From the NCBI GenBank assembly GCA_026225255.1, contig JAMFSJ010000059.1:38311-102310 (forward strand): 64,000 nucleotides of DNA. The letters are read 5' to 3'. Below are positions 1 through 64,000 of the stretch, piece by piece. Positions within the stretch are counted from its first letter, which is position 1; the number at the start of each line of letters is the position of its first letter. Made by a program: the position numbers and the translations under genes. Source of the DNA: Methylacidimicrobium fagopyrum. GTDB lineage: Bacteria > Verrucomicrobiota > Verrucomicrobiia > Limisphaerales > UBA11358. The notes below the pieces were generated by a model. That model had not been told where the DNA came from, made no database searches, and saw only the letters and a program-made list of their open reading frames with translations.

Positions 1-344
1 GTTGCGCTTTTCACCGCGCTGCTCGGATAATCTAGTTGCACCATCACGCCAAATTTGCCGACGACCGCCGCCGCGTTTTGTTCCGCGCGCCGGATCGTCA
101 TCAGTTGCGCATCCGTAAAATCTTTGTAAGCGCCGACGCGCGAACTGCCCGCACCGTTCGTGCAGGTGACGCCGCCGAACCATTTTTTATCGCTGGCGTG
201 ACATTCGAGAATGCCGTGAAACGCCATGAACTCCAGATCGTCCTGATGCGCGCCGATGCCGAGATGTGTGACGCGTTGAAACGCTTGCGCTTCCGCCTGG
301 CCATCCGGCACAAATATTTCCGCTGTCAAATTTTTAAATTTCAT
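1..344 (-). CDS. PIG-L/LmbE-family deacetylase, N-terminal part (gene continues beyond window start)
   Basis: Not in the ORF track because it runs off the edge. Hand translation from ATG at 344-342 gives MKFKNLTAEIFVPDGQAEAQAFQRVTHLGIGAHQDDLEFMAFHGILECHASDKKWFGGVTCTNGAGSSR... GAHQDDLE matches the AHPDDxE zinc-site motif of PIG-L deacetylases. It lies next to sugar kinase and hexosaminidase genes. Confidence 0.7.
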   Translation of the reverse strand, partial: MKFKNLTAEIFVPDGQAEAQAFQRVTHLGIGAHQDDLEFMAFHGILECHASDKKWFGGVTCTNGAGSSRVGAYKDFTDAQLMTIRRAEQNAAAVVGKFGVMVQLDYPSSAVKSA

Positions 345-366
345 AAATTATTTTATCAATATTTAG

Positions 367-486
367 CCACGGATTGAACCCGGATAAAACCTGGAAAAGT
401 AATCCGCAGATTTCACAGATGGACGCAGATTATTCCCCGGATTTTCTGCGAAAATCTGCGCAATCTGCGGATGAATCAAATCCGTG
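367..486. repeat. Nested palindromic intergenic element (tctgcg/cgcaga family)
   Basis: Inverted pairs cacggatt (368-375) / aatccgtg (479-486) and aatccgcagatt (401-412) / aatctgcggat (462-472). There are also short tctgcgNNNN direct repeats at 445-470. Intergenic between two minus-strand genes. Confidence 0.5.
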
Positions 487-496
487 TTTCACAATT

Positions 497-1867
497 TCAT
501 TTCTTCAATGAGGGCAAACTCGCCGCGGCCACGGCCTGACCGACGCGGCGGGATTTTTCGTCTGGCACTTTTAATTCGATCTTCGCCGCGACTTCGGGGA
601 ATTCTGCTTTCAAAACTTCCAGTGCCTTGGCGATCACGATGTCGCCGCCCTTGCCCGTCGTCACACGACCGAGAATCAACACCTGACGGAAATCGTAAAA
701 CTCCGCGTAATACGGCAGCGTGTAGCCGAGATAAATGCCGATGGTCTCGTAAATTTTGGCCGCGCGCGCGTCGCCTTTCGCCATCAACGCCTGCACTTCC
801 TTGAGTTTTTCGGGCTGGCCCATCGCGTCCGGCAATTTGATCTTCGCCGCCGGCAACAATTTATTCACCGCTTGTTGCGAGAAATACAACGCGCCAGTGC
901 CGATGTCCCCTGCCCATTCGTCCATCACCGCGCCCGGTTGATAATCCACTGGCGCGAACGCGAGTTCGTTCAGCCAGCCGAGAATGCGGCCTTGTTTGTC
1001 CATGAAACCTGCTGCCTCGCTCGATCCAAGGGCGATGCCCAACATGCCTTTGCTGCCGAGCGACAACGCGCCTGCGAGCGCCGTGACGTCACCGTCGTTC
1101 ATCACCACGATCGGCACAGTCCATTCTTTTTGAAGGCGTTTAAAAATGCCCGCCGCTTTCGGAAATAATTTCTTCGGCACGGCGCGCAGCAACGACGCGA
1201 CGCGAATTTCGTTATCCACAATGATGCCCGCACTGCTGCCGCCGATCGCATCCACGCGCGGCAGATGCGCCGCCGCGCGATGCAACGCGGACGCGAGATG
1301 ATGATAATGGTAATCGGGATTCGCCTGCGTCTTGGGATCCCACGGCATTTCCTCGGTGAAAATTGCCTCGCCATCCACAACCGCCGAGACTTTGTAATCG
1401 CTCGCGCCGAGATCGAACCCGATGCGGCAACCTTTCAGATGACCGCCCGCTGCGATCTGGTCTTCCTTCGCCGACGACACTTTCGCCGCCGTAGTCACGA
1501 CGACTTCAAATTTTTTGCCGTAAGCCAGCGCCATCATCTCCGAGTCAAACTTCCGTGCGCCGCGCAGCGAATAGGTTTTGCGAATATGTTCGCCAATGGC
1601 TTTCGGGCCGCCGATCTGCAATTTCCAACCGCCCCACGCCCACAGCAAAAATTTCACGAGTCGCTCGACGTATTGCAACGTGACCGCATCCGTATCCGGC
1701 AACACGATAGTTTCGTAGCGCGAAACGAGTTTATTTTCGCGTTCTAAACCGATGATGAGCGGCACGGCGCTACCCGATTTTTTGGCGGCAGCCACATAAT
1801 CGCGATTGAACACAATGGCCGGCGTAAAACCGGGATCGAGCGGCGGAATAAATTTTAGTTTGGTCAT
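497..1867 (-). CDS. ROK-family sugar kinase (N-terminal extension plus actin-fold kinase domain)
   Basis: 456-aa ORF. ROK/ASKHA-type motifs are present: IGFDLGASDYKV, VVMNDGDVTALAG, GIALGSSEAAGF. Confidence 0.75.
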   Translation of the reverse strand: MTKLKFIPPLDPGFTPAIVFNRDYVAAAKKSGSAVPLIIGLERENKLVSRYETIVLPDTDAVTLQYVERLVKFLLWAWGGWKLQIGGPKAIGEHIRKTYSLRGARKFDSEMMALAYGKKFEVVVTTAAKVSSAKEDQIAAGGHLKGCRIGFDLGASDYKVSAVVDGEAIFTEEMPWDPKTQANPDYHYHHLASALHRAAAHLPRVDAIGGSSAGIIVDNEIRVASLLRAVPKKLFPKAAGIFKRLQKEWTVPIVVMNDGDVTALAGALSLGSKGMLGIALGSSEAAGFMDKQGRILGWLNELAFAPVDYQPGAVMDEWAGDIGTGALYFSQQAVNKLLPAAKIKLPDAMGQPEKLKEVQALMAKGDARAAKIYETIGIYLGYTLPYYAEFYDFRQVLILGRVTTGKGGDIVIAKALEVLKAEFPEVAAKIELKVPDEKSRRVGQAVAAASLPSLKK

Positions 1868-1949
1868 GGAATATTAAACAAAAATGTGATGAATGATTTA
1901 TGGATAAAGGGGATTTTTGTCACGAGAAATATAGATAATCTCCAAAATT

Positions 1950-2048
1950 GGTGAGGCGCGACTTCCGGCGAGCGATGAATAAATCGGATACGGTTTGGCA
2001 GACTGTCTGCCCGGAGAAGTTTAGGGCTCGACGGAGTCTCGCCCCACC
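1950..2048. repeat. Palindromic element, cgacggagtctcgcc family
   Basis: Left arm ggtgaggcgcgacttccggcgagc (1950-1973) and right arm gggctcgacggagtctcgccccacc (2024-2048). An inner palindrome ggcagactgtctgcc lies at 1997-2011. The same arm sequence recurs at 32152-32226. Confidence 0.55.
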
Positions 2049-2089
2049 ATTTGCCGAAGGTCGGGACAAAAATATAGGTGTTTCAACTT

Positions 2090-3565
2090 TCATTCCTTTT
2101 CCGCAAATAATCCGACTTCAGAAATCGCCGGGCAGACCGGCGCTTGCACGCGCAAGCGAACTTTATCCGTTGTGATTTTTTCACCGCGCACCAGACGGCA
2201 ATTACCGATGCTCGTGCCGTTGGCGAATTCAGTCCATTTACCGTCCAACCATTGATCGAGCGCAAAAGTTTCCACGCGCTGGCCGAGCGGTAAATATTCG
2301 CGAATCCGAACCACGTTGAACGTCAACGGCTTTTTGAACGTGAGCACCAATTCAGCATTCGTCACGCTGTCATCGGTGGACCAGTATTTATTATCTTTGC
2401 CAGCGACAATATTCTTCGGTGCAAATTGTTTGTCGTCGCCACGCGTATTTGATGCGGTGACCGTCGCTTTTTTAGCAAGATCAGTTTTGAATGTATCTTC
2501 GATAATTTTGTGAAACGCTTCCAATGATTTTACGTCAGGCGCAGCAATTTGACCGCGTTTGTCAGGTGGTAAATTTAACAACAAGTTCGCACCACGACCA
2601 ACGGACTTGTAATAGAGATCCACCAATTCCGCCGGGGTTTTGACCTTGGCATCCTGATCAGCGTGATAAAACCAACTGGGACGAATGGAAACATCGCACT
2701 CGGCGGGAATCCAATCCGTTCCGGGCCGATCGCCATGCGTTAATCCACCCGTTTTATCGGCGATTCCAGGACCATAGTTGGCGCCGTTCAAAGTCGCCCA
2801 ACATGTGAGGCCGGCCACACCGTATTCATTGCCCACCCAGCGGGCGTCCGGACCGCCGTCACTGAAAATAACGGCCTGCGGTTGTAATTCGCGGATGATG
2901 CTCCACGTGTTTGGCCAATCGTAATACGTCTTGCGATTGATCTCGCGCTTTTCCCTGGCGCCGCCGTAATAACCATCGCCACCGTTCGCGCCGTCGAACC
3001 ATACTTCATTGATCGGGCCGTAGTTCGTCAGCAATTCGCGGAGTTGCTGGCGGTAATGCGGGATATAAGCCGGGGTGCCGTAATCGGCGCGATTGCGATC
3101 CCACGGCGAAAGATAAATGCCGAACTTGATCCCGTTTTTTTTGCAGGCGTCGGAAATAGCTTTCACAACATCACCCTTGCCATTTTCCCAATCGGAATTT
3201 TTCACCGAATGTTCCGTGTAGGCGGAAGGCCAGAGACAGAAGCCATCGTGATGTTTGGCGGTAAAGATCAATTCTTTCATGCCGCCCGCCTTGGCCGCGC
3301 GGACAATCTGGTCGGCATCAAAATCTGTCGGGTTAAAAACCTTTTCACTCTCATCGCCATAACCCCATTCTTTGCCGGTGAAAGTATTGACGGTAAAATG
3401 CACGAAGCAGGTAAGCTCCATTTTCTGCCACGCGAGTTGCCGTTCACTTGGCACCGGGCCGTAGGGCGCAGGCGGTTCCACGGCCAGCACCGTGCCCGCC
3501 AAAAAAAGGCCAGACATGGCCACAGCTAAAAACTTCATTCGAAAGTTATTTTTGATTGAATTCAT
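2090..3565 (-). CDS. Secreted alpha-L-fucosidase (GH29) with C-terminal F5/8-type-C (discoidin) domain
   Basis: GH29 motifs are present: FVHFTVNTFTGKEWGYGDE, FTAKHHDGFCLWPS, IYLSPWDRN. The start was chosen at MNSIKNNFRMKFLAVAMSGLFLAG (signal peptide). The ORF is open up to 3634 and an alternative ATG lies at 3538. Confidence 0.85.
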   Translation of the reverse strand: MNSIKNNFRMKFLAVAMSGLFLAGTVLAVEPPAPYGPVPSERQLAWQKMELTCFVHFTVNTFTGKEWGYGDESEKVFNPTDFDADQIVRAAKAGGMKELIFTAKHHDGFCLWPSAYTEHSVKNSDWENGKGDVVKAISDACKKNGIKFGIYLSPWDRNRADYGTPAYIPHYRQQLRELLTNYGPINEVWFDGANGGDGYYGGAREKREINRKTYYDWPNTWSIIRELQPQAVIFSDGGPDARWVGNEYGVAGLTCWATLNGANYGPGIADKTGGLTHGDRPGTDWIPAECDVSIRPSWFYHADQDAKVKTPAELVDLYYKSVGRGANLLLNLPPDKRGQIAAPDVKSLEAFHKIIEDTFKTDLAKKATVTASNTRGDDKQFAPKNIVAGKDNKYWSTDDSVTNAELVLTFKKPLTFNVVRIREYLPLGQRVETFALDQWLDGKWTEFANGTSIGNCRLVRGEKITTDKVRLRVQAPVCPAISEVGLFAEKE

Positions 3566-3673
3566 AATTGGTGATCGTTGTTTGTTTTCGACAGTGTCAT
3601 TCAAACTGCGAATTCCCCTGTCGTCCAACGACACCCATTTGATCCGTTCTACGCGGATAGGCCGCGTTCAAAT

Positions 3674-5692
3674 TCATTTCACTGCGGCCGGCTGTTCATT
3701 CCAATAAAGATCGCCGAGCGAATCCGTGCCGCCATCGCCCTTGACCGAAGCCATGATGGTATAATGCGCTCCCGCTTTGGGCGCGGGCACTTCCAAGGTG
3801 AACGTAGCCTGGCGAGGTTCGTTGCCGGCAAAACCAGCATGCGTATCGCGACTGATTTCCTGACCATTTTCCGACAAGGCAACCCACGCGATGTCGAGGC
3901 CATCTTCACCGCGAGTATAATCAAACGTCACTTCCACTTTGCCCACCGCTTTGATTTGCGCCGTTACGTTCCACGTGAGCGACACCGCATCGCCCTGAAG
4001 TTGCACGGGTTTCCAAGTGCCGAATTTTTTGCGATCAATCCCTACGCCGAGGGTGGATTTGCGGTAATTCACGCCCAGCCCGTCAAGACGTTGCTCATTG
4101 ATTTTAACCCGTTGCACGAAGTCATCGTAGTTACGTGCGGCTTTCGGCGACCACGTCACTTCCGCCAACGCACACAAACGCGGGAACATCATGTATTCCA
4201 CGTGCGAAAACGAAGCGATGTATTCGGTCCACAAATTCCCCTGCCCGCCCAGAATGTGCGCGGCATTTTCCGGTGACAAACTGTCCGGCACCGGCTCGAA
4301 CGCATACACTTTTTCCAGCGGTAAAAAGCCACCGATCGCGTGCGGTTCCGTGGTGTGATTCTTGGATTGATAAAAGTCAAAATAGCAAAAGCCCGTCGGC
4401 GTCATCACTACGTTATGACCGGCACTCGCGGCTTCCTTGCCGCCACCGATCCAATCCATCACCACCGCGCTGCTGGCCAGACCGCCATGCGCGATTTCGC
4501 TCCAGCCGATGAGTGTTTTGTGATTCGCGGTGACAAAGGTTTCGATGCGACGGATGAACCAGCTTTGCAATTGATCTTCGTTTTTCAAGCCTTCGCGCTT
4601 CATCAATTCCTGACACGCCGGGTTATGTTTCCACGGACCAGTCGGCACTTCATCGCCGCCAATGTGGACGTATTTACCGGGAAACAGTGGAAATACTTCC
4701 GCCAACACGTTGTCGAGAAATTCAAACGTTTCTGGATTCGCCGGATTATAAACGCCAGCGTTCACGCCGCCTTTGAGCGGAATCGTCAGGAGCGTTTCGT
4801 TCGTCACGCTGGCAAATTGCGGATACGCCACGAGCGCCGCCGTAGAGTGACCGGGCATCTCGATCTCCGGAACCACCGTGATGTGCCGCGCCGCTGCATA
4901 GGCGACGACTTCACGAATGTCGTCTTGGGTGTAAAACCCACCGTAACGTCCATCCGGTCCGTAAGCCGTCGAAGAATTTGAGGCCAAACCAAAACCGACG
5001 CCGCTGCGCCAAGCGCCAACTTCGGTGAGCTTCGGATATTTTTTGATCTCAATCCGCCAGCCTTGATCATCCGTCAAATGCCAGTGGAACGTATTCAATT
5101 TATACAACGCCATCGTATCCAGCACGGTTTCAACTTGCGCTTTCGTGTAAAAATGGCGGCACACATCCAGCATAAAACCGCGCCAGGGGAAACGCGGTGA
5201 ATCGGTGATTTCAACCGTTGGGACTGACCAATTCACTCCCGCCACGACGTTCGAGGAAAAAATCGACGGCGGCAGTAATTGCAACAGCGTTTGCACCCCG
5301 TAAAAAAGTCCCGCCTGCGTTGGCGCACGAATAATCACGCTATTCGTAGTTACGGTCAACGCATAGCCTTCCTCGCCCAAATTGGCATCCGCACCTTTGG
5401 TCGTCAAAAAAATGGCACCGGTAATCGGCGCACTGGCAAACCATTTGGCGCCGGCCTTGAGCGGATATCCCGTGGCCGCATCCAATCGACCAGCCAGAAA
5501 TTCGGCCGTGGCGAGCGAAGCGGTGTCGCTGTAAATCCGCGTGGCGGCGGTCAACGGAAACGTGCCGTCGAACTGCTGGAGTTTTTGCGGTTGCGGAAGA
5601 ATGGACAATTCCGGTTTGTCAGCGGCAAACGCTGACGTCGCCAACACCAAGGCCGAAAAACCAGCCAGCCATTTTTTTTTGATGAATTTCAT
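3674..5692 (-). CDS. Secreted beta-N-acetylhexosaminidase (GH20) with C-terminal beta-sandwich domain
   Basis: Classic GH20 core: FHWHLTDDQGWRIEIKKYPKLT, PEIEMPGHS, VHIGGDEV. The start was trimmed to MKFIKKKWLAGFSALVLATSAFA (signal peptide, ATG 5692-5690). The longer ORF to 5893 would overlap the upstream gene. Confidence 0.9.
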   Translation of the reverse strand: MKFIKKKWLAGFSALVLATSAFAADKPELSILPQPQKLQQFDGTFPLTAATRIYSDTASLATAEFLAGRLDAATGYPLKAGAKWFASAPITGAIFLTTKGADANLGEEGYALTVTTNSVIIRAPTQAGLFYGVQTLLQLLPPSIFSSNVVAGVNWSVPTVEITDSPRFPWRGFMLDVCRHFYTKAQVETVLDTMALYKLNTFHWHLTDDQGWRIEIKKYPKLTEVGAWRSGVGFGLASNSSTAYGPDGRYGGFYTQDDIREVVAYAAARHITVVPEIEMPGHSTAALVAYPQFASVTNETLLTIPLKGGVNAGVYNPANPETFEFLDNVLAEVFPLFPGKYVHIGGDEVPTGPWKHNPACQELMKREGLKNEDQLQSWFIRRIETFVTANHKTLIGWSEIAHGGLASSAVVMDWIGGGKEAASAGHNVVMTPTGFCYFDFYQSKNHTTEPHAIGGFLPLEKVYAFEPVPDSLSPENAAHILGGQGNLWTEYIASFSHVEYMMFPRLCALAEVTWSPKAARNYDDFVQRVKINEQRLDGLGVNYRKSTLGVGIDRKKFGTWKPVQLQGDAVSLTWNVTAQIKAVGKVEVTFDYTRGEDGLDIAWVALSENGQEISRDTHAGFAGNEPRQATFTLEVPAPKAGAHYTIMASVKGDGGTDSLGDLYWNEQPAAVK

Positions 5693-5723
5693 TATTAGAT
5701 GAGACCGATAGATTACGTCCGTT

Positions 5724-7514
5724 TTATTTTTTCCCGCCTTCAAAATATTCTTCGATCTCTTCGAGCGTCTTGCCTTTCGTTTCCGGCAGGAAGAAAAACG
5801 CGATGATGAAGTAGACGACCGTGCTGCTGGCAAAAAAGAAGAACATGGTCGAATAACCATGCGCGCCGACGGTCGGCAAAAAGACCGCCGCAATCGTGGT
5901 CGAAACGGTTTGGTTGATGAGCAGCGCGAAGCTCATGCCGTTGGAACGGATGCGCGTCGGCATCAGTTCAGTCAGCGCGAGCCAGACGCAAACGCCGGGT
6001 CCAACCGCAAAAAAGCTCACGAACACAAACAGAACCACCGCCGTGAGCCAGCCGTTATTTTCGCTCGGCACGGGCGTGATGAGCGCGTGATCAATTTTCA
6101 GCGGCGCAGTTTTCGCGGTGTCGAGATTGGCGAATGGATTTTTAAAGAACGAAATAACTTTGTTTGCGGGTAGACAGCCTTCGCGCGTGATTTCAATCGA
6201 TTTGGCCGTGACGTCGTCGGAACGAATCGCCGTCGTCGCGCCATGATAATCGCCGTAGGAATAAACGATGACGAGCGTAGCGGGTTGGCCGCCAAAGGTT
6301 TTCCCGGCGAGCAGATTACTGGTCGTTTCCGAATTAAAAGCGAGGGAAAGCGTTTGGTTCGTCGCGACGACTTGCGTTTGCACTGCATCTTTTACATCCA
6401 CGCGCAAGGTTTCGGTCTGGCGAAAAAGCAGTCCGGTGCAAAGCATTGAAACGATGATGCCCGCCGTGCCCAGTGAGAGCAGAAATTTCCGGCCTTTGCG
6501 ATCCACCAAAACGACGGCGATGATGGTCGCGAGAAAATTGACGAGCGTGAACAGGAAATTACAGAAATGCGCGTTCTTATCACCGAGGCCGGCTTGGATC
6601 AAAATCGTGGAGCAATAACCGATGACGGAATTGATGCCTGTGGCTTGATTGCAAGTGAGAATCGCGCACGCGAGCAAAAATGGAATGACGTATTTGCGGC
6701 GCAGCAATGACTCCTTAATTTTTTCGCCGGTGCTTTTGGCCGTGGCAACTTCTGCCATTTCTTTTAATTCCATTTCCGCTTGTTCGCTCGAACGTGAACG
6801 CAACAAGGCAGTGCGAGCCTCATTAATTTTTCCGCGGCGAAACAACCAGCGTGGTGATTCGGTCACGAGAAAACCGCCGATGACAAATAAAATTCCCGGC
6901 GGCAATGAAACCCAGAAAATACTGCGCCACGCGACATCTTTAGCGGCGAAGATTTTTACCGCATCGCCCAGCTTGGAAATTTCATCCACCTTCGCGCTGA
7001 AATACAAACCGATCAAGGCGGCGGCAACAATGCCAAGCGTGAGCATCCATTGAAAAATCCCGGTGCCCTTGCCGCGATTCGACGCCCCAAGACATTCCGC
7101 CAAATACAATGGAATGACGACGCCAATGAAACCGCCGCTGATGCCTTGCAACAAACGTCCCGCCATCAGCAAATCAAAACTGTGCGCGAGTGAAATGATC
7201 GGAATACTGAGGACAAAAAGCAGGCCGCTGACGATCATCATTTTCTTGCGTCCAAAAAAATCCGCCATCACGCCAGCGAATAAAGTGGAGATGACGCTGC
7301 CTAATAACACCGCGGCGACGATGAGGGATAATTGACCGGAGTTGAGCGTTTGGCCCGTGGTCGCGTCCTTGAAGGTTGCTTCCAGATACGGCAACGCGCC
7401 GGAGATGATGCCGACGTCCACGCCGTAAAGCAGTCCGCCTAAACCGGCGACCAAAAGTAGAAAACGATTATAGCCGACTTTAGTGCCGGACGTGCCGGAA
7501 TAATTATTGTTCAT
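5724..7514 (-). CDS. MFS sugar porter (SP family) with a large extracytoplasmic insertion
   Basis: 596 aa. Sugar-porter signatures are present: GRKKMMIVSG, TESPRWLFRRGK, LPETKGKTLEEIE. There is a non-membrane insert of about 125 aa (aa 365-489) between predicted TM9 and TM10. Confidence 0.85.
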   Translation of the reverse strand: MNNNYSGTSGTKVGYNRFLLLVAGLGGLLYGVDVGIISGALPYLEATFKDATTGQTLNSGQLSLIVAAVLLGSVISTLFAGVMADFFGRKKMMIVSGLLFVLSIPIISLAHSFDLLMAGRLLQGISGGFIGVVIPLYLAECLGASNRGKGTGIFQWMLTLGIVAAALIGLYFSAKVDEISKLGDAVKIFAAKDVAWRSIFWVSLPPGILFVIGGFLVTESPRWLFRRGKINEARTALLRSRSSEQAEMELKEMAEVATAKSTGEKIKESLLRRKYVIPFLLACAILTCNQATGINSVIGYCSTILIQAGLGDKNAHFCNFLFTLVNFLATIIAVVLVDRKGRKFLLSLGTAGIIVSMLCTGLLFRQTETLRVDVKDAVQTQVVATNQTLSLAFNSETTSNLLAGKTFGGQPATLVIVYSYGDYHGATTAIRSDDVTAKSIEITREGCLPANKVISFFKNPFANLDTAKTAPLKIDHALITPVPSENNGWLTAVVLFVFVSFFAVGPGVCVWLALTELMPTRIRSNGMSFALLINQTVSTTIAAVFLPTVGAHGYSTMFFFFASSTVVYFIIAFFFLPETKGKTLEEIEEYFEGGKK

Positions 7515-7732
7515 GCAATTCTGATCCTTTGTCTAAAAATATATTTTCTGCCGATACTTTGCCAGTGCCAAACGTAATCCGCCCTCGCCCATTTTGGGGG
7601 ATTGACGGTTTTGGCCGGTCAAGTTAAGCGCGTAAAAAATTTAGGTAAGAGTAATTTCGTTCCGAACCAAACATCCTTAAACTCGTGGGATTCACTTTTA
7701 CCACGCAGCAAAACCCGCCCTAAAAAATCCGT

Positions 7733-7762
7733 TTGACAATTTTCAGCTTTGCATCATTGTAT
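7733..7762 (+). promoter_or_regulatory. Candidate sigma70-type promoter for the riboswitch operon
   Basis: TTGACA at 7733-7738, then 17-18 nt, then ATTGTA/TTGTAT at 7756-7762. It lies about 25 nt upstream of riboswitch helix P1. Confidence 0.4.
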
Positions 7763-7784
7763 CCGCATCCGTTGATTTGACGGA

Positions 7785-7898
7785 CTCATAACGAGTGGTT
7801 GAGGGACTGGCCCGATGACACCACGGCAACCGATTGAACTTTGGTTTCAATGTCAGGTGCCAATTCCAGCCCAGCATCATTAGCTTGGGAAAAATGAG
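7785..7898 (+). promoter_or_regulatory. SAM-I (S-box) riboswitch aptamer
   Basis: CTCATAACGAGTGGTTGAGGGACTGGCCCGATGACACCACGGCAACC...AGGTGCCAATTCCAGCCCAGC...GGGAAAAATGAGAAG. P1 pairs CTCAT (7785-7789) with ATGAG (7894-7898). All conserved S-box blocks are present: GAGGGA, CUGGCCCGAUGA, GGCAACC, GGUGCCAAUUCC. Confidence 0.9.
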
Positions 7899-7919
7899 AA
7901 GCGATGCACAACCGTTTTG

Positions 7920-7957
7920 TCGCCCCTTCTCCTTGTGAGTCGGGGCTTTTTTGTTTT
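7920..7957 (+). terminator. Riboswitch expression-platform intrinsic terminator
   Basis: Stem gcccc..ctc / gag..ggggc (7922-7946) followed by ttttttgttttt. Confidence 0.7.
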
Positions 7958-7965
7958 TAACGAAT

Positions 7966-8030
7966 CATCCTCGTCGTCATCGTCATTCTCATAAATCGAA
8001 ATTGAGGATGACGATGAGAACGAGGACGAG
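7966..8030. repeat. Palindromic element, gaggatgaNgaNgag family
   Basis: Arms catcctcgtcgtcatcgtcattctca (7966-7991) and tgaggatgacgatgagaacgaggacgag (8003-8030). A second copy lies at 24588-24670. Confidence 0.6.
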
Positions 8031-8048
8031 AAAAATTGAAATTTATTT

Positions 8049-9305
8049 ATGAGTGAACAACACGGTTTCATGAAAGCGCTCAAGTGCCGCGAATGCGGCC
8101 GCGAATATCCGCTCACGGCTACGCACGTCTGCGAATTTGACTTCGGCCCGCTTGAGGTCGCCTACGATTACGAGCGCATCAAAAAATCGCTCACGCGCGA
8201 AGCCATCGCGTCGCGCCCGAAAACCATGTGGCGTTATCGCGAACTGCTGCCCATCGCCGGCGAACCGACGGTCGGCAAGCAAGTCGGTTTCACGCCGCTC
8301 GTGAAGGCCGATCGCCTCGCGAAGAAACTCGGCATCCGCGAACTTTACATCAAAAACGACGCCGTGAATTATCCGACGCTCTCGTTCAAGGACCGCGTCG
8401 TCAGCGTTGCGCTGAGCCGCGCGAAGGAACTCGGTTTTGAAACCGTTGCATGTGCGTCCACCGGCAATTTGGCCAACTCCGTTGCCGCCAATGCGGCGAG
8501 CGCGGGCTTAAAATCCTACGTTTTTATTCCGTCGGATTTGGAACAGGGAAAAATTTTGAACTCGCTCATCTACGGCGCAAACGTCATCGCCATCAAAGGC
8601 CATTACGACGAAGTGAATCGTCTCTGCGCCGAGATCGCGGGCAAGTTCGGCTGGGCGTTCGTGAACGTCAATATGCGCCCCTACTATGCCGAAGGCTCAA
8701 AGAGCATGGCGTATGAGATCGCCGAACAACTCGGTTGGAAATTGCCGGATCACACGATTGTCCCGATGGCGTCCGGCTCGTTGCTGACGAAGATTCACAA
8801 AGGCTATCAGGAATTGACCAAGCTAGGTTTGGTGTCGGCGCACAATACGCACATCCACGGGGCGCAGGCGACGGGCTGTTCGCCGATTTCGGTTGCGCAA
8901 AAAGCGGGCTTGGATTTCTTCAAGCCGGTGAAGCCCGACACGATCGCGAAATCACTCGCCATTGGCACGCCGGCGGACGGTTTCTATGCGCTCAAAGTGA
9001 TGCGCGAAACAGCCGCCTACGCCGACGACGTGAGCGACGACGAAATCCGCGACGCGATCAAATTGCTCGCGGAAACGGAAGGCATTTTTGCCGAGACCGC
9101 CGGCGGCGTGACCGTAGGCGTGGCCAAAAAACTCATCGCGTCCGGTAAGATTCCGAAAGATTCTTCGGCCGTGATCTGCGTCACTGGCAATGGATTAAAA
9201 ACGCTCGACGCCGTCAACGGTTACTGCGGCAAACCGCGCGAAATCAAGCCAAGTTTGCGTGAGTTTGAAGCATTGTTGGCGCACGAAGAAAAAGTCGGTG
9301 TATAA
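8049..9305 (+). CDS. Threonine-synthase-family PLP enzyme (ThrC paralogue; predicted O-phosphohomoserine-dependent homocysteine synthase)
   Basis: 418 aa. It has an N-terminal Cys ribbon (CRECGREY...HVCEFDFG) and the PLP-lysine motif YPTLSFKDR. Family assignment is firm. The homocysteine role is inferred from the SAM riboswitch and the adjacent GG-carrier. Confidence 0.85.
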   Translation: MSEQHGFMKALKCRECGREYPLTATHVCEFDFGPLEVAYDYERIKKSLTREAIASRPKTMWRYRELLPIAGEPTVGKQVGFTPLVKADRLAKKLGIRELYIKNDAVNYPTLSFKDRVVSVALSRAKELGFETVACASTGNLANSVAANAASAGLKSYVFIPSDLEQGKILNSLIYGANVIAIKGHYDEVNRLCAEIAGKFGWAFVNVNMRPYYAEGSKSMAYEIAEQLGWKLPDHTIVPMASGSLLTKIHKGYQELTKLGLVSAHNTHIHGAQATGCSPISVAQKAGLDFFKPVKPDTIAKSLAIGTPADGFYALKVMRETAAYADDVSDDEIRDAIKLLAETEGIFAETAGGVTVGVAKKLIASGKIPKDSSAVICVTGNGLKTLDAVNGYCGKPREIKPSLREFEALLAHEEKVGV

Positions 9306-9326
9306 TAACTAATTACAATTAAATTT

Positions 9327-9602
9327 ATGTCAAAGAAAGTCCGCATCCCAACGCCGCTCCGCAAGTTGACCAACAACGAAGAGCTGGTTGAAATTAATTC
9401 CGCCACCATCGGCGAGGCCATTGCTGAATTGCAAGCGCGCTTCCCCGGCATCGCCGAACGGCTCATAGACGAAAAAGGCGAAGTGCGCCGCTTCGTCAAC
9501 GTTTACGTGAATGAGGAAGACATCCGCTTCCTCGAAAACAGCGCGACGAAGCTCAATGATGGCGACGAAATCAGCATCATTCCGGCCATCGCAGGCGGTT
9601 AG
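9327..9602 (+). CDS. ThiS/MoaD/CysO-type beta-grasp sulfur-carrier protein (C-terminal Gly-Gly)
   Basis: 91 aa ending ...DGDEISIIPAIAGG followed by the stop codon. The size and C-terminus are typical of thiocarboxylate carriers. Confidence 0.8.
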   Translation: MSKKVRIPTPLRKLTNNEELVEINSATIGEAIAELQARFPGIAERLIDEKGEVRRFVNVYVNEEDIRFLENSATKLNDGDEISIIPAIAGG

Positions 9603-9613
9603 TCATCAAAGTA

Positions 9614-9679
9614 GGAGACGACGTGAGATGTCTCTGATATTTTTGAAAAATCGACACTGTGAGACTCGTCACCTCGTCT
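9614..9679. repeat. Imperfect inverted repeat between carrier and NIL genes
   Basis: ggagacgacgtgagatgtctc (9614-9634) versus gagactcgtcacctcgtct (9661-9679). 15 of 19 positions are complementary by hand alignment. Confidence 0.4.
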
Positions 9680-9698
9680 TTTACAAAAAATTAAAATT

Positions 9699-9983
9699 AT
9701 GGCCGCCAAAAAGAAAATCATCGTCACCAAGCCCAACGCACCGGTGCAACAGCGTCTGTGGCTGATGTATCCGCCGAAGCTGATCAAGAAGCCGTTCATC
9801 TACGAGGTCGGCCATAAATTCAAGGTCGTGACGAATATCCGCCAAGCCAGCGTGACAGACGAGATCGGCATCGTCTGCCTCGAACTCGACGGCCCGCGCA
9901 GCGAAGTCGCCGCCGCCATTAAATGGTTGGAGAAAAACAAAGTGAACGTGGAGCCGGTGGAGATCGGCGTGATTGCCGGTTGA
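9699..9983 (+). CDS. Stand-alone NIL-domain protein (MetN C-terminal-type domain)
   Basis: 94 aa. KVVTNIRQASVTDEIGIVCLELDGPRSEVAAAIKWLEKNKVNVE resembles the NIL ferredoxin-like fold of methionine-importer ATPases. Confidence 0.6.
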   Translation: MAAKKKIIVTKPNAPVQQRLWLMYPPKLIKKPFIYEVGHKFKVVTNIRQASVTDEIGIVCLELDGPRSEVAAAIKWLEKNKVNVEPVEIGVIAG

Positions 9984-10004
9984 ATTAATTTGTGGGGACA
10001 AATG

Positions 10005-10046
10005 AAACGGCGCGGAGAATTTTCTCCGCGCCGTTTTTTATTTTTC
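10005..10046 (+). terminator. Intrinsic terminator of the riboswitch operon
   Basis: Perfect 14-bp stem aaacggcgcggaga (10005-10018) / tctccgcgccgttt (10023-10036), 4-nt loop, then a T-run. Confidence 0.85.
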
Positions 10047-10055
10047 GCGACCAAA

Positions 10056-10259
10056 GCGAATTAAGTGCCAAAGGCACGGACGGAAATTAGCCAGCTACGA
10101 AGTGTCTGGTAATATTCTAAAGATTTCTCCGTCCCGGCGGGACGGTGGAAATATTTGTGAGTGACCATGCGTTCAATTTTCCTTCGTCCTTTCAGGACGT
10201 TTCATTGATCACCAATAACCCGGCACGATGTGCCAGGCTAATTTCCGCAGTCGATTCGC
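10056..10259. repeat. BIME-like mosaic of small GC-rich hairpins
   Basis: Local hairpins: gtgccaaaggcac (10065-10077), ccgtcccggcgggacgg (10129-10145), cgtcctttcaggacg (10185-10199), ggcacgatgtgcc (10222-10234). They are framed by cggaaattagcc (10081-10092) / ggctaatttccg (10235-10246) and gcgaat (10056-10061) / attcgc (10254-10259). Confidence 0.5.
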
Positions 10260-10345
10260 GACGCAGCAAGGCTTGTGAGAAGTTCAAAACAATTAGAATC
10301 AAAACTCGGCGGTCTATAGCACGGTGACATAGACAGCCGCTACAA

Positions 10346-10384
10346 ATAAAAAAACGGCGCGATGACATTCATCGCGCCGTTTTG
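10346..10384 (-). terminator. Intrinsic (bidirectional) terminator after atpC
   Basis: Stem acggcgcgat (10354-10363) / atcgcgccgt (10371-10380), flanked by an A-run and a T-run. It lies 16 nt downstream of the atpC stop. Confidence 0.8.
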
Positions 10385-10399
10385 ATTTTAATCGAAAAC

Positions 10400-10810
10400 T
10401 TACTTGTGCGTGCGGCGTTTGACTTTGAGTTGCGCCAAGGAATGAGCGAGCGCAGCGCCAGCAGCAGCGGCTTCGCTTTCTGTGATCTTTTCTGTCAGCC
10501 GGGATTCAGCGCGTTGACGGGCTTCTTCGGCTTTTGCTTCGTCAATGTTCTCGGCCAAGATCGCCATGTCCGTGAGAATGGCTACCCGATCACCGGTGAT
10601 CTGCACGAAGCCATCACCGACCGCGAGATAAATCACTTCTGCGCCTTTGCGGGCGATGATTTCCCCAGCGACAAGCTGCGTCATCAGCGGCATGTGCTGC
10701 GGATAAATCCCCATCTCGCCCTCGATACCCGTGAGCGTGACCATTTCCACATCGTCGGAATACGTCTTCGCTTCCGGTGTGACAATCTCAAGTTTTAAGG
10801 TGGCAGCCAT
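10400..10810 (-). CDS. atpC: F1 ATP synthase epsilon subunit
   Basis: 136 aa. LKLEIVTPE...GEMGIYPQHMPLMTQL is typical of epsilon. It is the last gene of the atp operon. Confidence 0.9.
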   Translation of the reverse strand: MAATLKLEIVTPEAKTYSDDVEMVTLTGIEGEMGIYPQHMPLMTQLVAGEIIARKGAEVIYLAVGDGFVQITGDRVAILTDMAILAENIDEAKAEEARQRAESRLTEKITESEAAAAGAALAHSLAQLKVKRRTHK

Positions 10811-10818
10811 TTTTATTT

Positions 10819-10879
10819 CACCGCCGAGACGCTGAGACGCCGAGTTTGATTTTTCTCTGCGCCTTTGTGTCTCTGCGGT
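10819..10879. repeat. Intercistronic palindromic element (caccgccgag...ctctgcggt family), atpD|atpC junction
   Basis: Arms caccgccgagacgctgagacgccgag (10819-10844) and ctctgcgcctttgtgtctctgcggt (10855-10879). 19 Watson-Crick plus 2 G:T pairs of 25 by hand. A second copy lies at 15273-15342. Confidence 0.65.
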
Positions 10880-10887
10880 TCAAATTT

Positions 10888-12434
<1,547 letters not shown>

Positions 12435-12444
12435 TAAAACTTTT

Positions 12445-13323
12445 TCAACCGACCGCCATCTGCGCGCTGGCGATTTCCAGCAATTCCTTCGTGATGTTCG
12501 CCTGGCGCAATTTGTTGTATTCGAGCGTCAGGTCTTTGATGAGCTGCTTCGCGTTGTCCGTCGCGTTTTTCATGGCGACCATGCGCGCGCTTTGTTCGCT
12601 GGCCTTGGCTTCCAACAAAATCTGGTGCATCTGAAAATTCAGGCTGTGCGGCAGCAAGGCGCCCAAGACCGATTCTTCATCCGCTTCAAATTCAAAGGTG
12701 TCCGTGCGCACACCGGGCTTCAATTCTTCCGTCTTGTCACCGATGCCCGCCTGGACGGCTTGGATTTTTCCAACCGGCAAAAAAGGAACGAGCTTCGGCT
12801 GCTGCACCAAGGTCGAAACGAATTTCGTGTATAAAATATCCACGGCATCGGCTTCGCCCTTCAAAAATAATTCCTGCGCGAACTGCGAGATCGCCCGGGC
12901 TTCGGCAAACGTCGGCGTATCCTTGTAATTAAATTCCGCCGCGAGCTGGCGCTTCGTGCGCGCCACAAATTGCGCGCCTTTTTTACCGGCAGCCACAAAC
13001 ACGGTCGTGTTCTTGTCCAGCTTGCCGGCTTCACGCAATAAATTGCTGTTCAAACCGCCGCACAAACCGCGATCAGTGCTGACGAGAATGATCGCCCGTT
13101 TTTTAATCGGACGCGCCGTCATTAACGGATGCTCGAACGCCGTGATGCGTTGCACTGCTTCCGTCAAAATCGCGTTCATCAACTCGGCATACGGACGGCC
13201 CACGAGCGCGGCAGATTGCGCCCGGCGCATCTTGGCCGCGGCCACCATCTGCATCGCCTTGGTGATTTGGGCGGTGTTCTTGACCGACTTGATCCGTCGG
13301 CGTATGTCGCGCGTGCTGGGCAT
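12445..13323 (-). CDS. atpG: F1 ATP synthase gamma subunit
   Basis: 292 aa. It begins MPSTRDIRRRIKSVKNTAQITKAMQMVAAAKMRRAQ and ends ...ITKELLEIASAQ. Confidence 0.95.
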   Translation of the reverse strand: MPSTRDIRRRIKSVKNTAQITKAMQMVAAAKMRRAQSAALVGRPYAELMNAILTEAVQRITAFEHPLMTARPIKKRAIILVSTDRGLCGGLNSNLLREAGKLDKNTTVFVAAGKKGAQFVARTKRQLAAEFNYKDTPTFAEARAISQFAQELFLKGEADAVDILYTKFVSTLVQQPKLVPFLPVGKIQAVQAGIGDKTEELKPGVRTDTFEFEADEESVLGALLPHSLNFQMHQILLEAKASEQSARMVAMKNATDNAKQLIKDLTLEYNKLRQANITKELLEIASAQMAVG

Positions 13324-13329
13324 GACAAC

Positions 13330-14862
13330 TTAGCGGTAGCTTTGCTTGAATTCAGTGACAGCCGCTTTCAGTTCTGCGCCAAGCGCGTCGCTGATGGCTT
13401 TTTCGTTGCGGATCTTCGTGAGCAATTCCGCTTTGCGGGTGCCGAGAAAATCCGTGAGCTTCGCCTGGAAATCTTTGACTTTGTCCACCGCGACATCATC
13501 GAAGAAATTATTCTGAGCGGCCCACAAAATCGAGACCTGCACTTCGACGGCGGTCGGGTTGAATTGCGGCTGCTTGAAGATTTCCACGACGCGTTTGCCG
13601 CGTTCGAGAATCGCCTGCGTTTTCGCATCCAGATCAGAGCCGAATTGTGCGAACGCCGCGAGTTCGCGGTATTGCGCCAAATCACCTTTGATACGGCCGG
13701 CAACCTGTTTCATCGCCTTGATCTGCGCGGCGGAACCGACGCGGGACACGGACAAACCGACGGACACAGCGGGGCGGATACCTTGATAGAACAAATCGGT
13801 TTCGAGATAAATCTGGCCGTCCGTGATCGAAATCACGTTCGTCGGAATGTAAGCCGAAACGTCGCCGGCTTGCGTTTCGATGATCGGCAACGCCGTCAAC
13901 GAACCGTTGCCGTATTTTTCAGAAACACGCGCGCTGCGTTCTAGCAAACGGCTGTGCAAATAGAACACGTCACCCGGATACGCTTCACGGCCGGACGGGC
14001 GTTTCAACACGAGCGAAACTTGGCGATAGGCGACCGCGTGCTTGGACAAATCATCAAAAATGATCAACGCGTCCATGCCGTTGTCCATGAACCATTCACC
14101 GATCGCCGCGCCGGTGAACGGCACGAGATATTGGTTGGTGGCGGAATCAGAGGCGGAGGCGACCACGACAATCGTGTAAGGCATCGCCCCGGCTTCTTCC
14201 AAAATACCTATGACGCGCGCAATGCTGGATTGCTTCTGGCCGATCGCGACGTAAATGTTGTAAATGGGACGGAACGATTTATCACCCGCCGCTTCAGCCG
14301 CTTTGTTGATGCGCGCTTGATTGATCATCGTGTCCACGCCAATCGTGGTTTTGCCCGTGCCACGATCACCAATGATCAGTTCGCGTTGACCGCGACCGAT
14401 CGGGATCATTGCATCAATCGCCATGATACCGGTCTGCACCGGCTGGCTGACGGATTTACGTTTGATGATGCCAGGCGCAATTTTTTCGACGGGATAAGAG
14501 GCTTCGCTCTTGACCGGGCCTTTGCCATCGAGCGGCTGGCCGAGCGCGTTGACCACGCGGCCGAGCAAACTTTTGCCGACGGGAACCTGGAGCAATTTAC
14601 CGGTCGTGCGGACTTCGCGACCTTCCTTGATGGCGGTATAATCGCCGAGAATAATGGCGCCGACTTCGGTTTCTTCAAGGTTGAGGGCGATGCCGGTGAT
14701 GCCGTCACCGAAATCAAGCATCTCGTTCAACATCGCGTCGGTCAAACCTTCGATCTTCGCCACGCCGTCGCCGATTTCGCGGACGATGCCGACGTTCTGC
14801 TTGGCCGTCGCGAGCTTCGCGCCGCTGATTTGCGCTTCAATTTCCTGTAGCAAGTTACTCAT
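13330..14862 (-). CDS. atpA: F1 ATP synthase alpha subunit
   Basis: 510 aa. Walker A GDRGTGKT is present and similarity runs the full length. Confidence 0.97.
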
Positions 14863-14871
14863 AAAAATTCG

Positions 14872-15264
14872 TTAAAAACTCTGTTCCAATTTTTCCAGCC
14901 GCGTTTTCACGCTGCCATCATAAAGATCGCTGCCGACTTGAATCCGCAAACCGCCGATCAACGCCGCATTCTGCCCGAACGCAATCGTCACACCATTGCC
15001 GTAAAGCTGCTGGATACGATTCGTCACGCCAGCTTGTGATTCGGCGGACAACGGCGTCGCGCTTTCGACGCGGGCCGAGCAACGTTGCGTTTCCAATTTC
15101 ACTAAACGATGCAGACGCGCCAAAATCTCGACGTAGCCGCGCGGTTTTTTGGCGGACAACAAACCGATCAATTCGCGGACGCGATTTTCGTCCAGCAAAC
15201 CATTGACCAAACAACTGCGGAACAGTTGCCGGGCATCACGTTGAGCTTGTTTGGAGATTTTCAT
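14872..15264 (-). CDS. atpH: F1 ATP synthase delta (OSCP) subunit, short form
   Basis: 130 aa. The C-terminal ALIGGLRIQVGSDLYDGSVKTRLEKL matches the delta signature. Its operon position between atpF and atpA also fits. Confidence 0.8.
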   Translation of the reverse strand: MKISKQAQRDARQLFRSCLVNGLLDENRVRELIGLLSAKKPRGYVEILARLHRLVKLETQRCSARVESATPLSAESQAGVTNRIQQLYGNGVTIAFGQNAALIGGLRIQVGSDLYDGSVKTRLEKLEQSF

Positions 15265-15272
15265 TTATTTTT

Positions 15273-15342
15273 CACCGCCGAGTCGCAGAGACGCAGAGTT
15301 TGAAAACTCCACTTTCGCTCTGCGCCTTTGCGTCTCGGCGGT
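15273..15342. repeat. Intercistronic palindromic element (same family as 10819-10879), atpF|atpH junction
   Basis: Arms caccgccgagtcgcagagacgcagag (15273-15298) and ctctgcgcctttgcgtctcggcggt (15318-15342). Confidence 0.65.
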
Positions 15343-15351
15343 TCAAATCGT

Positions 15352-15837
15352 TTACGCCAATTGTTTTTCGGTTTCGGAAGCGAGCCGTTGCTGGTCGTCC
15401 GCCGTCAGAATCTTGCCCGTGACCGTCGTGGTCGTTTGCACGACCAAGCGACCGACTTCGCGCTTCAATTCTGCCAACATCCGCGCATGATCTTGCGCCG
15501 CCGCTTCGTGCGCTTTCGACACGATTTGTCCGGCGTCAGCAATCGCTTTCTGCGTTTCCTGCTCGCGAACCCGTCCGGCAGCCTGACGCGCTTCTTCAAT
15601 CAGCTTGTTCGCCTGATCACCGGCGTCCGCCAGAATTTTCTGACGATCCGCTTCGGTCTTGGCGAGTTCAGCCTTGATTTTATCCGCGTTGGCAATGCCT
15701 TCGGCGATTTTCACACGACGCTGTTCCAGCATCGCAAAAATCGGCCGAAAGGCGAACTTCGACAACACGAACAGCACGATGGAGAAATTGATCGTTTGTG
15801 CGATCAACTTCACCCAATGGATGCCAAGGGATTCCAT
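15352..15837 (-). CDS. atpF: Fo ATP synthase b subunit
   Basis: 161 aa. One N-terminal TM segment followed by a long charged helix. Operon position fits. Confidence 0.85.
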   Translation of the reverse strand: MESLGIHWVKLIAQTINFSIVLFVLSKFAFRPIFAMLEQRRVKIAEGIANADKIKAELAKTEADRQKILADAGDQANKLIEEARQAAGRVREQETQKAIADAGQIVSKAHEAAAQDHARMLAELKREVGRLVVQTTTTVTGKILTADDQQRLASETEKQLA

Positions 15838-15843
15838 AAACGG

Positions 15844-16050
15844 TTATCGATTACCGATCACGATCCAGGCGAGAATGGCCAACCCTTCAGCGAGCGCCAT
15901 ACCAATCAACATCGTCGTAAAGACTTTGCCGAATGCGCCGGGATTACGACCAATAGCCATAACCGCGCCAGCGGCGGCGATACCGATACCGATGGCCGCG
16001 CCACCGAAAGCGAGACCGATGTGAATATTACCTGTCAATTCTGCGAGCAT
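15844..16050 (-). CDS. atpE: Fo ATP synthase c subunit
   Basis: The start was trimmed to MLAELTGNIHIGLAFGGAAIGIGIAAAGAVMAIGRNPGAFGKVFTTMLIGMALAEGLAILAWIVI (68 aa). This is a hairpin proteolipid with the carboxylate Glu in ALAEG. Confidence 0.9.
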   Translation of the reverse strand: MLAELTGNIHIGLAFGGAAIGIGIAAAGAVMAIGRNPGAFGKVFTTMLIGMALAEGLAILAWIVIGNR

Positions 16051-16124
16051 ATGTTTTTCGTTTTTGGTTTCAGTTGCTTGCTCCCGTTCGCCAAAAGGCC
16101 GACCAGTTGCAAATTTGTAAATTA

Positions 16125-17162
16125 TTAATGACTGTGTTCGTCGTCCGTGTGGGAACAAAGCGTTCCCGCGAAGGCCACCGTCAACATTGCAAACACAAAG
16201 GCTTGCAACGCGCACACCACGGTTTCAAAAAAGTAACCCGGCAAGGCGAGCAGCACAGCCATCAAGACCGACTTCTGCGACATCGCCATCGTCAACATCG
16301 TTTCGCCGCCGAAAATATTTCCGTAAAGACGCAACGCGAGCGCCACCGGACGGATGAACAAAATGGAGAACGATTCCATGACACCGATGAAAATGAACAG
16401 TAACAGCAACAACGGATACAACCATTTGGTCGTTGCGACTTTGACGCCGAAGACGTGTTTCACAAGCCCAATCGGGCCGTTATATTTGAGCGCCCAATAA
16501 AGGCACATCACAAAGAAAATTCCCGCCATCGCCACTGTCAAATTGGCATCGGTCGTGGGCGGACGAAAAAACGGCGTCGCTACGTGCGGCACAGAAAACG
16601 GCAGCGAACTAGTCTTATCAATTTCCGCCGTCGGAACAAAACCAATACTACCCATGCCCGGCAGCAAATCGGTGAAATTGGAAATCATGATGAAGATCAA
16701 ATAAGTCGCCGCCAACGGAAAAACCCACTTAACGACTTTCGGCTCCAACACGTTGCCCATCAAATTTTCCCAACCTTCCAAAACCGCTTCCATGAAATTC
16801 TGACCGGAGCTCGGAATTTCTTTCACTTTCCAAACCGTCACGCGAACAATGACAATGATCAACAAGGCTACGATCCAAGTGCAGATCATTGAATTGGTAA
16901 CCGGCAGCGGTCCGATATGAAAAACGGTCAAGGCCGATTGCGAAACGAGCGGTTGCGAGGCCTCAGCGTGAGCGGACTCCACCGCTTGCACCACTGCCGA
17001 CGGCGCCGGAGCAGAAGAAACTGCAGCGTTCGCTCCGACCACAAAAGTCGTCGCAAACAAAATCAAAAACAGAATTAATCGGCTGATTTGCTTCACAAAA
17101 AATGATACCGAACGACACCAATTGCTACGGTTAGTTAAACCGATGATGTGATCGGGAAACAA
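16125..17162 (-). CDS. atpB: Fo ATP synthase a subunit with long N-terminal extension
   Basis: 345-aa ORF. The C-terminal half has a-subunit motifs (LALRLYGNIFGGE with the essential Arg). The true start is uncertain; the ORF begins with a non-ATG codon and an internal GTG near 17095 is possible. Confidence 0.8.
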   Translation of the reverse strand: MFPDHIIGLTNRSNWCRSVSFFVKQISRLILFLILFATTFVVGANAAVSSAPAPSAVVQAVESAHAEASQPLVSQSALTVFHIGPLPVTNSMICTWIVALLIIVIVRVTVWKVKEIPSSGQNFMEAVLEGWENLMGNVLEPKVVKWVFPLAATYLIFIMISNFTDLLPGMGSIGFVPTAEIDKTSSLPFSVPHVATPFFRPPTTDANLTVAMAGIFFVMCLYWALKYNGPIGLVKHVFGVKVATTKWLYPLLLLLFIFIGVMESFSILFIRPVALALRLYGNIFGGETMLTMAMSQKSVLMAVLLALPGYFFETVVCALQAFVFAMLTVAFAGTLCSHTDDEHSH

Positions 17163-17257
17163 AAGATTGCCTCATCGTGAAATATTTCACAAGCACTTTC
17201 TGAAATTTTTTTAAGGTGTCTAAATTCGCTGGATTGACAAGGCTTGCGTGCCCTAAT

Positions 17258-18145
17258 TCATTTATTTTCACGCAAAAAATCCGGTGTTTTTCCCGCCGCG
17301 CGTAACTGCCGTAAACTCAAAGCATCATGACGCTTGGCCAACCGCTGGCCAGACTCATCTAAAATCAATGCACAATGATAAAAATCCGGTGGCATCAGCC
17401 CCAGCGCCCGATATAATAAAATCTGCCGTGCCGTGCTCACGAGTAAGTCCGCACCGCGCACGACTTCGGTGATCTGCATCGCCGCATCGTCCACCATGCA
17501 GGCGAGCTGATAGGCCGGAACATCGTCCGGTCGCCACACCACGAAATCACCAAAATCCTTTCCAGCAACAAACCGTTGTTCACCGAAATTTTTATCCCCG
17601 AAGGAAATGGTTTCGCCATCCGGCACGCGAAAACGCCACGAAATCTTAGTTGCTGGTTGCTGGTTACTGGCTGCAAGTTCATTTTCGCGAACGCCCAACT
17701 TACAACTTTCAACCGACAACTTATAACCGCGTTCCCGACACGTCCCGGGATAAATCAATTCGTCATCACCGGCATGCGGCGCGCTGGCGGATTGCTGGAT
17801 GTCTTTGCGCGAACAGGAGCAGGGATAAATAAAATTTCCAGCACGCAATTTTTCCAACGCTGTGCGATAGAATGAAAACCGTTCGCTTTGATTATAAGGC
17901 GCAAATGGGCCGCCGCTATCCGGGCCTTCGCTCCACTTAAAACCGAACCAGCGCAAGTCTTCGATCATCGCGGCAACAAACTCTGGTTGGCAACGCGCAG
18001 CATCCAGGTCTTCGTTGCGGAGGATCAATTCGCCGCCCGCCGCACGGGCGCGTTGTTGCGCCACCCAAAATGTTTTCGCATGACCCAGATGCAAAAACCC
18101 GGTCGGCGACGGCGCGAGACGTCCGCGATATTTAATGGGATTCAT
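17258..18145 (-). CDS. gluQ: Glutamyl-Q tRNA(Asp) synthetase (GluQRS, YadB family)
   Basis: 295 aa. Truncated GluRS catalytic domain: GRLAPSPTGFLHLGHAKT, CSCSRKDI...YPGTCR zinc motif, VVDD...ITEVVRGADL. Confidence 0.85.
   Translation of the reverse strand: MNPIKYRGRLAPSPTGFLHLGHAKTFWVAQQRARAAGGELILRNEDLDAARCQPEFVAAMIEDLRWFGFKWSEGPDSGGPFAPYNQSERFSFYRTALEKLRAGNFIYPCSCSRKDIQQSASAPHAGDDELIYPGTCRERGYKLSVESCKLGVRENELAASNQQPATKISWRFRVPDGETISFGDKNFGEQRFVAGKDFGDFVVWRPDDVPAYQLACMVDDAAMQITEVVRGADLLVSTARQILLYRALGLMPPDFYHCALILDESGQRLAKRHDALSLRQLRAAGKTPDFLRENK
17648..17721. repeat. Palindromic element lying in-frame inside gluQ
   Basis: Arms agttgctggttgctggttactggctgcaagtt (17648-17679) and aacttacaactttcaaccgacaactt (17696-17721). 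It encodes about 25 aa (...KLSVESCKLGVRENELAASNQQPAT...) right after the zinc motif. Confidence 0.55.
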
Positions 18146-18150
18146 TTTTT

Positions 18151-18233
18151 AGACAGAGTTAACAAAATTTTACAGAATTCATTAAACTGCGTGCTGCTTT
18201 CTCTAATTCTGTAAAATTTTGTTAATTCTGTCT
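18151..18233. repeat. Near-perfect 29-bp inverted repeat
   Basis: agacagagttaacaaaattttacagaatt (18151-18179) versus aattctgtaaaattttgttaattctgtct (18205-18233). 28 of 29 positions are complementary. Its last 2 nt overlap the stop codon of the downstream-ending gene. Confidence 0.75.
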
Positions 18234-19104
18234 AAAAGTTTTCGTCCGGGTTAGCCGCTAACCATTCACTCAAGCGGGTCAGCGGCACGGATAAAATATT
18301 TTGAACTTTAGAAATGTTCAACGATGTATCCAGCGCGCGCGGCGGACCAGCGAAAGCTTTGGCCGAACCGGATTGAATTTGCGTTTTTACTTCCGGCCAG
18401 CGTTGGACGAGTAATTGGCCAATTTGAAAGCGCGATAACTTTTCCGCGCCGGCGACGTGGAAAATTCCCGCGCACTTTTTCTCGGCCAATTCCCAAACCG
18501 CCCGGACGGTCTCCGCGACTGGAATTGGACAGCGAAACTCATCCGTGAATAGCGTCATCCCCTGCCCTGACGCTTGCATTGAGCGGCGCAATTGTTCATT
18601 GAACGCGCGATTGCCCGTGGACGAAACGCCGCCGTTGATGGAAGTGCGCACGACCAGATGGCGCGGATTTTGCACCACAATTTTTTCCGCCGCGACTTTG
18701 GTTTCACCGTAAACGTGCAACGGATTTACCTCGTCGAATTCGGCATAATTTCCTTTGCGCCCATCAAAAACCAGATCGGTGGAAAAGAAGATGAATTGTT
18801 TATCGCACGCCAATTCTGCAAGCATCTGGGTGATTTCCACATTCACGCGTTGCGCGAGGGTGGGATTTTTTTGGGCATCCGCCACCGCCGTGATCGCGGC
18901 GCAGTGGATGATGAGTTCTGGCTGATCGCACAAAAATTCGCGGCGCAACGCAGCAAAATCGAGCAGATCAAAATCCGCCCGGGTGAGCGCCCGCACGCGC
19001 CATTGCGGAGCCAAACGTGGCGCGGTTTGGACTAGGTAATTTCCGATCAGGCCATTTGCGCCGGTGATCCAGACCAAACGCCTCGATGAATCAAATTCGG
19101 CCAT
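18232..19104 (-). CDS. SDR-family NAD(P)-dependent sugar-nucleotide reductase (RmlD/dTDP-4-dehydrorhamnose reductase-like)
   Basis: Rossmann motif WITGANGLIGNYL, then YGETKVAAE (YxxxK). The start was set at MAEFDSS (19104). The ORF is open to 19137. Confidence 0.7.
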   Translation of the reverse strand: MAEFDSSRRLVWITGANGLIGNYLVQTAPRLAPQWRVRALTRADFDLLDFAALRREFLCDQPELIIHCAAITAVADAQKNPTLAQRVNVEITQMLAELACDKQFIFFSTDLVFDGRKGNYAEFDEVNPLHVYGETKVAAEKIVVQNPRHLVVRTSINGGVSSTGNRAFNEQLRRSMQASGQGMTLFTDEFRCPIPVAETVRAVWELAEKKCAGIFHVAGAEKLSRFQIGQLLVQRWPEVKTQIQSGSAKAFAGPPRALDTSLNISKVQNILSVPLTRLSEWLAANPDENF

Positions 19105-19384
19105 GCCAGTAACCGGGACGACGTTTACCATGAGCAATTGCTATAATCAAAATCTGATCAGCCCGTTCAAGAAAAATAACCAAATATGGAAAGCGAGGAA
19201 TCAAAGCACGTCTGGTTCGTTTACTATAAGACCTCCACCGTAATGGCGATGACTGAATTTTTCCCACAACCGTCTCAATATTCTTTCGAAAATCAACTCC
19301 CAAAGCGGGCAAACACTCTTCATAGTATCCAATCGCCGTGCTCAATTCTGCCACTGCTTCCGGATGAAACTCAACGGGCTTCAT
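19091..19384 (-). CDS. RelE/ParE-family type II toxin
   Basis: 97 aa. ...RRALIPRFPYLVIFLERADQILIIAIAHGKRRPGYW is the typical ParE/RelE C-terminal pattern. It overlaps the upstream antitoxin by 4 nt. Confidence 0.75.
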   Translation of the reverse strand: MKPVEFHPEAVAELSTAIGYYEECLPALGVDFRKNIETVVGKIQSSPLRWRSYSKRTRRALIPRFPYLVIFLERADQILIIAIAHGKRRPGYWHGRI

Positions 19385-19620
19385 CCGTATTTAACACGCA
19401 GTTGAGCGAAAACATCTTCGGCCGGAATGGTTTTAGCGCGACCGGAAATAATTTCATCAACACGCTTTTCAACTTCGACTTGCCAAGCTTGTTCAACTTC
19501 TGCCGTGTCTTCAACGGGAGTCGGATCAAACGTTTGAATCAAAATTTTTGTCAACGCCGAACGGTCAGTCAGTGACAAGCTTAAAGCTTCTTCCGCAACT
19601 TGTTCCAGTGTTGCTTTCAT
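19381..19620 (-). CDS. Addiction-module antitoxin (putative addiction module component family)
   Basis: 79 aa. LSLSLTDRSALTKILIQTFDP...VEQAWQVEVEKRVDEIISGRAKTIPAEDVFAQLR is the typical antitoxin partner of ParE/RelE-like toxins. Confidence 0.7.
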   Translation of the reverse strand: MKATLEQVAEEALSLSLTDRSALTKILIQTFDPTPVEDTAEVEQAWQVEVEKRVDEIISGRAKTIPAEDVFAQLRVKYG

Positions 19621-19663
19621 TTGAACTTCAAATTAGTCCCACCGAACAATAGCGTCAAGCGGT

Positions 19664-20557
19664 TCAATCAATCAACCGTTTCGTCAAATCACCATAAGCA
19701 TCAATCCGGCGGTCGCGGAGGAACGGCCAGTGCGTGCGCGTGGTGTCTACGTGCGCGAGATCTACGGGCACGATCAGAATTTCTTCCTTGTCGGAACCGG
19801 CTTTGGCGATGATTTCGCCCGAGGTGCCGGCGACAAAACTTTGGCCCCAGAATTCCAAGCCGTCGCCGCCGACGCCTTTGATGATTTCGTGGCCGATGCG
19901 ATTGACGGAAGCAACGTAGCAACCGTTCGCAACGGCATGCGAGCGTTGGATGGTTTCCCACGCGCTGTGTTGTTTGATGCCGTATTTCACTTTTTCCGAC
20001 GGATGCCAGCCGATGGCGGTCGGGTAAAAAAGAATTTCCGCACCTTGCATCGCCGTCAAACGGGCGGCTTCGGGATACCATTGATCCCAACAAATCAATA
20101 CGCCGATCTTCGCGTATTTGGTTTGCCAGGACTTGAAACCGAGGTCGCCGGGCGTGAAATAAAATTTCTCGTAGAACAACGGATCATCAGGAATGTGCAT
20201 CTTGCGATAGATGCCGAGGAGCGAACCGTCGGCGTCAATGATCGCGGCGGTATTATGATACAAGCCGGACGCGCGTTTCTCGAAGAGCGAGGCGATGATG
20301 ACAACTTTATGTTTCTTCGCGAGTTTTTGAAAAGCGTCGGTGCTCGGGCCGGGGATTTTTTCGGCGAGCTTGAAATGTTCGTGGTCCTCGCTCTGGCAAA
20401 AATATTGCGAGCGAAAAAGTTCCTGCGTGCAAATGATCTGCGCGCCCTGATTGGCAGCGCGTTCGATGAGCGCGATGGTCTTTTTCAGATTCGCGTCAGG
20501 ATTGGCCGACACGTCCGTTTGAACGAGGCCGAGTTTAATTTCGGACGAAGCTTTCAT
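19664..20557 (-). CDS. aguB: N-carbamoylputrescine amidase (carbon-nitrogen hydrolase family)
   Basis: 297 aa. The nitrilase-superfamily E-K-C triad context is present: ICTQELF, IYRKMHIPDDP, IGVLICWDQWYPE. Confidence 0.8.
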   Translation of the reverse strand: MKASSEIKLGLVQTDVSANPDANLKKTIALIERAANQGAQIICTQELFRSQYFCQSEDHEHFKLAEKIPGPSTDAFQKLAKKHKVVIIASLFEKRASGLYHNTAAIIDADGSLLGIYRKMHIPDDPLFYEKFYFTPGDLGFKSWQTKYAKIGVLICWDQWYPEAARLTAMQGAEILFYPTAIGWHPSEKVKYGIKQHSAWETIQRSHAVANGCYVASVNRIGHEIIKGVGGDGLEFWGQSFVAGTSGEIIAKAGSDKEEILIVPVDLAHVDTTRTHWPFLRDRRIDAYGDLTKRLID

Positions 20558-20569
20558 ACGATCAGAAGT

Positions 20570-21571
20570 TTACCGCGCGTTTTGCGCGAGAAAAATGGTT
20601 TTCAATTGGGCATCCGCCGCCACCGGTTTCACGGGTTCCTGACCGAAGAGTTCGCGGATGAATTTGCCGAGCGTTTCGTTCGTCGGGCCATAGCCGCTGT
20701 GATAGATGTAGTATTCGAGATCATACATCAATTCATCAGCCGTCGCATAACGACGGTTTGTGTCGCGCGCGAGGCAGTGGTGCAAAATGTCGTTCAGCTT
20801 GTCGTCGATGCGCGCATCAAGCGCCCGAAAATCCGGGATCGGCTGGTTCAAAATACGGTTGCGGGATTCCTCCGCCGTGGCGCCTTTGAATAAATTCCGC
20901 CCTAAAAGTAAGTGTCCAAGCACGACCCCAGCGGAAAAAATATCCGACCGTTTGTCCGTGATTTGAAAATCCGCCTGCTCCGGACTCATGTAATCCGGCT
21001 TGCCCGCAACGACTTCGCCTTCTTGATCCGTGAGAAAACCCTTCGCTTTGGCGATGCCGAAATCCGTCAATTTCACGTCGCCTTCGAACGCGATGAGAAT
21101 ATTTTTGAAGCTCACGTCGCGATGGACAATGCCCATCGGCTTGAAATTCTTATCCGACTTCGAATGCGCGTAAGCCAGCCCGCGGGCGATACGGCTGGTG
21201 ATAAACACCGCGAGTTCCTTGGACAACGTCTTGCGCTTATCTGCAAGTTGATGCGAAAATTGTTCAAGATTAACGCCCCGGATCAATTCCATGGCGATGA
21301 AACACACGCCATTCGCTTCGCCCAAATGATACGTTTGAACGATGTTGGTGTGGATCAAATCCGCGACGAGTTTGGCTTCGCCAATGAAGTTCTCGATGAA
21401 CATCTTCTGGCTCGCGTAATTGGGGCGGATGATCTTGATGGCAACGCGTTTAACGAAATCGCGCGAGCCGTGTTGCTCGGCCTCATAGACAATGCCCATA
21501 CCGCCCTCAAAAATTTTGCGGACGATCTCGTAACGGAATTCGCTCTGGATGCTGAATAACGGCACGCGCAC
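20570..21571 (-). CDS. Ser/Thr protein kinase (Hanks type, kinase domain only)
   Basis: Motifs: GGMGIVYEA, VAIKII, VHRDVSFKNIL, LTDFGIAK, DYMSPEQ. Confidence 0.9.
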   Translation of the reverse strand: MRVPLFSIQSEFRYEIVRKIFEGGMGIVYEAEQHGSRDFVKRVAIKIIRPNYASQKMFIENFIGEAKLVADLIHTNIVQTYHLGEANGVCFIAMELIRGVNLEQFSHQLADKRKTLSKELAVFITSRIARGLAYAHSKSDKNFKPMGIVHRDVSFKNILIAFEGDVKLTDFGIAKAKGFLTDQEGEVVAGKPDYMSPEQADFQITDKRSDIFSAGVVLGHLLLGRNLFKGATAEESRNRILNQPIPDFRALDARIDDKLNDILHHCLARDTNRRYATADELMYDLEYYIYHSGYGPTNETLGKFIRELFGQEPVKPVAADAQLKTIFLAQNAR

Positions 21572-21904
21572 ATGGTCGGGAATTGGCGAACGAAGTCAAG
21601 CCCTGCGCCAACAAACAACTTTAGCCGCCAGGACAAAAAACGATGAATGACGGAGGGCGAATCAAAACCACCTTCAAAATTCGTCCGTGAAAAACCCGTG
21701 TCACCGTGTCAAAAACCTACTCCCGCCTGCGTTCATCAGGGTTGATCTACGATTCCATTCCCCCCGGATTTGCCACAAAAAAACTTTAATTTTTTCACTT
21801 TTTTCGCTTGCGCGGCGCGGCCATTGGATTTTCAATCGGGGCAAGTCTGTTGATTTTCCGGACAAAACAAACAACAACAACCAAAGTTCTACTAAATTAA
21901 AATT

Positions 21905-22192
21905 ATGGCCAAAGCACTCTCCAAAGCTCAGATCGCCTCGCTCGTCGCCGAGAAGAACGGTCTTTCCAAAAAGCAAGCGGTTGAAATCCTCGACTACATC
22001 GCGGGCCTCGCTTACAAACACGCGAAAGACACCTTCACGCTGCCGGGCATCGGCAAGCTCGTCCTGAAAAACCGCGCCGCCCGCATCGGCCGCAATCCGA
22101 AGACCGGGGAACAAATCCAGATCAAAGCCAAACGCGTCGTGAAATTCCGCGTGGCCAAAGCCGCGAAAGACGCGATCCTCGGCACCAAGTAA
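21905..22192 (+). CDS. hup: HU/IHF-family DNA-binding protein
   Basis: 95 aa. ...LPGIGKLVLKNRAARIGRNPKTGEQIQIKAKRVVKFR is the HU beta-arm signature. Confidence 0.9.
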   Translation: MAKALSKAQIASLVAEKNGLSKKQAVEILDYIAGLAYKHAKDTFTLPGIGKLVLKNRAARIGRNPKTGEQIQIKAKRVVKFRVAKAAKDAILGTK

Positions 22193-22206
22193 TTGATTAC
22201 TTTCAT

Positions 22207-22241
22207 AAAAAGAGCGCTCCATTTTGGGGCGCTCTTTTTTT
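22207..22241 (+). terminator. Intrinsic terminator after hup
   Basis: Stem agagcgc (22211-22217) / gcgctct (22229-22235) followed by tttttt. Confidence 0.7.
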
Positions 22242-22317
22242 GTGAGGGCAGCGACCTGTCGCCGCAATCTAAATTAAGGCGATACCAATTATCCTGACGA
22301 ATCGTCTTAAAACGGAC

Positions 22318-23187
22318 ATGAGACATTTGTTCATCCGCCTCGCCCTATTAATTCTCGCCGGAACGGTCGCCCGACCAGTCGGATACGCGCAAAGTTCTAC
22401 GAACACCGCCCAACCCTTTCTCGTTTTCGACAACATGTTTTATGCGGGCAAACCAGATTTCTCGACGAACGGATTGATTCCCAATTGCGTGGTCTACGAA
22501 ACCAGTGAATTAAAAGCCGCCGTCGCCGCCGGTCAATTACCCGACGAAACAGCCTTCAAAGAAAAAATCAAAAGGCTTTCGCTGAACCGTCCCGGTCCCA
22601 TCGTCATTGACATCGAATACGCTTACCTTTCAAAAAATAAAAAAACGACGGATGCTGAAGTGAAGCAGCATTTCAAATTATTTATCACGCTCGCACATTG
22701 GGCGCACGAAGCCGCGCCCGGCCATCTCGTCGGCTTTTACGGCCACGGCTTATTCCCCGAAGAACCAGGCAAAGAATACGGGGCGGAAACCAAAGAACTG
22801 CTCGCCGCCATGGACGCTTTTTTCCCTTCCCTATATTCACACGGTAATCAATCGCCCGCGCAATGGCGGGAGAAACTGCAATTTCTGATCCAGCAAGCCC
22901 ATCAAATCGCGCCCGGCAAACCCGTTTATCCGTATATTTGGGCGCAATATCACGAAGGCGGCCCAAAGGCGTTGGAATTTTTGGACGCGGATTACCTGAC
23001 CTTCCAACTGGAAGCTGCGCGCACCGACGGCGCGGATGGCGTCGTGTTTTGGTCCGGAAACAAACCCGCGTGGACCGATCGTCCGTGGGCGCAAGCCATG
23101 TTAAAATTTGTCGCCGCCAAACCGATATGCAAAACAGCGGTCAAATCTGACCCGACTGCGCGGCCGAAAGCGTTGGAGCCGGAATGA
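22318..23187 (+). CDS. Secreted GH56-like (hyaluronidase-fold) protein
   Basis: 289 aa with a signal peptide. Collinear matches to my recollection of human HYAL1 and bee-venom hyaluronidase blocks: PIVIDIEYAY (vs VIDWE/VIDFE, catalytic Asp/Glu), LVGFYGHG (vs LWGFYGFP), FFPSLYS (vs LYPSIYM), PVYPYIWAQY (vs VLPYVQIFY), GADGVVFWSGN (vs GAAGVVLWVSW). Confidence 0.6.
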   Translation: MRHLFIRLALLILAGTVARPVGYAQSSTNTAQPFLVFDNMFYAGKPDFSTNGLIPNCVVYETSELKAAVAAGQLPDETAFKEKIKRLSLNRPGPIVIDIEYAYLSKNKKTTDAEVKQHFKLFITLAHWAHEAAPGHLVGFYGHGLFPEEPGKEYGAETKELLAAMDAFFPSLYSHGNQSPAQWREKLQFLIQQAHQIAPGKPVYPYIWAQYHEGGPKALEFLDADYLTFQLEAARTDGADGVVFWSGNKPAWTDRPWAQAMLKFVAAKPICKTAVKSDPTARPKALEPE

Positions 23188-23379
23188 TTTTGCCAAGGCA
23201 CTTCGATTGGCCGGAGCGCCTTTTCATTTCACGATCCAATTTTCCGATTTTCCCTTGGCACGTATTTCGTGTAATTCACGGTTGGCCGCTTCGCCGTTTA
23301 CATCTGGGCGTTGAATTTTTCATTCTGAAAATTCTGTCAATTCCGCCCGATACAATTAAACTCCGCGCTTATTGCAAAC

Positions 23380-24582
23380 ATGAATCGCAAGCCGTCCATC
23401 CTCGTTATTTTCCTGTCGGTCTTCATTGACCTCATTGGTTTTGGCATCGTGCTGCCGCTATTGCCCGGCTTTGCCGAGGACAATTTCAAACCCGATTTCA
23501 GCGCCAAAGGCTTCATGATCGGCGGCATCATCGCCTCATTTTCCGCGATGCAATTTTTCTTCGCCCCCGCGTGGGGGAAATTATCCGACCGCATCGGGCG
23601 CCGTCCCGTCATGCTCATCAGCAACCTCGGCGCCGCCGGTTCGTATGCGCTGTTTGCCTTCGCCTGCAGCTTGAGCGGCGACGCCGGCCTCGTCTGGATT
23701 TTAATCTCGCGCATTTTTGCTGGCATCTGCGGCGCAAATCTTTCCGTCGCTTCCGCCTACATCGCCGATATTTCGCCGCCCGAAAAACGTTCCGCCCGCA
23801 TGGGATTGATTGGCATGGCGTTCGGCCTTGGCTTCATTTTCGGTCCGGCCATTGGCGCGTTCAGCGTAGAATTATTTGGCAAGACCGGCCCCGGCTTCGT
23901 TGCCGCCGGTTTCTGCGCCGCGAATTTCATCCTCGGCTGGTTCATTCTCGGCGAAAGCCGCCAGCCCAGTTCTGCGCCCGTCACGCCACGACCGAAATTT
24001 ACCCAATGGGGCCATACCCTCGCGCAGCCTAAATTGGGTATCCTCGTTAGCGTATTCTTTTTCGCAACGTTCTGCTTCACCTGCTTTGAATCGACTTTCC
24101 CGTTGCTGGCTAAACATCAATTTGGCCTTGGCGAAAAAGGTCTAAACCATCGCGTCGGCTATCTGTTCACCTACGCGGGTGTCATCGCTGCGCTCGTGCA
24201 AGGCGTCATCGGACGGCTCGTCAAAAAATTCGGCGAACCCAAATTAATTTTCTTCAGCCTCATCGTGTTTGCCGCTGGTCTTGCGGGCTTACCATTCGCC
24301 AAAACGCTTCCGGAAATATTGGTCGTCCTTGCCTTGCTTGCCATCGGTTCGGGACTGAACCGTCCCCCTGTCTTCGGCATGATCTCGCTGAATTCATCGC
24401 CCGATGAACAAGGTGCGAACCTTGGCGTCGCCCAAAGCATCGGCGCCCTCGCCCGCATGCTGGGACCGGTTTTCGCCGGCACTTTATTTTTCGTGCAACC
24501 CTCCCTGCCCTACTTGATCTGCGGGGGCATCGCATTGCTGACGTCCTTCTTCGCGTGGAGATTTCTTTGCCGCACTAAGTAA
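23380..24582 (+). CDS. MFS transporter (12-TM, DHA1/Tet-like)
   Basis: 400 aa. MFS motif A is present: GKLSDRIGRRPV. Hydrophobic throughout. Confidence 0.85.
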   Translation: MNRKPSILVIFLSVFIDLIGFGIVLPLLPGFAEDNFKPDFSAKGFMIGGIIASFSAMQFFFAPAWGKLSDRIGRRPVMLISNLGAAGSYALFAFACSLSGDAGLVWILISRIFAGICGANLSVASAYIADISPPEKRSARMGLIGMAFGLGFIFGPAIGAFSVELFGKTGPGFVAAGFCAANFILGWFILGESRQPSSAPVTPRPKFTQWGHTLAQPKLGILVSVFFFATFCFTCFESTFPLLAKHQFGLGEKGLNHRVGYLFTYAGVIAALVQGVIGRLVKKFGEPKLIFFSLIVFAAGLAGLPFAKTLPEILVVLALLAIGSGLNRPPVFGMISLNSSPDEQGANLGVAQSIGALARMLGPVFAGTLFFVQPSLPYLICGGIALLTSFFAWRFLCRTK

Positions 24583-24587
24583 AAAAC

Positions 24588-24670
24588 CCTCCTCGTCGTC
24601 CTCATCCTCATCCTCGTCCTCGAAATTTCTTTTAAAATTGAGGATGAGAACGAGGATGACGAGGAGGAGG
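24588..24670. repeat. Palindromic element, gaggatgaNgaNgag family
   Basis: Arms cctcctcgtcgtcctcatcctcatcctcgtcctcga (24588-24622) and ttgaggatgagaacgaggatgacgaggaggagg (24638-24670). It lies between convergent genes. Confidence 0.65.
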
Positions 24671-24750
24671 AAGTAATAAAAAAACAGCGGACCAGCCATT
24701 TCACACCCGAAGGTATGGCCAGTCCGCCGTCTGCTCACACGAACAGATTC

Positions 24751-25365
24751 TTATTGTTGCGCCGGCGGGGCGTCTTGCGGCGGTGGACCACCAGCATCGT
24801 TGCCGCCATTGCCGTCTTGCGGCGGGCTCGGACGTTTGCCGAGATATTCATCGCGTGACAATTTGCCGTCGCCGTTTTTATCCAACGTCTTCAAAACTGC
24901 GCTGGCATTGGCGATTTCATCTGCATCAATGACGCCGTCATGATTCGCATCTAACGCACGCACGATCGCCGGAGTCGGCGGACGATGTCCGCGCGAACCG
25001 AATCCCGGGCCATCATGCGGCGGCGCATTCGTGTCATCCGTCGGCACATTGGCTTCACTGTCTTTTCCTTCAGCCGGAGGTGCCGGGCGTTTGCCGAGAT
25101 ATTCATCAGTCGTCAACTTGCCGTCGCCATTTTTATCCAGCGTCTTCAAAACTGCGCTGGCATTGGCGATTTCATCCGCATCAATCACGCCGTCGTGATT
25201 CACATCCAACGCGCGCACAATCGCCGGCAGCGGTCGATGTCCGCCCGGACCCCCATCATGACCGCCCGGCGGTGGTCCGTTCCGATCATCATCTTGGGCG
25301 CAGGCAGTGAACGCCGCCGCGCCGAACGCCAACGAGACCATCATCATTTTTATTTGTGTTTTCAT
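24751..25365 (-). CDS. Secreted EF-hand calcium-binding protein with internal duplication
   Basis: 204 aa with a signal peptide. Two copies of ...AIVRALD(V/A)NHDGVIDADEIANASAVLKTLDKNGDGKL..DEYLGKRP.PP. Each copy carries two DxNxDG EF-hand loops. Confidence 0.85.
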   Translation of the reverse strand: MKTQIKMMMVSLAFGAAAFTACAQDDDRNGPPPGGHDGGPGGHRPLPAIVRALDVNHDGVIDADEIANASAVLKTLDKNGDGKLTTDEYLGKRPAPPAEGKDSEANVPTDDTNAPPHDGPGFGSRGHRPPTPAIVRALDANHDGVIDADEIANASAVLKTLDKNGDGKLSRDEYLGKRPSPPQDGNGGNDAGGPPPQDAPPAQQ

Positions 25366-25423
25366 ATCGAGCCTTTCATTTATTCAGGTGTGAAATTGTA
25401 AGATCAGTTTATCAAGCCGCGCC

Positions 25424-25825
25424 TTAAGCGGGCATTAAGATCCCCGTTTGGGTCAACGTCTGTTGCATTGTCGCCAGCGGAAACGGTTTATGGATCAATC
25501 CACAAAACCCGTGCGCACGCGCTTCCGCTTCCGTCAAAATCCGTTTGCCCGTCACCAACAATACTTTGAGCGACGGCGAAATGGCGTGCAGCCGTTGGCC
25601 CAATTGAATGCCATCCATACCCGGCATTTCCAGATCCGTGATGACACATTGAAATTGTTCCGGAGCCTCTGCAAACGCGGCGAGCGCCGCGTGCGGTGAA
25701 TCAAAACACACCGCCTCCGCCCCCGCCAAGTGCTCGGCCAGATCTGAGAAGAACACCAACATCTCCGTGTTATCGTCTACGACCATCCAGCGCGTTTTTG
25801 TTTTGAGAGCAGCCATCGTTTTCAT
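25424..25825 (-). CDS. Single-domain response regulator (receiver only)
   Basis: 133 aa. WMVVDDN...CVITDLEMPGMDG...KVLLVTG is CheY-like. Confidence 0.85.
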   Translation of the reverse strand: MKTMAALKTKTRWMVVDDNTEMLVFFSDLAEHLAGAEAVCFDSPHAALAAFAEAPEQFQCVITDLEMPGMDGIQLGQRLHAISPSLKVLLVTGKRILTEAEARAHGFCGLIHKPFPLATMQQTLTQTGILMPA

Positions 25826-25843
25826 GCGCTTACCTTACGCGAA

Positions 25844-25865
25844 CGAACCTTAAGCCGACGTGAAG
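25844..25865 (-). promoter_or_regulatory. Conserved 22-nt leader motif (CTTCACGTCGGCTTAAGGTTCG on coding strand), 18 nt upstream of the receiver ATG
   Basis: 20 of 22 positions are identical to the copy at 29613-29634, which also lies exactly 18 nt from its ATG. A third, inverted copy lies at 29671-29692. Confidence 0.5.
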
Positions 25866-25882
25866 CCGAAGAAATTTGCCGA

Positions 25883-27811
25883 TTATTTTTGGGCGAGATC
25901 ACGGGCGGCCGTCGGCGGTAGAAATTTTTCATCCGTCAACGTTTTCAAAAATGCCACCAACGCCCGTTTATCCACCGCCTTCAACGGCAAGCCGCCGTCA
26001 GGATGTTTTGCCAGATTAGGATCCAGCGTCGCGCTGCGTTTCATGCCCGTGCAATAATGTTCTACCACTTCATCCAAGGTCCGAAAGCGTCCATCGTGCA
26101 TGTAAGGCGCGGTCACTGCGACATTACGCAACGATGGCACGGAAAATTTTCCGCCATCGCCCACGCGCTTCGTCGCCTGATAACGACCCAAATCACGGAA
26201 CACGGAATCCAATCCGTTGTTCGCAAAATCCTGACTCTGAAACAACGGTCCGCCGTGACAATGAAAACAATCCGCACCGAATTGCCCGTGATATGGATCG
26301 TATTCCGTGTTGAATAATTCGAAACCACGCTGTTCTTGCGCTGTGAATTGCGCGCGCCCATTCATCACGCGATCAAATTTCGCGTCGAACGAAACTTGCA
26401 CGAGGAGAAATTGCTCCAGCGCCCGGGCGATTTTATCGACGTTGATTTCCGGTGAACCAAATGTTTTCGTGAACATCCGGTGATAATCAGAATCGGCTGA
26501 AATTTTCGCGACCGCGCTCGCCAGCGATTCGTGCATCTCGACGGGATTTTGAATCGGCTGCAAAACCTGTTCGCGCAGCGTGGCCGCCCGTCCGTCCCAG
26601 AAGAATGAATTTCTCCATGCGAGATTTTCCAGTGGCATCGCGTTGCGTGTGCCGAGCAAGCCATCCACACCGCGACTGAACCGGCGCGGCTGCGCGAACG
26701 CCAGATGTGGATTGTGACAGTTCGCGCACGATTGCCGGTCGCCCGATGAAAGTCGGCGGTCGAAAAATAATTGGCTGCCCAAGGCGACGCCTTCGACCGT
26801 GAGCGGATTATCGCGCGGCAAATCCGGCGTCGGCGCGAATTGCGAAATCGTCAGCCGATACGGCGTCGCGTCCGGCGCTATCATAATCTTGGTGGCACGG
26901 GCGTCTCGCCCGTCAAATCCGGCGTCCCGCCGGATTTCGTTTGAGGTGAGATTGGTTTGTGGTGTGCGCATACTAACGACTTGCCCATGCGCATCAGCAG
27001 TTTCGGGCGCGACGCCCGAAATAACGGGCCAGAGGCCCGTGCCACCCACCGAAAACGCCGCGATCACATTCTCCCGCAATTGAACCGCTAACCAATCATT
27101 CGTCCGCGAATGGCTGGTGTCCGTCCGGTCACTTAATTCAATTTTGTTTGGCGCCGAAAATATTTCACCGACATCCAACGCGATTTGCATTTCGCGACTG
27201 CTGCTCAAATCCAAATCCACCGGCAACTCGACTGTCATCAATTCACGGTCGGTGGCGATGTGATACGAAAAGCCGCTTTGCTTGCCGCCGTCCAGCCAAC
27301 CGCCTTCGAGCGCGAGAAAAACATATTCGTGCGACCAATCCCAATACAGATGATTTACCTGCGGATTCAGCGGATGCCCCGCCGGCCACTGCGTGGAATT
27401 GCCGTGATTTACTGGCGGTTCAAGCCCGACTTGAAAACGCGCGCGGTCATAACTACCGGTCGGAACCTCAGTTAAAGTGAAGTTAGTTTTGCCATCGCGG
27501 GCGCTGATATAGGCGAACCAATTTGGCTGACCAATCCACGTTCCATCCGCGCGACGCAAGGCAAAATTTGACAGCAGAAAATCGAGTCGCGTGACGGAAA
27601 TTTTTTGACCCGATGACGTTTGATTTACAAGCTTGTCGAAACCCAATGGTGCGCCGTTGAATTTTGCGATGAGGTTGACTTCAAGATTCGCTGAAGCTCC
27701 AAACGTCAAGCTCCAAGCACCAAAGAACATCCAAAAGCCAAGCACCAAGCATTGCGCGCTTCGCATATTCATTCGCTTCAACAATTTGAAATTCGTCATT
27801 TGAAATTTCAT
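25883..27811 (-). CDS. Fusion protein: MbnP-like N-terminal domain + repeat-derived linker + di-heme cytochrome c peroxidase/MauG/MbnH-like domain
   Basis: 642 aa with a signal peptide. The C-terminal half has two CxxCH heme motifs: CANCH (26714-26728) and CFHCH (26255-26269), in CCP/MauG-family context (LGSQLFFDRRLS...). The N-terminal approx 250 aa (RLDFLLSNFAL, HLYWDWSHEYVFLALEGGW) resembles the MbnP partner family by memory only. Confidence 0.75.
   Translation of the reverse strand: MKFQMTNFKLLKRMNMRSAQCLVLGFWMFFGAWSLTFGASANLEVNLIAKFNGAPLGFDKLVNQTSSGQKISVTRLDFLLSNFALRRADGTWIGQPNWFAYISARDGKTNFTLTEVPTGSYDRARFQVGLEPPVNHGNSTQWPAGHPLNPQVNHLYWDWSHEYVFLALEGGWLDGGKQSGFSYHIATDRELMTVELPVDLDLSSSREMQIALDVGEIFSAPNKIELSDRTDTSHSRTNDWLAVQLRENVIAAFSVGGTGLWPVISGVAPETADAHGQVVSMRTPQTNLTSNEIRRDAGFDGRDARATKIMIAPDATPYRLTISQFAPTPDLPRDNPLTVEGVALGSQLFFDRRLSSGDRQSCANCHNPHLAFAQPRRFSRGVDGLLGTRNAMPLENLAWRNSFFWDGRAATLREQVLQPIQNPVEMHESLASAVAKISADSDYHRMFTKTFGSPEINVDKIARALEQFLLVQVSFDAKFDRVMNGRAQFTAQEQRGFELFNTEYDPYHGQFGADCFHCHGGPLFQSQDFANNGLDSVFRDLGRYQATKRVGDGGKFSVPSLRNVAVTAPYMHDGRFRTLDEVVEHYCTGMKRSATLDPNLAKHPDGGLPLKAVDKRALVAFLKTLTDEKFLPPTAARDLAQK
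26891..27046. mobile_element. MITE-like 156-bp element (GGTGGCAC...GTGCCACC termini), copy A, inside the coding frame
   Basis: ggtggcacgggcgtctcgcccgt-caaatccggcgtcccgccggatttcgtt ... tttcgggcgcgacgcccgaaat-aacgggccagaggcccgtgccacc. It has the same architecture and about the same length as copy B at 30496-30650. Confidence 0.6.
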
Positions 27812-27860
27812 AGGTTTTTAGCGTTGATGGTTCACTGTGGATTGTTTTCAGTTTTCAATT

Positions 27861-29594
27861 TCAGTTGATCGTAAAACTGCTCACCGTGTAAGGCGGCGGA
27901 CCGGAGGCGAACGTGACCACGATGCTCTGCGCGCCAGTCGCGGCGTTGGCAGGAATCGTGAACGCAGCGACTACCGTGCCTTGCGCCGTGCAGGTCGCGC
28001 TTGAAGCGGTGATGCCGTCCATCGTGACGCTTGTGATGGGCGCACCGGCGGGCGGATTCGGCGGCGAACTCGGCAGCGTAATCGTGATGAGAACCGATTG
28101 ACCGCGATTCGCACTGCCGCCGGGCGCCACGCTGCTGACGGCAAAAAGCGTTGTGCCCGCCGAATCAAAACTCGCGACCGCCGTGCGTCCAACGCGATAA
28201 AATTGTTTATCGAGCGACGTTAAATTCGTGTAATTGCCATTGATTTGATTGGGTGAAACACCAGTTTTTAATACCGTCCAATTGGAAAAATTGGTGGTGC
28301 CTTCGACTTGATAACTCCCGCCTTCCAACGCGCTCCAACTCAACGTGACCGTGCCATTTTTCGCGCCGGGCGAATTGAGCGTTGCCACGAGATTCGTGTT
28401 GCCCAGAAAATTGGTGGCCACGGTTTCCGAAATTGCCGTCACGCTGCCGCCCGTCGGACTGCCGTAATAGCCGCGCCCGATATTATAAGGAAACGTCGGC
28501 GCGCCATTCGTGTTGATGCTCACAAAATACGCGTAGGTGCCGTTCGGAAATTCCGGCGTGACGCACCAGCGACCGTTGTATTCATCCAGATCAAAATCCA
28601 CGCCCTGAACGTAACCGCGATCGCCGAGATAATCGTTGTCCTCCATGTAACGTCCGAGCGGATAACTCGTGCTCACGTTCGGTCCGGTTTGATTGGAACT
28701 CACGTTGAACAAGCGCGCCGACCACGCGGGAATGGTTTTGCGTCCGTTCACCGTGAGATTACTGGTGCCGAAATTTCCGTTGCGCAAAACATAGCCGGAA
28801 ATCATCCGGCGAATGGCACTGTTCGCATTCGTCGCCACGGAATAACCGTAAGGCCCGTAGAGCGGATAACCATCCGCCGTCCATGCGAGAATCGGCGAAT
28901 GCTGCGCCGGCGCGTTGGTGGACTCGGTGTAAATTTTTGTCACCGAATTAAAGTCCACATGATCGCCGAGTTGATAACGCAACGCCGGCGGATTCGCGTG
29001 ATAATGATATTGTCCGCCCGCTTGATGCGCATTGTTCGGATCAAAGCTTGCGCCTTCATTCACATACGCATCACGATTCCAATAGCCGGTGATATTTTGC
29101 GCGTCCGTATTGGAAACCGTGCTCCAACTGTAGGCGTCCCAGCTATTGAACATCGCCGCGCCATCCACAAAATATCCGATCGGTCCGCCGCCCGTCGAGG
29201 TCTTGGTCGTCGGCACCGCGGGACTGCGCGGAAAGCGATAGAGTGCCTTCTGATTCACCGGCCAATTCGGAAACGGTTGCGTGTGCTGCGCGTTGAGATA
29301 CCACGGTCCCATTACAAAACTGCCCAGTCCGGTGCTGCGAATATAGACCCAGTTCGACGACGAATAAATTTCCTGCACGCCGCAATACGCCGGCAACGAT
29401 TGGATCGTCGTGCCGTTCGTCCAACTCGTTTGCGAAAGGCCATTCGTGCGCGAAATATCATTGGTATAAATGCGCGCGTATTGTCCGGCGTTGGTGGTGA
29501 ACCATGAATTAATCTGTGGATCGGCAAATGTGTTTTGAAGCAAGAAGCCGAACGTAACGACAATGATTACAAGGCGGGTAAGATTTGTTTTCAT
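27861..29594 (-). CDS. Secreted YHYH-domain protein with C-terminal Ig-like/FYRV-type domains
   Basis: 577 aa with a signal peptide. The AHQAGGQYHYHANP motif defines the YHYH family. Confidence 0.75.
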   Translation of the reverse strand: MKTNLTRLVIIVVTFGFLLQNTFADPQINSWFTTNAGQYARIYTNDISRTNGLSQTSWTNGTTIQSLPAYCGVQEIYSSSNWVYIRSTGLGSFVMGPWYLNAQHTQPFPNWPVNQKALYRFPRSPAVPTTKTSTGGGPIGYFVDGAAMFNSWDAYSWSTVSNTDAQNITGYWNRDAYVNEGASFDPNNAHQAGGQYHYHANPPALRYQLGDHVDFNSVTKIYTESTNAPAQHSPILAWTADGYPLYGPYGYSVATNANSAIRRMISGYVLRNGNFGTSNLTVNGRKTIPAWSARLFNVSSNQTGPNVSTSYPLGRYMEDNDYLGDRGYVQGVDFDLDEYNGRWCVTPEFPNGTYAYFVSINTNGAPTFPYNIGRGYYGSPTGGSVTAISETVATNFLGNTNLVATLNSPGAKNGTVTLSWSALEGGSYQVEGTTNFSNWTVLKTGVSPNQINGNYTNLTSLDKQFYRVGRTAVASFDSAGTTLFAVSSVAPGGSANRGQSVLITITLPSSPPNPPAGAPITSVTMDGITASSATCTAQGTVVAAFTIPANAATGAQSIVVTFASGPPPYTVSSFTIN

Positions 29595-29612
29595 GCCGCG
29601 ACTCTACGCCAG

Positions 29613-29692
29613 CGAACCTTAAGCGAACGTGAAGCTGTGAAATTTTTGCACACGACTGCGTAAAAATTTTCTTCATCTCCGCTTAAGGTTCG
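29613..29692. promoter_or_regulatory. 80-bp palindromic divergent control region containing two inverted copies of the 22-nt motif
   Basis: cgaaccttaagcgaacgtgaag (29613-29634) and cttcatctccgcttaaggttcg (29671-29692) flank an AT-rich, itself palindromic spacer (gaaatttttgca / tgcgtaaaaattttc). Confidence 0.5.
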
Positions 29693-29754
29693 CCTTGCGA
29701 ACATTCCTGCACTGGCGGATTGGTTGCATTCCTGCAAAACTCCGCCGTTCGAAC

Positions 29755-30405
29755 ATGAGAATCCTGATTGTCGAAGACGAACCTGATTTGCTCGCGAGCC
29801 TTGCGCAGGCCTTGCGCGAAGAAGGCTACGCCGTCGACACTGCTGATAACGGCGACGACGGACTCTTCAACGCCGAAGGCACAGACTACGACGCCATCGT
29901 GCTCGACGTGATGTTGCCCGGCTTGGACGGCTGGGAAATTCTCAAACAACTTCGCAAAACCAAAAAAACTCCCGTGCTCATGCTCACGGCGCGCGACCAG
30001 ACGCGCGATCGCGTGCGTGGCCTCGACACCGGTGCGGACGATTACGTCGTCAAACCGTTTGATCTCGAAGAAATTTTTGCCCGCCTGCGCGCGATCATCC
30101 GTCGCAGCGCCAATAAAACAACGAACGTCATTGCAATCGGCGAGGTGAAAATTGATACCGCCGCGCGCACTATTCTACTCAAAGAAAAGTCCGTCGAAAT
30201 CACCGCACGCGAATACGCGCTCGTGGAATTTCTCGCGTTGCATCGTGGCGAAGTCGTCACGCGCACGCAACTTTACGAACATCTCTTCGACGAAAACGAA
30301 AGCTCGCTTTCAAATCTACTAGATGTCCACGTTTCCAACGTCCGTAAAAAACTGGGTGCGGAATTTATCGCCACCCGCCGCGGCCACGGCTATTGCATTG
30401 AATGA
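29755..30405 (+). CDS. OmpR/PhoB-family response regulator
   Basis: MRILIVEDEPD...AIVLDVMLPGLDG...TARD, plus a winged-helix C-terminus (ITAREYALVEFLALHRGEVVTR...). The ORF is open from 29695, but the canonical start is ATG 29755. Confidence 0.9.
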   Translation: MRILIVEDEPDLLASLAQALREEGYAVDTADNGDDGLFNAEGTDYDAIVLDVMLPGLDGWEILKQLRKTKKTPVLMLTARDQTRDRVRGLDTGADDYVVKPFDLEEIFARLRAIIRRSANKTTNVIAIGEVKIDTAARTILLKEKSVEITAREYALVEFLALHRGEVVTRTQLYEHLFDENESSLSNLLDVHVSNVRKKLGAEFIATRRGHGYCIE

Positions 30406-30495
30406 ATGAAAACAGCCAATAACCATTACACGTCTGCCACGCGCTTTCCCAATTGGAGGTTGGATGTTTCCAGATCTTATTTTCAAACTGCTCCG

Positions 30496-30650
30496 GGTGG
30501 CACAGGCCTCCGGCCTGTAAAATCCGGCGTCCCGCCGGATTTCGTTGGTGACTTACATTGTTTTTTGACTCGCGCAAACCTAAAACCATTCCCGCCGCAA
30601 ACAGTTTCTGGCGAGACGCCTGAAACAACAGGCCGGAGGCCTGTGCCACC
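30496..30650. mobile_element. MITE-like 155-bp element, copy B, between the regulator and kinase genes
   Basis: ggtggcacaggcctccggcctgt-aaaatccggcgtcccgccggatttcgtt ... tttctggcgagacgcctgaaac-aacaggccggaggcctgtgccacc. The terminal inverted repeats are about 23 bp. Confidence 0.6.
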
Positions 30651-30679
30651 CGGAAACGTTTGAAATCTCGCCTTAAAAT

Positions 30680-32140
30680 ATGATTCCTAAATCCATCAAA
30701 TGGCGATTGCAACTCTGGTATGGCCTGATTCTCGTGGTCGTGCTCGCGGGTTTTGGTTTTACCGCGTATCAACTGGAACGCGGACGGCAGTTGGGTCGCA
30801 TTGATGACGAGTTGCATCGCCGTTTTGACGTGTTGGCCAAGGCGGTCCACGGCCCTCCGGGACAACGTGGCGAACCACGCTTCAACCGCCCGCCACCGGA
30901 CCAGCTTCCGGAGGATGGCCCGCCTGGACTGGATTTTAATCCGCCGCAACAATTTAATTTGCCGCCGCAAGCCGCCAATTTGTTTGATGCGAACAGCGCG
31001 GATCAATTTTATTTCATTATCCAAGGGCGAGGTAAAAATGAAATTGCCCGATCCGAAAATGTCCCGCGTGCAGAAATGGGTTTTAACCATTTTTTTGAGC
31101 AGGAAAATCACCTGGATAATCCGCCGAAACCGGCACCGGCGGAAGATTTTAAGGATGAGCGGGTTATTTTTCGCAGTCTGCCTTCGGGCGAAACCATTTT
31201 GATCGGGTGTTCCATCGTGCCGGAATTGAATGAACTGAAAGCCACGGCCTTGAAACTCACTTTGGTTGGCGGAATTATTTTATTCTTCGGCCTCGCGGGC
31301 GGTGGTTGGTTGGTTTCGCGCGCCTTGCGGCCGATTGAAAACATCAGCGCGGCGGCAATAAAAATTTCTGCCGGGGATTTGTCCCAACGTATCAACAGTG
31401 CCGAAGCCGAAAGCGAACTCGGGCAACTTGCGGCGGTTTTGAATGCCACCTTCGCGCGACTTGAAGCTGCGTTCGCGCAACAGAAACAATTCGCGTCCGA
31501 TGCCGCGCACGAACTGCGCACGCCGGTCACGGTCATCCTCACGCAAACGCAGACCGCGCTGAACCGCGAGCGCGAACCGGCCAGCTACAAACAAACGCTC
31601 GAAGCTTGCCAGCGTGCGGCGCAACGGATGCGGAAGTTGATCGAATCGTTGCTCGCGCTGGCGCGACTCGATGCCGGACAGGAAGTTTTGAAACGGCTGC
31701 GGTTTGATTTCGCGAAAACAGTAGATGATTCCATCGCTTTAGTTGAACCCATCGCGGCTGAACACGGCGTAAAAATTTTCACTGAGCTCGAATCGTTGGA
31801 AATCAACGGCGATTCGGAACGGCTCGCGCAAGTTGTCACCAATCTTTTGAGCAACGCCATCCAATACAATCGTGCGGACGGCGAAGTGCGCGTGAAATTG
31901 AAATTGGAAAACGGCCTGGCGATTCTAACCGTCGCCGATTCCGGTCATGGTATTGCGAACGCAGATTTACCGCGAGTTTTTGAACGATTTTATCGCGCCG
32001 ATAAATCACGCACGGGCGCGGGCAATACTGGATTAGGGCTATCTATTTGTCAGGCCATCGTCACTGCGCACGGAGGCACGATTGAAGTTTCCAGCGAGGA
32101 AAATGTGGGGACGACTTTTACCGTGCGGTTGCCGATATAA
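30680..32140 (+). CDS. Sensor histidine kinase (2 TM, periplasmic Pro-rich loop, HAMP, HisKA, HATPase)
   Basis: H-box FASDAAHELRTPV, N-box LLSNAIQYN, G-boxes DSGHGI and GTGLGLSI. Confidence 0.9.
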   Translation: MIPKSIKWRLQLWYGLILVVVLAGFGFTAYQLERGRQLGRIDDELHRRFDVLAKAVHGPPGQRGEPRFNRPPPDQLPEDGPPGLDFNPPQQFNLPPQAANLFDANSADQFYFIIQGRGKNEIARSENVPRAEMGFNHFFEQENHLDNPPKPAPAEDFKDERVIFRSLPSGETILIGCSIVPELNELKATALKLTLVGGIILFFGLAGGGWLVSRALRPIENISAAAIKISAGDLSQRINSAEAESELGQLAAVLNATFARLEAAFAQQKQFASDAAHELRTPVTVILTQTQTALNREREPASYKQTLEACQRAAQRMRKLIESLLALARLDAGQEVLKRLRFDFAKTVDDSIALVEPIAAEHGVKIFTELESLEINGDSERLAQVVTNLLSNAIQYNRADGEVRVKLKLENGLAILTVADSGHGIANADLPRVFERFYRADKSRTGAGNTGLGLSICQAIVTAHGGTIEVSSEENVGTTFTVRLPI

Positions 32141-32151
32141 TAAAACCAGAT

Positions 32152-32226
32152 GGGGAGAGACTCTGTCGAACCCTAACATTGTTGCGCGTCCAATTTAGTT
32201 AGAGCTCGACGGAGTCTCGCTCCACC
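32152..32226. repeat. Palindromic element, cgacggagtctcgcc family, between convergent genes
   Basis: ggggagagactctgtcgaaccc (32152-32173) versus gagctcgacggagtctcgctccacc (32202-32226). Confidence 0.6.
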
Positions 32227-32238
32227 AGTTTTTAAAAT

Positions 32239-33456
32239 TTATTTCAAAAACAATTCCGCCGCCGCATCCGCAAAACGCAGCCCTTGCGGCGTGAGTTGAA
32301 AATAATTTTCCGTGCGCGACGCCCAACCGCGTTCGGACAATTGGTTCATCTCGGAATCCCATTCCTGACGCAGATCAAAACGGGTCACGCGCTTGAACTC
32401 ATCGAACGGCCAGCCGGCATTCATCCGTAAACCGAACGCGGCGATTTCGCCCGCACGTTTGGGCGGCGATAATTCCTCACTGGATTCGATGGCACGTCTG
32501 CCTTTTTCCAACTGCTCGCAATACAGTTGCGTATTGGACCAATTCTTCGTCCGCACGCCGCGCACGTAACCGGTCGCGCTCGGGCCGAGGCCGTAGTAAT
32601 CGCCGCCGCGCCAGTAGTTCACGTTGTGTTTGCTCGCGCGTTCCGGAATGACAGAATGACGGATGACGGATGACGCACTTTCTGGCCCGATCATTTGACC
32701 TTCGTCCTTCGTCATTTTTCCAACGCGCGCAAAATTCGCAATTTCGTATTGCTGAAAACCGGCATTCGTCGCGTGCGAAATCAGTTCGTTATACATGTCG
32801 CAGGCCAGATCTTCATCCACGGAAAATTCGCCGGCTTGTAGTTGGTGGAACAACGGCGTGTCGTCTTCGTAAATCACTTCGTAACTGGACAGATGTTCAC
32901 TCTGCATCGCGGCGGCTTCGTTGAGCGTATCGCGCCAGATTTCCATCGTCTGCGTGGGAATGGCGAACATCAGGTCAAGATTGATGTTCTCAAAACCGGC
33001 GCGCCGCAAGATATCGAACGATTTGAAAACCGTTTCGCGCGAGTGAATGCGGCCGAGACGGTCGAGCAATTTTTCATCGAGCGATTGCACGCCCATCGAA
33101 ATGCGGTTCACGCCAAAATCGCGCAGCAACTTGGCTTTGTCGGCGGAAACCGTGGCAGGATTACTCTCGACGGTGAATTCTTCCGCGCCGAGCAGATTGA
33201 ATTTTTCCATCGCGCGCAAAATGGTTTCCCATTGGCGCAGGTTCAATAGCGACGGCGTGCCACCGCCGAAGAAAACCGTGCGCGGCTTGAGATCGGCGGC
33301 GACAATTTCCAATTCGCGCACGAGGCCGTCAACATAGCGGTTCACCAACTCGCCCGAGGACGCTTCCGAATAGAAAGCGCAATACACGCATTTCTGCGCG
33401 CAAAACGGGACGTGAACATAAAGGCTCGTTATGGGGGTCGTGGACGAATCCGGCAT
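32239..33456 (-). CDS. hemW: Radical-SAM heme chaperone HemW (HemN-like, oxygen-independent coproporphyrinogen oxidase family)
   Basis: 405 aa. Radical-SAM motif YVHVPFCAQKCVYCAF, GGGTPS, and ...HNVNYWRGGDYYGLGPSA. Confidence 0.85.
   Translation of the reverse strand: MPDSSTTPITSLYVHVPFCAQKCVYCAFYSEASSGELVNRYVDGLVRELEIVAADLKPRTVFFGGGTPSLLNLRQWETILRAMEKFNLLGAEEFTVESNPATVSADKAKLLRDFGVNRISMGVQSLDEKLLDRLGRIHSRETVFKSFDILRRAGFENINLDLMFAIPTQTMEIWRDTLNEAAAMQSEHLSSYEVIYEDDTPLFHQLQAGEFSVDEDLACDMYNELISHATNAGFQQYEIANFARVGKMTKDEGQMIGPESASSVIRHSVIPERASKHNVNYWRGGDYYGLGPSATGYVRGVRTKNWSNTQLYCEQLEKGRRAIESSEELSPPKRAGEIAAFGLRMNAGWPFDEFKRVTRFDLRQEWDSEMNQLSERGWASRTENYFQLTPQGLRFADAAAELFLK
32647..32717. repeat. Palindromic element lying in-frame inside hemW
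   Basis: gaatgacagaatgacggatgacggatgacgcac (32647-32679) versus gatcatttgaccttcgtccttcgtcattt (32689-32717). It encodes ...KMTKDEGQMIGPESASSVIRHSVIP... between the conserved YEIANFAR and HNVNYW blocks. Confidence 0.6.
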
Positions 33457-33524
33457 GGAAACACATTAGGCGGCGCAGAGCGGATTGTCCAGCCAAGCTG
33501 GCGCTCTCAGTGCCGTGTGGAACT

Positions 33525-35195
33525 TCAGAAACGGCTCAAAACCAGGACCAGTTTCCCGGAACTATTCGGACTAAGTCGGATCACTCCGTTCTCTAGCTGC
33601 GTGCAAGAACCGGCATCCTCCGCCAGTTTAAGTTGATAGTTCGCCCCGGCGTCATGGTAAGTAATGCTATCCGATGCGACCTTTTGCACGGCTGATTTTT
33701 GCCGCGCACCGCCGACCAGATCCCAAGCCCAATGCAAAGGTTTACCTTCCCCGTCGACGCCGGTGAAAGTGACCCCATCTTCCGAGCAGATAATTGAAAA
33801 ACTCCCGCCGCCGCGCAGAGGTTGTTGGATGCTCAAATCAGTTGTGTTCAATTCCTTGACCCGCGGCAAACCCTCCGGAACCAGTGACGAAGTCTTGCCA
33901 TCCGCCGCAACTAATACCGGCCAAATGCCCGCCGGTTCCGTTCCCGACCAGAGACAACCATCCATTACCGGTAGTGTTTCATAGGCCAAAGACTTCGTCG
34001 CCAGCGCCGTTGCGTGCGTCGGCGAGACGACGTTTTCATCGAAACAATGGAGGTCGCGAATGAAGAAGCCATTATTCTCCCAGAGAAAATTGATGCGATA
34101 AAACCGGTTGTCATACCAAACGCTCTTTCGGTCTTGATGCTTCCAATCCTCCAGGGCAACCACCGAAGTCGGGGGGGTAACGGCATAATTTTTCCGAAAC
34201 CATTCGCCCGCCTGCGCCAACGTTTTCACTTGAATCTCGCCAGCTTTCGCTTGTTTGGCGAGCAGTGCCACTTGGAGCGTCAGTCCGGTTTTCATCCCCG
34301 CCCAGCCAAACGAATTTTCTTGCCCGGCCTGAGTATAACCAAAGGCCAGCGCGGGTTGTTGAATGAGATTATTCATGAACCAGCCAACCCAATCCGCCGA
34401 GCCACCCGCGCGAGGATAGACTGGTTCGAGGGTCCACATGCCGGGAGTCGTGCCGTATTGATAGATCGGATCGCTCCCTAACATACGAAAGATCGGCACA
34501 CTGATTTGTCCCGACTTAGTCTGTGCGGGCATATAGGCATTAAGCCGACTCGGATAGTAGGCTTGATTCCAATAGCCGCCCCACAACGTATAACCATCCG
34601 TGCCGACTTGGTCTTTGCAATTACAGGAGGCCACAATGCCGTAACGTTCAGCCATGTAAGCCAGGGTAACTTCATCAATATACCAAGAGCCAACGGTGCG
34701 CGGATAGGAGCCAAAAATCGCTTTGAAATCCACCATATAGACATCGACCAACTGACGTCGTTCGGCTGGCGTGTAGCCCGGAGAAAAACCAATGTTCGCC
34801 GTGGAATCCCATTCGTGTTGCCCGCGCCATTTCAGCCCGGCCTTTTCGGCCAACGGTTGCGGAATTTCCCACCAAGCTGCAATTTCATCGTTAGTTCCTA
34901 GTTGTTCTTTAAGCAGCTTTTGATAACGCGGATTGATCAAGGCGTCATATTGCAATGCCCACGTCGCCGGCAAGCCGGTCGGTTTAAGCAATTCAATTTG
35001 TTGTCGCGTTGTCTCCAACAAAACATTTTCTGAATCCGCAACGCGATAGTCGGAGTTACGAATGAAGTTATAGATATTAACAATGCGCGGCGCTTTGGTT
35101 TCCGCCGATTGAGCCATGTTCGCCGAATAAAATCCGCACACGAATAACAAGACTATCCGGCAGCGGGTGCGAAAAGCTTTTGAGGTCATTAGCAT
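33525..35195 (-). CDS. Secreted protein of unknown function (possibly carbohydrate-active)
   Basis: 556-aa ORF with a signal peptide (RIVLLFVCGFYSANMAQSA). No motif I can name. It lies next to glycosidases. Confidence 0.7.
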   Translation of the reverse strand: MLMTSKAFRTRCRIVLLFVCGFYSANMAQSAETKAPRIVNIYNFIRNSDYRVADSENVLLETTRQQIELLKPTGLPATWALQYDALINPRYQKLLKEQLGTNDEIAAWWEIPQPLAEKAGLKWRGQHEWDSTANIGFSPGYTPAERRQLVDVYMVDFKAIFGSYPRTVGSWYIDEVTLAYMAERYGIVASCNCKDQVGTDGYTLWGGYWNQAYYPSRLNAYMPAQTKSGQISVPIFRMLGSDPIYQYGTTPGMWTLEPVYPRAGGSADWVGWFMNNLIQQPALAFGYTQAGQENSFGWAGMKTGLTLQVALLAKQAKAGEIQVKTLAQAGEWFRKNYAVTPPTSVVALEDWKHQDRKSVWYDNRFYRINFLWENNGFFIRDLHCFDENVVSPTHATALATKSLAYETLPVMDGCLWSGTEPAGIWPVLVAADGKTSSLVPEGLPRVKELNTTDLSIQQPLRGGGSFSIICSEDGVTFTGVDGEGKPLHWAWDLVGGARQKSAVQKVASDSITYHDAGANYQLKLAEDAGSCTQLENGVIRLSPNSSGKLVLVLSRF

Positions 35196-35237
35196 TGAGT
35201 AAACAGGTTGTAATTAAGTTATCAGTCGCAAACAAGA

Positions 35238-38123
35238 TTAATGTGTCAACCGGTAGAAAACGCTGCCGCTGGTGTTGTTGATAGGAATGATTAGTTGGTT
35301 CGTAGTGGCCGAGCCAGCGACGTTAACCCAATTCGTGCCCAAACCTTGCGCCTGGCTGTTGGTCTGCACTTGCAACTGCCAACCGACATGATCGCTCGGC
35401 CAGCTCAAGGTCAAGTTATTGCCGGTCGTCTGAAATAGCAGGTTGGTCGGATTTGTCGCCGTCACAAAAGCAGGTTGACCAAATATATTAATTGTCGAGT
35501 AACCGCAGTAGCCGTTCTCCGAACTCGGATTGGTGAAATCAAATTTCACGGCGGCGACATTAGTGGCCAACACACCGTTGGCGGGAACTAATGAAATGCG
35601 GGTGGCGGATTGCGCGCTGGCGGTATCCGTTGGATTATAATTAACGCTGGCCAAAACAATGAAGCTAGCTGGCGACGCGACTTGAGAATAGGAAACTGTG
35701 TAAGCTTGTTGATCGCGACCTGCATCCGACCAACCGCCATAGACGGTGATGTTCGTCAGGTTATAACCATTGCTTGGGCCAGCGAGCGAATAAATCACCG
35801 TCGCTCCGGCACCGTAGCCGTTACCGCACGTCACATAATTTATGGTCGTCGTATAACCACTGGTCGCCGGGATTTCCAACAAGCTGCCGTTCCCGCCGGC
35901 GGTCAAAGAACTAACGCTGCGTCCGGGAATTTCCAGACTAAAGTTGCCGCTCGTGCTACTCGGCAAAGCGCCCGCAATCAAACTATTATTCGTCAATACT
36001 GCCCACGTTGGCGTGAACGTGCCGCTACCGTTGCCGGTTTGCGCGGCGATATCTGTGATGACATTATTCACCGCCGCGGGCACGCTCGAAACATTTAGGG
36101 AACTCGTCGCGCTGACCGCGACACCGTAAGCATTAGTGGCTCGCAGTTGATAACTCGCGGTGTCGGTTAGTTGCAGATTCGTCAACGTCAAGGTTGGGCT
36201 GGTTGCGCCGGAAATATTATTCGTCACGCCACCACTGACTTTTTGCCATTGATAGGTTAGCGCATTAGCCGACGTGAACGCCGCCATAAACGTTATCTGG
36301 TCACCGACCACATTCGCCGCCGTCACGGGCAGTGGATTCGTGGCCACCACCGGACTAACGGAGATACCGAACAATCCGATTTGAGCATAGCCGCAAAATC
36401 CGTTCTCTGAACTAGGATTGGTGAAATCGAATTTTACCGCCGCGACATTTGTAGCCAGGACACCGGTAGCGGAGGTCAAGGTTGTGCGCGTGGCGGAAGG
36501 AGCACTGGCGGCGTTCGCGGGATTGTAATTCACACTGCCGAGCGAAATGAAAGTCGTCGGGGCGGTAACTTTAGAATAATAAACCGTGTAAGCCTGTTGA
36601 TCGCGGCCATTATCGCGCCAGCCGCCATAGACCGTGATGTTCGTCAGTGTGTAACCGCCCGCCGAGGTATTTGTTAGCGAGTAAATCACCAATGATCCTG
36701 CCGTCGGACTACCGCTGTTGCCGCAGGTCACGTAGTTGGTGCTGGTGGTCGTCGTGGAACCCCCTTGAGCAATCGTCAGTGAACCGCCGGTGGTCAATGA
36801 GTTAACATTGCGATCACCCCAATAATTTTCCAGATCATAATCGCCGTTCGTGCTACTGGGAATTTGACCGTAAATAATATTACCCGCGGCTAATGTCCAG
36901 GTAGGCGTGAACGGAATGCCGTAGCTCAAACCGGTTTGCCCGGCGTAAGCAGCCGTCACGTTGTTGCCCAATGACGACGCGCTGGAAACGGTCAACGAAC
37001 CGGCGCTACTCACAGAAATCACGGCCGGGTTGGACGCGGTTACTTGATACGTTGCGGTATTCGTCAGTTGTAAGTTCGACAAAGTCAAAGTCAGATTAGT
37101 GGCACCCGGAAGGTTATTCGTTGCGCCATTGCGGATGACTTGCCATTGATAGACTAAGTTCGTGCCGACGGCGGTTGAGGCCGAAAAAGTTTCCTGTCCG
37201 CCCACCACATCCGCCGCCGTCACCGGCGTCACGACGGAGTTGAACGTATCCAGAATCCAGGCGGCGTATTGGCTCATCTCGCCGGGGCCGGCGGGCGGAT
37301 TGCAACCCGTGCAGGAGGCCCACAGAAAACCGCCCGTGCAGCCAGCGCTGGCGCCGGTCTGCATTTTCGTTAGGAAGGTGGTATCACGTTCGTAGTCCCA
37401 ATACCCCAGCACGACTTTCAGGCCGCCAAAGTAAGTATTCCAAGTCGCTGGATTATTCCCCGCGCCGCCGTCGTAACCTTGCAAATAGACTTGGTCGCAC
37501 GTGCTGCCCAAGCCGGATTTCACCGCCGACCAATAGCTGGGATTTGTGTAGGGGCACAAAGTCACTTTCATGCCAACCGCGCCGCACATCTGGCCGAAGC
37601 TGGTTGCCGAAGATGAGTCATAAGTGCTCTCGTCATCGTAATCAACGGCATCAATACCAAGCGCGTTCCGCATGGCCTGAAGATTTTTATAAAGCACCGT
37701 CCCGGTTCCCGCGCCATCGGTAGCGATGCGATTCTTAATATTGCCAAAGCTCGGATCCCCCCAACCACCGATGCACATCTCGATGCGGGTGATACTCGTA
37801 GGCGCCGTGCGACATTGGTTGAGTAACGCAGCCCAATTCGTCGGCCCCATATAAACGCCACCGCTGCAAACTGTGGAGCCATCGCCGTAGGTGAAATCGC
37901 CGTTGGATTGGACGGTCATGGTGAAGAGCACCATTGTGTTGAAACCCGACGTTTGCAAGCCACTGATTTGGGAAGTGGTCAGGCCGCTCACGCTGCCCAT
38001 GTTGCCGTTCAAGAAAATCATCGCCGTGGCCGTTTGAGGAGCCGCCGACATTCGCTGGGGATTGGCTAAACCAGTAAGCAAAGCCAGCCAGATGCCGACC
38101 AGCGATAATATTTTCCGCGACAT
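35238..38123 (-). CDS. Large secreted protein: GH18-like (EndoH-type) domain + 2 x [Ig-like + approx 190-aa module] + C-terminal FYRL-type domain
   Basis: 961 aa with a signal peptide. MCIGGWGD and GIDAVDYDDE fit the GH18 DxxDxDxE motif (EndoH-like DFDDE). Ig-like repeats are ...LVYQWQVIRNGATNNLPGATNLTLTLSNLQLTNTATYQV and ...LTYQWQKVSGGVTNNISGATSPTLTLTNLQLTDTASYQL. The duplicated module ends ...VAAVKFDFTNPSSENG(F/Y)CGY. Confidence 0.75.
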   Translation of the reverse strand: MSRKILSLVGIWLALLTGLANPQRMSAAPQTATAMIFLNGNMGSVSGLTTSQISGLQTSGFNTMVLFTMTVQSNGDFTYGDGSTVCSGGVYMGPTNWAALLNQCRTAPTSITRIEMCIGGWGDPSFGNIKNRIATDGAGTGTVLYKNLQAMRNALGIDAVDYDDESTYDSSSATSFGQMCGAVGMKVTLCPYTNPSYWSAVKSGLGSTCDQVYLQGYDGGAGNNPATWNTYFGGLKVVLGYWDYERDTTFLTKMQTGASAGCTGGFLWASCTGCNPPAGPGEMSQYAAWILDTFNSVVTPVTAADVVGGQETFSASTAVGTNLVYQWQVIRNGATNNLPGATNLTLTLSNLQLTNTATYQVTASNPAVISVSSAGSLTVSSASSLGNNVTAAYAGQTGLSYGIPFTPTWTLAAGNIIYGQIPSSTNGDYDLENYWGDRNVNSLTTGGSLTIAQGGSTTTTSTNYVTCGNSGSPTAGSLVIYSLTNTSAGGYTLTNITVYGGWRDNGRDQQAYTVYYSKVTAPTTFISLGSVNYNPANAASAPSATRTTLTSATGVLATNVAAVKFDFTNPSSENGFCGYAQIGLFGISVSPVVATNPLPVTAANVVGDQITFMAAFTSANALTYQWQKVSGGVTNNISGATSPTLTLTNLQLTDTASYQLRATNAYGVAVSATSSLNVSSVPAAVNNVITDIAAQTGNGSGTFTPTWAVLTNNSLIAGALPSSTSGNFSLEIPGRSVSSLTAGGNGSLLEIPATSGYTTTINYVTCGNGYGAGATVIYSLAGPSNGYNLTNITVYGGWSDAGRDQQAYTVSYSQVASPASFIVLASVNYNPTDTASAQSATRISLVPANGVLATNVAAVKFDFTNPSSENGYCGYSTINIFGQPAFVTATNPTNLLFQTTGNNLTLSWPSDHVGWQLQVQTNSQAQGLGTNWVNVAGSATTNQLIIPINNTSGSVFYRLTH

Positions 38124-38144
38124 ACTTCTCGATTCGTTAAACCG

Positions 38145-38182
38145 GGAGCGCTGACGTATCGCCGGCGGGACGTCAGCGCTCC
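38145..38182. repeat. GC-rich hairpin between GH78 and GH18-like genes
   Basis: ggagcgctgacgt (38145-38157) / acgtcagcgctcc (38170-38182), a perfect 13-bp stem. No T-run follows. Confidence 0.55.
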
Positions 38183-38188
38183 GGTAAT

Positions 38189-41122
38189 TTAGGAACGACT
38201 GATAAAGCTATAAGTCCCCGAGCCCGCCTCAAACACGGCACAGCCATTTTCCATCCGCAGAAAAGTGGCCCCTTTCATTTGAGCCACGCTATCACCACTT
38301 TCAGTCACCGCGCTGGAATCTTTGGCGGGAACATAGATCGTAGCCGTGGTGTTCACTGGAATCGTCACTTGCAAGGTCAGCTCTTGTTCAGACTGTTTCC
38401 AATCCGTAGCTATGATTCCATGAATGGAATCATAGCTCGTCTTGGCCCAAGTAAGCCCGGGTTCAATGACCGGCTTGATCGTGATCGTCTTATAACCGGC
38501 GCTGGCAGACTTGATACCACCAATGCCACCGAACAGATATTCGCCGCAGGAACCAAGTGAATAATGATTAAAGGAATTCATGCCGGGATCTTGAAAGCCT
38601 TTATCCGGCGTCCAACCATCCCAGCGTTCCCAGATGGTGGTCGCTCCGTGTTTCACGGAGAATAACCAAGAGGGAAAAGTATCTTGCTTGAGCAAGCGAT
38701 AGGCGCTTTCGCCTTTGCCCGCTTGCGTCAAAACCGGCAGCAAGTAACTCACGCCGACAAAGCCGGTGGATAAGTGCCAGCCTTTCGCTTTAATATCATC
38801 TTCGAGATATTGCGCCGCTTGGGGACGAAGAGTTTCCGGTAACAGTTCAAATTTGAGCGCCATGGCATAGGCACATTGCGTATTGCCGAAGATGCGGCCA
38901 TCGGCAGCGACATACTTCTTGTTGAACGCAGTTTTGATGTCGGCAAACAATTGATCGTATTTATCGGCATTTTGGGTTTGACCGAGAACGCGGCAAGATT
39001 CTGCCACCAGATGCGTTGAGTAAGCAAAGAACGCAGTGCCGATCAAATCTTTCGGCGTGTCCGCTTCAATGGATAACCAATCGCCGTAGTCATTGCCGCG
39101 ATCACGTCCGCGGATCAGTTCGTCGCTATGTTCGTGCAAGTAATCCACCCAGCGAATCATGGCGGGCAAATGTTTTTCAAGAATGCGTTTGTCGCCATAG
39201 GCTTGATAAATCGTCCACGGACAAATCACACCGGCGTCGCCCCACGCGGGAACGCCATTCGCGCCCATTGTATTTGGACTCACATCACTGAATGAACCGG
39301 CGGCATTTTGACCGTCGTCCACATCCACCAACCACTTAGTAAAGAAAGCGGCGACGTCAGCATTGTAAGTGGCTGTGCGAACAAATACTTCAGCATCGCC
39401 CATCCAACCCAGGCGTTCATCACGTTGCGGACAATCGGTGGGCACGCTAATGTAATTACCGCGCTGGCCCCATTGGATGTTTGATTGAAGCTGGTTGATG
39501 CGCGGATCGGAACAGGCAAATTCGCCCGTGCGCGGCGTATCAGAACTAATAACCACGCCCGTCACGGTATCCAACGTAGGCGGTTGCGCCAGACCGCTGA
39601 GTTCGACATAACGAAATCCGTGGAAGGTGAAACGCGGCTGCCAAATTTCCACGCCATCGCCCTTGGTGGTGTAATGATCAACCGACGGTGCGCCGCGTAA
39701 ATTCCGGGTGTAGATCGAGCCATCAGGATTGAGCATTTCTGCATGCCGCAGAGTGATGGTCGTGCCAGCGGGGGCAGATACTTTTAAACGAACCACGCCG
39801 ACCATGTTTTGGCCGAGGTCATAAATCCAACCACCGTTTTTGGAGGGTTTAAGCGACTTAGGTTTAAGTTCAACAATCTCGCGCACCGGTTCCATTACTT
39901 GGGCATTGAACTGGCGGGCTATTTCTTCCGGCACAGTCACTGAAGTCCATTTACCAGCATCCAATCCGGACTTATCCCAACCGATGATTTCTTTGCGCGA
40001 GTCATACGTTTCGCCCAACATAAAATCCGCCGAAAGAATCGGGCTATCGTGTGAACGCCACGTTTCATCCGTCGTGATCCGTTCCATGTGACCATCGGTA
40101 TAAGTTACTTCAAGTTGGGCGAAGAAGGCCGGATCTTTTCCGAAAAATTCAAAACCGCTATTACCGATATGGCCGCTGAACCAACCATTGCCGAGCAAAG
40201 CACCGATGGCATTTGCGCCGGGCTGCAAGAGCGAAGTGACATCATAGGTTTGATAGCGCACCCGTTGGCGATAATCCGTCCAGTCAGGCGCAAGAATATG
40301 ATCACCGACCCGTTGGCCGTTGAGATGAACTTCGTATAAGCCCAAAGCCGTGACATATAACGTGGCACTTTTGATGGCCGCTCCCAGCTCGAACGGTTTA
40401 CGAAAATATTGGACGGCCTCACTCTGCGCCGGAATCCGCAAGGTTTCATTTTCACCAATGATGTTTGTGTGCGATTGACCATCGTAGGCGTATTCAACCC
40501 GCAAATGCTTGACCATATTGTTAGCCGGATCGCCACCCATGTTTCGATTATTAACCGTCAATTTAAGGCTGCCGTTTTTGATATGGCGCACCAAGTTAGA
40601 GGTGACATCCACCGTGGTCGTCTCGGCTTCGTAAGCGGCGCGATAAATGACTAATTTCGCATCCGGACTCCCGACCGAAGATTGGGATTCAATCCATTTT
40701 GCGCTCCAATCTTCCGGTTGCAACAAACCCATTTGCCAGGTGGCAACGGAACTCCACGCGCCCGGGGCACTTGATTCATCCCAGGCGCGCACTTTCCAAA
40801 AACAATTTTCGCGGGAAACCAGCGGTTTGCCGCCATAAACAATCTGGGAACTTTCGTCGGAAATCACTTTGCCGCTATCCCACAAATCACCGTTATCCGC
40901 CGCGAGCAATTCTTCGGAGGAAGCGACCAAGATTTGATAAGCCTGCTGCATTTCGCCGCGCTGGCTGGAGGATAATTTCCAAGTCAACCGTGGCTGCGTG
41001 GCGTCAATGCCCAACGGATTCGTCAGATATTCGCAACGTAAATCTTTGGTGGTCACCGCCGCCGAACAAATGCCAGCCACGAAAATAACGGCCAGCGTGA
41101 GGATGTGTTGTGATCGCTTCAT
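38189..41122 (-). CDS. Secreted alpha-L-rhamnosidase (GH78)
   Basis: The typical N-terminus LRCEYLTNPLGIDATQPRLTW is present and GH78 layout runs the full length (...DCPQRDERLGWMGDA...). The start was set at MKRSQHILTLAVIFVAG (41122). The ORF is open to 41161. Confidence 0.9.
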   Translation of the reverse strand: MKRSQHILTLAVIFVAGICSAAVTTKDLRCEYLTNPLGIDATQPRLTWKLSSSQRGEMQQAYQILVASSEELLAADNGDLWDSGKVISDESSQIVYGGKPLVSRENCFWKVRAWDESSAPGAWSSVATWQMGLLQPEDWSAKWIESQSSVGSPDAKLVIYRAAYEAETTTVDVTSNLVRHIKNGSLKLTVNNRNMGGDPANNMVKHLRVEYAYDGQSHTNIIGENETLRIPAQSEAVQYFRKPFELGAAIKSATLYVTALGLYEVHLNGQRVGDHILAPDWTDYRQRVRYQTYDVTSLLQPGANAIGALLGNGWFSGHIGNSGFEFFGKDPAFFAQLEVTYTDGHMERITTDETWRSHDSPILSADFMLGETYDSRKEIIGWDKSGLDAGKWTSVTVPEEIARQFNAQVMEPVREIVELKPKSLKPSKNGGWIYDLGQNMVGVVRLKVSAPAGTTITLRHAEMLNPDGSIYTRNLRGAPSVDHYTTKGDGVEIWQPRFTFHGFRYVELSGLAQPPTLDTVTGVVISSDTPRTGEFACSDPRINQLQSNIQWGQRGNYISVPTDCPQRDERLGWMGDAEVFVRTATYNADVAAFFTKWLVDVDDGQNAAGSFSDVSPNTMGANGVPAWGDAGVICPWTIYQAYGDKRILEKHLPAMIRWVDYLHEHSDELIRGRDRGNDYGDWLSIEADTPKDLIGTAFFAYSTHLVAESCRVLGQTQNADKYDQLFADIKTAFNKKYVAADGRIFGNTQCAYAMALKFELLPETLRPQAAQYLEDDIKAKGWHLSTGFVGVSYLLPVLTQAGKGESAYRLLKQDTFPSWLFSVKHGATTIWERWDGWTPDKGFQDPGMNSFNHYSLGSCGEYLFGGIGGIKSASAGYKTITIKPVIEPGLTWAKTSYDSIHGIIATDWKQSEQELTLQVTIPVNTTATIYVPAKDSSAVTESGDSVAQMKGATFLRMENGCAVFEAGSGTYSFISRS

Positions 41123-41488
41123 TCTATTTTTGATAAAAATTTTAACTACTGATCCCGCCAATGATACTAATGACTTGGGCGGACTATCCCGGTCAAACTC
41201 CTGCGTGTTTTAATTTTGCACGCAGAACCACCTTGGCACTAAAAAGCGCGCTTGGGTCGAGTTTATTATTGATATCGACACAAGGAATCATCGCCCGTTT
41301 CAATGGTGATTACTTTAAGTTAGCCGTTGGCGAAGGTAAACGTCTATAACCCGACACGGTGAGCGGCTCATCACCGAAACAGGGGATGCTGGCAAAAAAC
41401 CTTATAAATTGCCCTCGAAACCAAGGCGCAGGAAAAATCCAGATCAGCCGTTTCCAAAATTATTTTCCGGCGAGCGTGGCTTCTGGTC

Positions 41489-42118
41489 TCACTTGGAGAC
41501 CCAAAACTCGGCCGCTTTGCGCAAGCTTTCGGAGACGGGCAGACTTTCTGATTCCAGAGTGTTGATGGCACACGTGGGGCAAATGCCATGGGAAAAGGCG
41601 ACGTTCGTATGGTGCGCAATATAAGTTTCGATCTGGTTCCAATAACCTTTGTCATCGCGGATTTTTTTGCAATGGCCGCAGATCGGCAACAGTCCGCTCA
41701 AGGTATTCACCTGCTCCAACGCGGCTTGCAATTGCCGGTTCAAGCGTTTGCGTTCGATGGCGTAACGGATGGTGCGGGTGAGCAACAGTTCGCTCAATTC
41801 GCTTTTGGGCAAGTAATCCTGCGCGCCGCCTTGGATCGCGGCCACGGCGGTGTGCATATCGCCTTTGATGGTCAAGATCACAATCGGCAACTGGGGCGCA
41901 TCTTTTTGCAAGGCTTCAAACGTCGCCAGTCCTTGGCTGTCCGGCAAGCCGAGGTCGGAGAGCACGGCGTCAAACTCATGCCGCGCCAGCATGGTCAGCC
42001 CACCAGCGAGATTGGGCACATGCGTGATGATCAGCGCGGGATCTTCCGTCAACAGGGCTTTCACCAACAGCGCATCGCTCGGGCTGTCTTCAATCAGTAA
42101 AATTTGAATCGGTTTCAT
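41489..42118 (-). CDS. Response regulator: receiver + coiled coil + Cys/His-rich C-terminal module
   Basis: 209 aa. ILLIEDSPSD...VLSDLGLPDSQG (REC), then LPICGHCKKIRDDKGYWNQIETYIAHHTNVAFSHGICPTCA. Confidence 0.85.
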   Translation of the reverse strand: MKPIQILLIEDSPSDALLVKALLTEDPALIITHVPNLAGGLTMLARHEFDAVLSDLGLPDSQGLATFEALQKDAPQLPIVILTIKGDMHTAVAAIQGGAQDYLPKSELSELLLTRTIRYAIERKRLNRQLQAALEQVNTLSGLLPICGHCKKIRDDKGYWNQIETYIAHHTNVAFSHGICPTCAINTLESESLPVSESLRKAAEFWVSK

Positions 42119-42564
42119 AATAAGGTGTTTTTGGGCGGCAGTTTTACGATGTTGAACCAGAAATTCTCGATGAATTGAACGACTTCGATGAACCGGTCGA
42201 AATCCACCGGTTTAACGATGTAACAGTTGGCGTGATGACCGTAAGCGGCGGCCACATCTCGCTCGGCTTGCGAGGCGGTCAGGACAATGACGGGAATCAG
42301 TTTCCACTGCGGATGCGACTTTATTTCCGCGAGCACTTCCAATCCGCCTTTGCGCGGCATGTTCAAATCGAGCAAAATCAAATCGGGCACGGGGGCATCG
42401 GCATAACGGCCTTCGCGACGCAAAAACGCCAGCACTTCCTCACCGTTGGTCACGGTGTGCGGGCGATTAAGAAATTGCGAGGACTTGACCGCTTCCTGCG
42501 CAATGGCCATGTCCGACGGACTATCGTCCGCCATTAAAATTTCAGCTTGTCGCTGGTTTTCCAT
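42115..42564 (-). CDS. Single-domain response regulator
   Basis: The start was trimmed to MENQRQAEILMADDSPSD...LILLDLNMPRKGG...VIVLTAS...YIVKP (149 aa). Upstream, the 271-aa ORF overlaps the kinase gene in another frame. There is an ATGA overlap with the next gene. Confidence 0.85.
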   Translation of the reverse strand: MENQRQAEILMADDSPSDMAIAQEAVKSSQFLNRPHTVTNGEEVLAFLRREGRYADAPVPDLILLDLNMPRKGGLEVLAEIKSHPQWKLIPVIVLTASQAERDVAAAYGHHANCYIVKPVDFDRFIEVVQFIENFWFNIVKLPPKNTLL

Positions 42565-44092
42565 TTTTTTGTCCTTCCGGCAAAGTGAAATAAAAGGTCG
42601 TGCCGTTTCCCGCTGCCGATGCCAACCAAATTTTCCCGCCGTGCCGCTCGACAATTTTTTTGCAAATCGCCAGCCCGATGCCCGTGCCCGGATATTCATC
42701 CCGCGTATGCAGGCGTTGAAAAATACCGAAAATACGTTCGAAGTATTTGGGTTCGATCCCGATGCCGTTATCGCGCACTGAGATCGTCCAAAAACCATCC
42801 CCCTCCCGCGCCGCGCCGAGGTGAATCTCCGGCGTCCGTTCCCCGCAAAATTTAATGGCGTTACCGATGAGATTTTGGAACAGCAACGCCAGTTGCGAAC
42901 CGTCCACCGGCAACGTCGGCAGCGCGTCATGGAGAATCAGCGCCCGGCGTTCGCGGATCGTGACGGACAAGTTTTCCAGCGCCCGTTCCAACGGTTTGGC
43001 AATCTCCATCATTTCAAACTGATGCGGCTGCGAACCGATGCGCGACAACGCCAGCAAATCGTCAATGATGTCCGCCATCCGCTTCGCGCCGTCCACGATG
43101 TGGCCGATCATCTCGTCCTCGTGCGGCGTCAATTTATCGCTACAATTTCGTTTGAGAATTTGTGAAAAACCGGACACCGCCCGCAGCGGCTCCCGCATGT
43201 CGTGCGACGCGACGTAGGCGAATTGTTCCAGTTCCAAATTGGAGCGTTTCAATTCCGCCGTGCGCTCGGCCACGCGCTGTTCCAACTCGACATTCATCTG
43301 CTGGATTTTTGCCTCCGCAGCTTTGCGCTTGGTGATGTCGGCGCGAATGGCGATGTAATGCAACGGCTTGCCGTCCGCATCCAGAAAAGGAACGATCGTC
43401 GTGTCCACCCAATAAAACGAACCGTCCTTCGCCCGATTTTTGATCTCGCCCTTCCACGTCCACCCCTGCCCGATGGTCGTCCACAATTCGCGGATAAACG
43501 CTTGGGGATGATGCCCCGAATTGATGAGCCGATGATCTTGCCCCAACAATTCCTCGCGCGCATATTTTGAGATCGCGCAGAACTTGTCGTTGACGTAAGT
43601 AATTTTCCCCTTCGCGTCCGTGATCGCCACAATCGCGTGTTCATCCAGCGCGGATTTCAAATCGCCCACTTCTTTGAGCGAGTCTCTTAACTGCTCCTCA
43701 ACCGCCTTGCGCTGGGTGATATCCGCGCGGATGGCGATGTATTGACGCGGCTGGCCGTCGGCGTTCAGGAACGGCACGATCGTTGTATCCACCCAATAAA
43801 ATGTGCCATCCTTCGCCCGATTTTTGATCTCGCCCTTCCACACCCGGCCATGCGCCACCGTCGTCCAGAGTTCACGGATAAATTTTTTTGAATGATGCCC
43901 GGAATTGATGAGCCGATGATCTTGCCCCAATAATTCCTCGCGATCATATTTTGAGATCGCGCAGAACTTGTCGTTGACGCAAGTAATTTTCCCCTGCGCG
44001 TCCGTGATGGCGACAATGGCGTGTTCGTCCAATGCCGCCTTCAAGTCGTCGATCTCTTTAAGTGAAGCCTTTAATTGTTGATCCGCCAACAT
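42542..44092 (-). CDS. PAS-PAS sensor histidine kinase (cytoplasmic)
   Basis: 516 aa. Two tandem 128-aa PAS units are about 85% identical. H-box YVASHDMREPLR, N-box FQNLIGNAIKF, G-boxes DNGIGI and GTGIGLAI. Confidence 0.9.
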   Translation of the reverse strand: MLADQQLKASLKEIDDLKAALDEHAIVAITDAQGKITCVNDKFCAISKYDREELLGQDHRLINSGHHSKKFIRELWTTVAHGRVWKGEIKNRAKDGTFYWVDTTIVPFLNADGQPRQYIAIRADITQRKAVEEQLRDSLKEVGDLKSALDEHAIVAITDAKGKITYVNDKFCAISKYAREELLGQDHRLINSGHHPQAFIRELWTTIGQGWTWKGEIKNRAKDGSFYWVDTTIVPFLDADGKPLHYIAIRADITKRKAAEAKIQQMNVELEQRVAERTAELKRSNLELEQFAYVASHDMREPLRAVSGFSQILKRNCSDKLTPHEDEMIGHIVDGAKRMADIIDDLLALSRIGSQPHQFEMMEIAKPLERALENLSVTIRERRALILHDALPTLPVDGSQLALLFQNLIGNAIKFCGERTPEIHLGAAREGDGFWTISVRDNGIGIEPKYFERIFGIFQRLHTRDEYPGTGIGLAICKKIVERHGGKIWLASAAGNGTTFYFTLPEGQKNGKPATS

Positions 44093-44339
44093 AAGCTTAA
44101 AAGCAATAATGATTACAACTCGCTTATTGTCAACATGCTACAGCCCTTTTGGCCAAACATGAATATGTTAGCCCCCACTAAGCAACGCTACCGGCGATGG
44201 CTCGCGATTTGTCTGGCCCAACGCCCGCATTTCACCCGCTAAAAATAGTTTGAACAAAATTAAATGAGCGCGGTCTGATTAAGTGTAGATGGATATGGTT
44301 AGTGTTTAGGTTTGGTTTCATGTTTAGGGTTAGGGGTTG

Positions 44340-44385
44340 AGAGTCTGGCTATTTTATTGGGTTTAATAGCCAGACTCTTTTTTTA
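44340..44385 (+). terminator. Orphan intrinsic terminator
   Basis: Perfect 14-bp stem agagtctggctatt (44340-44353) / aatagccagactct (44365-44378), then ttttttt. There is no annotated + strand gene upstream. Confidence 0.75.
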
Positions 44386-44544
44386 TGCCAAAATGGTGTA
44401 TAGTGACGCGCGCAGCCAAACGTGAACTTTACATTTTCCGAGCCAACCAATTAACTCTGCGCCATTTATTTTATTTTTATGCTGAAATTTATCGGGCAAC
44501 CTCCGCGTCTAGGATTAATGACGGTTCCATTTTTCAATACGAAT

Positions 44545-45864
44545 ATGAAAAATCTTATAAAACTCTCGGTTTTAGCGTGTATTTTGGTCAGCGGCACGGG
44601 GTCGTTATCGGCTCAAGATGAGGTGCCGGTGCCACCACCCACGCCGGATTATCAACCACTCACCGACCCACAGTTGGATCAATTGCTCGGCCCCATCGCG
44701 CTGTATCCCGATCCGTTGACGGCGCAGATTTTGCCCGCCGCCACCCAGCCCACCCAGATTGTTTTGGCGGATCGCTATATTTTGAGTGGCGGTGATACCA
44801 ACCAGATTGATCAACAACCGTGGGATGCGAGCGTGCGCGGTTTGGCGCATTACCCGACCGTGCTCAAGTGGATGGATGATAATTTGAATTGGACGACGGA
44901 ATTGGGTCAGGCTTTTCTCAACCAACAGCAGGACGTGATGAGTTCGATCCAACGGTTGCGGGCCACGGCGCAAAGTCTCGGCAACTTGCCCTCCACGCCG
45001 CAACAACAGGTGGTGGTGAACCCGACTTATATCGAAATCATTCCCACCGATCCGCAAATCATTTATGTGCCGGTTTACGATCCGACGGTGATTTATTATC
45101 AACAACCGTTCGGCTCACCGTTCATCACGTTTGGTTTCGGCTTCGGAGTGGGACTTTGGTTGAACCACGATTGCGATTGGGGCCATCGCAATATTGTGGT
45201 GTGGAGCCGCAGCCATCCCCGTCCGCCCAATTTTTGGCATGAACCGCCGCATCAACGTTCAACGGTATTCATCAATAATAACAACAATAATTACACGCAT
45301 GTTTGGCACCCGACGAGCCGTCCGGATTTGGTCGGCGGAAATCGCGGTGATCGGGGTTGGAATAACAATCCCGCCGCGCGCCGCCCCGCGCCCATGACGC
45401 CGCATCCCAATCCGCCAGCCAATAATCAAATTCACGGCGGCAATTTCAACAATCAAGGCGGCTCACCGAATAACAATCATGGCAATAATGTTCATCCGGT
45501 GAATCCGCCCGGTAATAACAATCCGCCCGCGCACAACAGCGTCGGCCCGGCGATCCACGATAATACGCCCAGCCACGCTGCGCCCGCGGCGCCAGCTCAA
45601 CATTTTTCGCCGGCACCGACAGTGCGTCCGCCCGTCAGTCCGTCAGCGAATAGCGGCGCATTCATCGGCATCCAAAGCTCACAGAACACACGGGATTTTA
45701 GTAATCGCGGCCAGCAAAGCATGCAAACCACCCGCCCGGCACCACCCGTGCAACATTCCTCACCGCCGCCCGCCGCCGCGCCGCCCAGATCAGCTCCGCC
45801 CGCAAATAATAATAGCAATAACGGCGGCGGTAACGGTGGTGGACACAGTTCCGGAAAACATTAA
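44545..45864 (+). CDS. Secreted DUF3300-family protein with long Pro/Asn/Gly-rich tail
   Basis: The start was set at MKNLIKLSVLACILVSGTGSLSAQ (signal peptide). LTDPQLDQLLGPIALYPDPLTAQILPAAT is the DUF3300 signature as I remember it. Confidence 0.75.
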   Translation: MKNLIKLSVLACILVSGTGSLSAQDEVPVPPPTPDYQPLTDPQLDQLLGPIALYPDPLTAQILPAATQPTQIVLADRYILSGGDTNQIDQQPWDASVRGLAHYPTVLKWMDDNLNWTTELGQAFLNQQQDVMSSIQRLRATAQSLGNLPSTPQQQVVVNPTYIEIIPTDPQIIYVPVYDPTVIYYQQPFGSPFITFGFGFGVGLWLNHDCDWGHRNIVVWSRSHPRPPNFWHEPPHQRSTVFINNNNNNYTHVWHPTSRPDLVGGNRGDRGWNNNPAARRPAPMTPHPNPPANNQIHGGNFNNQGGSPNNNHGNNVHPVNPPGNNNPPAHNSVGPAIHDNTPSHAAPAAPAQHFSPAPTVRPPVSPSANSGAFIGIQSSQNTRDFSNRGQQSMQTTRPAPPVQHSSPPPAAAPPRSAPPANNNSNNGGGNGGGHSSGKH

Positions 45865-45881
45865 GACCTAACCTAATTTCC

Positions 45882-46847
45882 GTGAAAAAACTATCGCTTA
45901 TGAAACTTAACTTATTTTCGCAACGAACCTGGTTCGTCGCCCTCGTTCTGGGTTTGCTCGCCCTCGCCGCTCCGGCGCGCACGTTGGCGGCCGACCAACA
46001 AAAATTTAATTCCACGGAGGACGCGATCAGCGCGCTCACCACCGCCGCTAAAACCCACGATACCAATTCCTTTCACGCCATCTTCGGCGTGACGTCCCAT
46101 GAATTGGCTTCGCCCGATGCCGTCCAAGCCAGTGCTGATTACAAAATTTTCGCGCAACGGCTGGCGGAAAACATCCAGTTAGTCACCAATGCGGATGATA
46201 ATGTGACCTTGCAATTAGGCGCCGATGGCTGGCCGTTTCCGATTCCGCTCGTGCGGCAAAACGGACAATGGTTTTTTGACACCGCGGCAGGCAAAGAAGA
46301 AATTCTCAATCGTCGTATCGGCATGGACGAACTAGGCGCGATTGCCGTGGTCAATGCTTACGTGCAAGCGCAACGCGAATATGCGAGTCAAGATCGCCTG
46401 GGCGATGAGGTGCTGGCTTACGCGCAATTTTTAAAGAGCACGCCCGGCAAGCACGACGGACTTTTTTGGCCGACAAATAATCAACCCGGCGAACTTTTGA
46501 GTCCGCTCGGCCCGCTCGTCGCGCAGGCGGATGCGGAAGGTTACGTGCATTCAGCCAAGATGTTGAACACGGAATCCGCGCCGTATCACGGTTATTATTT
46601 TGAGATCATGACGCGTCAGGGAAAACATGCACCGGGCGGCAAATATAATTACATCATCAACGGCCGCATGATCGCCGGTTTCGCGCTCGTCGCGTGGCCC
46701 GCGCAATGGGGTAACACCGGCGTGATGACCTTCATCGTGAACCAGCAAGGTAAGATTTATCAAAAAAATCTCGGCCCCAAAACCGTGAAGATCGCCAACG
46801 ACATGGATACTTACGATCCGGATGCGAGTTGGACACAGGTGCAATGA
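45882..46847 (+). CDS. Secreted DUF2950-family protein
   Basis: 321 aa with a signal peptide. It is the usual downstream partner of DUF3300 genes. The family call is from memory of ...YHGYYF(K/E)IL..QG..APGG...Y..NG.M..GFA(L/V)VA(W/Y)PA. Confidence 0.65.
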   Translation: MKKLSLMKLNLFSQRTWFVALVLGLLALAAPARTLAADQQKFNSTEDAISALTTAAKTHDTNSFHAIFGVTSHELASPDAVQASADYKIFAQRLAENIQLVTNADDNVTLQLGADGWPFPIPLVRQNGQWFFDTAAGKEEILNRRIGMDELGAIAVVNAYVQAQREYASQDRLGDEVLAYAQFLKSTPGKHDGLFWPTNNQPGELLSPLGPLVAQADAEGYVHSAKMLNTESAPYHGYYFEIMTRQGKHAPGGKYNYIINGRMIAGFALVAWPAQWGNTGVMTFIVNQQGKIYQKNLGPKTVKIANDMDTYDPDASWTQVQ

Positions 46848-46883
46848 GGTAGGTGGATTGGCACGTTGTCCCAAACTATAGAA

Positions 46884-46952
46884 GGAGCGCCGAGCCTTGC
46901 TCGGTCGGGTGAAATCATCGCGATCGCCTTGCCGAGTCAGGCTCGGCGCTCC
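46884..46952. repeat. Palindromic element, ggagcgccgagcc family
   Basis: ggagcgccgagcc (46884-46896) / ggctcggcgctcc (46940-46952), with further pairing inside (ttgctcggtcggg ... ccttgccgagtca). Confidence 0.6.
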
Positions 46953-47096
46953 GCTCAAACTTAACCCGCCGCGTCCCCTCATTTATTATTCGAAGTTGGA
47001 TGTTTCCAAACTTCCGAAAAAGACCGACCCGGATTTCGCGGTGAAATTTTCTTCGTGTCCTTTCCCTACCTTTGCGGCTAACATTCGCGACATTTT

Positions 47097-48104
47097 ATGG
47101 CTGGATTTCTTGACGATATTGAACCGCTGAAACAAACTGCGCTGACGGAATTGAAAAACGCGCCCGATCTCGCCGCCTTGGAACAAACCAAAGGCGCGTG
47201 GGTCGGACCGAACGGCAAATTCACCGCGCTGATGAAACAGCTCGGCACGCTTTCCAAGGAAGAAAAGCCCGCCGCCGGAAAATTGATCAATGCCGCCAAG
47301 GTCGAACTCGAAACCGTGCTCGTCGCGCGCCGGGAAGAATTGGAACTCAAAGCTGCGTTGCCGAAGGAACCGACCGATTTCACCCTGCCCGGCCGCCGCC
47401 GCGCGCTCGGCAAATTGCATCCGCTTACGCAGGTCACCGATGACATCGTCCGCGCCTTCCGCAAAATTGGTTTCGCCGTCGCCGACGGACCGGAGATCGA
47501 GGACGAATATCATTGCTTCGACGCGCTCAACACGCCCGCCGACCATCCGGCGCGCGATGCGCAGGATACATTTTATCTCAACACGACGGATAAGCGTTTG
47601 CTCCGCACGCACACCTCGTCGGTGCAAATTCGCGTGATGAAATCGCAACCGCCACCGGTGCGCATCATCGTGCCGGGCCGCGTGTATCGCCGCGACAACG
47701 CCGACGCCACGCATAATCCGACATTCCACCAAATCGAAGGTCTTTACGTGGATAAAAACGTCACCGTAGGCGACCTGAAAGGCACCGTGGAATTCGTCTT
47801 CCGCGAACTCATGGGCAGCGACGTGAAGATCCGTTTCCGTCCGCATTATTTCAGCTACACCGAGCCGAGCTACGAGATTGATTTCACCAACGCGCTCGTG
47901 AAGAAGATGGGCAAGGACTGGCTGGAGATCGCCGGCTGCGGCATGGTGCATCCGCAAGTCTTCGAGAACGTCGGCTACGATCCCGAAACGTGGACCGGCT
48001 GGGCCTTCGGCTTCGGCATCGAACGCATCGCCATGCTCCGCTACGGCATCAATGACATCCGGCTGTTCTACGAGAACGATGCAAAGTTTTTGAAACAGTT
48101 TTAA
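47097..48104 (+). CDS. pheS: Phenylalanine--tRNA ligase alpha subunit
   Basis: 335 aa. Class II motifs are present: DHPARDAQDTFYL, RTHTSSVQIR, FRPHYFSYTEPSYEID, GWAFGFGIERIAML. Confidence 0.95.
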   Translation: MAGFLDDIEPLKQTALTELKNAPDLAALEQTKGAWVGPNGKFTALMKQLGTLSKEEKPAAGKLINAAKVELETVLVARREELELKAALPKEPTDFTLPGRRRALGKLHPLTQVTDDIVRAFRKIGFAVADGPEIEDEYHCFDALNTPADHPARDAQDTFYLNTTDKRLLRTHTSSVQIRVMKSQPPPVRIIVPGRVYRRDNADATHNPTFHQIEGLYVDKNVTVGDLKGTVEFVFRELMGSDVKIRFRPHYFSYTEPSYEIDFTNALVKKMGKDWLEIAGCGMVHPQVFENVGYDPETWTGWAFGFGIERIAMLRYGINDIRLFYENDAKFLKQF

Positions 48105-48118
48105 TTTATACAATCTAG

Positions 48119-48907
48119 ATGTCCACTGACGTCAATCTAAACGCAGAATTCGCGGTGGTTTTCAATAACTTCCTTTTGCAAACCAATAAAATTATAACGT
48201 TTAGAAATGATGTTTTATTTTTAATTGAAAATGGTAAAGACCAACTGCTTTCAAAAGCGAATCAAAAAATTCGAATCATAAAGGATTTCAGCAAAAGTGC
48301 AAAAACGCCAATAAAAGTCACACCAGAAGTTGAAAAAATGGTTGGCGAAAGCTTAGACGCCTTCCAATTTGTGAAAAATCCCGATATTTCAATTCGACAT
48401 TCAAAAAGAAGAATTGATGCAGCCACAATCGTTTTCATCCACTCCCTGCTTGATGCTACGATTTACTCCCTATGCAAAATAAGTCATTCATTAAATTCAA
48501 ATGATTGGACACCCTTTATAAAAGACCGAAAAATAGAAATTGAAACGGTTCTAGCGAATACCAAAGATAAGGTTATTCAAGCTGCCACTGAAAAATTTCT
48601 CATCAGTTTAGAGCGCGAGTCTATCGTTAAAAGATCCGATATTTTACATGCAATTTGTAAACCCACACCACAGACCAAGCATGCAAATAATTTCGTGTTT
48701 TCTAAAGCTTCCTTGGAAGCATTTGATAATTTATGGCACGATATTGTGCACGGACAACAATCCGGGAGAGAGATTTTCACCATTGATCAGGAATTAAATT
48801 TTGGACTTAAGGCCGGAGTTTACTTTTCATCAATGGTTAGACACAAATACGGGCTTGAAAAAGAAATTTCTGAACAACAATACGAACAATTAGTCTCTGA
48901 AAACTAA
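48119..48907 (+). CDS. Low-GC orphan protein, possible HEPN-type domain
   Basis: 262-aa ORF starting 14 nt after the pheS stop. Hand count of 48121-48240 gives 37 G+C in 120 nt (31%). It contains an Rx4H motif (KRSDILHAI, R172-H177) and a second degenerate one (NLWHDIVHG). I recognise no family. Confidence 0.6.
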   Translation: MSTDVNLNAEFAVVFNNFLLQTNKIITFRNDVLFLIENGKDQLLSKANQKIRIIKDFSKSAKTPIKVTPEVEKMVGESLDAFQFVKNPDISIRHSKRRIDAATIVFIHSLLDATIYSLCKISHSLNSNDWTPFIKDRKIEIETVLANTKDKVIQAATEKFLISLERESIVKRSDILHAICKPTPQTKHANNFVFSKASLEAFDNLWHDIVHGQQSGREIFTIDQELNFGLKAGVYFSSMVRHKYGLEKEISEQQYEQLVSEN

Positions 48908-48969
48908 TTTGAAAGCTGTGTTATTTTTGATTAGCAAGTGAACAATTTAACACACGGCTAGCTGATTGG

Positions 48970-49191
48970 TTAAATTTTATACGGCACCCAAATCCCCGCG
49001 TCCTCCTCCGAGAAATCTTTCGTATTCCGCGTCACCAAAATCCACCCCAGTTCCTTCGCCGTCGCCCAGATAATTGCGTCCGGTAGTTTCAGTTTGTGCT
49101 GACGCCGAATTTTTATTGCCCGTTCGGCCACGGCTTTTTCCACGGGTTGAACCTTGAAGCGGGAGAGAAATTCCCACGTGATCGCTTCTTC
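48970..49191 (-). pseudogene. VapC (PIN-domain toxin) C-terminal remnant
   Basis: Hand translation gives EEAITWEFLSRFKVQPVEKAVAERAIKIRRQHKLKLPDAIIWATAKELGWILVTRNTKDFSEEDAGIWVPYKI then stop. The LPDAIIxATA and LVTRNxKDF blocks are typical of the second half of PIN toxins. The frame has no ATG, lacks the N-terminal DxN half, and has no antitoxin gene. Confidence 0.5.
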
Positions 49192-49310
49192 TCGCCATCC
49201 TCTGCTCCAGCCAGAAGTTTTTCCAAGAATTTGATTCCGTGAACAGCGTCTTTAGTGTTTCCTTTCGAACGAGGTTTTAATCGAAGTAAACAGTTAACCC
49301 TAAATCATTT

Positions 49311-50072
49311 ATGAAAAATCTATCCGTCCGCTTTGAACTCTTTTTCAGCCTGACTATCGCCGCGCTTATCACGGTTGGTTGTCAAAGTTCTAATTCTAGC
49401 GGCGGCTCAGGGACGACGTCGCCGGCCGTTTCGGGAGCCACGGTGCAAACACACGCATCGCAGACGGCGATGACGCCGGCGCAGGCGCTCGCTGAATTGA
49501 AAGCGGGCAACGATCGCTTCGTCACCGACAAACCGTTGCATCGCGATTTTCCCACGCAAGTCAAAGCCACCGCCGCCGGGCAATATCCGTTCGCTGTGGT
49601 CTTGAGTTGTTTGGATTCGCGTCAACCCATCGAAATCGTTTTGGATCAGGGCGTCGGCGATATTTTCAGCGCGCGCGTCGCCGGCAATGTGTTGAATGAC
49701 GACATTCTTGGCAGTATGGAATTCGCCTGCAAAGCTTCCGGCTCGAAGCTGATCGCGGTCATCGGCCATTCCAATTGCGGCGCGGTCAAAGGCGCGATTG
49801 ATGACGTCCAACTCGGCAATCTCACCGGCTTGCTCACGAAAATTAAACCGGCGATTGATGCGGTGCCGGAAGATGATCAGGCGCGCAATTCGAAGAATTA
49901 CAAGTTCGTGGATGAAGTTTCTGAAGCAAACATAAAGTTGGTGCTGAAAGAAATCCGCGAGCGCAGTCCGATTCTCCGCGAGATGATCGATAAAGGCGAA
50001 ATCGGAATCGTCGGCGGCATGTATGATCTGAAGACTGGTAAGGTGCAGTTTTACGAAAACGATTCCAAATGA
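49311..50072 (+). CDS. Beta-class carbonic anhydrase, lipoprotein-type signal
   Basis: 253 aa. Lipobox-like ITVGCQSS. Zinc ligands SCLDSR and GHSNCGAV. Confidence 0.85.
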   Translation: MKNLSVRFELFFSLTIAALITVGCQSSNSSGGSGTTSPAVSGATVQTHASQTAMTPAQALAELKAGNDRFVTDKPLHRDFPTQVKATAAGQYPFAVVLSCLDSRQPIEIVLDQGVGDIFSARVAGNVLNDDILGSMEFACKASGSKLIAVIGHSNCGAVKGAIDDVQLGNLTGLLTKIKPAIDAVPEDDQARNSKNYKFVDEVSEANIKLVLKEIRERSPILREMIDKGEIGIVGGMYDLKTGKVQFYENDSK

Positions 50073-50121
50073 AAGCGGCGCTTAACCGGTTCAAACCGTC
50101 AGCTGATTTTCGTTTAATCGT

Positions 50122-50793
50122 GTGAAGGAGTTCTTCGCCACCCTGCCCCGCAACATCCTCGGCTGTTTCCGTGGCGGGATGATTCTCTGGCATTTGGTGC
50201 TCATCGCCCTCACCTTCTTGATCGTCAGTTCCGGTTTCGATTGGTTTTATTTCTGTTCCACCCGCAGTCCGTTGCTGTGGGCTTGGATGTTTCCCGCCGC
50301 ATCGATCGGCGGGCTCGTGCCGCTGATGTTGCCGCTCATCTTGATTGTGTCCGGCTACATCACAAGTCACGTCCGAATCTCCCGCACCGGCTGGGCCATC
50401 GGCCAGGCGGCGCTCATTGGCTCGCTGATTTCTTCCACTTACAAAGCGTTCACGGGTCGCGTTCATCCGTCCCTGCACGAGACCGGCGCGGACATCAGTC
50501 GCGATTTCCGGTTTGGCCTGCTGCACGGCGGAGTGTTCTGGGGCTGGCCGTCGTCACACACCACCATCGCCTTTGCCATGGCGGTCACGGTGTTCATCCT
50601 ATTCCGCAAACAGCGATGGCTTGGCTGGCTGGCATTGATTTACGCTTTTTACATCGGCCTCAGTGTTTCGATGACCATCCATTGGTTTTCAGATTTCGTG
50701 GCAGGCGCAATTTTGGGCACGGTCATCGGCGTGGTCGTGGGAAAAAGTTTTTCGGCTGGAGAATCAAAGCCCTTGCCGCCGGGAATTTCCTGA
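50122..50793 (+). CDS. PAP2-family membrane phosphatase
   Basis: 223 aa, polytopic. PAP2 motifs are present: KAFTGRVHP (KxxxxxxRP), WPSSHT (PSGH-like), HWFSDFVAG (HxxxD). Confidence 0.75.
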   Translation: MKEFFATLPRNILGCFRGGMILWHLVLIALTFLIVSSGFDWFYFCSTRSPLLWAWMFPAASIGGLVPLMLPLILIVSGYITSHVRISRTGWAIGQAALIGSLISSTYKAFTGRVHPSLHETGADISRDFRFGLLHGGVFWGWPSSHTTIAFAMAVTVFILFRKQRWLGWLALIYAFYIGLSVSMTIHWFSDFVAGAILGTVIGVVVGKSFSAGESKPLPPGIS

Positions 50794-50843
50794 TTCGATA
50801 TCGCGCGCCAGTTTTTGAGTAAAATCTCCTACAAACCTCCACG

Positions 50844-51085
50844 CAGGATTTTGCGGGAGCCATCGGAAATTTCACGGGAACGACTCAGGATATTGCAGGA
50901 ACGACCGAGAATTTCGCGGGCAGAGGCCAGGATTCTGCAGGAACGATCTGGAACTTTGCGGAAGAAGCCGTAATTTGGAGGGAATCACACAGAACTTTGC
51001 AGGCGGCCTTCAGGATTTTGCAGGAACCGTTCGGAACTTAGTAGGAGGAGCCTAGAATTTCATAGGAACGGCGGAAAACTTCCGA
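50844..51085 (+). repeat. Phased tandem array, about 11 x 21 bp (22 GGA half-sites)
   Basis: Unit = RGGAWTTTGC + AGGAACGNNNN. Anchor positions are 50855, 50876, 50897, 50918, 50939, 50959, 50980, 51001, 51022, 51043, 51064. Confidence 0.8.
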
Positions 51086-51175
51086 TTTTCGCCGCGCGAA
51101 ACCGCCGGACAGGCAGATTTTCCATAAATTCGGCTGGAGAAACCGACGTTTCAAGGGTATTTTTCCCGGCACGAA

Positions 51176-53620
51176 ATGAAAGTCACCCTTAACTGGCTCA
51201 AACAATATGTTGATTTCAACTGGTCGCCCGAGGAATTGACCGAACGGCTCACCATGCTCGGCCTCGAAGTCGAGGGCGTGCAGAAAATTTCCGGCGCGTT
51301 CGACGGCATCGTCGTCGCGCAAGTGATCACGCGCGATAAACATCCAGGTGCAGACAAACTGTCGATCTGCCGCGTCAATGACGGCACGGGCGAACGCCAG
51401 ATTGTCTGCGGCGCGCAAAATTTCAAAGCGGGCGACAAAGTCCCGCTCATCCTGCCCGGCGCGTCGTTGCCGTTGAAGCCCGGCGACAAGGAACCGTTCA
51501 CCATCAAGGTCGGCAAGATTCGCGGCGTGGAATCACACGGCATGTTGTGTTCGCATGAAGAATTGGGACTTGATCCCGATGCTATCGGCCACAAAAAAGA
51601 AGATGGCTTGCTCATCCTGCGCGAAGACGCGAAGGTCGGCCAACCGTTCGGCGAATATCTCGGCCGCAGCGGCAGCGATGTGGTCTATGATTTGGAAGTC
51701 ACCCCGAACCGTCCGGACTTAAACAGTCTTATCGGCATCGCGCGTGAAATCGCGGCGGTCACGGGCAATGCGTTGCGCATTCCTGAATTAAAAACTCAAA
51801 ATCTAAAATTAAAAACTGCCGACCTCGTCGCCGTTCGTCTCGAAGATTCAGAGAATTGCCCACGCTACACCGCCCGTGTCATCAAAGGCGTGAAAGTTGG
51901 ACCGAGCCCGGATTGGCTGAAATCGGCGCTGGAAAAAGTCGGCATCCGCAGCATCAGTAATATCGTGGACGTGACGAATTACGTCATGCTGGAAAGCGGC
52001 CAACCGTTGCATGCATTTGATTATCATCTCATCGCCAAAAGTGCGGACGGCAAACCAACCATCGTCGTCCGTCGCGCGACGGCGGAAGAAAAATTCAAGA
52101 CGCTCGACAACCAAGAACGCACGCTCGCGGCGGAAATGTTATTGATCGCCGACGAACAAAAAGCCATCGCGCTCGCCGGCGTCATGGGCGGCGCGAATAC
52201 GGAAATCAACAGCGACACCAAAGACGTGCTGCTCGAGAGCGCGTATTTCTCGCCCGTAAATATCCGCCGCACGAGCAAGCTGCTCGGCTTGCGCACGGAT
52301 GCGAGCTATCGCTACGAACGCGGCGCGGATGTGGGCATTTGCGATTGGGCGAGCCAACGCGCGGCGCAATTAATTTTAGAAACCGCCGGTGGCGAATTGG
52401 CCGAAGGCGTCGTGGACGTTCAACCGCAAATCAAAGCGGCGAAGGAAATTGTTTTGCATTATGCAAAAACGGACGCGCTGTTGGGTGTGCATATTTCGCA
52501 CGCAGAACAACTCTCGCATCTCACCAAACTCGGTTTGACGTTGATCGAACAAACGCCCGGTGTTTGCACGTTCAAAACGCCGTCGTGGCGCGTAGACTTG
52601 AAACGCGAAGTGGATTTGATCGAAGAAGTCGGACGCTTGCACGGCGTGAATAATATTCCCAGCACGCCGCCCCGCGGTACCATCGGCGCGAATGCATTCG
52701 ATACCGTGTATGATCAAATCGCTGAAGTGCGCCGCATCTTGAGCAGCCTCGGTTTGAACGAAGCGCAAGGGCAAACGCTCATCGCAAAGTCAGAATGCAG
52801 AAGTCAGAACGCGGAAGAAATTGTCGCGCTCGCGAATCCGTTAAGTTCGGACATGGACGTTTTACGCCCAAGTTTGTTGCCCGGATTGATTCATTCGCTG
52901 CGCCATAATGTCAGCCGCAAGAATTACGACGTGGCGTTGTTTGAAGTTGGTCGCGTGTTCACCAACGTGAACGGTCAGACGAAAGAAAATCGCAGCATCG
53001 CCATCGCCATCACCGGCCAACGCGCCCTGCCCTTTTGGAGCGGCGGCGAACGCGACGCCAAGTTTGACGCCTATGATTTGAAAGGGCTCGTCGAAGATTT
53101 GCTGGAGCAATTTGGTTTGCGCGGCATCGTGTTCGGCAAACGTGCGGAAAGCACGGGATTATTCCTGGAATCTGCCGCCGTGACGCTTGGTGGAAAATTG
53201 CCATTAGGTGAACTTGGACAATTGTTGCCGCCGCTCGCTAAAAAATACGATCTGCGCGACGCCGTTTATCTCGCGGAATTTAATCTCGACCTGCTGCTCG
53301 CCAAACGCAATGCGGCGAAGTCGTTCAAGGCGTTGCCGCAATTTCCATCGAGCCGGCGAGACGTGGCAATTCTCGTTGCCGAAGCGACCACGCACGAAGC
53401 CGTATTGCAAACCGTCAAATCCGCCAAGCCCGCGAATCTGGAAAGTCTCGAGTTGTTCGACGTGTTCCGCGGCAAAGGCATTCCCGAAGGTCAAAAAAGT
53501 TTGGCCTATGCGTTCACCTATCGTTCACCGGAAAAAACGTTGACCGATGCCGACGTGAACGGCGCGCACGAAAAAGCCGTGGAAAGTTTGACGCAGAAAT
53601 TAGCCGCAGTCGTGCGCTGA
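51176..53620 (+). CDS. pheT: Phenylalanine--tRNA ligase beta subunit
   Basis: 814 aa. It has an N-terminal tRNA-binding OB domain (KHPGADKLSICRVNDG), B3/4 and B5 domains, and a C-terminal FDX-ACB domain. Confidence 0.95.
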   Translation: MKVTLNWLKQYVDFNWSPEELTERLTMLGLEVEGVQKISGAFDGIVVAQVITRDKHPGADKLSICRVNDGTGERQIVCGAQNFKAGDKVPLILPGASLPLKPGDKEPFTIKVGKIRGVESHGMLCSHEELGLDPDAIGHKKEDGLLILREDAKVGQPFGEYLGRSGSDVVYDLEVTPNRPDLNSLIGIAREIAAVTGNALRIPELKTQNLKLKTADLVAVRLEDSENCPRYTARVIKGVKVGPSPDWLKSALEKVGIRSISNIVDVTNYVMLESGQPLHAFDYHLIAKSADGKPTIVVRRATAEEKFKTLDNQERTLAAEMLLIADEQKAIALAGVMGGANTEINSDTKDVLLESAYFSPVNIRRTSKLLGLRTDASYRYERGADVGICDWASQRAAQLILETAGGELAEGVVDVQPQIKAAKEIVLHYAKTDALLGVHISHAEQLSHLTKLGLTLIEQTPGVCTFKTPSWRVDLKREVDLIEEVGRLHGVNNIPSTPPRGTIGANAFDTVYDQIAEVRRILSSLGLNEAQGQTLIAKSECRSQNAEEIVALANPLSSDMDVLRPSLLPGLIHSLRHNVSRKNYDVALFEVGRVFTNVNGQTKENRSIAIAITGQRALPFWSGGERDAKFDAYDLKGLVEDLLEQFGLRGIVFGKRAESTGLFLESAAVTLGGKLPLGELGQLLPPLAKKYDLRDAVYLAEFNLDLLLAKRNAAKSFKALPQFPSSRRDVAILVAEATTHEAVLQTVKSAKPANLESLELFDVFRGKGIPEGQKSLAYAFTYRSPEKTLTDADVNGAHEKAVESLTQKLAAVVR

Positions 53621-53626
53621 GCCGGC

Positions 53627-53749
53627 GGAGCGCCGATCTCCTGATCGGCTCGTGGTAAAATCTAGCAGCATAAATGCCGTAGTTGGCCATTCTTGCTGAC
53701 CTGTCCCACTGCCAAACATGCATCGAGCCGATCAGGAGATCGGCGCTCC
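53627..53749. repeat. Perfect 26-bp inverted repeat with 71-bp spacer between convergent genes
   Basis: ggagcgccgatctcctgatcggctcg (53627-53652) and cgagccgatcaggagatcggcgctcc (53724-53749) are exact reverse complements. Confidence 0.8.
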
Positions 53750-53751
53750 AA

Positions 53752-54087
53752 TCACTTTTTCTTCCCCGCGCCCGTCACGGTATCTTTAGCTTTTTTAAAA
53801 AGTTTGCGCGTTTTACGCAACCAAATCCGCGCCCAGACAAACTCCGTCGCCAGCACCGCGAGGCCGATGGGAATTACCACGATCGCCGGGCCGGGCAAAA
53901 CAATCATGGCAATACCCACGAGCAAAATGGTGCCGCCAATCACCGCGATGATCACGCGTCGCACGAACGGCGGCACGTCTTCCAGATGCAACAGTTTGCG
54001 GATGCGGCCGCGCAGCCCGCGCGGAGGTTTACGTTCGCGATTTTCCACAAAAATCACTCCGTCACGCCGAGCGGCGGCATGGGACAA
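53752..54087 (-). CDS. PGPGW-domain small membrane protein
   Basis: VIIAVIGGTILLVGIAMIVLPGPAIVVIPIGLAVLATEFVWAR. An alternative GTG start at 54057 would form a GTGA overlap with the upstream stop. Confidence 0.7.
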   Translation of the reverse strand: MSHAAARRDGVIFVENRERKPPRGLRGRIRKLLHLEDVPPFVRRVIIAVIGGTILLVGIAMIVLPGPAIVVIPIGLAVLATEFVWARIWLRKTRKLFKKAKDTVTGAGKKK

Positions 54088-56030
54088 TCCAACGTGTCCG
54101 AAATCGCCCGGAGCAATTCCGCTTCGCTTTCCTGGATCACACCGTCCGCACCAACGACGTGCGCGCAGGCTTCGAGCAGATTTTTTTTGATGATCGGCAC
54201 GGCTTGCGCCAGGCGATCGAGCGCGACGCCGACTTGGTCAATACCGCAACGTTCGTCCGGTTGCAAAACCAATTCCGAATCATCCGTCGTCCGCAAAAAC
54301 GGCGCACCGGTGTCGAACGCTTTTTGAATTTCGCCCGCGTCGTTGCTGCCAACATTCGCGAGCGCGGATAAAATAAGCGCGCAATCCGGCACGAGCGGTT
54401 TGAGCGTGTAAAACTGCACCGTCACCGGATTGGCCGCCCCAAATTTCGGCGCGAGATGACGTTGCACGATTTTTTGCAGAACGAATTCAAATAGTCCCAC
54501 TTCGCCATCACTTTGGATGAGCCATGAAAGGGTTCGCGAAAAATTTTGAAATTGTTCCGTGCTCAATTGTTTCAACGCTCCCAAAGCAAGATTGACTAAG
54601 GGCAATCGCGCGGTCGTGCCGGTTTTGGCAACGTCGGCAAACAGCGCGTCCGTTTTTTCAGCGACGGCGGGCGAAACGCTTTTGGCAATTTGCGCGAGTT
54701 GGTCGACATGCAATTTTCCATCCGCGCTCAAAATCAACGCGTAGATCAAGGCGACGGCGGCGAGCGGTTCGCGCACGGCGAGCTTTAGATTTTCCGGCAA
54801 CGCGGCGCGCATGTCTTCGGCGTAGCGCAAATGCAGCGGCGTGGGATTGCCGAGATTCGGCAAGACATAGCGCGATTTGATGACGGGCGGCGCCGCAATT
54901 TGATCTTCGCCGGCGCCAAGAATCGCGCCACCGAGAATGATCATCTTGCCATCCACGAAAACCGGACGCCGTTCGCGCGGGCGATTTGGGGCCAACGAAT
55001 CTGTTTCTTCCGACACGTTCACGACTTGAAATTTTCCATCCCAATTCGGGTCAATGGCTTTGATGCGTTGCTCGAGCGGCGGATGCGTGGCCAGCGCGCC
55101 GAACAACGAATCCGCCAAGCCGTTCGCAAAAAATAAGTGGCTGGCATCCGACGCGTGTGGCGATTCCAAATGCGACGCGCTGCCGCCGATTTTTTGGAGC
55201 GCGCCGGAAAGCCCGGCCGGATTGCGCGTGAATTGCACGGACGACGCGTCGGCGAGAAATTCGCGCTGACGGCTGACGGCGGCTTGAATCAAGCGACCAA
55301 AAAAAAGTCCGAGCGAACCAATAACCAAAAGTAAAATACCGATGAGCGGCAGTGGGTTTTTATCGCGACTATTGCTGCTGCGCGCATAGAGCAAAATCCG
55401 CCCGATGGTGGCGAGGCAAAATATACCGAACAAAATACCGATGAGCCGGACGTTCAACTTCATGTCGCCATTCAAAATGTGGCTGAATTCGTGGCCGATC
55501 ACGCCTTGCAATTCATCGCGTGACAAGGTCTGCATACAGCCGCGCGTCACGGCGACCACGGCATCGCTGGTCGTATGACCGGCGGCAAAGGCGTTGATGC
55601 CGCGTTCGTCATCGAGCACATAAACCTGCGGCATCGGCACGCCGGACGCGATGGACATTTCTTCGACGACGTTCAGCAATTTGCGCTCGTCCGGATCATT
55701 CGTGTTGGAAGCCAGCAACCGTCCACCGAGCGATTCCGCCACCGCGCCGCCGCCGCTCGCCAGCGCCATGGTCTTGTAAGCGCTACCACAAAAAATCACG
55801 ATGATGGTTCCCAACGCAACTTCGGCGAATAGTTTTGGATCCCAATAATTGATCGGCGGCATTTGCGAATAATCCTCGTAACGATGATGACGCGACGCTC
55901 CTGTGTAAGTGGACGCAAACACCGCTACGCCGTAAATCATCAGGATCATCGAGATGACGGCGAGGGTGAAATAAAATACCAGCCACTTCGTTTTGCGCTG
56001 GGCTTTGGCTTGTTGTTCAAAAAAATCCAT
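54054..56030 (-). CDS. M48-family (HtpX-like) zinc metalloprotease with long C-terminal TerB-like region
   Basis: 658 aa. HEFSHILNGD (HExxH) lies between TM segments. The C-terminal ...VVGADGVIQESEAELLRAISDTL is TerB-like. Confidence 0.8.
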   Translation of the reverse strand: MDFFEQQAKAQRKTKWLVFYFTLAVISMILMIYGVAVFASTYTGASRHHRYEDYSQMPPINYWDPKLFAEVALGTIIVIFCGSAYKTMALASGGGAVAESLGGRLLASNTNDPDERKLLNVVEEMSIASGVPMPQVYVLDDERGINAFAAGHTTSDAVVAVTRGCMQTLSRDELQGVIGHEFSHILNGDMKLNVRLIGILFGIFCLATIGRILLYARSSNSRDKNPLPLIGILLLVIGSLGLFFGRLIQAAVSRQREFLADASSVQFTRNPAGLSGALQKIGGSASHLESPHASDASHLFFANGLADSLFGALATHPPLEQRIKAIDPNWDGKFQVVNVSEETDSLAPNRPRERRPVFVDGKMIILGGAILGAGEDQIAAPPVIKSRYVLPNLGNPTPLHLRYAEDMRAALPENLKLAVREPLAAVALIYALILSADGKLHVDQLAQIAKSVSPAVAEKTDALFADVAKTGTTARLPLVNLALGALKQLSTEQFQNFSRTLSWLIQSDGEVGLFEFVLQKIVQRHLAPKFGAANPVTVQFYTLKPLVPDCALILSALANVGSNDAGEIQKAFDTGAPFLRTTDDSELVLQPDERCGIDQVGVALDRLAQAVPIIKKNLLEACAHVVGADGVIQESEAELLRAISDTLDCPMPPLGVTE

Positions 56031-56130
56031 GGCTTAAATTTACGATATTCGATTTACCAACGGATTGGCGATGGCGAGTTGTTAATCACGTTAAAATCAT
56101 AACTATAATTTTAATGGGACCAAAAGCACC

Positions 56131-56245
56131 AAACTGTAGAGGCGACAGTTTGTAACTGAACGCTCGAAAGCTGACGGCTGCACGTTCAGTTTGCAAAGCC
56201 TCGACATACAATTACGAATGGCTGGTTAGATCGCAAAGCCCCGAC
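56131..56245. repeat. Cluster of small hairpins/direct repeats
   Basis: aaactgtagaggcgacagttt (56131-56151). aactgaacg (56154-56162) / cgttcagtt (56182-56190). Direct repeat gcaaagcctcgac (56192-56204) / gcaaagccccgac (56233-56245). Confidence 0.4.
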
Positions 56246-56250
56246 AAAAA

Positions 56251-56502
56251 CTAATCCTTGCCCCAACGCCAGCGAGGTTTCTCGCCTTTTGCGTAGCAGG
56301 TAATTATCAAAGCAATCACCAAAACTATTTCCAATCCAAACCATAGGCCGTAGTGATTGCCGGGAAGTAAGATAAAAGCGGATGTGCCAAGCAATGCCAC
56401 AAAACACGCGATGACCAGCCAGCCTTGCCACGCACACGGCGGGCCCCATCCCCAACCATATTTTTTGGCCGGAAACCATATCTGCTTTTTGTTCTTTTTC
56501 AT
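56251..56502 (-). CDS. Small two-TM membrane protein, unknown function
   Basis: 83 aa. It has a Trp/Gly-rich N-terminus (KYGWGWGPPCAWQGW), two hydrophobic helices and a basic tail. Confidence 0.55.
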   Translation of the reverse strand: MKKNKKQIWFPAKKYGWGWGPPCAWQGWLVIACFVALLGTSAFILLPGNHYGLWFGLEIVLVIALIITCYAKGEKPRWRWGKD

Positions 56503-56563
56503 AGTGGCGGTTTTGCTGCTAACTACAATTTATAAGCCGCTCAAACAGTTGCGATCGGGCACA

Positions 56564-56830
56564 TCATAATTTTCCGAAAAAATAACTTGTAGAAAAAACT
56601 GATGGTTGCTGCCTCGCAAGTTGTCGCTTTAAATCTTCCAGCTCAATCTCAGCTTTCTGTTTCTGGTGAAAGGCGGCCAAGACCGCCGCTTCTTTATCGA
56701 TTGCCTCAATTTCTGCCGCCGTAAATAATAATTGCGCCGGCAACTCGGCGCCGCAGTAACCGCACGTTTTGCAGCGTCGGTTGTAAATCACACCGTTGCA
56801 TGTTGGGCAATGATTACTCATAAAACGCAA
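56564..56830 (-). CDS. Zinc-ribbon protein with C-terminal coiled coil, unknown function
   Basis: 88 aa. CPTCNGVIYNRRCKTCGYC is a four-Cys ribbon. Confidence 0.55.
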   Translation of the reverse strand: MRFMSNHCPTCNGVIYNRRCKTCGYCGAELPAQLLFTAAEIEAIDKEAAVLAAFHQKQKAEIELEDLKRQLARQQPSVFSTSYFFGKL

Positions 56831-56854
56831 CTCTGCTTAACAACGTTCGGAAGT

Positions 56855-57457
56855 TTACGAGAAAGAAACTTTCGGTGCATCTTTCTGTTCCGGCTTATCA
56901 ATCACGAACAATTCCGCTGCCGTGAAGTTGAACATGCCGGCGATGAGATTGCTCGGGAACACTTCGCGATCCGTGTTGTAGGACATCACGGAATCGTTGT
57001 AAGCCTGACGTGCGAACGAAATTTTATTTTCCGTCGAGGTCAATTCCTCGGTGAGCTGCATCATGTTCTGGTTCGCCTTCAGATCGGGATATTGCTCGGA
57101 GACCATCATCAAACGGCTCAACGCGCCGCCAAGTCCGCTTTCCGCCGCCGCCAAATTTTTCACCGCGCCGGAATCGCCCGGATTGCTCGCCGCCGTCTGC
57201 GACGCCGTGTAAGCGATATTGCGTGCCTGCGTCACGGCTTCGAGCGTGCCGCTTTCGTGCTTCATGTAACCCTTCGCGGTCTCGACGAGATTGGGGATCA
57301 AGTCGTAACGGCGCTTCAATTGCACATCAATCTGCGCGTAGCCGTTCTTGTAACGATTTCGCAGCGTGACCAGTTTATTGTAGATGCCTGCCACCAGCGC
57401 GATGACAACGACGACGATCAAAACCAAGACACCCAGACCAATTAATAATGGAATCAT
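56855..57457 (-). CDS. lemA: LemA-family protein
   Basis: 200 aa. N-terminal TM segment, then YNKLVTLRNRYKNGYAQIDVQLKRRYDLIPNLVETAKGYMKHE. Confidence 0.9.
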   Translation of the reverse strand: MIPLLIGLGVLVLIVVVVIALVAGIYNKLVTLRNRYKNGYAQIDVQLKRRYDLIPNLVETAKGYMKHESGTLEAVTQARNIAYTASQTAASNPGDSGAVKNLAAAESGLGGALSRLMMVSEQYPDLKANQNMMQLTEELTSTENKISFARQAYNDSVMSYNTDREVFPSNLIAGMFNFTAAELFVIDKPEQKDAPKVSFS

Positions 57458-57791
57458 AATTTTAATTTTTATTGATTACGCTAACAGCTTGGCCGAACCA
57501 CGCGGCACGGCAATAATAATTTTGACGTAAAATTGGAATCGGCGGGAGCCCGGATAGCCTGATCCGTGAGTTTTAAGAAAATGGCCAAACGCCTAAAAAT
57601 CAACTACAACTGAAAAAAGGCTTGGACCCGGATTTACCGGAATTAGAACCGAGGTTTTAACGCAAGAAGGAAAGGTTTAACCGCGAAATATGCGAACAGG
57701 AATGGAGGTCCGCTGGGAAACATTTCTTAGCCGCACCCGGTTGGGCGTTGCGTAGTGGCGAGGGCGAAACGCCCGCGCCGCTACGACTATT

Positions 57792-58988
57792 TTATAACTT
57801 CTCCGGCTTGGACATCAAATCACCAATGCGCGTGAGTAAGCGTCCGGCCGCACCACCGTCGAGGACGCGGTGATCGAAACTTAACGTCAGGTTCGCTTCG
57901 ACGACGGGCACGAATTGGCCCTTTGCTTCGTCCCAGAACGGGGCTTTGCGGCCGGCACCCATGCCGAGCACCAGCGTTTGTTCGGGCAACGGAATCGGCG
58001 TCGCCCAGATCAGGCCGAAGGTGCCGAAGTTCGTCACGGTGGCGATGGACCCGCCCGTCGCATCGGCGGGCAATTTGCGGGCGCGCGCCAGCTCGACCAG
58101 TTCGTTGTAGCGTTGCGTTAAGTCTTTGAGCGATTTTTTATCGGCGTTGCGGATGACGGGCACGAGCACGCCGTCATCAGCTTCGACCGCGAAACCGACG
58201 TCGATGGAACTGGGGTGAACAATTTTATTCCCGACCAAACGTCCGGCGACGGCAGAATTTTCCGCGAGCGCAATCGCCAGCGCGCGCAAGGCGTAAAGCG
58301 CCGGACCGGGTTTGGGGTTGGAAATTTTCCGATGCGCAAGCACGGGATCAAGTGCCACGGGCAGACCAACAGTGGCGAGCGGACGCGTCCAACTGCGGCG
58401 CATGGCATCGGCCACGGCGACGCGCATGGAGGAGGCATCGCTCATCTGATGTTTTTCGAGGCTCTTGATGTATTTCTCGAAATCTTCCACGGTCACGCGG
58501 CCAGCGGAACCGCTGCCGGCCACGCCCGCGAGATCGGCGGCGTGCAGACCAAGTTCGTCCATGCGCGCTTTGAGACGGGGCGAAAGATAACTCGCGCCGG
58601 TCGCATTCGCCGGCACGGGCAAACCGCGGATAGTCGGTTGAACGCTGGATTTTTTGGAAATGTTCGGGGTCGATCCGCTGGCAGCGGGCGCGGCGTCACT
58701 CGTTTTTTTCGTTTCGACAACATCAAGACCCAGACGCGCGGCTTCTTCTTTCGTGGCTTCGATTTGACCCAGAATGGCGCCCACTTCGTAACTTTCATTC
58801 AGCTCGACGGTGAATTTTTCCACGCGTCCGCTGCACGGCGCGGCGACGGTCATGGTCGCTTTGTTGGTCTCGACTTCGATCAAATTTTGATCGGCCTCAA
58901 CTTGGTCGCCGGGCTTGACCAAAAAACTAATGATGGCGGCTTCGGCGATGGATTCGCCGAGTTGCGGCATGATGATGGGAATCTGCAT
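57792..58988 (-). CDS. 2-oxoacid dehydrogenase E2 (dihydrolipoamide acyltransferase)
   Basis: 398 aa. It has a lipoyl domain (VETNKATMTVAAP), an E3/E1-binding domain and a catalytic C-terminus with LSFDHRVLDG. Confidence 0.9.
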   Translation of the reverse strand: MQIPIIMPQLGESIAEAAIISFLVKPGDQVEADQNLIEVETNKATMTVAAPCSGRVEKFTVELNESYEVGAILGQIEATKEEAARLGLDVVETKKTSDAAPAASGSTPNISKKSSVQPTIRGLPVPANATGASYLSPRLKARMDELGLHAADLAGVAGSGSAGRVTVEDFEKYIKSLEKHQMSDASSMRVAVADAMRRSWTRPLATVGLPVALDPVLAHRKISNPKPGPALYALRALAIALAENSAVAGRLVGNKIVHPSSIDVGFAVEADDGVLVPVIRNADKKSLKDLTQRYNELVELARARKLPADATGGSIATVTNFGTFGLIWATPIPLPEQTLVLGMGAGRKAPFWDEAKGQFVPVVEANLTLSFDHRVLDGGAAGRLLTRIGDLMSKPEKL

Positions 58989-59079
58989 AACAATTAAGAA
59001 TGTAAAATGACGAATGCAAAATTAAGACCTGCGCGCGGATTTTTCACGTCGGCACTTTTAATGTTTAATTTTGCAGTTT

Positions 59080-60048
59080 TCATTGGTTCAAAAGATTTCT
59101 CGCTGCCGCCGCGATGCTGCGCGCGGTCGGACGATGCGCGGCCCACAGGTTTGGATGATACGGCACCGGCGTATCTTTGGCATTGAGCCGTTGCGGTGCG
59201 GCGTCGAGCAGGCCGTAACCTTCGCAGCTGACGCGCGCAATGATTTCAGCGGTGACGCCGCCCCACGGCCACGCTTCGCCGACGCAAAGTAATTTTCCGG
59301 TGCGCGCGACGCTGGCCATCACGGTGTCCGTATCGAGCGGTTTGATCGAGCGCAGGTCAACGATTTCTACTTCCCAGCCATCAGCGGAAAGTTCGACGGC
59401 GGCGGCGAGGGCTTCGTGCACCATCGCGCTGTAAGTCACGATGGTCAGGTCGCGGCCTTCGCGGGCGATGCGGGCTTTGCCAATGGGCAAGGCTTCGCTC
59501 GGCAATTTGTCCGCCTTGAGATGGTAATAGAGAAATTTGTGTTCGCAGAAAACAACCGGATCATCAATCGCCACAGCTTCGAGCAACATGCTGTAAGCGT
59601 CCTCGACGGTTGCGGGCGTCAGCACGATCAGACCGGGATAATGCGCGTAAATCGCTTCGAGACATTGGCTGTGAAACGGTCCGCCGCCCGACGTGCCGCC
59701 GAACGGCAAGCGCACCGTGATCGGACAGGAAACATTCGTGCGCCAGAAAAGCGTCGCGGCCTGATTGACGATCTGATTGAACCCAACGGTGGAAAAATCC
59801 GCGAATTGCATTTCGATGATCGGGCGCATGCCTTCGATCGCCGCGCCGACAGCCATGCCGACCATCGCGTCTTCAGAGATGGGCGAATCCATGACGCGAC
59901 CGGGAAATTCTTTGGCCAGATTTTTCGTAGCCTTGAACGCGCCGCCAAACGCGCCGACGTCTTGACCGTAAATGAAGACCCGCGGATCATCGCGCAACGC
60001 GTGCGCTTGGGCTTCGCGGATGGCTTCCAAATAAGTAATGTTGCTCAT
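59080..60048 (-). CDS. 2-oxoacid dehydrogenase E1 beta subunit
   Basis: 322 aa. MSNITYLEAIREA...FIYGQDVG.FGGAFKATKNL is a transketolase-like pyrimidine-binding domain. Confidence 0.9.
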   Translation of the reverse strand: MSNITYLEAIREAQAHALRDDPRVFIYGQDVGAFGGAFKATKNLAKEFPGRVMDSPISEDAMVGMAVGAAIEGMRPIIEMQFADFSTVGFNQIVNQAATLFWRTNVSCPITVRLPFGGTSGGGPFHSQCLEAIYAHYPGLIVLTPATVEDAYSMLLEAVAIDDPVVFCEHKFLYYHLKADKLPSEALPIGKARIAREGRDLTIVTYSAMVHEALAAAVELSADGWEVEIVDLRSIKPLDTDTVMASVARTGKLLCVGEAWPWGGVTAEIIARVSCEGYGLLDAAPQRLNAKDTPVPYHPNLWAAHRPTARSIAAAARNLLNQ

Positions 60049-60064
60049 TGCCAGCTAAAATAAT

Positions 60065-61087
60065 TCAGGCGTTATGCGTTTCGCTCAAATGTTCCGACGC
60101 GATCGCGCGCCATTCTTCAGTAAACGGATCGGGCGCGGGTTCGCGTTGGACTTGCGCGACGGCTTCCTCGATCTCTTGAATGATGTTGCTCCGCCAAACC
60201 GCGAGTTGCGCGGCGTCCACCCAGTTTTGACGTAAAATAGTTTCTTCGGCGACCTTCAGACAATCGCGACCGAGCGTGGAATTTTTCAATTCTGGAACGA
60301 TGTAATGCGCGTCGTCATGTTCGCCGTGGCCGCAGAGGCGCAATAGTTTGGCGATGATGAGTTGCGGGCCGCCGCCGTTGCGCGCTTGAGTCACCGCACC
60401 GCCGACAATTTTCAGACACGCGGTCAAATCCGTGGCATCCACGGAATGCGTGGCGATGCCGTAGCCGATGCCTTTATCCGCCAGATCGGCGCAAGCGAAC
60501 TGGCTCGCCGTCGGCGTGGAGTAAGCATATTGATTATCCGCCACGACCATCACGAGCGGCAATTTTTCCACCGCCGCCTGATTCATCGCTTCGTGAAACG
60601 CGCCGGTGGAAGTCGCGCCATCGCCGAGGCAAGCCGCGCCGACGGTGCCGGTAATTTTTTTGAAACGGCGCGCGATCAAGATGCCGTTCACCACGGAAAT
60701 CATCGCGCCGAGATGGCTGATCATCGGGAGATAACCGTCCTTGGGCCGGCCGCGATGAACGTTGCCATCGCGCCCCCGCATCGGACCGAGCGACGAACCC
60801 ATATAAGTGCGAACCGCGTCCAAAATGGATTCACCAAAGGCAAGCCGGCCGGCGGCATCGCGGATCAAGGGGGCAAAAACATCGGTTTTATTCAAGGCAA
60901 GGCCCAGCGACGCGCTCAAGGCTTCCTGGCCGCGGCCCAGAAAAACACCCCCGTGGATTTTGCCAGCACGATAGAGCGCGGCGAATTTATCGTCCAAAAG
61001 TCTGGCGCGAAGCATGAAACGATAGGCAGCAAGGTGCGAATCGGAGACAGCCTCCCCCAAGCTAATTTCAGGCGCGGTTTGAAACAT
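60065..61087 (-). CDS. 2-oxoacid dehydrogenase E1 alpha subunit (TPP-binding)
   Basis: The start was trimmed to MFQTAPEISLGE... (340 aa). TPP motif CLGDGATSTGAFHEAMN...VVADNQYA. The 431-aa ORF extension has no similarity and would run into the divergent promoter region. Confidence 0.85.
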   Translation of the reverse strand: MFQTAPEISLGEAVSDSHLAAYRFMLRARLLDDKFAALYRAGKIHGGVFLGRGQEALSASLGLALNKTDVFAPLIRDAAGRLAFGESILDAVRTYMGSSLGPMRGRDGNVHRGRPKDGYLPMISHLGAMISVVNGILIARRFKKITGTVGAACLGDGATSTGAFHEAMNQAAVEKLPLVMVVADNQYAYSTPTASQFACADLADKGIGYGIATHSVDATDLTACLKIVGGAVTQARNGGGPQLIIAKLLRLCGHGEHDDAHYIVPELKNSTLGRDCLKVAEETILRQNWVDAAQLAVWRSNIIQEIEEAVAQVQREPAPDPFTEEWRAIASEHLSETHNA

Positions 61088-61219
61088 GCACCAAAGTTTA
61101 TCGGCGGAGACGCAAGCCAGCAATGTTTCTTTCCAAATCAGAAAAACTAAATCATTTGCGGTTTGGGAACAAAATTTGCTAGAGCTAGAGAGAAATATAC
61201 GATTTACCAGCATTACAGC

Positions 61220-63682
61220 ATGATACCGACCCAATTTGAAGTCTTGTTGCTTGGCACTGATGCCAAGTTGTTGGACGCAGTGGCGCAGATCGTCCGGCTG
61301 GATGGCGGCGGCGTGAGCTACGCCACGACTTATATGGAAACCCTGCGCGCTTTGCTGCAATCGCCGCCGGATTTGATCTTGCTGGACTTAAGAGCCTCGG
61401 AAACCGACTGTCTGGCCCTGCTCCGCCAGATCAAACAATATCCGCCCCCCAAACCGCTCATCACCATCGCGCTCGCGCCGCTGAACAACCCGACGGTCAT
61501 TTCGCGGGCGTTTGAGCTGGGGTTGAATCAATTTATCGCGGTGCCGTTTGCAGACAACACGGTTTTCCGCGCCGAACTGAACGGCGCCTTACAACTCAAA
61601 CGCACGTTCGATGGCATTTCCAATCGGCAGCAGGAACACATTGAAGCCCGGCGCTCCGCCGAGTCGAATTCGCGGGCAAAATCCGATTTTCTCGCGGCGA
61701 TGAGCCACGAAATCCGCACGCCGATGAATGGCGTGATCGCGATGACGGGTTTGATGCTGGAAACGACGTTGACGCCGGAGCAACGCAGTTATCTCGATAC
61801 GATCTACAACAGCAGCGAATCGCTGTTGAACATCATCAACGACATTCTCGATTTCTCCAAAATTGAAGCGGGCAAGATGGAATTGGAACGGCAGCCGTTC
61901 GATTTGCGGGCGTGTATTGAGGAATCGCTCGACATGATGGCCTCGCGCGCGCTCGAAAAACAGCTCGATCTTGTTTACGAAGTGGACCGCGAAATCCCCA
62001 CGTTGGTGGAAGGTGATCAACAACGGTTGCGGCAGGTGTTCATGAATTTATTGAGCAACGCGCTGAAATTCACCGAACGCGGTGACGTTTTAGTGAAGGT
62101 GCAAAAACTGCCGAGGTCGCCGGGTGAATCGGAAAATCCCGCCACGTTGCGATTACATTTTGCCGTGCGCGATACGGGCATCGGCGTGCCGGCGGACCGG
62201 CTGGCACGGCTGTTTCGTCCGTTCACCCAGGCCGATGTTTCCACGGCGCGAAAATATGGTGGCACCGGTTTGGGACTCGCCATCAGCCGCAGTCTGGTGG
62301 AATTAATGGGCGGAAAAATGTGGGCGGAAAGCGTGCCGGGCGCGGGTTCAACGTTCCATTTCACCGCGAACCTGGCCGTGCAAGCGGACGCCCAACCGCC
62401 CGCTCACCTGACGCGATTGCCGCGCCTCGCGGACTTGAAAATTTTGATCCTGGATGACAATGCCGCGAGCCGCAACATGCTATTCGAGCAATGTCGCACG
62501 TGGGGCATGTTGCCGCGCGCGGTGGAAAATTCCGCCCAGGCGATCGAGTTATTACAGCAAGGCGCGGAGTTCGATCTCGCGTTAGTGGACATGTATTTGA
62601 ACGGTCAGGATGGCGTCGCCGTCGCGGCGGAAATCCAGAAAATTCCCGGCGCGCAAATGATGCCGCTAGTGTTGCTCACGCCGCTCGGCAAACGCAACAG
62701 CAGCAAAGATGAGGTGCGCATCATCTTCGCCCACGCGGTGCACAAACCGGTGAAGCCCGCGCAATTATCCGCCGTGCTGGAACGCGCTTTGTTAAGCCCG
62801 CGCCTCGCGCCGCGTCCGGTGGAGCCGCCCAAAGCCGGGCCGTTGCTCGCGACCCAATTGCCGCTCCGCCTTTTGGTGGTGGATGACAACGCCATCAACC
62901 AACGCGTCGCCTGCCGCATTTTACAGCAGCTCGGTTATTCCGCGGACGTGGCGGGCAATGGCCGCGAAGCGCTCGAAGCGCTCGATCGCAAGCCGTTTGA
63001 TTTTGTGTTGATGGACGTGATGATGCCGGAATTGGACGGACTGGAAGCGACCCGTCTCTTGCGGAAACGGCAACTGACCGGCGAACACCAAATGTATCCG
63101 GCGCGGATCGTCGTCGTGGCCGTCACCGCGCACGCGATGCAAGGCGACCGCGAAAAATGTATCGCCGCCGGCATGGACGATTATCTTTCCAAACCCGTTC
63201 GCCCGAAAGATGTCCGCGACATGATCGAACGTTGGGGCCGCACGATTGTGCCGGAAATCGCCGCGCCGTCGCCGCTCGCCGCGTTGCCGGCCCTGACGAA
63301 CACCGAAGAGGAAGCGCCCGTGGACATGGCGCGGATGTTGGATTTGACCGATGGCAACGACGACAGTTTGCGCGAACTGGTCGAAATGTATCTCAAACAA
63401 ACGAACAAACAATTTGATCAAATGCAAACGGCCATTCGCACAGCGGATGCCAGCACGTTGCGCCACGTCGCGCACAGTTGCGCGGGCGCGAGCGCAACGC
63501 TCGGCATGGTGCGTTTATCGCCACGTTTGCGCGAACTTGAAAAAATGGGCGCGTCCGGCACCTTGACCGGCGCGGGCGAACTTTGCACCACCGCCGCTCA
63601 AGAATATGGTCGCATTCAGGAATTTTTAAAAAGCCGTTCGGAACTAACCGCCATCGTTGAAAAAAATTTAATCCCCGCATGA
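61220..63682 (+). CDS. Hybrid sensor histidine kinase (N-terminal receiver-like domain, HisKA/HATPase, two receivers, HPt)
   Basis: H-box [13 protein letters not shown]-boxes DTGIGV and GTGLGLAI, receivers (ILILDDN..., LLVVDDN...DVMMPELDG...), HPt ([14 protein letters not shown]). The start is ATG 61220 ([12 protein letters not shown]). The ORF is open from 61163. Confidence 0.9.
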
Positions 63683-64000
63683 AAAAAATCCTCCTCATCG
63701 AAGACGATCCGATCGTCGCCAACGTTTACCGCAATAAACTCGCGGTCGAAGGGTATCAGACCGAAACCGCCGCCGACGGCGAAGCCGGTTTGAAACTGCT
63801 GCATTCATTCCAGCCTCAGGTCATCATTCTCGACCTGATGTTGCCCGGCGTTTCCGGCGTGGACGTCATCAAAAAAATCCGCAGCGAAGCGGATTTTGCC
63901 AAGACGCCGATCGTCGTTTTTTCCAACACTTACCTGACCAACTTGATTCAGGAAGCGTGGCGCGCGGGGGCCAATAAATGTTTGTCCAAATCCACTTGCA
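63679..64000 (+). CDS. Response regulator, N-terminal part (continues beyond window end)
   Basis: [21 protein letters not shown]...[16 protein letters not shown]...IVVFSN. There is an ATGA overlap with the hybrid kinase stop. Confidence 0.85.

Follow-up and report, generated by a model that had tools for sequence, protein, structure and literature searches.

Introduction

The cysteine pathway of Mycobacterium tuberculosis is made up of CysM, CysO, Mec and MoeZ (structure 3DWG), and in it a carrier thiocarboxylate attacks the PLP-bound intermediate formed from an O-phospho-amino acid, in this case O-phosphoserine. A route to homocysteine has been described for Streptomyces albulus, in which, according to the accessible descriptions, MetM and MetO use O-phosphohomoserine and the carrier thiocarboxylate and a SAM riboswitch lies upstream of metM (Hasebe et al. 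2024, Appl Environ Microbiol 90:e01247-24; GapMind 2026; PMC12172450). As far as these sources are accessible, the published parts of the pathway are MetM, MetO, MoeZ and Mec (GapMind 2026; PMC12172450); it is already included in GapMind, and MetM is commonly mislabelled as threonine synthase (GapMind 2026). NIL domains are known from two other settings. In the C2/NIL domain of the Escherichia coli methionine importer MetNI (3DHW, 3DHX, 3TUZ, 6CVL), MetN residue N295 hydrogen-bonds the bound methionine across the C2 dimer, A299 is located on the dimer-interface strand and L-methionine binding is no longer detectable with the N295A substitution. The archaeal homocysteine enzyme L-aspartate-semialdehyde sulfurtransferase (L-ASST; DUF39/COG1900), which starts from aspartate semialdehyde, has an MA1822-type NIL-ferredoxin whose NIL domain has been described as methionine-binding and regulatory. 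Here we analyse a verrucomicrobial (Limisphaerales-type) locus in which a stand-alone NIL protein accompanies MetM- and MetO-type proteins under a SAM riboswitch.

Results

The locus lies on the plus strand of a 64-kb window, the whole stretch of DNA that was analysed. An earlier note on this DNA had read an S-box aptamer at 7785-7898, an intrinsic terminator at 7920-7957 and a closing terminator at 10005-10046, all of which hold up with slightly adjusted borders. The RF00162 search proposed there places the SAM-I (S-box) aptamer at 7783-7900 (+; 76.2 bits against a gathering cut-off of 44.4, E = 4e-16), aligned over model positions 1-108 and thus at full length, and an Rfam search of the entire 64 kb returned nothing besides this single match. 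The intrinsic terminator of the expression platform (7922-7958, +) consists of a stem at 7922-7946 and a U6GU5 run reaching about 7958, and a strong intrinsic terminator with a T-run (10004-10046, +; 15-bp stem at 10004-10037, nine GC pairs) marks the operon end. Relatives have homologous SAM-I aptamers upstream of metM, their leaders conserve the terminator stem and U-run, and 23 of the 25 loci tested that keep the genes separate are preceded by SAM-I. By eye only, GAGAAG (7895-7900) may pair with CUUCUC (7927-7932) as a candidate antiterminator; MFE folding recovered neither this pairing nor any other resolved antiterminator. A possible promoter at 7733-7762 (+), read from the sequence and not listed by a consensus promoter scan, combines TTGACA (7733-7738) with TTGTAT, which weakly resembles a -10 box and lies some 18 nt further downstream. 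Judged from this anatomy, high SAM would fold the S-box aptamer, allow the terminator at 7922-7958 to form and end transcription, and low SAM would let metM-metO-nil be transcribed as far as the terminator at 10004-10046.

All three proteins named in the earlier note are present. The first gene (8049-9305, +) encodes the 418-aa member of the threonine synthase family with its Cys ribbon and PTLSFKDR motif, which matches PALP in Pfam (236 bits) and, above cut-off, the thrC model TIGR00260 in NCBIfam (290 bits). Since PTLSFKDR begins at residue 109, the PLP lysine is K114 (codon 8388-8390), and the N-terminal Zn-ribbon-like C13/C16/H26/C28 matches Pfam NinF. Identity is 51-69% to ThrC paralogues linked to a carrier or NIL gene, including 55.7-56.8% to the riboswitch-linked homologue of Nonomuraea gerenzanensis (locus order SAM-I, metM-like, metO-like), as compared with 30-36% to annotated thrC genes. 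In the phylogeny that had been suggested earlier, built here by neighbour joining, the window enzyme and its riboswitch- or carrier-linked homologues form one clade apart from annotated thrC. The second gene (9327-9602, +) encodes the 91-aa beta-grasp carrier of the ThiS family (PF02597, 67 bits); it ends in AIAGG with the stop codon immediately after, leaving a free Gly-Gly, is 52% identical to the carrier adjoining the Nonomuraea metM homologue and has M. tuberculosis CysO as its best solved relative (3dwg_C, E = 1e-21).

The third gene (9699-9983, +) encodes the 94-aa NIL protein (PF09383, 39.5 bits), an ACT-like beta-alpha-beta-beta-alpha-beta domain with a Lys-rich N-terminal tail. In a profile comparison it matches the C2 domain of MetN (1e-10), with which it shares most invariant core residues; with its AF2 model (pLDDT 81) as Foldseek query, the top 11 matches are all MetN C2/NIL domains, and ACT domains come next. 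N46 (codon 9834-9836) aligns with the methionine-contacting N295 of MetN, and A50 with the interface residue A299. Since this Asn is a hallmark of the entire NIL family, its presence is no proof of methionine binding. T45, R48 and P86, invariant and specific to this NIL family (R48 adjoins the ligand Asn), could speak for another ligand or another partner.

Chance does not explain the arrangement, as 80 loci of related genomes and some 80 metagenome loci have the metM/metO/NIL trio again; in the form of three genes, NIL being separate, it is widespread among bacteria. In Limisphaerales, metO lies directly 5' of the NIL gene in 79 of 80 loci, and metM belongs to the same locus in 60 of the 66 with enough upstream DNA; the other six keep metO-NIL without metM. 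Among metagenomic loci with upstream DNA, metM adjoins in 55 of 58 (hand tally). A second clade of 80-aa NIL proteins, Chloroflexota wherever a taxon name was given, has a MetM-clade enzyme immediately 5' of NIL in all seven distinct contexts, and in one locus (L082) the MetM-clade stop and NIL start overlap. Gene order varies by lineage (metM-metO-NIL, metM-NIL-metO or metM-metO-CysK/CysM-like-NIL). Fusions are found as well: ThiS~NIL is a single ORF in 20 metagenomic loci, where the internal AIAGG does not vary, the linker spans 6-12 aa and ThiF and JAB genes come next in most cases; two proteins join NIL to a JAMM protease (Prok-JAB~NIL); and tandem NIL~NIL proteins, which mimic the C2 dimer, also exist.

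Discussion

The earlier note had proposed that a ThrC paralogue uses carrier-thiocarboxylate sulfur to make homocysteine under SAM control, which agrees with the accessible reports on S. albulus and with the clade placement of the enzyme. Its tentative mention of a metM/metO pair in actinomycetes likewise proves correct as far as Hasebe et al. 2024 is accessible, and the core chemistry is hence already known. Homology, synteny and regulation support this pathway reading, and we predict from sequence that the 418-aa protein is a homocysteine synthase dependent on O-phosphohomoserine and a carrier thiocarboxylate; its putative orthology to the characterised S. albulus pair rests on the Nonomuraea homologue as proxy, with the same arrangement and 56-57% identity, and on second-hand descriptions. 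As those describe it, the S. albulus system shares with ours a ThrC-like PLP enzyme beside a ThiS/CysO-type carrier, a SAM riboswitch upstream, O-phosphohomoserine as substrate and homocysteine as product (both predicted here), and a need, likewise predicted here, for two proteins supplied from elsewhere, an E1 of the MoeZ type and a JAMM of the Mec type. The earlier remark that no E1 or JAMM gene is adjacent extends to the 64 kb, where neither a Pfam scan of the ORFs nor whole-window tblastn found a ThiF-type E1 or a JAMM. The S. albulus system differs from ours in phylum and in that the window MetO terminates exactly at Gly-Gly, which makes C-terminal trimming unnecessary. The CysM-CysO system follows the same carrier logic, and many related loci cluster a CysM/CysK-like gene with a ThiF and a JAB gene as well; in contrast to the window operon, however, it has a CysM-type rather than ThrC-type PLP enzyme and lacks SAM-riboswitch control and a NIL partner. 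By homology to the Streptomyces system, an E1 of the MoeZ/ThiF type, encoded elsewhere, would adenylate MetO and convert it to the thiocarboxylate, MetM would remove phosphate from O-phospho-L-homoserine so that the MetO thiocarboxylate sulfur joins C-gamma, and a Mec-type JAMM hydrolase encoded elsewhere would release homocysteine.

What is new is the NIL protein, which accompanies MetM/MetO here and in many other bacteria but not in the characterised version of the pathway: a NIL gene was not found in the actinomycete (Nonomuraea) metM-metO locus, the accessible descriptions of the S. albulus locus are silent on this third conserved gene, and the searchable literature makes no mention of a NIL partner, so that the earlier view of the three-gene form as uncharacterised holds within that literature. 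Since actinomycete metM-metO loci do without it, NIL is dispensable for the chemistry itself. To our minds, with a probability of roughly 60%, the locus is a SAM-repressed metM-metO-nil operon for a thiocarboxylate route to homocysteine with NIL as its methionine-sensing regulatory partner, the sensing role being our best guess. As a small regulatory subunit, NIL would form a dimer around methionine or a closely similar compound, for example homocysteine, and would damp MetM, MetO or both at the level of the proteins, complementing the riboswitch. It has the Pfam family, fold, ligand Asn and interface Ala of MetN C2; in contrast to that domain, however, it is free-standing rather than the C-terminus of an ABC ATPase, has a biosynthetic enzyme and a carrier rather than a transporter as genetic partner, and adds its own invariants and Lys-rich tail, and methionine binding is putative. 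IlvN and IlvH, the ACT-type regulatory small subunits of acetohydroxyacid synthase, may serve as a functional analogy: they too are small beta-alpha-beta-beta-alpha-beta proteins encoded beside their catalytic subunit, often translationally coupled, and NIL, whose regulatory role is hypothetical, would similarly control its neighbour by binding the pathway end product.

A rather unlikely alternative, yet one that several of our findings would suit, sees NIL not as a ligand sensor but as a protein that serves the carrier system as chaperone or structural adaptor, docking MetO or its thiocarboxylate onto MetM, E1 or JAMM, or shielding the thiocarboxylate; in fusion lineages, JAMM cleavage after Gly-Gly would release the parts of a MetO~NIL precursor. 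The Limisphaerales metO-NIL pair is tighter than the link to metM, as the six loci without metM illustrate, the ThiS~NIL fusions keep AIAGG and mostly have ThiF and JAB genes next to them, R48 sits beside the ligand Asn, and fusion to carrier or JAMM suits an adaptor as well as a sensor. MetO and NIL are also oppositely charged here (pI 4.9 vs 9.6), but the Chloroflexota NIL looks acidic by eye from its sequence, so charge complementarity is apparently not general. Moreover, the 80-aa NIL clade stays with MetM also in loci that lack a neighbouring carrier gene (L167, L174), the actinomycete-type locus, as far as described, functions without NIL, and both the fold and the conserved residues at the interface correspond to a regulatory dimer that binds a ligand, as the sensor reading would have it.

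We think it improbable that NIL helps to mobilise sulfur at a step before the carrier, passing sulfide or persulfide sulfur to E1 or MetM by analogy with the NIL-ferredoxin subunit of archaeal L-ASST. Genes for TusA, DsrH/DrsE, cysteine desulfurase, NifU, MOSC and AIRS do adjoin NIL in four loci (L167, L169, L174, L175), and some such contexts have no carrier, which could mean sulfur delivery rather than feedback. In NIL itself, however, C60, the sole cysteine, lacks conservation and the invariant columns include no Cys, so that it can bear neither a persulfide nor an Fe-S cluster, and the NIL domain of L-ASST is itself described as a methionine-binding regulatory part. The tie to MA1822-type proteins drawn in the earlier note stands for the shared domain, and for attachment to a non-canonical homocysteine-forming system, but goes no further, as the 94-aa window protein has neither a ferredoxin domain nor a DUF39 partner and its pathway would start from O-phosphohomoserine instead of aspartate semialdehyde.

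More doubtful still is a sulfur compound other than homocysteine as product, with MetO mainly feeding a CysM-type cysteine synthase or the ThrC-like enzyme acting on another phospho- or acyl-amino acid. Many non-verrucomicrobial loci cluster CysK/CysM-like PALP genes with MetM, MetO and NIL, the carrier is nearest CysO and ThrC relatives have evolved other chemistries (e.g. cysteate synthase); yet a CysM-like gene was not found in the operon or the 64-kb window, the SAM riboswitch points to the methionine/SAM branch and membership in a clade with the riboswitch-linked actinomycete enzyme favours homocysteine. Hardly credible, finally, is an ordinary threonine synthase, the name that every database gives the enzyme, coincidentally beside a molybdopterin or thiamin carrier, as the TIGR00260 score and the source annotation ('threonine synthase', 'molybdopterin synthase sulfur carrier subunit') would have it, for control is by a SAM rather than a threonine-related element, the trio is kept across phyla despite reordering and fusions, the enzyme clade is separate from thrC, MoaE, ThiG and ThiF are not found near the CysO-like carrier, and the first of these names is a frequent misannotation of MetM. 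The JGI label for these NIL proteins, 'L-aspartate semialdehyde sulfurtransferase ferredoxin', is a misnomer.

The operon and its riboswitch leader

The aptamer, terminator, three genes and closing terminator that the earlier note had read from the sequence are all present, with matches in Rfam for the aptamer and in Pfam and NCBIfam for the genes. Seen directly in the sequence is a SAM-I riboswitch aptamer (RF00162; 7783-7900, + strand), which matches the full model (1-108 of 108) at 76.2 bits (gathering threshold 44.4; E 4e-16) and represents the sole Rfam family found by covariance-model scanning of the whole 64 kb. Equally visible, 3' of the riboswitch, are three co-directional ORFs (+ strand) with their families: a metM-type gene (8049-9305; 418 aa) for a fold-type II PLP enzyme of the ThrC family, with PALP (236 bits) and TIGR00260 thrC (290 bits) matches; a metO-type gene (9327-9602; 91 aa; ThiS family PF02597, 67 bits), which begins 21 nt past metM and ends on a free Gly-Gly (AIAGG, then the stop codon); and a NIL gene (9699-9983; 94 aa; PF09383, 39.5 bits against a gathering threshold of 24). 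The MetM product carries the PLP motif PTLSFK114DR, in which K114 is the Schiff-base lysine predicted from the ThrC-type motif, and an N-terminal ribbon (C13/C16/H26/C28) that matches Pfam NinF. The operon is closed by a terminator with a 15-bp GC-rich hairpin (10004-10037). The rest of the window is unrelated (a convergent ATP synthase operon from 10400 on, MFS transporters, a fucosidase, two-component systems, pheT and pyruvate-dehydrogenase-type subunits) and, in line with the earlier note, neither a ThiF-type E1 nor a JAMM protein was found among the ORFs scanned in these 64 kb. ThiF and Prok-JAB do occur in related clusters of other lineages.

Directly 3' of the aptamer and 5' of metM, a methionine/SAM-related gene, sits the expression-platform intrinsic terminator, also seen directly (stem 7922-7946 followed by U6GU5), 91 nt upstream of the metM ATG. 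From this leader anatomy, transcription termination upstream of metM is predicted to be SAM-dependent. A clear antiterminator was absent from MFE folding of the leader with the 5' P1 strand blocked, the only candidate visible being a 6-bp GAGAAG/CUUCUC pairing.

Two palindromes within the operon were considered as extra regulatory elements and rejected, since the corresponding spots in relatives hold unrelated palindromes or lack one. The one between riboswitch terminator and metM start (7965-8029) is imperfect, with 27-nt arms that are 85% complementary; at the same spot, loci of related genomes carry unrelated long palindromes with CACAGAG-rich (L001, L002, L014, L035, L038) or GC-rich arms (L029, L068, L079) or none (L004, L011, L054, L061), and it resembles a variable extragenic palindrome of REP/MITE type rather than a part of the switch. 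The other is a stable hairpin (9611-9682; -30 kcal/mol, z -2.9) in the 96-nt metO-NIL spacer. It is not conserved, because this spacer varies between 4 and 255 nt across 79 Limisphaerales relatives, and it could be an inserted palindrome or an mRNA processing/stability element. Past the operon, ~300 nt of non-coding DNA (10047-10350) reach up to a strong bidirectional terminator (10351-10383) at the end of the convergent atp operon; this stretch holds a 33-nt inverted repeat (10081-10113 / 10215-10247, 73% complementary) and has no Rfam match at the gathering threshold.

MetM and MetO types

The MetM/MetO core of the operon is already a published pathway. In Streptomyces albulus (Hasebe et al. 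2024), metM has a SAM riboswitch upstream and homologues are present elsewhere, according to PMC12172450. Since our description of that pathway is second-hand, a locus from Nonomuraea gerenzanensis (L166) was used as proxy for the characterised MetM/MetO. It was retrieved by tblastn against a plasmid collection, albeit from a record of 11.85 Mb that is therefore evidently a chromosome, and its enzyme is 55.7% identical to the 418-aa protein over 98% of the query; annotated thrC genes in the same search reach at most 36.5%. L166 is made up of a SAM-I riboswitch (5846-5987, 68.7 bits), a MetM homologue (6001-7233) and a MetO homologue (7261-7533) that is 52% identical to window MetO. Thus, window and Nonomuraea have the layout SAM-I, metM, metO in common, but the NIL gene is absent from L166. 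In addition, no NIL homologue was found in the plasmid collection.

All carrier- or NIL-linked ThrC-like proteins, Nonomuraea included, fall into one clade of a neighbour-joining tree (18 sequences), with members 51-69% identical to window MetM, while four annotated thrC genes (30-36% identical to the window protein) lie outside. So the 418-aa protein groups with riboswitch- and carrier-linked paralogues, apart from annotated thrC, and together with the riboswitch and the published pathway this supports the sulfur-carrier-dependent homocysteine route that the earlier note had envisaged. Solved ThrC structures cover only MetM residues 56-407 (about 1e-47 to 1e-57), and the best structural-database match and closest solved relative of MetO, a beta-grasp protein of ThiS/MoaD fold, is M. 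tuberculosis CysO (3dwg_C, E 1e-21). On the grounds of homology to the Nonomuraea proxy and CysO plus synteny, we file the first two genes as putative metM and metO types. By analogy with the published system, as far as secondary accounts describe it, MetO would be thiocarboxylated by an E1 encoded elsewhere, MetM would catalyse gamma-replacement on O-phosphohomoserine and a JAMM hydrolase would free homocysteine. Window MetO ends exactly at Gly-Gly, whereas some Chloroflexota homologues (L082:7253-7540, L176, L084) extend 1-4 residues beyond it (GGGRKA, GGA, GGR) and would need JAMM trimming.

Linkage of NIL to metM and metO

A 90% non-redundant database contains 3939 homologues of the NIL protein, and 502 clusters at 50% identity are matched (E up to 1e-3). 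Our genome scan yielded 80 MAG loci from close Limisphaerales (Verrucomicrobia subdivision 3) relatives only, with NIL proteins 72-91% identical; breadth beyond this group comes from a representative search, contig look-ups and a metagenome scan. Among the Limisphaerales loci, 79 of 80 have metO directly 5' of NIL, the remaining one being truncated at a contig end. Of the 66 that extend 3 kb or more upstream, 60 include metM, and every metM present comes with a riboswitch. In six loci (L009, L010, L023, L059, L063, L071), metO and NIL stay together in an otherwise unrelated neighbourhood, with neither metM nor a SAM riboswitch within 8 kb upstream, so the pair is separable from metM.

The metM-metO spacer, short in the window, is an insertion hot spot inside the operon and 3' of the riboswitch: in 27 of 60 Limisphaerales loci it has expanded to 0.45-4.6 kb (among them L006, L013, L014, L016, L018, L022, L049, L051, L057, L058, L064 and L076). 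Judged by eye from their motifs, the ORFs therein are toxin-antitoxin-like (PIN/VapC, RelE/ParE, HigA-like antidote, nucleotidyltransferase/HEPN) or lipoprotein-like, and we therefore reject the idea that the missing JAMM or E1 hides in these insertions.

An 80-aa NIL clade (Chloroflexota where named) accounts for 7078 profile matches. In all seven distinct contexts that were read, a MetM-clade enzyme (51-60% identical to window MetM) sits immediately 5' of NIL, and in L082 the MetM stop and NIL start overlap. Since a CysO-like carrier adjoins NIL in four of the seven, gene order there is metM-NIL-metO rather than metM-metO-NIL as in the window. L082 and L083 start with a SAM-I riboswitch and contain ThiS-ThiF, a CysK/M-like PALP gene and Prok-JAB further on.

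NIL is also seen in sulfur-trafficking clusters without an adjoining CysO-like carrier (L167:297-8580, L174:897-8754, L175:315-9602, L169:66-1966). Carrier-poor L167, L174 and L175 feature Cys_Met_Meta_PP, cysteine desulfurase, AIRS, MOSC, NifU and TusA genes; one carrier-less layout runs Cys_Met_Meta_PP, MetM-clade PALP, NIL, cysteine desulfurase, AIRS-domain protein, MOSC, NifU and TusA, another DsrH, TusA, tandem NIL and Rrf2. There are hints here of a carrier-independent second way to feed sulfur to MetM-type enzymes.

Representative NIL-family proteins include ThiS-NIL fusions (P0275, P0339, P0351 and others), Prok-JAB-NIL fusions (P0331, P0357) and tandem NIL-NIL proteins. A metagenome scan seeded with the ThiS-NIL fusions returned 80 loci (L086-L165), in 20 of which one ORF encodes both carrier and NIL domain, joined by a linker of 6-12 aa behind an internal AIAGG that is invariant. 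MetM is adjacent in 55 of the 58 metagenome loci whose upstream DNA spans 400 nt or more (hand tally). The usual order at fusion loci is MetM, fusion, ThiF, JAB and CysK/M, while separate-gene loci read metM-metO-NIL, metM-metO-NIL-CysKM-ThiF or ThiF-metM-metO-CysKM-NIL-ThiF. Of the loci tested for SAM-I, 23 of 25 with separate genes and none of nine of the fusion type have it 5' of the cluster; ThiF, Prok-JAB and a CysK/M-like gene are nearly always part of the cluster at the latter (e.g. L138, L144, L147, L151). Fusion-type and separate-gene loci look like two styles of the same system that are distinct in both regulation and organisation. Thermus 1V8C, a 168-aa 'MoaD related protein', was dropped as a candidate for a solved ThiS-NIL fusion because the NIL profile gave no match even at E 10. 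One Moco riboswitch (L105:12851-12976, - strand) and one 6S RNA (L124:6658-6837, + strand) near metM-metO-NIL loci are incidental.

NIL stays linked to MetM and MetO while gene order is shuffled and fusions have arisen several times independently, which is strong comparative evidence for a joint function of the three proteins. In the literature that could be searched, this conserved and sometimes fused NIL partner is undescribed; for the three-gene form with a separate NIL protein, this agrees with the earlier note.

Likely role of the NIL protein

The NIL family profile hits E. coli MetN at its isolated C2 domain (3dhx; 1e-10), and most of the invariant NIL core (P32, F41, N46, A50, G57, E62, G65, W76, V82, V84) is common to MetN. 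Seen directly in the sequence, N46 is invariant in our NIL alignment (A5) and aligns with MetN N295; accordingly, the N295A mutant chain 6cvl_C reads Ala at this position. In MetN, the methionine ligand forms a hydrogen bond with N295 from the opposite C2 domain, N295A lowers L-methionine binding to undetectable levels, and A299, which aligns with A50, is on a strand that shifts register upon methionine binding (PMC6233128). An AlphaFold model of NIL built from 39 sequences (pLDDT 81) has beta-alpha-beta-beta-alpha-beta topology, and its top 11 Foldseek matches are MetN C2/NIL structures (TM 0.65-0.71), with ACT domains next. Unlike MetN C2, a C-terminal appendage of an ABC ATPase, window NIL is a free-standing 94-aa ORF with metO and the terminator as neighbours. 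In the archaeal L-aspartate-semialdehyde sulfurtransferase (L-ASST), the NIL domain of the ferredoxin subunit has been described as methionine-binding and regulatory. That MA1822-type subunit, however, combines NIL with a 4Fe-4S ferredoxin and has a DUF39/COG1900 partner, whereas window NIL has no Fer4 match and no DUF39 protein was found among the window ORFs scanned.

On balance, the reading with most support makes NIL a small subunit that senses methionine (or homocysteine) and regulates the MetM/MetO machinery; it would, we hypothesise, bind methionine and damp the pathway. NIL is dispensable for catalysis, since the actinomycete locus does without it. The main rival, which sees NIL as an adaptor or chaperone for the carrier, draws support from the ThiS-NIL and JAB-NIL fusions and from how tightly metO and NIL are paired in Limisphaerales. 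NIL is unlikely to act through a persulfide or Fe-S cluster because no cysteine is conserved in the family, the single one of window NIL included.

If the sensing small subunit is taken further, NIL may be a so far unrecognised third subunit of homocysteine synthases that depend on a thiocarboxylate, regulating MetM much like IlvN and made in some lineages as a MetO-NIL precursor whose internal Gly-Gly has to be exposed by JAMM. We regard this extended scenario as possible yet rather doubtful. If true, it would bring ubiquitin-style precursor processing, which also fixes a 1:1 carrier:regulator ratio, to a bacterial biosynthetic pathway. More generally, the two-gene MetM/MetO unit defined in actinomycetes usually comes with the NIL partner in other phyla, making NIL a concrete candidate for feedback control of the pathway at the protein level. 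One small sensor domain would thereby tie together three unrelated methionine systems, i.e. the MetNI importer, archaeal L-ASST and MetM/MetO.

All three genes are systematically misannotated in abundant environmental lineages. MetM-type genes are labelled 'threonine synthase', MetO-type genes 'molybdopterin synthase sulfur carrier subunit' and NIL homologues, where not simply called 'NIL domain-containing', 'ABC-type methionine transport ATPase subunit' or 'L-aspartate semialdehyde sulfurtransferase ferredoxin'. These misleading names affect abundant soil and freshwater Verrucomicrobiota and Chloroflexota, and reconstructions based on them would overlook a complete homocysteine route and might call methionine auxotrophy wrongly.

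Verrucomicrobial-type NIL proteins also have Lys/Ala/Pro-rich N-terminal tails of about 15-80 aa that are predicted to be disordered, as seen in the window (9699-9752, NIL residues 1-18; pI 10.5) and in P0250, P0255, P0260, P0266 and P0277; the 80-aa Chloroflexota form is without one. Possibilities for such a tail are a charged tether to acidic MetO or nucleic-acid binding.

Follow-up and report, generated by a model that had tools for sequence, protein, structure and literature searches.

An in-frame palindromic repeat at the interdomain linker site of an old single-chain MbnP-MbnH-like protein

The characterised MbnP and MbnH are separate proteins (PMC3621798), and the locus described here raises the question of how an MbnP-like and an MbnH/MauG-like domain came to share one polypeptide in which a palindromic repeat lies exactly between the two. 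The first-pass annotation had proposed that insertion of the repeat fused a substrate gene to an enzyme gene or, alternatively, that the repeat was recruited as a linker. The features that bear on this question in the window, by which we mean the whole 64,000-nucleotide stretch that was analysed, are as follows.

25883 to 27811, minus strand: fusion ORF of 642 aa, comprising signal peptide, MbnP-like domain, element-encoded linker and MbnH/MauG-like di-heme domain
27692 to 27811, minus strand: N-terminal leader, about aa 1-40, probably a Sec signal peptide (sequence and alignment)
27125 to 27688, minus strand: MbnP-family domain, aa 42-229, a Cys-less beta-sandwich (PF20243, AF2, Foldseek)
27335 to 27343, minus strand: WxW motif W157-D-W159
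26891 to 27046, minus strand: copy A of a 156-bp palindromic REPIN/RPE-like element, aa 256-307, in the place of the native linker (repeat, fold, alignment)
25913 to 26818, minus strand: MbnH/MauG-like di-heme domain, aa 332-633 (TIGR04039, PF03150, PDB 6e1c)
26714 to 26728, minus strand: first heme-binding motif, C362-A-N-C-H366
26255 to 26269, minus strand: second heme-binding motif, C515-F-H-C-H519
26054 to 26056, minus strand: Y586, aligned to the MauG heme ligand Tyr294
27861 to 29594, minus strand: YHYH-domain protein gene, 577 aa, directly upstream of the fusion gene (PF14240, E 1e-37)
29755 to 32140, plus strand: divergent OmpR-type response regulator (to 30405) and HAMP/HisKA histidine kinase (30680-32140), conserved neighbours
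30496 to 30651, no strand assigned: copy B of the element, intergenic, in the 274-bp spacer between the response-regulator and histidine-kinase genes (repeat match)

The 642-aa ORF is present as first described, its start codon in the translation is ATG, and entry P0001 of an NCBI-derived protein collection is identical to it. Its N-terminus has a hydrophobic stretch followed by an AxA-like site, which fits the single signal peptide claimed earlier; relatives start close to M16 in the alignment and also possess an AxA-type site, and the real start may be M14 or M16. Both RLDFLLSNFAL and HLYWDWSHEYVFLALEGGW, cited for the N-terminal half, were found in the translation.

The assignment of that half to MbnP is borne out by profile searches. 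Pfam PF20243 (MbnP) matches aa 42-229 with an E-value of 7e-29; the match scores 101.4 bits (cutoff 27) and spans positions 3-184 of the 189 in the profile, and both a structural comparison and the alignment of the WxW motif to MbnP 7l6g agree with it. The core strands of the domain were modelled by AF2 at a pLDDT of about 90, and Foldseek matched the domain to 7l6g_C with an E-value of 1.4e-6, a probability of 1.00 and a target TM of 0.49 over 260 columns. At the sequence level, a single N-domain query against the PDB found nothing, a profile of 14 full-length sequences did not find 7l6g, and a profile of 58 N-domain sequences matched it weakly (E 0.018). TIGR04052 ('MbnP_like_WxW' / four-Cys motif protein) reached 26.3 bits over aa 112-185 only, below its cutoff of 140. 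The solved MbnP 7l6g itself bears the PDB molecule name 'four-Cys motif protein', and the caveat that the window domain is without the family cysteines was correct: the translation contains no cysteine between aa 22 and 361. Because C21 is the last cysteine before the heme domain, the mature MbnP-like domain is Cys-less. The WxW motif is invariant in the 120 homologues aligned and corresponds to WNW in 7l6g. In MbnP, Kyn174 sits within the WxW motif (PMC11951088), and by this alignment W159 is a candidate tryptophan for conversion to kynurenine. Among candidates for the His and Met copper ligands of MbnP, H184 is likewise invariant and lies opposite the 'WMVH' His of 7l6g, with S182 at the Met position of that motif.

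The C-terminal half was likewise assigned correctly to the MbnH/CCP group. PF03150 (CCP_MauG) matches aa 340-487 with an E-value of 6e-51, and the top-scoring NCBIfam model is that of the MbnH family, TIGR04039, which covers aa 332-633 (profile positions 2-329 of 336) at 221.9 bits, below the equivalog cutoff of 362.85. The top PDB match is MbnH 6e1c (E 4e-49), compared with about 1e-34 for CCPs and 4e-32 for MauG. Recomputing the two CxxCH motifs from the translation returned CANCH and CFHCH at the positions first given, both invariant in the 120 homologues. A profile alignment to MauG 3rn1 places Y586 at Tyr294 and W405 at the inter-heme W93, and both residues are invariant in the same set. 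By analogy with MbnH/MbnP, the di-heme domain may convert W159 into kynurenine by oxidation, either in its own chain or in a neighbouring one, and thereby build a copper site, a chemistry that is an extrapolation because the four cysteines are absent and the cutoffs of TIGR04052 and TIGR04039 are missed. An AF2 model built from 120 sequences (mean pLDDT 57, pTM 0.41) was poor in the heme domain and at the domain interface; docking of the domains from this model gave no usable interface.

Among the closest known systems is the MbnP/MbnH pair of methanotrophs (Methylosinus trichosporium OB3b; 7L6G, 6E1C), with which the window protein shares a MauG-like di-heme domain best matched by 6e1c, an MbnP-family beta-sandwich with a conserved WxW and, by prediction, a periplasmic location and a functional pairing of the two parts. 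It differs in being one polypeptide rather than two proteins, in having a Cys-less domain where MbnP has the four-Cys motif, and in falling below the NCBIfam cutoffs for the MbnP/MbnH equivalogs with both domains. The surroundings differ as well, since MbnP/MbnH loci carry methanobactin or TonB-transporter genes whereas the window locus carries a YHYH protein and a two-component system. The likeness to MauG and its substrate pre-methylamine dehydrogenase lies in the two c-type hemes, the Tyr and Trp at the Y294 and W93 positions and, by analogy, the expected chemistry, in which a partner protein has a tryptophan oxidised at a distance. However, the substrate domain of the window protein is unrelated to MADH, the expected product is kynurenine rather than TTQ, and the match to MauG is weaker than that to MbnH.

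The 156-bp inverted-repeat element was found in frame exactly where it had been reported, with boundaries at 26891 and 27046 and ends reading GGTGGCAC.../...GTGCCACC. Its terminal inverted repeats are 44 nt long and 82% complementary, and its terminal motif occurs four times in the window against an expectation of 0.02. It consists of two hairpin units in inverted orientation that jointly fold into a long hairpin, with a predicted RNA folding energy of -87 kcal/mol (z = -7.6). Copy A supplies 52 codons that are free of stops in the frame used and encode GGTGLWPV...GRDARAT. The AF2 pLDDT for the insert is 25-35 (aa 261-333), and the element-encoded linker (about 55 aa) is longer than the native one and predicted to be disordered. 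Copy B lies 3.4 kb away and is 76% identical to copy A (E 3e-24). The genes around it are conserved: the YHYH gene is an operon partner of the fusion gene, arranged alike in the related loci L001, L002 and L003, and the synteny of YHYH gene, fusion gene and divergent response regulator/histidine kinase pair is kept in L001 and L003. In L001 the two genes of that regulatory pair share a 4-bp overlap, and there is no element.

If the repeat had made the fusion, it would have removed a stop codon, a start codon and a second signal peptide between separate mbnP and mbnH genes. Besides the position of the element and the separate state of the characterised proteins, this account can draw on stand-alone MbnP-like proteins of about 250 aa, which occur among more distant relatives. 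It is contradicted by the homologues. A search for homologues gave 2299 candidates at E<=1e-10, and the domain tally covers the 119 others among the matches listed; in all 119 the MbnP and CCP_MauG domains (PF20243 + PF03150) lie on a single chain (64-75% identity, mostly about 588 aa), as they do, in the same order, in ten distant representatives of about 590 aa whose N-domains are 33-53% identical. None of the aligned linkers of the 119 shows likeness to the 156-bp element. Instead, a conserved 20-aa linker, ENVKEFSPIAELSRGTNHIE, joins the domains in about 101 of the 120 homologues, and 52 element-encoded residues replace it in the window; a conserved linker at this site in relatives was the very observation that the first-pass annotation had named as refuting its idea. 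Also against insertion as the cause, P0002, the nearest relative, has both domains on one chain, and its linker is not significantly similar to the element. Its 24-aa linker was considered as a decayed copy and rejected, as the alignment score of 16 compares with a shuffle mean of 14.6 +/- 2.3 and was reached by 147 of 500 shuffles. Because the listed and the distant homologues are fused without the repeat, the fusion is old and predates the element, and an origin of the fusion by insertion is extremely improbable. As a description of the present protein, the alternative offered earlier, in which the repeat acts as the linker, is accurate. Databases already label such fusions 'MbnP family protein', and in the literature library searched no paper combines MbnP, MbnH and 'fusion'.

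We therefore favour, with considerable confidence, an old single-chain MbnP-MbnH family in which an in-frame REPIN-like repeat sits at the native-linker site and is not the cause of the fusion. In this large family the chain consists of a signal peptide, an MbnP-like beta-sandwich with WxW, a short linker and a MauG-type di-heme domain. In the window lineage the 156-bp repeat, probably mobilised by a Y1/HUH transposase, occupies the site of the native 20-aa linker and gives a longer linker, of about 55 aa and with predicted disorder. Points against this reading include the lack of a close relative with an empty site, the nearest homologue being 75-79% identical to the window protein, and the second step beyond insertion that loss of the native linker would require.

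The gene could instead have been damaged by the insertion, as an impaired gene or incipient pseudogene, or the read-through could be an assembly artefact at the repeat. The conservation of the native linker in about 101 of 120 homologues suggests that it matters, the element's hairpin would be very stable within the mRNA (-87 kcal/mol), no other protein shares the 90% cluster of the window protein, and the source may be a MAG. However, the reading frame is unbroken and the protein has lost none of the residues invariant in the 120-homologue alignment, at least 18 other homologues also have non-native linkers, and members of the element family are read through in the same frame in the essential genes priA and uvrA on many independent contigs. 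We infer that the protein is functional despite its element-encoded linker, and we regard damage or artefact as unlikely.

The wider family of elements was recovered from metagenomes, where at least 120 contigs match the 44-nt terminal pattern and contain at least 119 full-length copies, whose modal length is 156 bp. Copies lie in frame within PriA, UvrA, a DEAD helicase, a peptidase U32, TrpE and a second MbnP-CCP fusion, the host proteins having Pfam matches on either side of them, and linkers and surface loops are the recurrent sites. Where at least 150 codons extend to either side of a copy, as in ten cases, frame 0 is used every time. For 82 of the 119 full-length copies there is no read-through frame of at least 60 codons on both sides, so these are not detectably intragenic. 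In the priA ORFs of contigs L173, L148, L178 and L126, two copies flank a 161-aa IS200-like Y1 transposase segment that is marginal by PF01797 (23.6 bits against a cutoff of 23) and has HVHMLI and YIWNNP motifs. This segment with its flanking copies was seen only within priA ORFs, where it is in frame, and no Y1 gene was found within the window. We infer that a Y1/HUH transposase of the IS200/RAYT type probably mobilises the family. In a scan of a genome collection with the 23-nt terminal motif, about 70 chance matches are expected (by estimate) in 596 Gb, so single matches across many phyla were set aside as uninformative; weight is carried only by inverted pairs that lie close together, chiefly in MAGs of Planctomycetota and Verrucomicrobiota, and by a 48-nt match in the Verrucomicrobiae MAG L019.

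The earlier description of the element as MITE-derived holds in part. Terminal inverted repeats, a length of 156 bp and many copies are as expected for a MITE, but copy A, flanked by ...GGTG and AAGA..., has no target-site duplication, and the family is associated with a Y1/HUH transposase. Among 43 copies with exact termini, 36 have a target-site duplication of 0 nt and the remainder one of at most 2 nt. Classical MITEs (Correia/NEMIS, RUP, ERIC) are likewise small, multicopy and bounded by TIRs, with occasional in-frame ORF fusions (PMC10969869), but differ from this family, which lacks a target-site duplication in those 36 copies and has no evident relation to a DDE-type IS. Given the missing duplications, the recurrent in-frame copies and the Y1 segment, the element resembles a REPIN or RPE more than a classical MITE. 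Rickettsia palindromic elements are also palindromes of about 150 bp with in-frame copies in housekeeping genes unrelated to one another; the peptide they encode is conserved, and their sites are compatible with the fold of the host protein (PMC10969869). The likeness is drawn from their description (size, frame, peptide). The host phylum differs, that of the 156-bp element being probably Verrucomicrobiota to judge from the names of the closest homologues, and the 156-bp family, unlike RPEs, is linked to a Y1 transposase-like segment. With REP/REPIN elements and their RAYT or TIRYT transposases it shares nested inverted hairpin units, the absence of target-site duplication and perhaps, going by the marginal PF01797 match, a Y1 (HUH) transposase-like ORF between copies. 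It departs from them in lacking an evident GTAG or CGTC tag at its termini, CGTC being confined to the inner hairpins; in being a fixed 156-bp composite with 44-nt arms, where REPs measure 20-40 bp; and in that its transposase-like segment is itself in frame inside priA. No Rfam family matched the element. In-frame intragenic REPs have been described in replication and repair genes such as uvrA in several species, including the verrucomicrobium Opitutus terrae (Di Nocera et al. 2013, PMC3733652), and the in-frame copies found here in genes of that kind are alike. Intragenic REPs in Verrucomicrobia are thus already published, and the 156-bp family adds to that known type.

The peptide GGTGxxPVVSGVAPET...EIRRDAxFDxRDAxAT is conserved among unrelated host proteins, frame 0 is used exclusively even though about half of the copies are also open in frame 1, and insertion recurs in linkers and surface loops. 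These observations would suit a disordered linker cassette that is reusable, under selection and functional in its own right, as opposed to a tolerated selfish insertion. However, the peptide is conserved where the DNA forms the inverted repeats and variable in its middle, where the spacer lies, so that constraint at the DNA level explains the conservation, and the many copies outside detectable genes, with copy B intergenic in the window, also speak against selection as a module. We consider a selected cassette improbable.

A broader and doubtful reading joins these strands. The 156-bp family would be a protein-coding REPIN adapted to genes, entering or persisting in one frame only, supplying a benign disordered peptide and able to replace interdomain linkers; palindromic elements of at least three kinds stand in place of the conserved MbnP-MbnH linker in 15 of the 120 homologues, and the family's own Y1 transposase would lie in frame inside priA. 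If this were true, the priA-borne Y1 could tie mobility of the element to replication restart.

Taken together, the MbnP-MbnH enzyme-substrate fusion is an old and common architecture, which corrects the attractive story of a fusion made by insertion, and such natural single-chain proteins could suit the study of kynurenine and copper-site formation. Palindromic repeats read in frame extend beyond Rickettsia and are common in bacteria of soil and peat that probably belong to the Verrucomicrobiota, and annotation and structure prediction should expect inserts of 20-55 aa of this sort in otherwise conserved proteins. Both the strict adherence to a single frame and the fact that a conserved linker has been replaced repeatedly bear on how repeats and coding sequences coexist.

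The fusion gene, the repeat within it and the adjoining upstream gene are arranged as follows.

25883..27811, minus strand: fusion ORF of 642 aa (translation)
aa 362-366 of the fusion protein: heme motif CANCH (translation)
aa 515-519 of the fusion protein: heme motif CFHCH (translation)
26891-27046, inside the fusion ORF: element copy A, 156 bp with 44-nt terminal inverted repeats
30496-30651: element copy B, 76% identical to copy A (E 3e-24)
27861-29594, minus strand: YHYH-domain gene (PF14240, product of 577 aa), upstream of the fusion gene at a distance of 49 bp

Translation agreed exactly with the ORF and the two heme-motif positions reported by the first-pass annotation, and its two domain identities and its repeat were borne out by Pfam, NCBIfam and repeat comparison. 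In Pfam, MbnP (PF20243) matches aa 42-229 (E 7e-29) and CCP_MauG (PF03150) matches aa 340-487 (E 6e-51). The top NCBIfam model, TIGR04039 (MbnH family), covers aa 332-633 at 222 bits and does not reach its equivalog cutoff of 363, while the MbnP equivalog TIGR04052, with a cutoff of 140, scores only 26 bits. The nearest structure to the C-terminal domain is MbnH of Methylosinus trichosporium (6e1c, E 4e-49), with weaker matches to peroxidases (about 1e-34) and MauG (4e-32), and 6e1c is also top-ranked in Foldseek. Profile alignment places Y586 at MauG Tyr294 and W405 at MauG Trp93; both residues are unchanged throughout the best 120 homologues listed from a search of 5.8 billion proteins, the first of which is the window protein itself.

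MbnP and MbnH have been reported as a conserved gene pair (PMC3621798), and in the literature searched we found no paper bringing together MbnP, MbnH and "fusion". The other 119 listed homologues are 64-75% identical to the window protein and mostly about 588 aa long, and every one of them contains both PF20243 and PF03150. Their alignments reveal a conserved 20-aa interdomain linker, consensus ENVKEFSPIAELSRGTNHIE, in about 101 of the 120. In the window protein this position is taken by the element-encoded GGTGLWPV...GRDARAT, with the last two or three native-linker residues left at most. An exhaustive search with the N-terminal domain alone gave 2669 relatives, among them both stand-alone proteins about 250 aa in length and longer ones of about 590 aa. 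Ten of the long relatives (33-53% identity) were tested, and in each of them MbnP precedes CCP_MauG. From these comparisons the fusion evidently predates the element. The first-pass annotation had proposed that the repeat fused two genes, and had itself named an unrelated conserved linker in relatives as evidence to the contrary. Such a linker is present at the same position, and fusion by the repeat is therefore refuted. The underlying observation is confirmed and its interpretation holds only in part, the domains and the repeat being right and the causal story wrong.

That the 156-bp stretch is a genuine repeat follows from its inverted repeats, second copy, motif count and fold. The window contains four occurrences of the element's 22-nt terminal motif where 0.02 are expected. 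The element's RNA fold reaches -87 kcal/mol (z = -7.6), and the sequence provides 52 codons with no stop in the frame used by the fusion ORF. At least 120 metagenome contigs contain a match to a 44-nt pattern taken from the element arms. In them a profile search identified 149 elements, including 119 full-length ones, most often 156 bp long. Target-site duplication is absent in 36 of the 43 copies with exact termini, which argues against a classical DDE-type MITE. For 37 of the 119 full-length copies, the element lies in a stop-free frame reaching 60 codons or more to either side. Strong intragenic cases, with Pfam matches on both sides, involve PriA, UvrA, a DEAD/DEAH helicase, peptidase U32, anthranilate synthase I and another MbnP-CCP_MauG fusion in which the element occupies a heme-domain loop. 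These strong copies are all read in the same frame as the window copy, and the element peptide consists of GGTG[VL]xPVVSGVAPET, about 20 variable residues and EIRRDAxFDxRDAxAT. Where 150 codons or more flank a copy on both sides, the window frame is used in 10/10 cases, although about half of the copies have an open frame 1.

In four priA contigs (L173 at 5481-6275, L148, L178 and L126), two element copies surround a 161-aa Y1-transposase-like segment that matches the IS200-like Y1 family PF01797 at 23.6 bits (cutoff 23) and contains the motifs HVHMLI (HUH) and YIWNNP (YxxNP). The whole element-Y1-element unit is in frame with PriA and 89-100% identical across the four contigs, and contig L216 has two tandem element copies at the same priA site without the transposase. 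Because of the missing target-site duplications, the in-frame genic copies and the Y1-flanking copies, we liken the behavior of the family to that of REPIN/RAYT-type or TIR/TIRYT-type repeats and Rickettsia palindromic elements (RPEs).

Inserts in the 120 homologues gather at three or four permissive sites, namely the linker and the positions following about aa 172-178 and about aa 439. An orthologue of the window gene, P0090 (L003, 2869-4833), contains three separate in-frame palindromic inserts. Two of them, in the MbnP loop following about aa 178 and in the interdomain linker, have termini resembling those of the window element; the third follows about aa 439 in the MbnH domain. Non-native linkers are present in 19 of the 120 homologues. 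A short type, "VGQASRLS...TGxTPVLPL", accounts for 11 of the 19 (P0018, P0030, P0038, P0073, P0083, P0090, P0092, P0100, P0103, P0113 and P0117), and its DNA in P0090 has arms with termini like the window element's. Three homologues (P0075, P0089 and P0102) have the type "...PLxRPxATLSP..G.RDG.RG". In every non-native case the native linker is missing altogether, never just interrupted. On two metagenome contigs, L185 (5284-5438) and L156 (7963-8117), the element family lies in frame in the heme domain of a more distant MbnP-MbnH fusion, after "NLVVKL" (equivalent to about position 439 in the window protein), with a peptide ending in ...TPVPP as compared with ...RDAxAT in the family. It represents a second, independent occurrence of the element family in these proteins.

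We judge the window protein to be probably functional, with its linker lengthened from 20 aa to about 55 aa. This judgment is based on the intact ORF, which retains all residues invariant in the 120-homologue alignment, on the disorder predicted for the insert (AF2 pLDDT 25-35 across aa 261-333), and on the tolerance of this element in essential genes. The AF2 model of the heme domain is poor (mean pLDDT 57, pTM 0.41), too poor to inform on domain docking.

AF2 confidently predicts a beta-sandwich for the N-terminal domain (pLDDT about 90), and MbnP 7l6g is the sole non-di-heme protein among the 50 Foldseek matches listed (E 1.4e-6, TM 0.49). In a 58-sequence profile, W157-D-W159 aligns to the WNW of MbnP. 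MbnH turns Trp174 in this WxW motif of MbnP into kynurenine, and the copper site comprises kynurenine, His, Met and a solvent-derived ligand (PMC11951088). By analogy, we infer that the fusion would be a self-contained enzyme-substrate protein making kynurenine and a copper site in the periplasm. This is weakened by two differences: MbnP has four cysteines whereas the window domain has none of them, and the Met of MbnP "WMVH" is aligned to Ser.

The position of the YHYH-domain gene is kept in all three related loci examined, and its product may bind metal, to judge from a conserved His/Tyr motif. Beyond it lie divergent OmpR-type regulator and histidine kinase genes, an arrangement common to the window and loci L001, L002 and L003. 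Copy B lies in a 274-bp spacer between the end of the regulator gene (30405) and the start of the kinase gene (30680). In L001, the closest relative, these genes overlap by 4 bp. In the window locus copy B has opened the gap, and the insertion may uncouple regulator-kinase translation or bring a hairpin into the operon mRNA. Two genes lie immediately downstream of the fusion gene (24751-25365 and 25424-25825, both minus strand), neither of them conserved in L001. One encodes a stand-alone response-regulator receiver protein of 133 aa. The product of the other has 204 aa, looks secreted and is built of two nearly identical EF-hand-pair halves, with ALDVNHDGVIDADEIANASAVLKTLDKNGDGKL occurring twice. 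The window also contains a SAM riboswitch at 7783-7900, plus strand (Rfam RF00162, 76 bits, E 4e-16, full-length model coverage).

Rickettsia provides a textbook example of in-frame RPEs (PMC10969869), and Di Nocera et al. described intragenic REPs, many in replication and repair genes including uvrA, in several species that include the REP-rich verrucomicrobium Opitutus terrae (PMC3733652). Fused proteins are routinely labeled "MbnP family protein" in databases. Intragenic palindromic repeats and MbnP-MbnH proteins are therefore both already known kinds, and our finding adds a member to each. What remains of interest is the strict use of one frame, the fact that a conserved linker has been replaced repeatedly, and the in-frame transposase-like segment within priA.

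Follow-up and report, generated by a model that had tools for sequence, protein, structure and literature searches.

The DNA analysed here, a stretch of 64 kb that we call the window, encodes on its minus strand a homologue of the radical-SAM heme chaperone HemW. The open reading frame at 32239..33456 (minus) contains the Pfam domains Radical_SAM and HemN_C and matched TIGR00539 at 255.9 bits (cutoff 205.4), with the match split in two around an insert. Its product had 120 homologues at 78–87% identity, the best hemW locus among GTDB representatives being 86% identical to the window copy. Between YEIANFAR and HNVNYW the frame encodes a stop-free peptide, KMTKDEGQMIGPESASSVIRHSVIPERA. An earlier note had described an imperfect palindrome here, lying within the hemW frame without a stop codon, and this palindrome is indeed present at exactly the coordinates then given. 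The repeat nature of its arms also held, the tgacgNNtgacg units of the note being 7-nt tandem units, detected by TRF at 32656-32675 (period 7, 2.9 copies, 100%). By inspection, the element at 32647-32716 has arms of four heptamers each, of the (A/G)ATGACG type and inverted on the second arm, around a 13-nt spacer, and its in-frame translation adds about 22 residues. The features of the locus, together with the other in-frame cases in the window, are as follows.

32239..33456, minus strand: hemW (radical-SAM heme chaperone), 405 aa, frame intact across the element
32645..32648: GGAA, one half of a small palindrome (GGAA...TTCC) bracketing the element
32647..32675: arm 1 (3' arm in the mRNA sense), AATGACAG AATGACG GATGACG GATGACG, the better kept arm, translated as SSVIRHSV
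32676..32688: spacer (hairpin loop) of 13 nt, CACTTTCTGGCCC
32689..32716: arm 2 (5' arm in the mRNA sense), GATCATT TGACCTT CGTCCTT CGTCATT on the plus strand, the eroded arm
32718..32721: TTCC, second half of the bracketing palindrome
17649..17729: second heptamer foldback, (GTTGCTG)x3.7 ... (CAACTTA)x4.6, in frame in a GluQRS-like gene at 17258-18145, minus strand (TRF, sequence, Pfam tRNA-synt_1c)
26891..27046: cluster of short G+C-rich hairpins, a different repeat class, in frame in the ORF at 25883-27811, minus strand

In the mRNA sense, arm 2 reads AATGACG AAGGACG AAGGTCA AATGATC and is translated as KMTKDEGQMI, and its unit that would yield an in-frame TGA is GGT in the window copy. The bracketing halves were recognised by comparison with minimal-loop orthologues, in which GGAAAAATTCC is intact at this position, the window allele having an additional 66 nt between them; the two halves are paired in predicted folds of the window element. 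An Rfam search of 32200-33500 matched no family. In the AlphaFold2 model, residues 248-268 of the protein form coil with pLDDT <50, and the insert is, as modelled, translated as an unstructured loop.

The best inverted pair in the window element spans 14 nt at 86% (12/14), and its folding energy was not better than that of shuffles (z = -1.06 for DNA and -0.91 for RNA), so that the palindrome taken alone is weak. As the folding energy came out non-significant, it was substituted by a test for an array together with an inverted partner: the 12/14 inverted match lies no further than 60 nt from the array, and among 60-nt segments drawn at random from the window just 0.15% contain as good a match (p ~0.0015). 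Dinucleotide shuffles of the window gave zero period-7 arrays. Near-perfect copies of the same family, folding at -30 to -33 kcal/mol, are found at the same hemW site in relatives, and the window copy is a decayed hairpin repeat. A blastn-short search with the element against the 64-kb window found no second copy.

The spacing of only about 7 residues that the earlier note gave for E. coli was shared by 13 HemW proteins of other phyla (7 residues, e.g. LPGYESK, versus 33 in the window protein). The segment is a lineage-specific insert of repeat DNA, in frame and with the architecture of a hairpin, in a loop that tolerates it. Among 159 Limisphaerales (Verrucomicrobiota) orthologues the loop was 13–43 residues long, all members of the clade retaining at least 6–7 residues beyond the outgroup loop, and 156 of the 159 had no other indel in the 234 + 123 residues outside it. 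On one side of the site is the strand YEIANFA, on the other the conserved (I/L)P-x3-[SC]K-HNVNYW block. The loops belong to many unrelated families, and in most of them a hairpin or 7-nt tandem array could be recognised in translation; we state this diversity as 'many families' only, because clustering of the loop peptides with an automatically set threshold split them too finely, into 96 clusters. Period-7 or period-8 arrays occurred in the loop at 17 of the approximately 42 loci with DNA, as inverted pairs in several of them (L004, L024 and L025), and there were also minimal loops without any hairpin.

Unrelated loops were seen in pairs of proteins only 0.03–0.05 apart outside the loop, with switches among heptamer hairpins, G+C-rich hairpins and minimal loops in proteins 3–5% divergent. 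The nearest relatives of the window protein (0.077–0.089) have other loop families, the nearest member of the same family ranking 44th. The hemW site is a single hot spot of insertion, at which numerous unrelated small repeats turn over very rapidly, the loop being refilled or replaced by these far faster than the rest of HemW changes. Copies of the same family in hemW of L183–L185 sit 5' of an intact GGAAATTCC, whereas the window copy sits between GGAA and TTCC, and because of this difference in position relative to the small palindrome the arrivals look independent. Because the neighbour-joining tree has little depth, a picture like that of repeated insertion could also be produced by recombination among old loop alleles, and synteny upstream of hemW was too variable for a clean comparison of filled with empty sites. 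Signs of decay were evident within the loops as well. A pure (AATGACG)n array with n of at least 3 necessarily holds an in-frame TGA, and the unit concerned was altered in every HemW copy of the family (to TGT, TCT or GGT), a stop-codon constraint on in-frame heptamer copies that has also been raised elsewhere (PMC4679880). The arms were truncated in the hemW loops of L015 and L027, and hemW of L039 had a frameshift of exactly one unit within its array.

Such repeats were found well beyond hemW. Clade DNA (671 kb) contained 55 period-7 arrays and outgroup DNA (319 kb) 2, or 8.2 versus 0.6 per 100 kb, whereas shuffles gave 1. The arrays occurred both within and between genes. Copy number per array peaked at 4.0–4.7 (about 4.4 heptamers), the arrays often forming inverted pairs, also outside hemW, and there were 36 distinct heptamer units among the 55 arrays. 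One and the same unit appears two times in L034 and three in L001. The AATGACG hairpin was present in >120 metagenome contigs among the matches listed, with subfamilies that share irregular units mirrored on both arms. Spacers of copies in this family were 5–35 nt long and mostly unrelated to each other, an uncommon trait in copy-and-paste elements. Limisphaerales genomes are rich in elements of this class, which lie between genes as well as in frame inside genes.

The same kind of event in other genes, as the earlier note had anticipated, was borne out by the GluQRS-like gene and by pheS of a relative. The GluQRS homologues have a hypervariable site of their own at the second foldback, with several element families from the same repertoire as in hemW; family A is present in one of them (P0165), and also in another protein at a site where L038 has a GTGATGC hairpin. 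In pheS of L009 there is a CTCTCAA array, found in neither the window nor the L015 pheS, which stands in place of the empty-site sequence and does not just interrupt it. The G+C-rich hairpin cluster at 26891-27046 lies in the linker between MbnP (42-229) and di-haem peroxidase CCP_MauG (340-487) domains, as assigned with Pfam. The same units, irregularities included, recurred at unrelated sites and on unrelated contigs, among them an AAGC/GCTT outer unit, ATATTGG (L025 and L036) and CTCTCAA..CTTC (pheS and hemW). In L016 and L006 the loop unit was similar to neighbouring or boundary codons, and L001 had a one-sided expansion, (TTGAATG)x9.3.

With regards to mobility, target-site duplication, flank palindromy and target motif were all at chance level in 118 copies of family A, with arms of ~28 nt and no conserved flanking tag in these copies. 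No transposase was found in the 64-kb window, and tblastn with sequences of E. coli RAYT and IS608 TnpA gave weak matches only, in L007 and L052. The L007 protein matched NF047646 at 75.6 bits, just below the cutoff, and also PDB 4ER8, with no match in a Pfam search; this RAYT homologue had no counterpart in the window or the other loci (tblastn, 1.3 Mb of loci) and is flanked by a different, G+C-rich hairpin repeat. With one copy in the window, no duplication of targets, unrelated spacers and no transposase in the window, the selfish mobile element that the earlier note saw here is a putative one.

Rickettsia and a scattering of REP cases account for most of what is known of palindromic repeats in reading frames, and short heptamer arrays are a decades-old puzzle in some bacteria; the hemW locus joins the two. 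The Rickettsia palindromic elements (RPE), reportedly described by Ogata et al. in 2000, resemble the present element in being small palindromic repeats in frame in conserved housekeeping genes, where a peptide is added at a permissive site with the protein left intact, and in having several families per genome with no transposase of their own. They differ in having a unique consensus, in place of the tandem-heptamer arms and variable spacers seen here, and in belonging to another phylum than the order Limisphaerales of Verrucomicrobiota. Turnover of many families at a single site is, to our knowledge, not a described RPE feature. The likeness to RPE suggested before thus applies to the effect, with a lineage-specific in-frame insert and the same events in other housekeeping genes, and not to membership, the arms being four tandem heptamers: as judged from hot-spot, turnover and dispersal comparisons, the element behaves like an RPE without being a member of that family. 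No sequence relation to RPE was seen, the two being set apart here by their architecture. RPE-4 and RPE-6 have themselves been classed as CGTC-tagged REPs with 8–9 bp stems (PMC3733652), and REPs in general have stems of 5–13 bp, short loops and a GTAG/CGTC tag, with intragenic cases in known proteins (PMC3733652, PMC2817692). Shared with REPs and REPINs are hairpin repeats without target duplications, also within coding regions, and a RAYT homologue in one relative (L007), whereas arms of ~28 nt made of four heptamers, lack of a GTAG/CGTC tag and lack of a RAYT in the window distinguish the present element.

MITEs and eukaryotic foldback elements have inverted arms, those of foldback elements consisting of short tandem repeats. 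Inverted arms, a variable centre, a size of ~50–120 bp and a non-autonomous nature are common ground with the element studied here, which differs from MITEs by the missing target-site duplication in 118 copies and in that no parent insertion sequence was found. Heptamers are also the units of the cyanobacterial STRR, said to go back to Mazel et al. in 1990. Tandem heptanucleotide elements of four units occur in Geobacter metallireducens (PMC2700814) and TAACTGA repeats in Beggiatoaceae and cyanobacteria (PMC4679880). With all these the present arrays share 7-nt units, about 4–5 copies per array and dispersal between and within genes; short arrays with a 7-nt period lie at 32656-32675 and 17649-17727 of the window and are dispersed throughout the clade. 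The known repeats are however mainly direct arrays with one or few units per genome, whereas the clade studied here has dozens of units, commonly as inverted hairpin pairs and concentrated at protein hot spots. We found no paper containing the family-A sequence, and nothing specific on repeats of Limisphaerales or Pedosphaera.

The reading that we favour, with a probability of roughly 65%, is that the window contains an old foldback repeat of the AATGACG family, now eroded in part, lying in frame at a single hemW hot spot with a net gain of 66 nt or 22 codons. Copies would arrive ready-made through a hairpin- or single-strand-directed process without target duplication, candidate routes being HUH/Y1-type transposition in trans and the copying of another element during repair. 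Within genes only stop-free copies of in-frame length would survive. Erosion after arrival involves point changes (in the 5' arm forced by stop-codon avoidance), slippage of units and deletion of arms. The insert itself probably serves no function.

Growth in place is less likely than arrival as a unit, and we regard it as an unlikely account overall. Arrays and inverted partners would here develop from a small palindrome or direct repeat through replication slippage and template switching or hairpin-templated repair, with the 'families' being convergent or concertedly evolving. The high diversity of units (36 among 55 arrays) and the resemblance of units to boundary codons in L016 and L006 do fit a local origin by slippage, as would the unrelated spacers without target duplication, the one-sided expansion in L001, the loss of one unit in L039 and the mirroring of irregular units on both arms. 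Identical irregular units at unrelated sites and contigs nonetheless argue against it, stepwise growth by 7 nt inside a gene would pass through frameshifted intermediates, and drift in place cannot switch loop types between proteins 3–5% divergent. A more speculative thought, in our judgement doubtful, is that an undescribed process generates arrays of some four 7-nt units, along with inverted copies of them, at DNA breaks or places prone to hairpin formation, in Limisphaerales and in other soil bacteria with AATGACG hairpins, possibly by means of a hairpin-directed HUH enzyme, a short-template copying polymerase or a reverse transcriptase. If true, this would mean heritable and rapidly renewed 'cassette' loops in highly conserved proteins, and it could explain the long-unexplained heptamer repeats of cyanobacteria (STRR), Geobacter and Beggiatoaceae.

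It is very improbable that the 7-nt repeat is a contingency locus, switching hemW on and off by slipped-strand mispairing. The length of the unit is not divisible by three and hemW of L039 is shifted by exactly one array unit, but this lone frameshift may stem from misassembly, and 41 of the 42 loci keep the frame. The arrays are short (~4 units), those of the window are degenerate with 2.9 perfect units, and the same arrays are also found in intergenic DNA and in genes for tRNA synthetases, which hardly lend themselves to switching. Equally little credence can be given to a selected function, be it of an RNA or DNA hairpin (in pausing, mRNA stability or protein binding) or of the extra peptide in HemW. 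The uniform arm length of ~4 units is striking, every member of the clade has at least 6–7 extra residues, and heptamer repeats have been proposed as binding sites for regulators or cold-shock proteins (PMC4679880, PMC2700814); sequence and length are however unconserved even in near-identical proteins, folding of the window hairpin does not surpass that of shuffles, the loop is modelled as disordered and minimal loops exist without a hairpin. That an ordinary fast-evolving loop became palindromic by chance is hardly credible at all: a folding z of ~-1 and arms matching at only 12/14 would agree with it, but not the perfect 2.9-unit array with its nearby inverted partner (p ~0.0015), the near-perfect family copies at the same site in relatives, or the occurrence of the family in >120 contigs among the matches listed. 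Hypervariation of DGR type was ruled out, as whole blocks of repeat DNA are exchanged and not single bases, and so was an assembly artefact, the same structures being present in megabase-scale contigs (L014 and L040).

The locus reveals hairpins with arms of about four heptamers, from many sequence families, that occupy one position in a conserved enzyme again and again and are exchanged between lineages whose proteins differ by only 3–5%. The origin and movement of these repeats thereby become testable through filled, empty and swapped alleles in hundreds of metagenomes, as do the tolerance of proteins to inserts and the birth of new peptide segments. For annotation, odd low-complexity peptides of Verrucomicrobia, such as MTNDECRMTN, HSSFVIRHS, SKVQSPKSK and TLDFGHWTLD, are translated repeats.

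The reading frame that carries the element scored 255.9 bits with TIGR00539 (cutoff 205.4), matched in two stretches with a break at residue 250, and contained the Pfam domains Radical_SAM and HemN_C. Its peptide from YEIANFAR to HNVNYW is VGKMTKDEGQMIGPESASSVIRHSVIPERASK. The coordinates that the earlier note had given for the element were exact and its sequence-level observation was confirmed, each arm having four 7-nt units, inverted in the second arm, with a spacer between the arms, here written as the plus strand:

32239..33456, minus strand: hemW, radical-SAM heme chaperone HemW, 405 aa (TIGR00539, Pfam)
32647-32675: arm 1, AATGACAG AATGACG GATGACG GATGACG
32676-32688: spacer, 13 nt, CACTTTCTGGCCC
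32689-32716: arm 2, GATCATT TGACCTT CGTCCTT CGTCATT

Read in mRNA sense, the element has a well-preserved 3' arm (25/28 positions plus one extra base) and an eroded 5' arm (22/28). Judged alone, the palindrome is weak, with a best inverted pair of 14 nt at 86% and an ordinary folding energy (DNA z = -1.06, RNA z = -0.91). The outstanding feature of the element is its tandem structure: TRF found a perfect period-7 array of 2.9 copies at 32656-32675, dinucleotide shuffles of the window gave no period-7 arrays, and an inverted 12/14 match to this array within 60 nt was found in 0.15% of random 60-nt window segments. No second copy was found within the 64 kb, and no Rfam family matched the element region.

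The key feature at the hemW locus is a hypervariable hot spot. The interval between NFA and HNVNYW is 7 residues long (e.g. LPGYESK) in 13 HemW proteins of other phyla, in agreement with the short loop that the earlier note gives for E. coli HemW, and 33 residues long in the window protein. The best 120 database homologues were 78-87% identical and 387-435 aa long; 41 loci from species-representative genomes, all MAGs of Verrucomicrobiota, order Limisphaerales (subdivision 3), did not include the source genome, their best hemW match being 86%. Across 159 clade sequences the loop varied from 13 to 43 residues, and 156 of these had exactly 234 + 123 residues outside it, so that all their length variation is confined to the loop. 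The remaining three are longer by 8-27 residues within the N-terminal 234-residue part, the sole indels outside the hot spot. The loops form many families that cannot be aligned to one another, among them:

MTNDECRMTN...HSSFVIRHS
SKVQSPKSK...TLDFGHWTLD
KSFKFQVSS...LLETEHLKLET
PLTRPSDTLSPSDGERDGVRG
GTPVSDPARFE...RRTGERRSE
GQASSLS...DRLEACP
(T/S)LNSQPSTLN (short types)
GELGGEK (minimal)

Seven contigs with Limisphaerales-type HemW, 73-81% identical to that of the window (L008, L009, L021, L022, L026, L028 and L030), are titled Methylomirabilota, Bifidobacteriaceae, Sulfotelmatobacter, Pseudomonadales or Angelobacter, and their bins are probably mislabelled or contaminated.

Turnover of the loop is far faster than divergence of the protein, measured as Kimura distance outside the loop. 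Unrelated loops were seen at distances of only 0.03-0.05 (homologous proteins P0060/P0026, P0052/P0033 and P0092/P0029, and the pairs with DNA loci P0114/L038 and L005/P0061), and the same loop families are dispersed across the HemW tree. The nearest relatives of the window protein (P0004 at 0.077; L001, P0003 and P0005 at 0.086; P0002 at 0.089) all have loops other than its own, the nearest HemW sharing its loop family being rank 44.

At the DNA level, the hemW loop contains arrays of period 7 or 8 in about 17 of the 42 loci with DNA. Inverted array pairs occur in L004 (AGTCCAA x4.6 ... TTGGACA x4.3), L024 and L025; L006, L011, L014, L016, L028, L029, L031, L033 and L038 each have one array, of about 4.4 units, next to the conserved Ile-Pro codons; truncated arms are found in L015 and L027, and other loops are G+C-rich hairpins (e.g. 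L022, -27.6 kcal/mol, z = -6.1). Near-perfect copies of the AATGACG family (family A) lie at the hemW site of L183 (P0062; -29.7 kcal/mol), L184 (P0071; -32.8 kcal/mol) and L185 (P0021), and the window element is thus a decayed copy from a genuine family. Minimal-loop alleles (L008, L023) end in a tiny palindrome, GGAAAAATTCC, whose halves GGAA (32645-32648) and TTCC (32718-32721) flank the window element, a net gain of 66 nt or 22 codons. In L183-L185 this palindrome (GGAAATTCC or GGGAATTCCC) is intact and the copy lies 5' of it; the two placements, a few bases from each other, argue that the element arrived independently in the window and in L183-L185. A different hairpin, of TTGGAGTGC...GCACTCCAA type, splits the minimal loop of L186 (P0098), with AAATTAA on both flanks. 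The hemW of L039, 86% identical to that of the window, is frameshifted by exactly one unit inside its CTCTCAA array (10737-10758; 3.1 units vs 4.4 in L014 and L031), caused by genuine slippage or else by an assembly error.

Since 7 leaves a remainder of 1 on division by 3, a run of three AATGACG units puts TGA in every frame, so that a perfect element, in either orientation, would truncate HemW. The opposite arm, (CGTCATT)n, has no stops and is read as HSSFVIR. The critical unit was altered in every HemW family-A copy (TGT in L183, L184 and L185, TCT in L027, GGT in the window), and stop-codon avoidance explains the asymmetric decay of the arms. TGT variants were also present among family-A copies lying mostly between genes; stop-free copies were thus available.

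The class is genome-wide. Period-7 arrays had a density of 8.2 per 100 kb in the clade (55 arrays, 671 kb), against 2 arrays in 319 kb from outgroups and 0-1 after shuffling, and copy number was sharply peaked at 4.0-4.7. Inverted heptamer pairs outside hemW, built from many different units, were as follows:

L014 8904-8977
L025 2137-2217
L028 1722-1798
L032 4358-4490, nested pairs
L034 20-94 and 2279-2378, one unit twice in 4.3 kb
L038 16780-16846
L052 10568-10660
window 17649-17729

Units and their irregularities recur across genomes. L025 and L036 share ATTTACG together with an odd, ATATTGG-like unit; AGTCCAA occurs in the hemW of both L004 and L015 and at another place in L032; L001 has AACATTC three times; and CTCTCAA...CTTC is present in three hemW genes (L014, L031, L039) and in the pheS of L009. 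A short intergenic ATTTACG-type array (ATTTACGATATTCGATTTACC) at 56038-56058 of the window, just upstream of ORF 54054-56030(-), has the odd middle unit of the L025 and L036 arrays. In L001, the closest relative of the window with DNA, (TTGAATG)x9.3 at 8102-8166 upstream of hemW stands opposite a 2-3 unit inverted partner, a one-sided arm expansion, and this intergenic region (~7990-8100) also contains a G+C-rich hairpin. The family-A pattern ACGAATGACGAATG-N5-35-CATTCGTCATTCGT was found in at least 120 metagenome contigs, whose G+C spanned 0.49-0.68. Among the matches listed, copies had a median of 74 nt and arms of 2-7 units, 81 of 120 lay outside long open frames, odd units were mirrored on both arms (AAGC/GCTT, TCTAATG/CATTAGA), spacers were mostly unrelated, one subfamily having GAAGAGCGCTCTTC in common, and the flanks had no target-site duplication, conserved tag or clear target.

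The second heptamer foldback of the window lies in a GluQRS-like gene, whose homologues have a hypervariable site at the foldback position, with several families:

17258-18145, minus strand: GluQRS-like gene
KLQVESCKL...TFNLQPAT
GTGVSPV...HGRDARAT (G+C-rich)
GVRSAE...SALRTPH
KWQVTSD
family-A copy (P0165)
minimal form

In pheS, L009 (20621-20830) has an in-frame 4.3-unit CTCTCAA array, absent from the window (47504-47686), an 'empty' allele, and from L015; AKPAGSQPSTLNSQL replaces NTTDKR, substituting 51 nt for 24 nt rather than plainly interrupting the gene. Two homologous proteins of 44% identity have different hairpins at the same position, GTGATGC in L038 (16780-16846) and family-A AATGACG in L176 (~3486-3555), and turnover at one site is therefore not confined to hemW. 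Four short G+C-rich hairpins (e.g. ACGGGCGTCTCGCCCGT, AATCCGGCGTCCCGCCGGATT) lie in frame at 26891-27046 of the window, in ORF 25883-27811(-), where they fall in the linker that joins its MbnP domain to its di-haem peroxidase domain; the GTGVSPV...HGRDARAT peptide type is common to them and the GluQRS homologues.

The segment in hemW belongs to a lineage-typical class of repeat DNA and lies in frame at one hot spot with rapid turnover. The in-frame hairpin repeat and the similar events in other genes claimed by the earlier note were upheld. The element is not an RPE, the likeness to RPEs lying in the effect, an in-frame palindromic repeat, and its mobility is putative. Membership of RPEs or REPs was rejected on arms of four tandem heptamers each and no conserved tag, and that of MITEs on family copies without target-site duplication. 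Earlier publications describe in-frame REPs within known proteins of many bacteria (PMC3733652), short heptanucleotide arrays of four or five units, within and between genes, in Geobacter metallireducens (PMC2700814), and TAACTGA arrays with no mechanism known in Beggiatoaceae and cyanobacteria (PMC4679880). We found no description in the literature of heptamer-armed hairpins in Verrucomicrobia, of the family-A sequence or of single-site turnover of many repeat families.

Copies would arrive as units, by a process that would leave no target duplication and favour hairpin-prone or already occupied sites. A serious rival is local growth of arrays by slippage and template switching, which fits the unit diversity, spacers without relation to one another and the expansion of one arm only, as with (TTGAATG)x9.3 in L001. 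For arrival as units, a candidate mover is encoded about 550 nt downstream of hemW in L007 (2599-3165), a REP-associated tyrosine transposase homologue (NF047646, 75.6 bits, cutoff 80; PDB 4ER8, E = 8e-5) for which neither the window nor the other loci searched gave a homologue; as putative mover of the heptamer hairpins it is a lead only. It is followed at 3180-3310 by G+C-rich hairpins of GGAGTGCGGC...GCCGCACTCCAA type, unlike family A, a repeat type that also interrupts the HemW loop of P0098/L186, and transposase and hairpins may together be a REPtron of these genomes.

In an AlphaFold2 model of HemW from 69 sequences (mean pLDDT 69.8, pTM 0.70), residues 248-268, between strands 241-244 and 281-284, had pLDDT < 50 and no secondary structure, consistent with the insert being a tolerated, disordered surface loop, low pLDDT alone being no proof of exposure. 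The 22 nt directly 5' of the element in mRNA sense (32714-32735, ATTTTGCGCGCGTTGGAAAAAT), encoding NFARVGK, match at 21/22 positions ATTTTGCGCGCGATGGAAAAAT at 33201-33222, 487 nt upstream in hemW (BLAST E 9e-5 within the window), which encodes ILRAMEKF; the match could be chance or a template-switching trace from loop remodelling.

Follow-up and report, generated by a model that had tools for sequence, protein, structure and literature searches.

Helically phased 20–21-bp tandem-repeat arrays upstream of pheT in Limisphaerales, a candidate protein-binding DNA element within a pheS–pheT insertion hotspot

The window, as we call the whole 64,000-nucleotide stretch of Methylacidimicrobium fagopyrum DNA analysed here, carries pheS at 47097–48104 and, 3.1 kb further 3', pheT. 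Between them lies an island of accessory DNA holding a low-GC gene of 262 aa, a truncated vapC, a carbonic anhydrase gene, a PAP2-family phosphatase gene, a tandem-repeat array and a leader. Elsewhere the window consists of ordinary chromosomal sequence with glycosidases, the ATP synthase operon, aminoacyl-tRNA synthetases, two-component systems and 2-oxoacid dehydrogenase genes, and no tRNA was found in it. All PheT homologues at 71–90% identity are named as Verrucomicrobia or Limisphaerales, in keeping with an origin of the window in Verrucomicrobia subdivision 3 (Limisphaerales), and an exact-protein look-up of the window PheT gave no record. The features of the locus are the following.

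48105–51175, no strand assigned: pheS–pheT island, about 3.1 kb of accessory DNA interrupting the usual pheST operon
50122–50793, + strand: PAP2-family phosphatase gene (Pfam), co-directional with the array and ending 50 nt before it
50844–51073, + strand: eleven clear 21-bp units (autocorrelation, unit table with information content, permissive Tandem Repeats Finder (TRF) run, alignment with the contigs L097 and L112)
51074–51094, + strand: degenerate twelfth unit GAAAACTTCCGATTTTCGCCG, whose 21-nt counterpart is absent from L112 (exact gap of 21 columns)
51116–51130, + strand: T/A-rich block GATTTTCCATAAATT, invariant columns in alignment A2, directly 5' of the −35-like hexamer
51135–51140, + strand: −35-like hexamer TGGAGA (alignments A1 and A2), 17 bp from the −10-like hexamer
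51158–51163, + strand: −10-like hexamer TATTTT (alignment A2), with TAnnTT invariant in 10 loci
51176–53620, + strand: pheT (phenylalanyl-tRNA synthetase beta subunit; ORF), the gene directly 3' of the array, whose ATG lies 82–102 bp from the array end

The array consists of 12 head-to-tail units at 50844–51094. The original prediction had described it as strictly phased with about 11 copies of a 21-bp unit; the period of 21 was recovered, one unit measures 20 nt and the number of units is twelve. They start at these positions:

Units 1–6: 50844, 50865, 50886, 50907, 50928, 50949 (20 nt)
Units 7–12: 50969, 50990, 51011, 51032, 51053, 51074

Each unit is laid out as the core caGGATTTcGCGGGAa at unit positions 1–16 followed by a variable spacer of 5–6 nt, and the twelfth unit overlaps an inverted repeat with a 9-bp stem at 51069–51094. 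The periodicity is real and well above chance: over 50844–51085 the identity autocorrelation reached 0.52 at lag 21, 0.57 at lag 42 and 0.45 at lag 63 against a background of about 0.2–0.3 at other lags, and an 18-mer consensus searched with up to three mismatches matched four times, always within the array (0.08 in shuffled sequences). A repeat-family search also returned a 42-nt family. Tandem Repeats Finder, suggested earlier as a check, made no call at this position with default settings because the copies are only about 50–85% alike, whereas permissive settings found the array at 50841–51082 with a period of 42, 5.8 copies and a score of 187. As units 1, 3, 5 and 9 are mutually 76–86% identical and the other units are much more diverged, a 42-bp super-period lies on top of the 21-bp repeat. 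Array and leader are reproduced at 100% identity along their whole length by an independent Logan assembly (L193, SRR18933205), which rules out an assembly artefact.

GGA occurs 19 times on the + strand and once on the − strand, compared to 6.6 ± 2.1 in shuffled sequences; about 22 copies had been announced. These had been arranged into two equivalent GGA half-sites per unit, a description that does not hold, as the conserved positions A-T-T-T and G-G-A both fall inside one roughly 15-nt core and the first GGA is missing from several units of the window. The GGA at unit positions 13–15 is the most conserved element, with the GC-rich block GCGGGA being conserved as much as the A/T block, and the arrays are biased towards G (31–40%) over C (19–24%). 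Contrary to the earlier statement that no ORF with a start codon is present, ORFs with TTG or GTG starts cross the array at 50815–50973 (+) and 50872–50988 (−), yet nothing supports their status as genes.

Orthologous arrays of 12 units are present in two metagenomic contigs and can be aligned with that of the window one unit at a time; in both contigs the array is followed by a leader identical in kind to the window leader:

L097: array at 617–868, pheT ATG at 948, twelve caGGATTTcGCGGGAa units plus 5–6 nt
L112: array at 2827–3075, pheT ATG at 3138, twelve caGGATTTcGCGGGAa units plus 5–6 nt

PheT is 79–83% identical among the three loci and 52–64% of the 4-fold synonymous sites of pheT are identical. 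Between orthologous units the core (unit positions 2–16) shows 73–85% identity compared to 42–62% for the spacer, a difference that is significant in two of the three pairs (Fisher, p = 3e-6) with p = 0.11 for the window and L097, while the core also exceeds the 4-fold sites with p values from 0.019 to 3e-10. In two of the three pairs spacers of the same index are 55–62% identical and those of different index 34–35% (42% and 39% for the window and L112). This positional identity in two pairs indicates that the core consensus has been kept by selection at each site and not by homogenisation, and that the three arrays go back, each position separately, to an ancestor with 12 units. Upstream of unit 1 the flank is unalignable among the orthologues (33–42%). 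A conserved core, spacers drifting like synonymous sites and an unalignable flank together point to twelve sequence-specific sites under purifying selection. Despite about 30% substitution only 1–2 single-base indels per ~250 bp were observed, all of them in spacers; the sole larger indel adjoins the predicted promoter and comprises exactly 21 nt, so that the phase to this promoter is kept, and the mean period of the orthologous arrays is 20.8–20.9 bp. Core identity within the array is 66% in the window against 76–82% in the other two; the copy of the window is thus the most degenerate one and may be under relaxed selection. Conservation in relatives, which had been proposed as a check, thus gave a mixed result, with the array being present in L097 and L112 and this array type missing from the closest sampled relatives L001 and L013, which have a carbonic anhydrase gene and a VapBC pair upstream of pheT, respectively. 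A position weight matrix of the window unit detected no array in 80 species-level relatives, and arrays in relatives emerged only with a period-based search.

A leader of ~55 nt directly before the pheT ATG is common to ten loci (alignment A2), which have three different array types or no array at all. Its invariant blocks are a T-rich stretch, T(T/G)GAG(T/A), a 17-bp spacer, TAnnTT and about 12 nt before the ATG, and a sister subfamily of leaders shows TTGAGT at the −35-like hexamer. We take the leader to be a probable sigma70-type promoter with a predicted start near 51170, so that the pheT mRNA would have almost no leader, and the T/A-rich block GATTTTCCATAAATT resembles an UP element. A consensus promoter scan of 50000–52000 gave no promoter-like site and no terminator on the + strand; the leader promoter is not called by such a generic scan because it matches at 8 of 12 positions. 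With a promoter-like leader between array and ATG, the array is located upstream of the promoter, at about −75 to −330 if the predicted promoter is correct. As the leader directly abuts the upstream gene in L086, L089 and L109, where the array is absent, the array appears to be an accessory to the promoter and not a part of it.

Eight further loci have arrays with the same geometry (20–21 bp) and unit sequences unrelated to those of the window. Six of these eight arrays comprise 9–14 units, and those of L085 and L057 have 4–6:

L017: TGACACG core, period 21 bp, 14 units
L049: CgAaTTCcTGCAcGCg, period 21 bp, 12 units
L008: TTTCCAnCgGaanaCGcCGt, period 20 bp, 12 units
L009: tTTgCAGgCTTgcAAaGcC, period 21 bp, about 10 units
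L001: TGATTGattAAA, period 21 bp, about 10 units
L057: gGCaAATctgCggAT, period 21 bp, about 6 units
L085: ATTGACCgTGATCCTG, period 21 bp, 4–5 units
L194: CTGAYRTCAG core, period 21 bp, about 9–12 units

All eleven arrays are located upstream of pheT within the pheS–pheT interval. We define the family by at least four units of 20–21 bp in a pheS–pheT island on the pheT strand side, often 63–110 bp upstream of the pheT ATG and ahead of the conserved leader; it includes the window array and ten further members, and nine of the eleven arrays have at least 9 units. No such array was found elsewhere in about 1.2 Mb of sampled sequence, neither in ~0.7 Mb of pheT and downstream sequence nor in the remaining upstream sequence, and none in the other 63.6 kb of the window. 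Similarity of unit profiles across types was not significant, being marginal for L049(−)/GGA(+), L085/L049 and L057/L009, and homology between the array types cannot be shown from these profiles. Dyad symmetry of the unit consensus exceeds chance only in L009, the units being mostly asymmetric direct repeats, so the idea that all units are palindromic operator sites was dropped. A period close to two helical turns combined with varying sequence fits a constraint on DNA geometry, which neither RNA recognition nor coding would predict.

The gap between pheS and pheT varies among relatives from 16 nt to more than 4 kb, with PAP2, carbonic anhydrase, VapBC, Mrr, methyltransferase, acyltransferase, LemA and uncharacterised genes as cargo. 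Inside the island the 5' end of pheT is duplicated in at least 16 loci, with one to four co-oriented copies per locus. These duplicates cover the first 15–38 codons (nt 1 to about 75–92) and are located at cassette boundaries; all but three start no more than 17 nt from the ATG, and the end falls at +73 to +92 in 11 of 16. Fragments of the pheS 3' end are also present in islands. In L112, L049, L017 and L009 the array is the sole content between two pheT 5' copies, and in six loci the distance from the array to the duplicated pheT segment is 63–110 bp. A pheT stub precedes PAP2 in L008, L066, L194 and L195 and lies ~2.7 kb upstream in L196, and PAP2 followed by an array was seen three times (window, L008 and L194), each time with another unit type. 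No recombinase was found near the islands, all islands and the window lack rep, par, integrase and excisionase genes, and PADLOC returned nothing for the island proteins. The pattern fits repeated insertion, of the Campbell type or site-specific, into the 5' end of pheT, with the incoming DNA possibly supplying a new leader and sometimes an array. In P. aeruginosa a defence hotspot next to pheS, pheT and rplT has been described (PMC10250203); it adjoins the pheST operon, whereas the Limisphaerales island sits inside it.

We favour, at a probability of roughly 0.45, the reading that the array is a cis-acting, helically phased protein-binding DNA element with twelve putative sites. A putative DNA-binding protein, probably oligomeric or cooperative, would bind to each core, and with the sites being two helical turns apart all of them would face the same side of the duplex. 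Occupancy would coat or wrap about 250 bp, and the bound array could either adjust the activity of the internal pheT promoter or shield it from transcription that comes out of the inserted accessory genes. We prefer action on DNA over action as RNA because the period is common to unrelated arrays, the core is selected at 12 positions, the phase to the promoter is kept and the coding, structured-RNA and plasmid or phage readings failed their tests. A phased protein-binding array had also been one of the two readings of the original prediction, and this part is the best supported one (period, spacer indels, phase and core selection), although the specific families that it named fail. Counting against protein binding is that the array is optional among relatives. 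Neither the window nor the islands yielded a candidate for the binding protein, and tblastn with approximate query sequences for CsrA, MraZ, Lrp and Fis gave no match in the window. As the unit sequences are unrelated between lineages, several different proteins or a rapid co-evolution would be needed. Furthermore, no terminator separates the array from PAP2, so that read-through transcription of the array is probable as well, and the GGA strand bias of the array would also suit a role at the RNA level.

Several other explanations have to be weighed against this protein-binding array. The duplicated pheT ends suggest that the array might be the cis module of a mobile cassette, in the form of iterons, a centromere-like site or accessory sites (arm-type or for a directionality factor), which would serve replication, segregation or recombination of elements inserting at the first ~90 bp of pheT and not pheT expression. 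The insertion hotspot, the pheT 5' copies at cassette boundaries, the four arrays standing alone between two such copies, the short and recurrent distance to the duplicated segment and the asymmetric direct repeats all agree with this, as does the constant geometry with diverse unit sequences, which is the pattern of iterons and plasmid centromeres. Nevertheless, genes for replication, partition or recombination are missing from islands and window, many cassettes have the leader and no array, and no AT-rich unwinding region is found beside the array. BLAST against plasmids (72,556) and phages gave no match, and in viral contigs no pheT 5' fragment was found and the 15-mer core gave single chance matches only. 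The orthologues moreover look vertically inherited and selected with synonymous sites near saturation, which is unexpected for relics of integration, and we regard this explanation as unlikely. Just as doubtful is the wider proposal that the arrays are the cis module of an undescribed Limisphaerales cassette platform, in which mostly co-oriented accessory genes would be stacked between pheS and pheT. Recombination would take place in the ~90 bp at the start of pheT, and with every insertion a stub of the pheT 5' end would stay behind and a new leader and promoter would arrive, similar to an integron with the 5' end of an essential gene as attachment site. The 12 x 21-bp arrays would provide lineage-specific sites for loading proteins, by which the cassettes are controlled or maintained. 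Somewhat less probable than these, in our view, is that the array acts as RNA, transcribed by read-through from PAP2 or from the pheS operon, with its 12–19 GGA binding a protein of the CsrA/RsmA type or another RNA-binding protein as a sponge or as a control region of pheT. The excess of GGA on the + strand, its high conservation, the largely unstructured, G-rich RNA predicted and the co-directional upstream genes with no terminator between PAP2 and the array would suit such a role, and the 21-nt spacing falls in the range bridged by CsrA dimers. The sponge of the CsrB/Rsm type that had been suggested earlier nevertheless found no confirmation: folding, proposed to see whether GGA sits in loops, revealed no GGA-presenting hairpins and was no better than in shuffles (z of −0.86 and +0.39 for the two strands of the array; −0.45 for the window, −0.98 for L097 and −2.1 for L112), Rfam had no match even at E <= 10, and the array has neither a promoter nor a terminator of its own. 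By tblastn no csrA was found in the window, where Pfam scans also bore out the earlier statement on rep and par genes. In addition, the equally conserved ATTT block is outside any CsrA site, a conserved promoter-like leader follows downstream of the array, and sister arrays without GGA (TGACACG, TTTGCAGnCTTGCAAA, CTGAYRTCAG) keep the 20–21 period, for which RNA recognition offers no explanation.

The remaining explanations do without a binding partner. A non-functional minisatellite, in which slippage within neutral island DNA amplified a 21/42-bp unit whose copies are now decaying, would account for the low similarity of the window units, to which default TRF is blind, for the lack of the array in the closest relatives, for its position in a recombination-prone hotspot and for the window copy being the most degenerate of three orthologues. 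We think it improbable: the cores of the orthologues are conserved well above spacers and synonymous sites, orthology is positional with no homogenisation, the few single-base indels all fall into spacers, and eight other arrays with this period, six of them with 9–14 units, occur at the same place and none elsewhere in about 1.2 Mb. Even less credit is given to intrinsic curvature alone, in which in-phase bends would stimulate the promoter with no dedicated protein. A 21-bp period does sum unit bends coherently, and a wedge model gave end-to-end/contour ratios of 0.65–0.72 for the window, L009, L017 and L049 with none of 200 shuffles being as curved. The same model, run with approximate parameters, predicts no curvature for L112 (0.97), the best-conserved orthologue, nor for L008 and L001, and the GCGGGA block is no less conserved than the A/T block. 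Finally, 21 bp correspond to seven codons, and the + frame reads Q-[DN]-F-A-G-T-x, with the columns of the third codon phase being least conserved (summed information 5.3 vs 7.0 and 7.3 bits) and the variation TTT/TTC and GCG/GCA looking synonymous. The decayed heptad-repeat protein gene thereby suggested, which had been named before as an outcome that would overturn the binding array, is very improbable and was rejected. Its frame has no start codon and contains one frameshift and in-frame stops, 5.8 billion protein clusters hold no homologue even at E <= 10, and Pfam and NCBIfam gave only noise for the frame-corrected peptide. The frame-breaking ±1 indels also differ between the orthologues, the period of 20 in L008 cannot encode heptads, and the conserved block is a contiguous ~15-nt core plus a variable 6-nt spacer with no 3-nt periodicity.

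Returning to the phased protein-binding array, we found no description in the literature of pheT-upstream repeats or of a pheS–pheT cassette site in Verrucomicrobia, and the 20–21-bp arrays upstream of pheT form a previously undescribed family in a pheS–pheT insertion hotspot. Twelve conserved sites at two-turn spacing upstream of an essential translation gene would imply a large nucleoprotein assembly, and to our knowledge nothing of this kind has been described for aminoacyl-tRNA synthetase genes or in Verrucomicrobia. The recurring geometry with unrelated units would point to fast-evolving protein–DNA pairs, a pattern otherwise typical of plasmid iterons and centromeres and found here in a chromosome. 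With its repeated pheT 5' stubs the island might represent a gene-capture site of a new kind, and it offers a concrete case of an essential operon taking up accessory genes while the downstream gene stays expressed.

Among known systems, plasmid iterons are similar to the array: they too are direct repeats of ~21 bp that follow one another without gaps, are for the most part asymmetric and stand in helical phase, each with a conserved core and a variable remainder, and their sequence varies by lineage while the geometry is kept. The gamma origin of R6K has seven contiguous 22-bp iterons, and pPS10 and RK2 are also iteron plasmids. The array shows the 17–22-bp direct repeats in helical phase that are characteristic of iterons. 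Unlike iterons it is chromosomal, located between pheS and pheT, and has 12 copies instead of 3–7; Pfam detected no adjacent Rep gene among 40 window ORFs, an AT-rich unwinding element is absent (GC 0.50–0.53 across 50700–51300) and no cluster of DnaA boxes was seen by eye beside the array. Tandem-repeat centromeres are represented by parC of R1 (10 x 11 bp), parC of pSK41 (~20-bp repeats) and sopC of F (12 x 43 bp), which are coated cooperatively by a small DNA-binding protein and diversify in sequence between systems. With its ten to twelve phased tandem repeats the array matches the ParR/SopB-type layout, yet no parMR, parAB or sopAB operon is present in the window or in array-bearing islands, and the downstream gene is the essential housekeeping gene pheT. 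The likeness to iterons and ParR-type centromeres that had been put forward originally is therefore one of geometry, with rep/par genes, the unwinding region and a plasmid context all absent.

The sponge RNAs CsrB, RsmY and RsmZ share with the array many GGA on one strand (19 in 242 nt), and its CAGGAU resembles the CsrB repeat CAGGA(U/A/C)G; they differ from it in having GGA hairpins, their own promoter and terminator and an Rfam family; the Rfam scan at E <= 10 over 50800–51200 returned nothing for the array. Type III toxin–antitoxin repeats (ToxI, CptI) are similarly tandem, directly upstream of a gene and placed in an accessory or defence-like island. Repeats of the ToxI type are 34–57 nt long, occur in 2–5.5 copies and are followed by a terminator and a nuclease gene of the ToxN/AbiQ type, whereas the array has 12 units of 21 nt, pheT as the next gene and no terminator that we could find. 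CRISPR arrays combine identical repeats of 23–47 nt with unique spacers of similar length and cas genes. Such an array was rejected here, as the units are contiguous and all related to one consensus and no CRISPR match was obtained at this position.

Operator arrays for regulators that form rings or filaments are a further comparison, with MraZ boxes as the example: these are four GTG(G/T) with 6-nt spacers and are bound cooperatively by an opened octamer (PMC12957436). They share with the array direct repeats at helical spacing upstream of a promoter and, if the array binds a protein as proposed, would also share one oligomer subunit per repeat and a binding that depends on spacing. They differ in having 4-nt cores, 10-bp spacing and 3–4 copies upstream of mraZ, compared to a ~15-nt core, 21-bp spacing and 12 copies upstream of pheT. 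As the defining genetic contexts of iterons, tandem-repeat centromeres and MraZ-type operator arrays are absent, the pheT-upstream array is filed outside of them, with phased direct-repeat binding arrays.

The pheS-pheT interval of the Limisphaerales is a hypervariable insertion hotspot (window 48105-51175; among the relatives, loci L001-L160 upstream of pheT). The distance between the two genes ranges from 16 nt up to more than 4 kb in the Limisphaerales loci, and the normal two-gene pheS/pheT operon is interrupted by a cargo including PAP2, carbonic anhydrase, VapBC, Mrr, methyltransferase, acyltransferase and LemA genes among others. The boundaries of the inserted cassettes carry co-oriented stubs in which pheT codons 1 to 15-38 are duplicated, mostly starting at the ATG and ending at about +75 to +92.

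Duplicated pheT 5' stubs in loci of relatives (coordinates of each locus)
L008 1521-1563
L009 1113-1201, 1418-1504 and 2240-2304
L017 3132-3228 and 3452-3501
L038 2186-2267 and 2951-3042
L049 1965-2043
L108 3336-3503
L112 2688-2762
L144 345-450
L154 3450-3530
L194 892-942
L195 2864-2929

As the stubs are located at cassette boundaries and several of them have a Glu-to-Gly variant (ELTGRL) in common, they suggest that related incoming DNA recombined repeatedly into the pheT 5' end. We also looked for a pheT stub in the window itself and detected none. The islands also hold duplicated fragments of the pheS 3' end (…NDVRFLKQF*; L108 about 3850-3885 and L195 2173-2238), and stubs have therefore been left by both flanking core genes.

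Within the window island, a 262-aa ORF (48119-48907, + strand) begins 15 nt past the pheS stop codon and shows a GC content of 30-38% compared to about 52% in its surroundings. It gave no hit in Pfam or PADLOC, and a homologue with 33% identity is present at the same position in L034. The gene was probably gained by horizontal transfer. The truncated PIN-domain (vapC) fragment at 48970-49143 (- strand) was left behind by an earlier cassette. It is very similar to the C-terminal half of an intact vapC in L013 (3324-3692), where a full VapBC pair is located between PAP2 and pheT.

The last, degenerate unit of the 21-bp array is overlapped by an inverted repeat with a 9-bp stem (CGGCGGAAA…TTTTCGCCG, window 51069-51094), which is not followed by a T-run and is not kept in L097 or L112. 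Using the weight matrix of the array unit, a single isolated match was found inside the ATP synthase A-chain gene (window 16782-16802, - strand, score 18.2); no copies adjoin it and it was taken as chance. In L194 the island contains Mrr, a pheT stub and PAP2, followed downstream by a 21-bp array (about 1745-2000, core CTGAYRTCAG), making this the third pairing of PAP2 with an array, each with a different unit sequence. L003 has two long tandem repeats downstream of pheT (7883-8791 and 9358-10352; period 168 bp, 5-6 copies, about 71% matches), which probably belong to the coding sequence of a large protein and have no connection with the 21-bp array. L056, with pheS and pheT adjacent, carries three copies of a 20-bp repeat upstream of pheS (2734-2793, CCTATTCAAGGTCATTCAAG, 92% matches).

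A homologous element of about 215 bp is present in two different species (L009 1205-1418 and L017 3228-3452), in both cases flanked by two pheT 5' stubs, and its long imperfect terminal inverted repeats make it MITE-like or attC-like.
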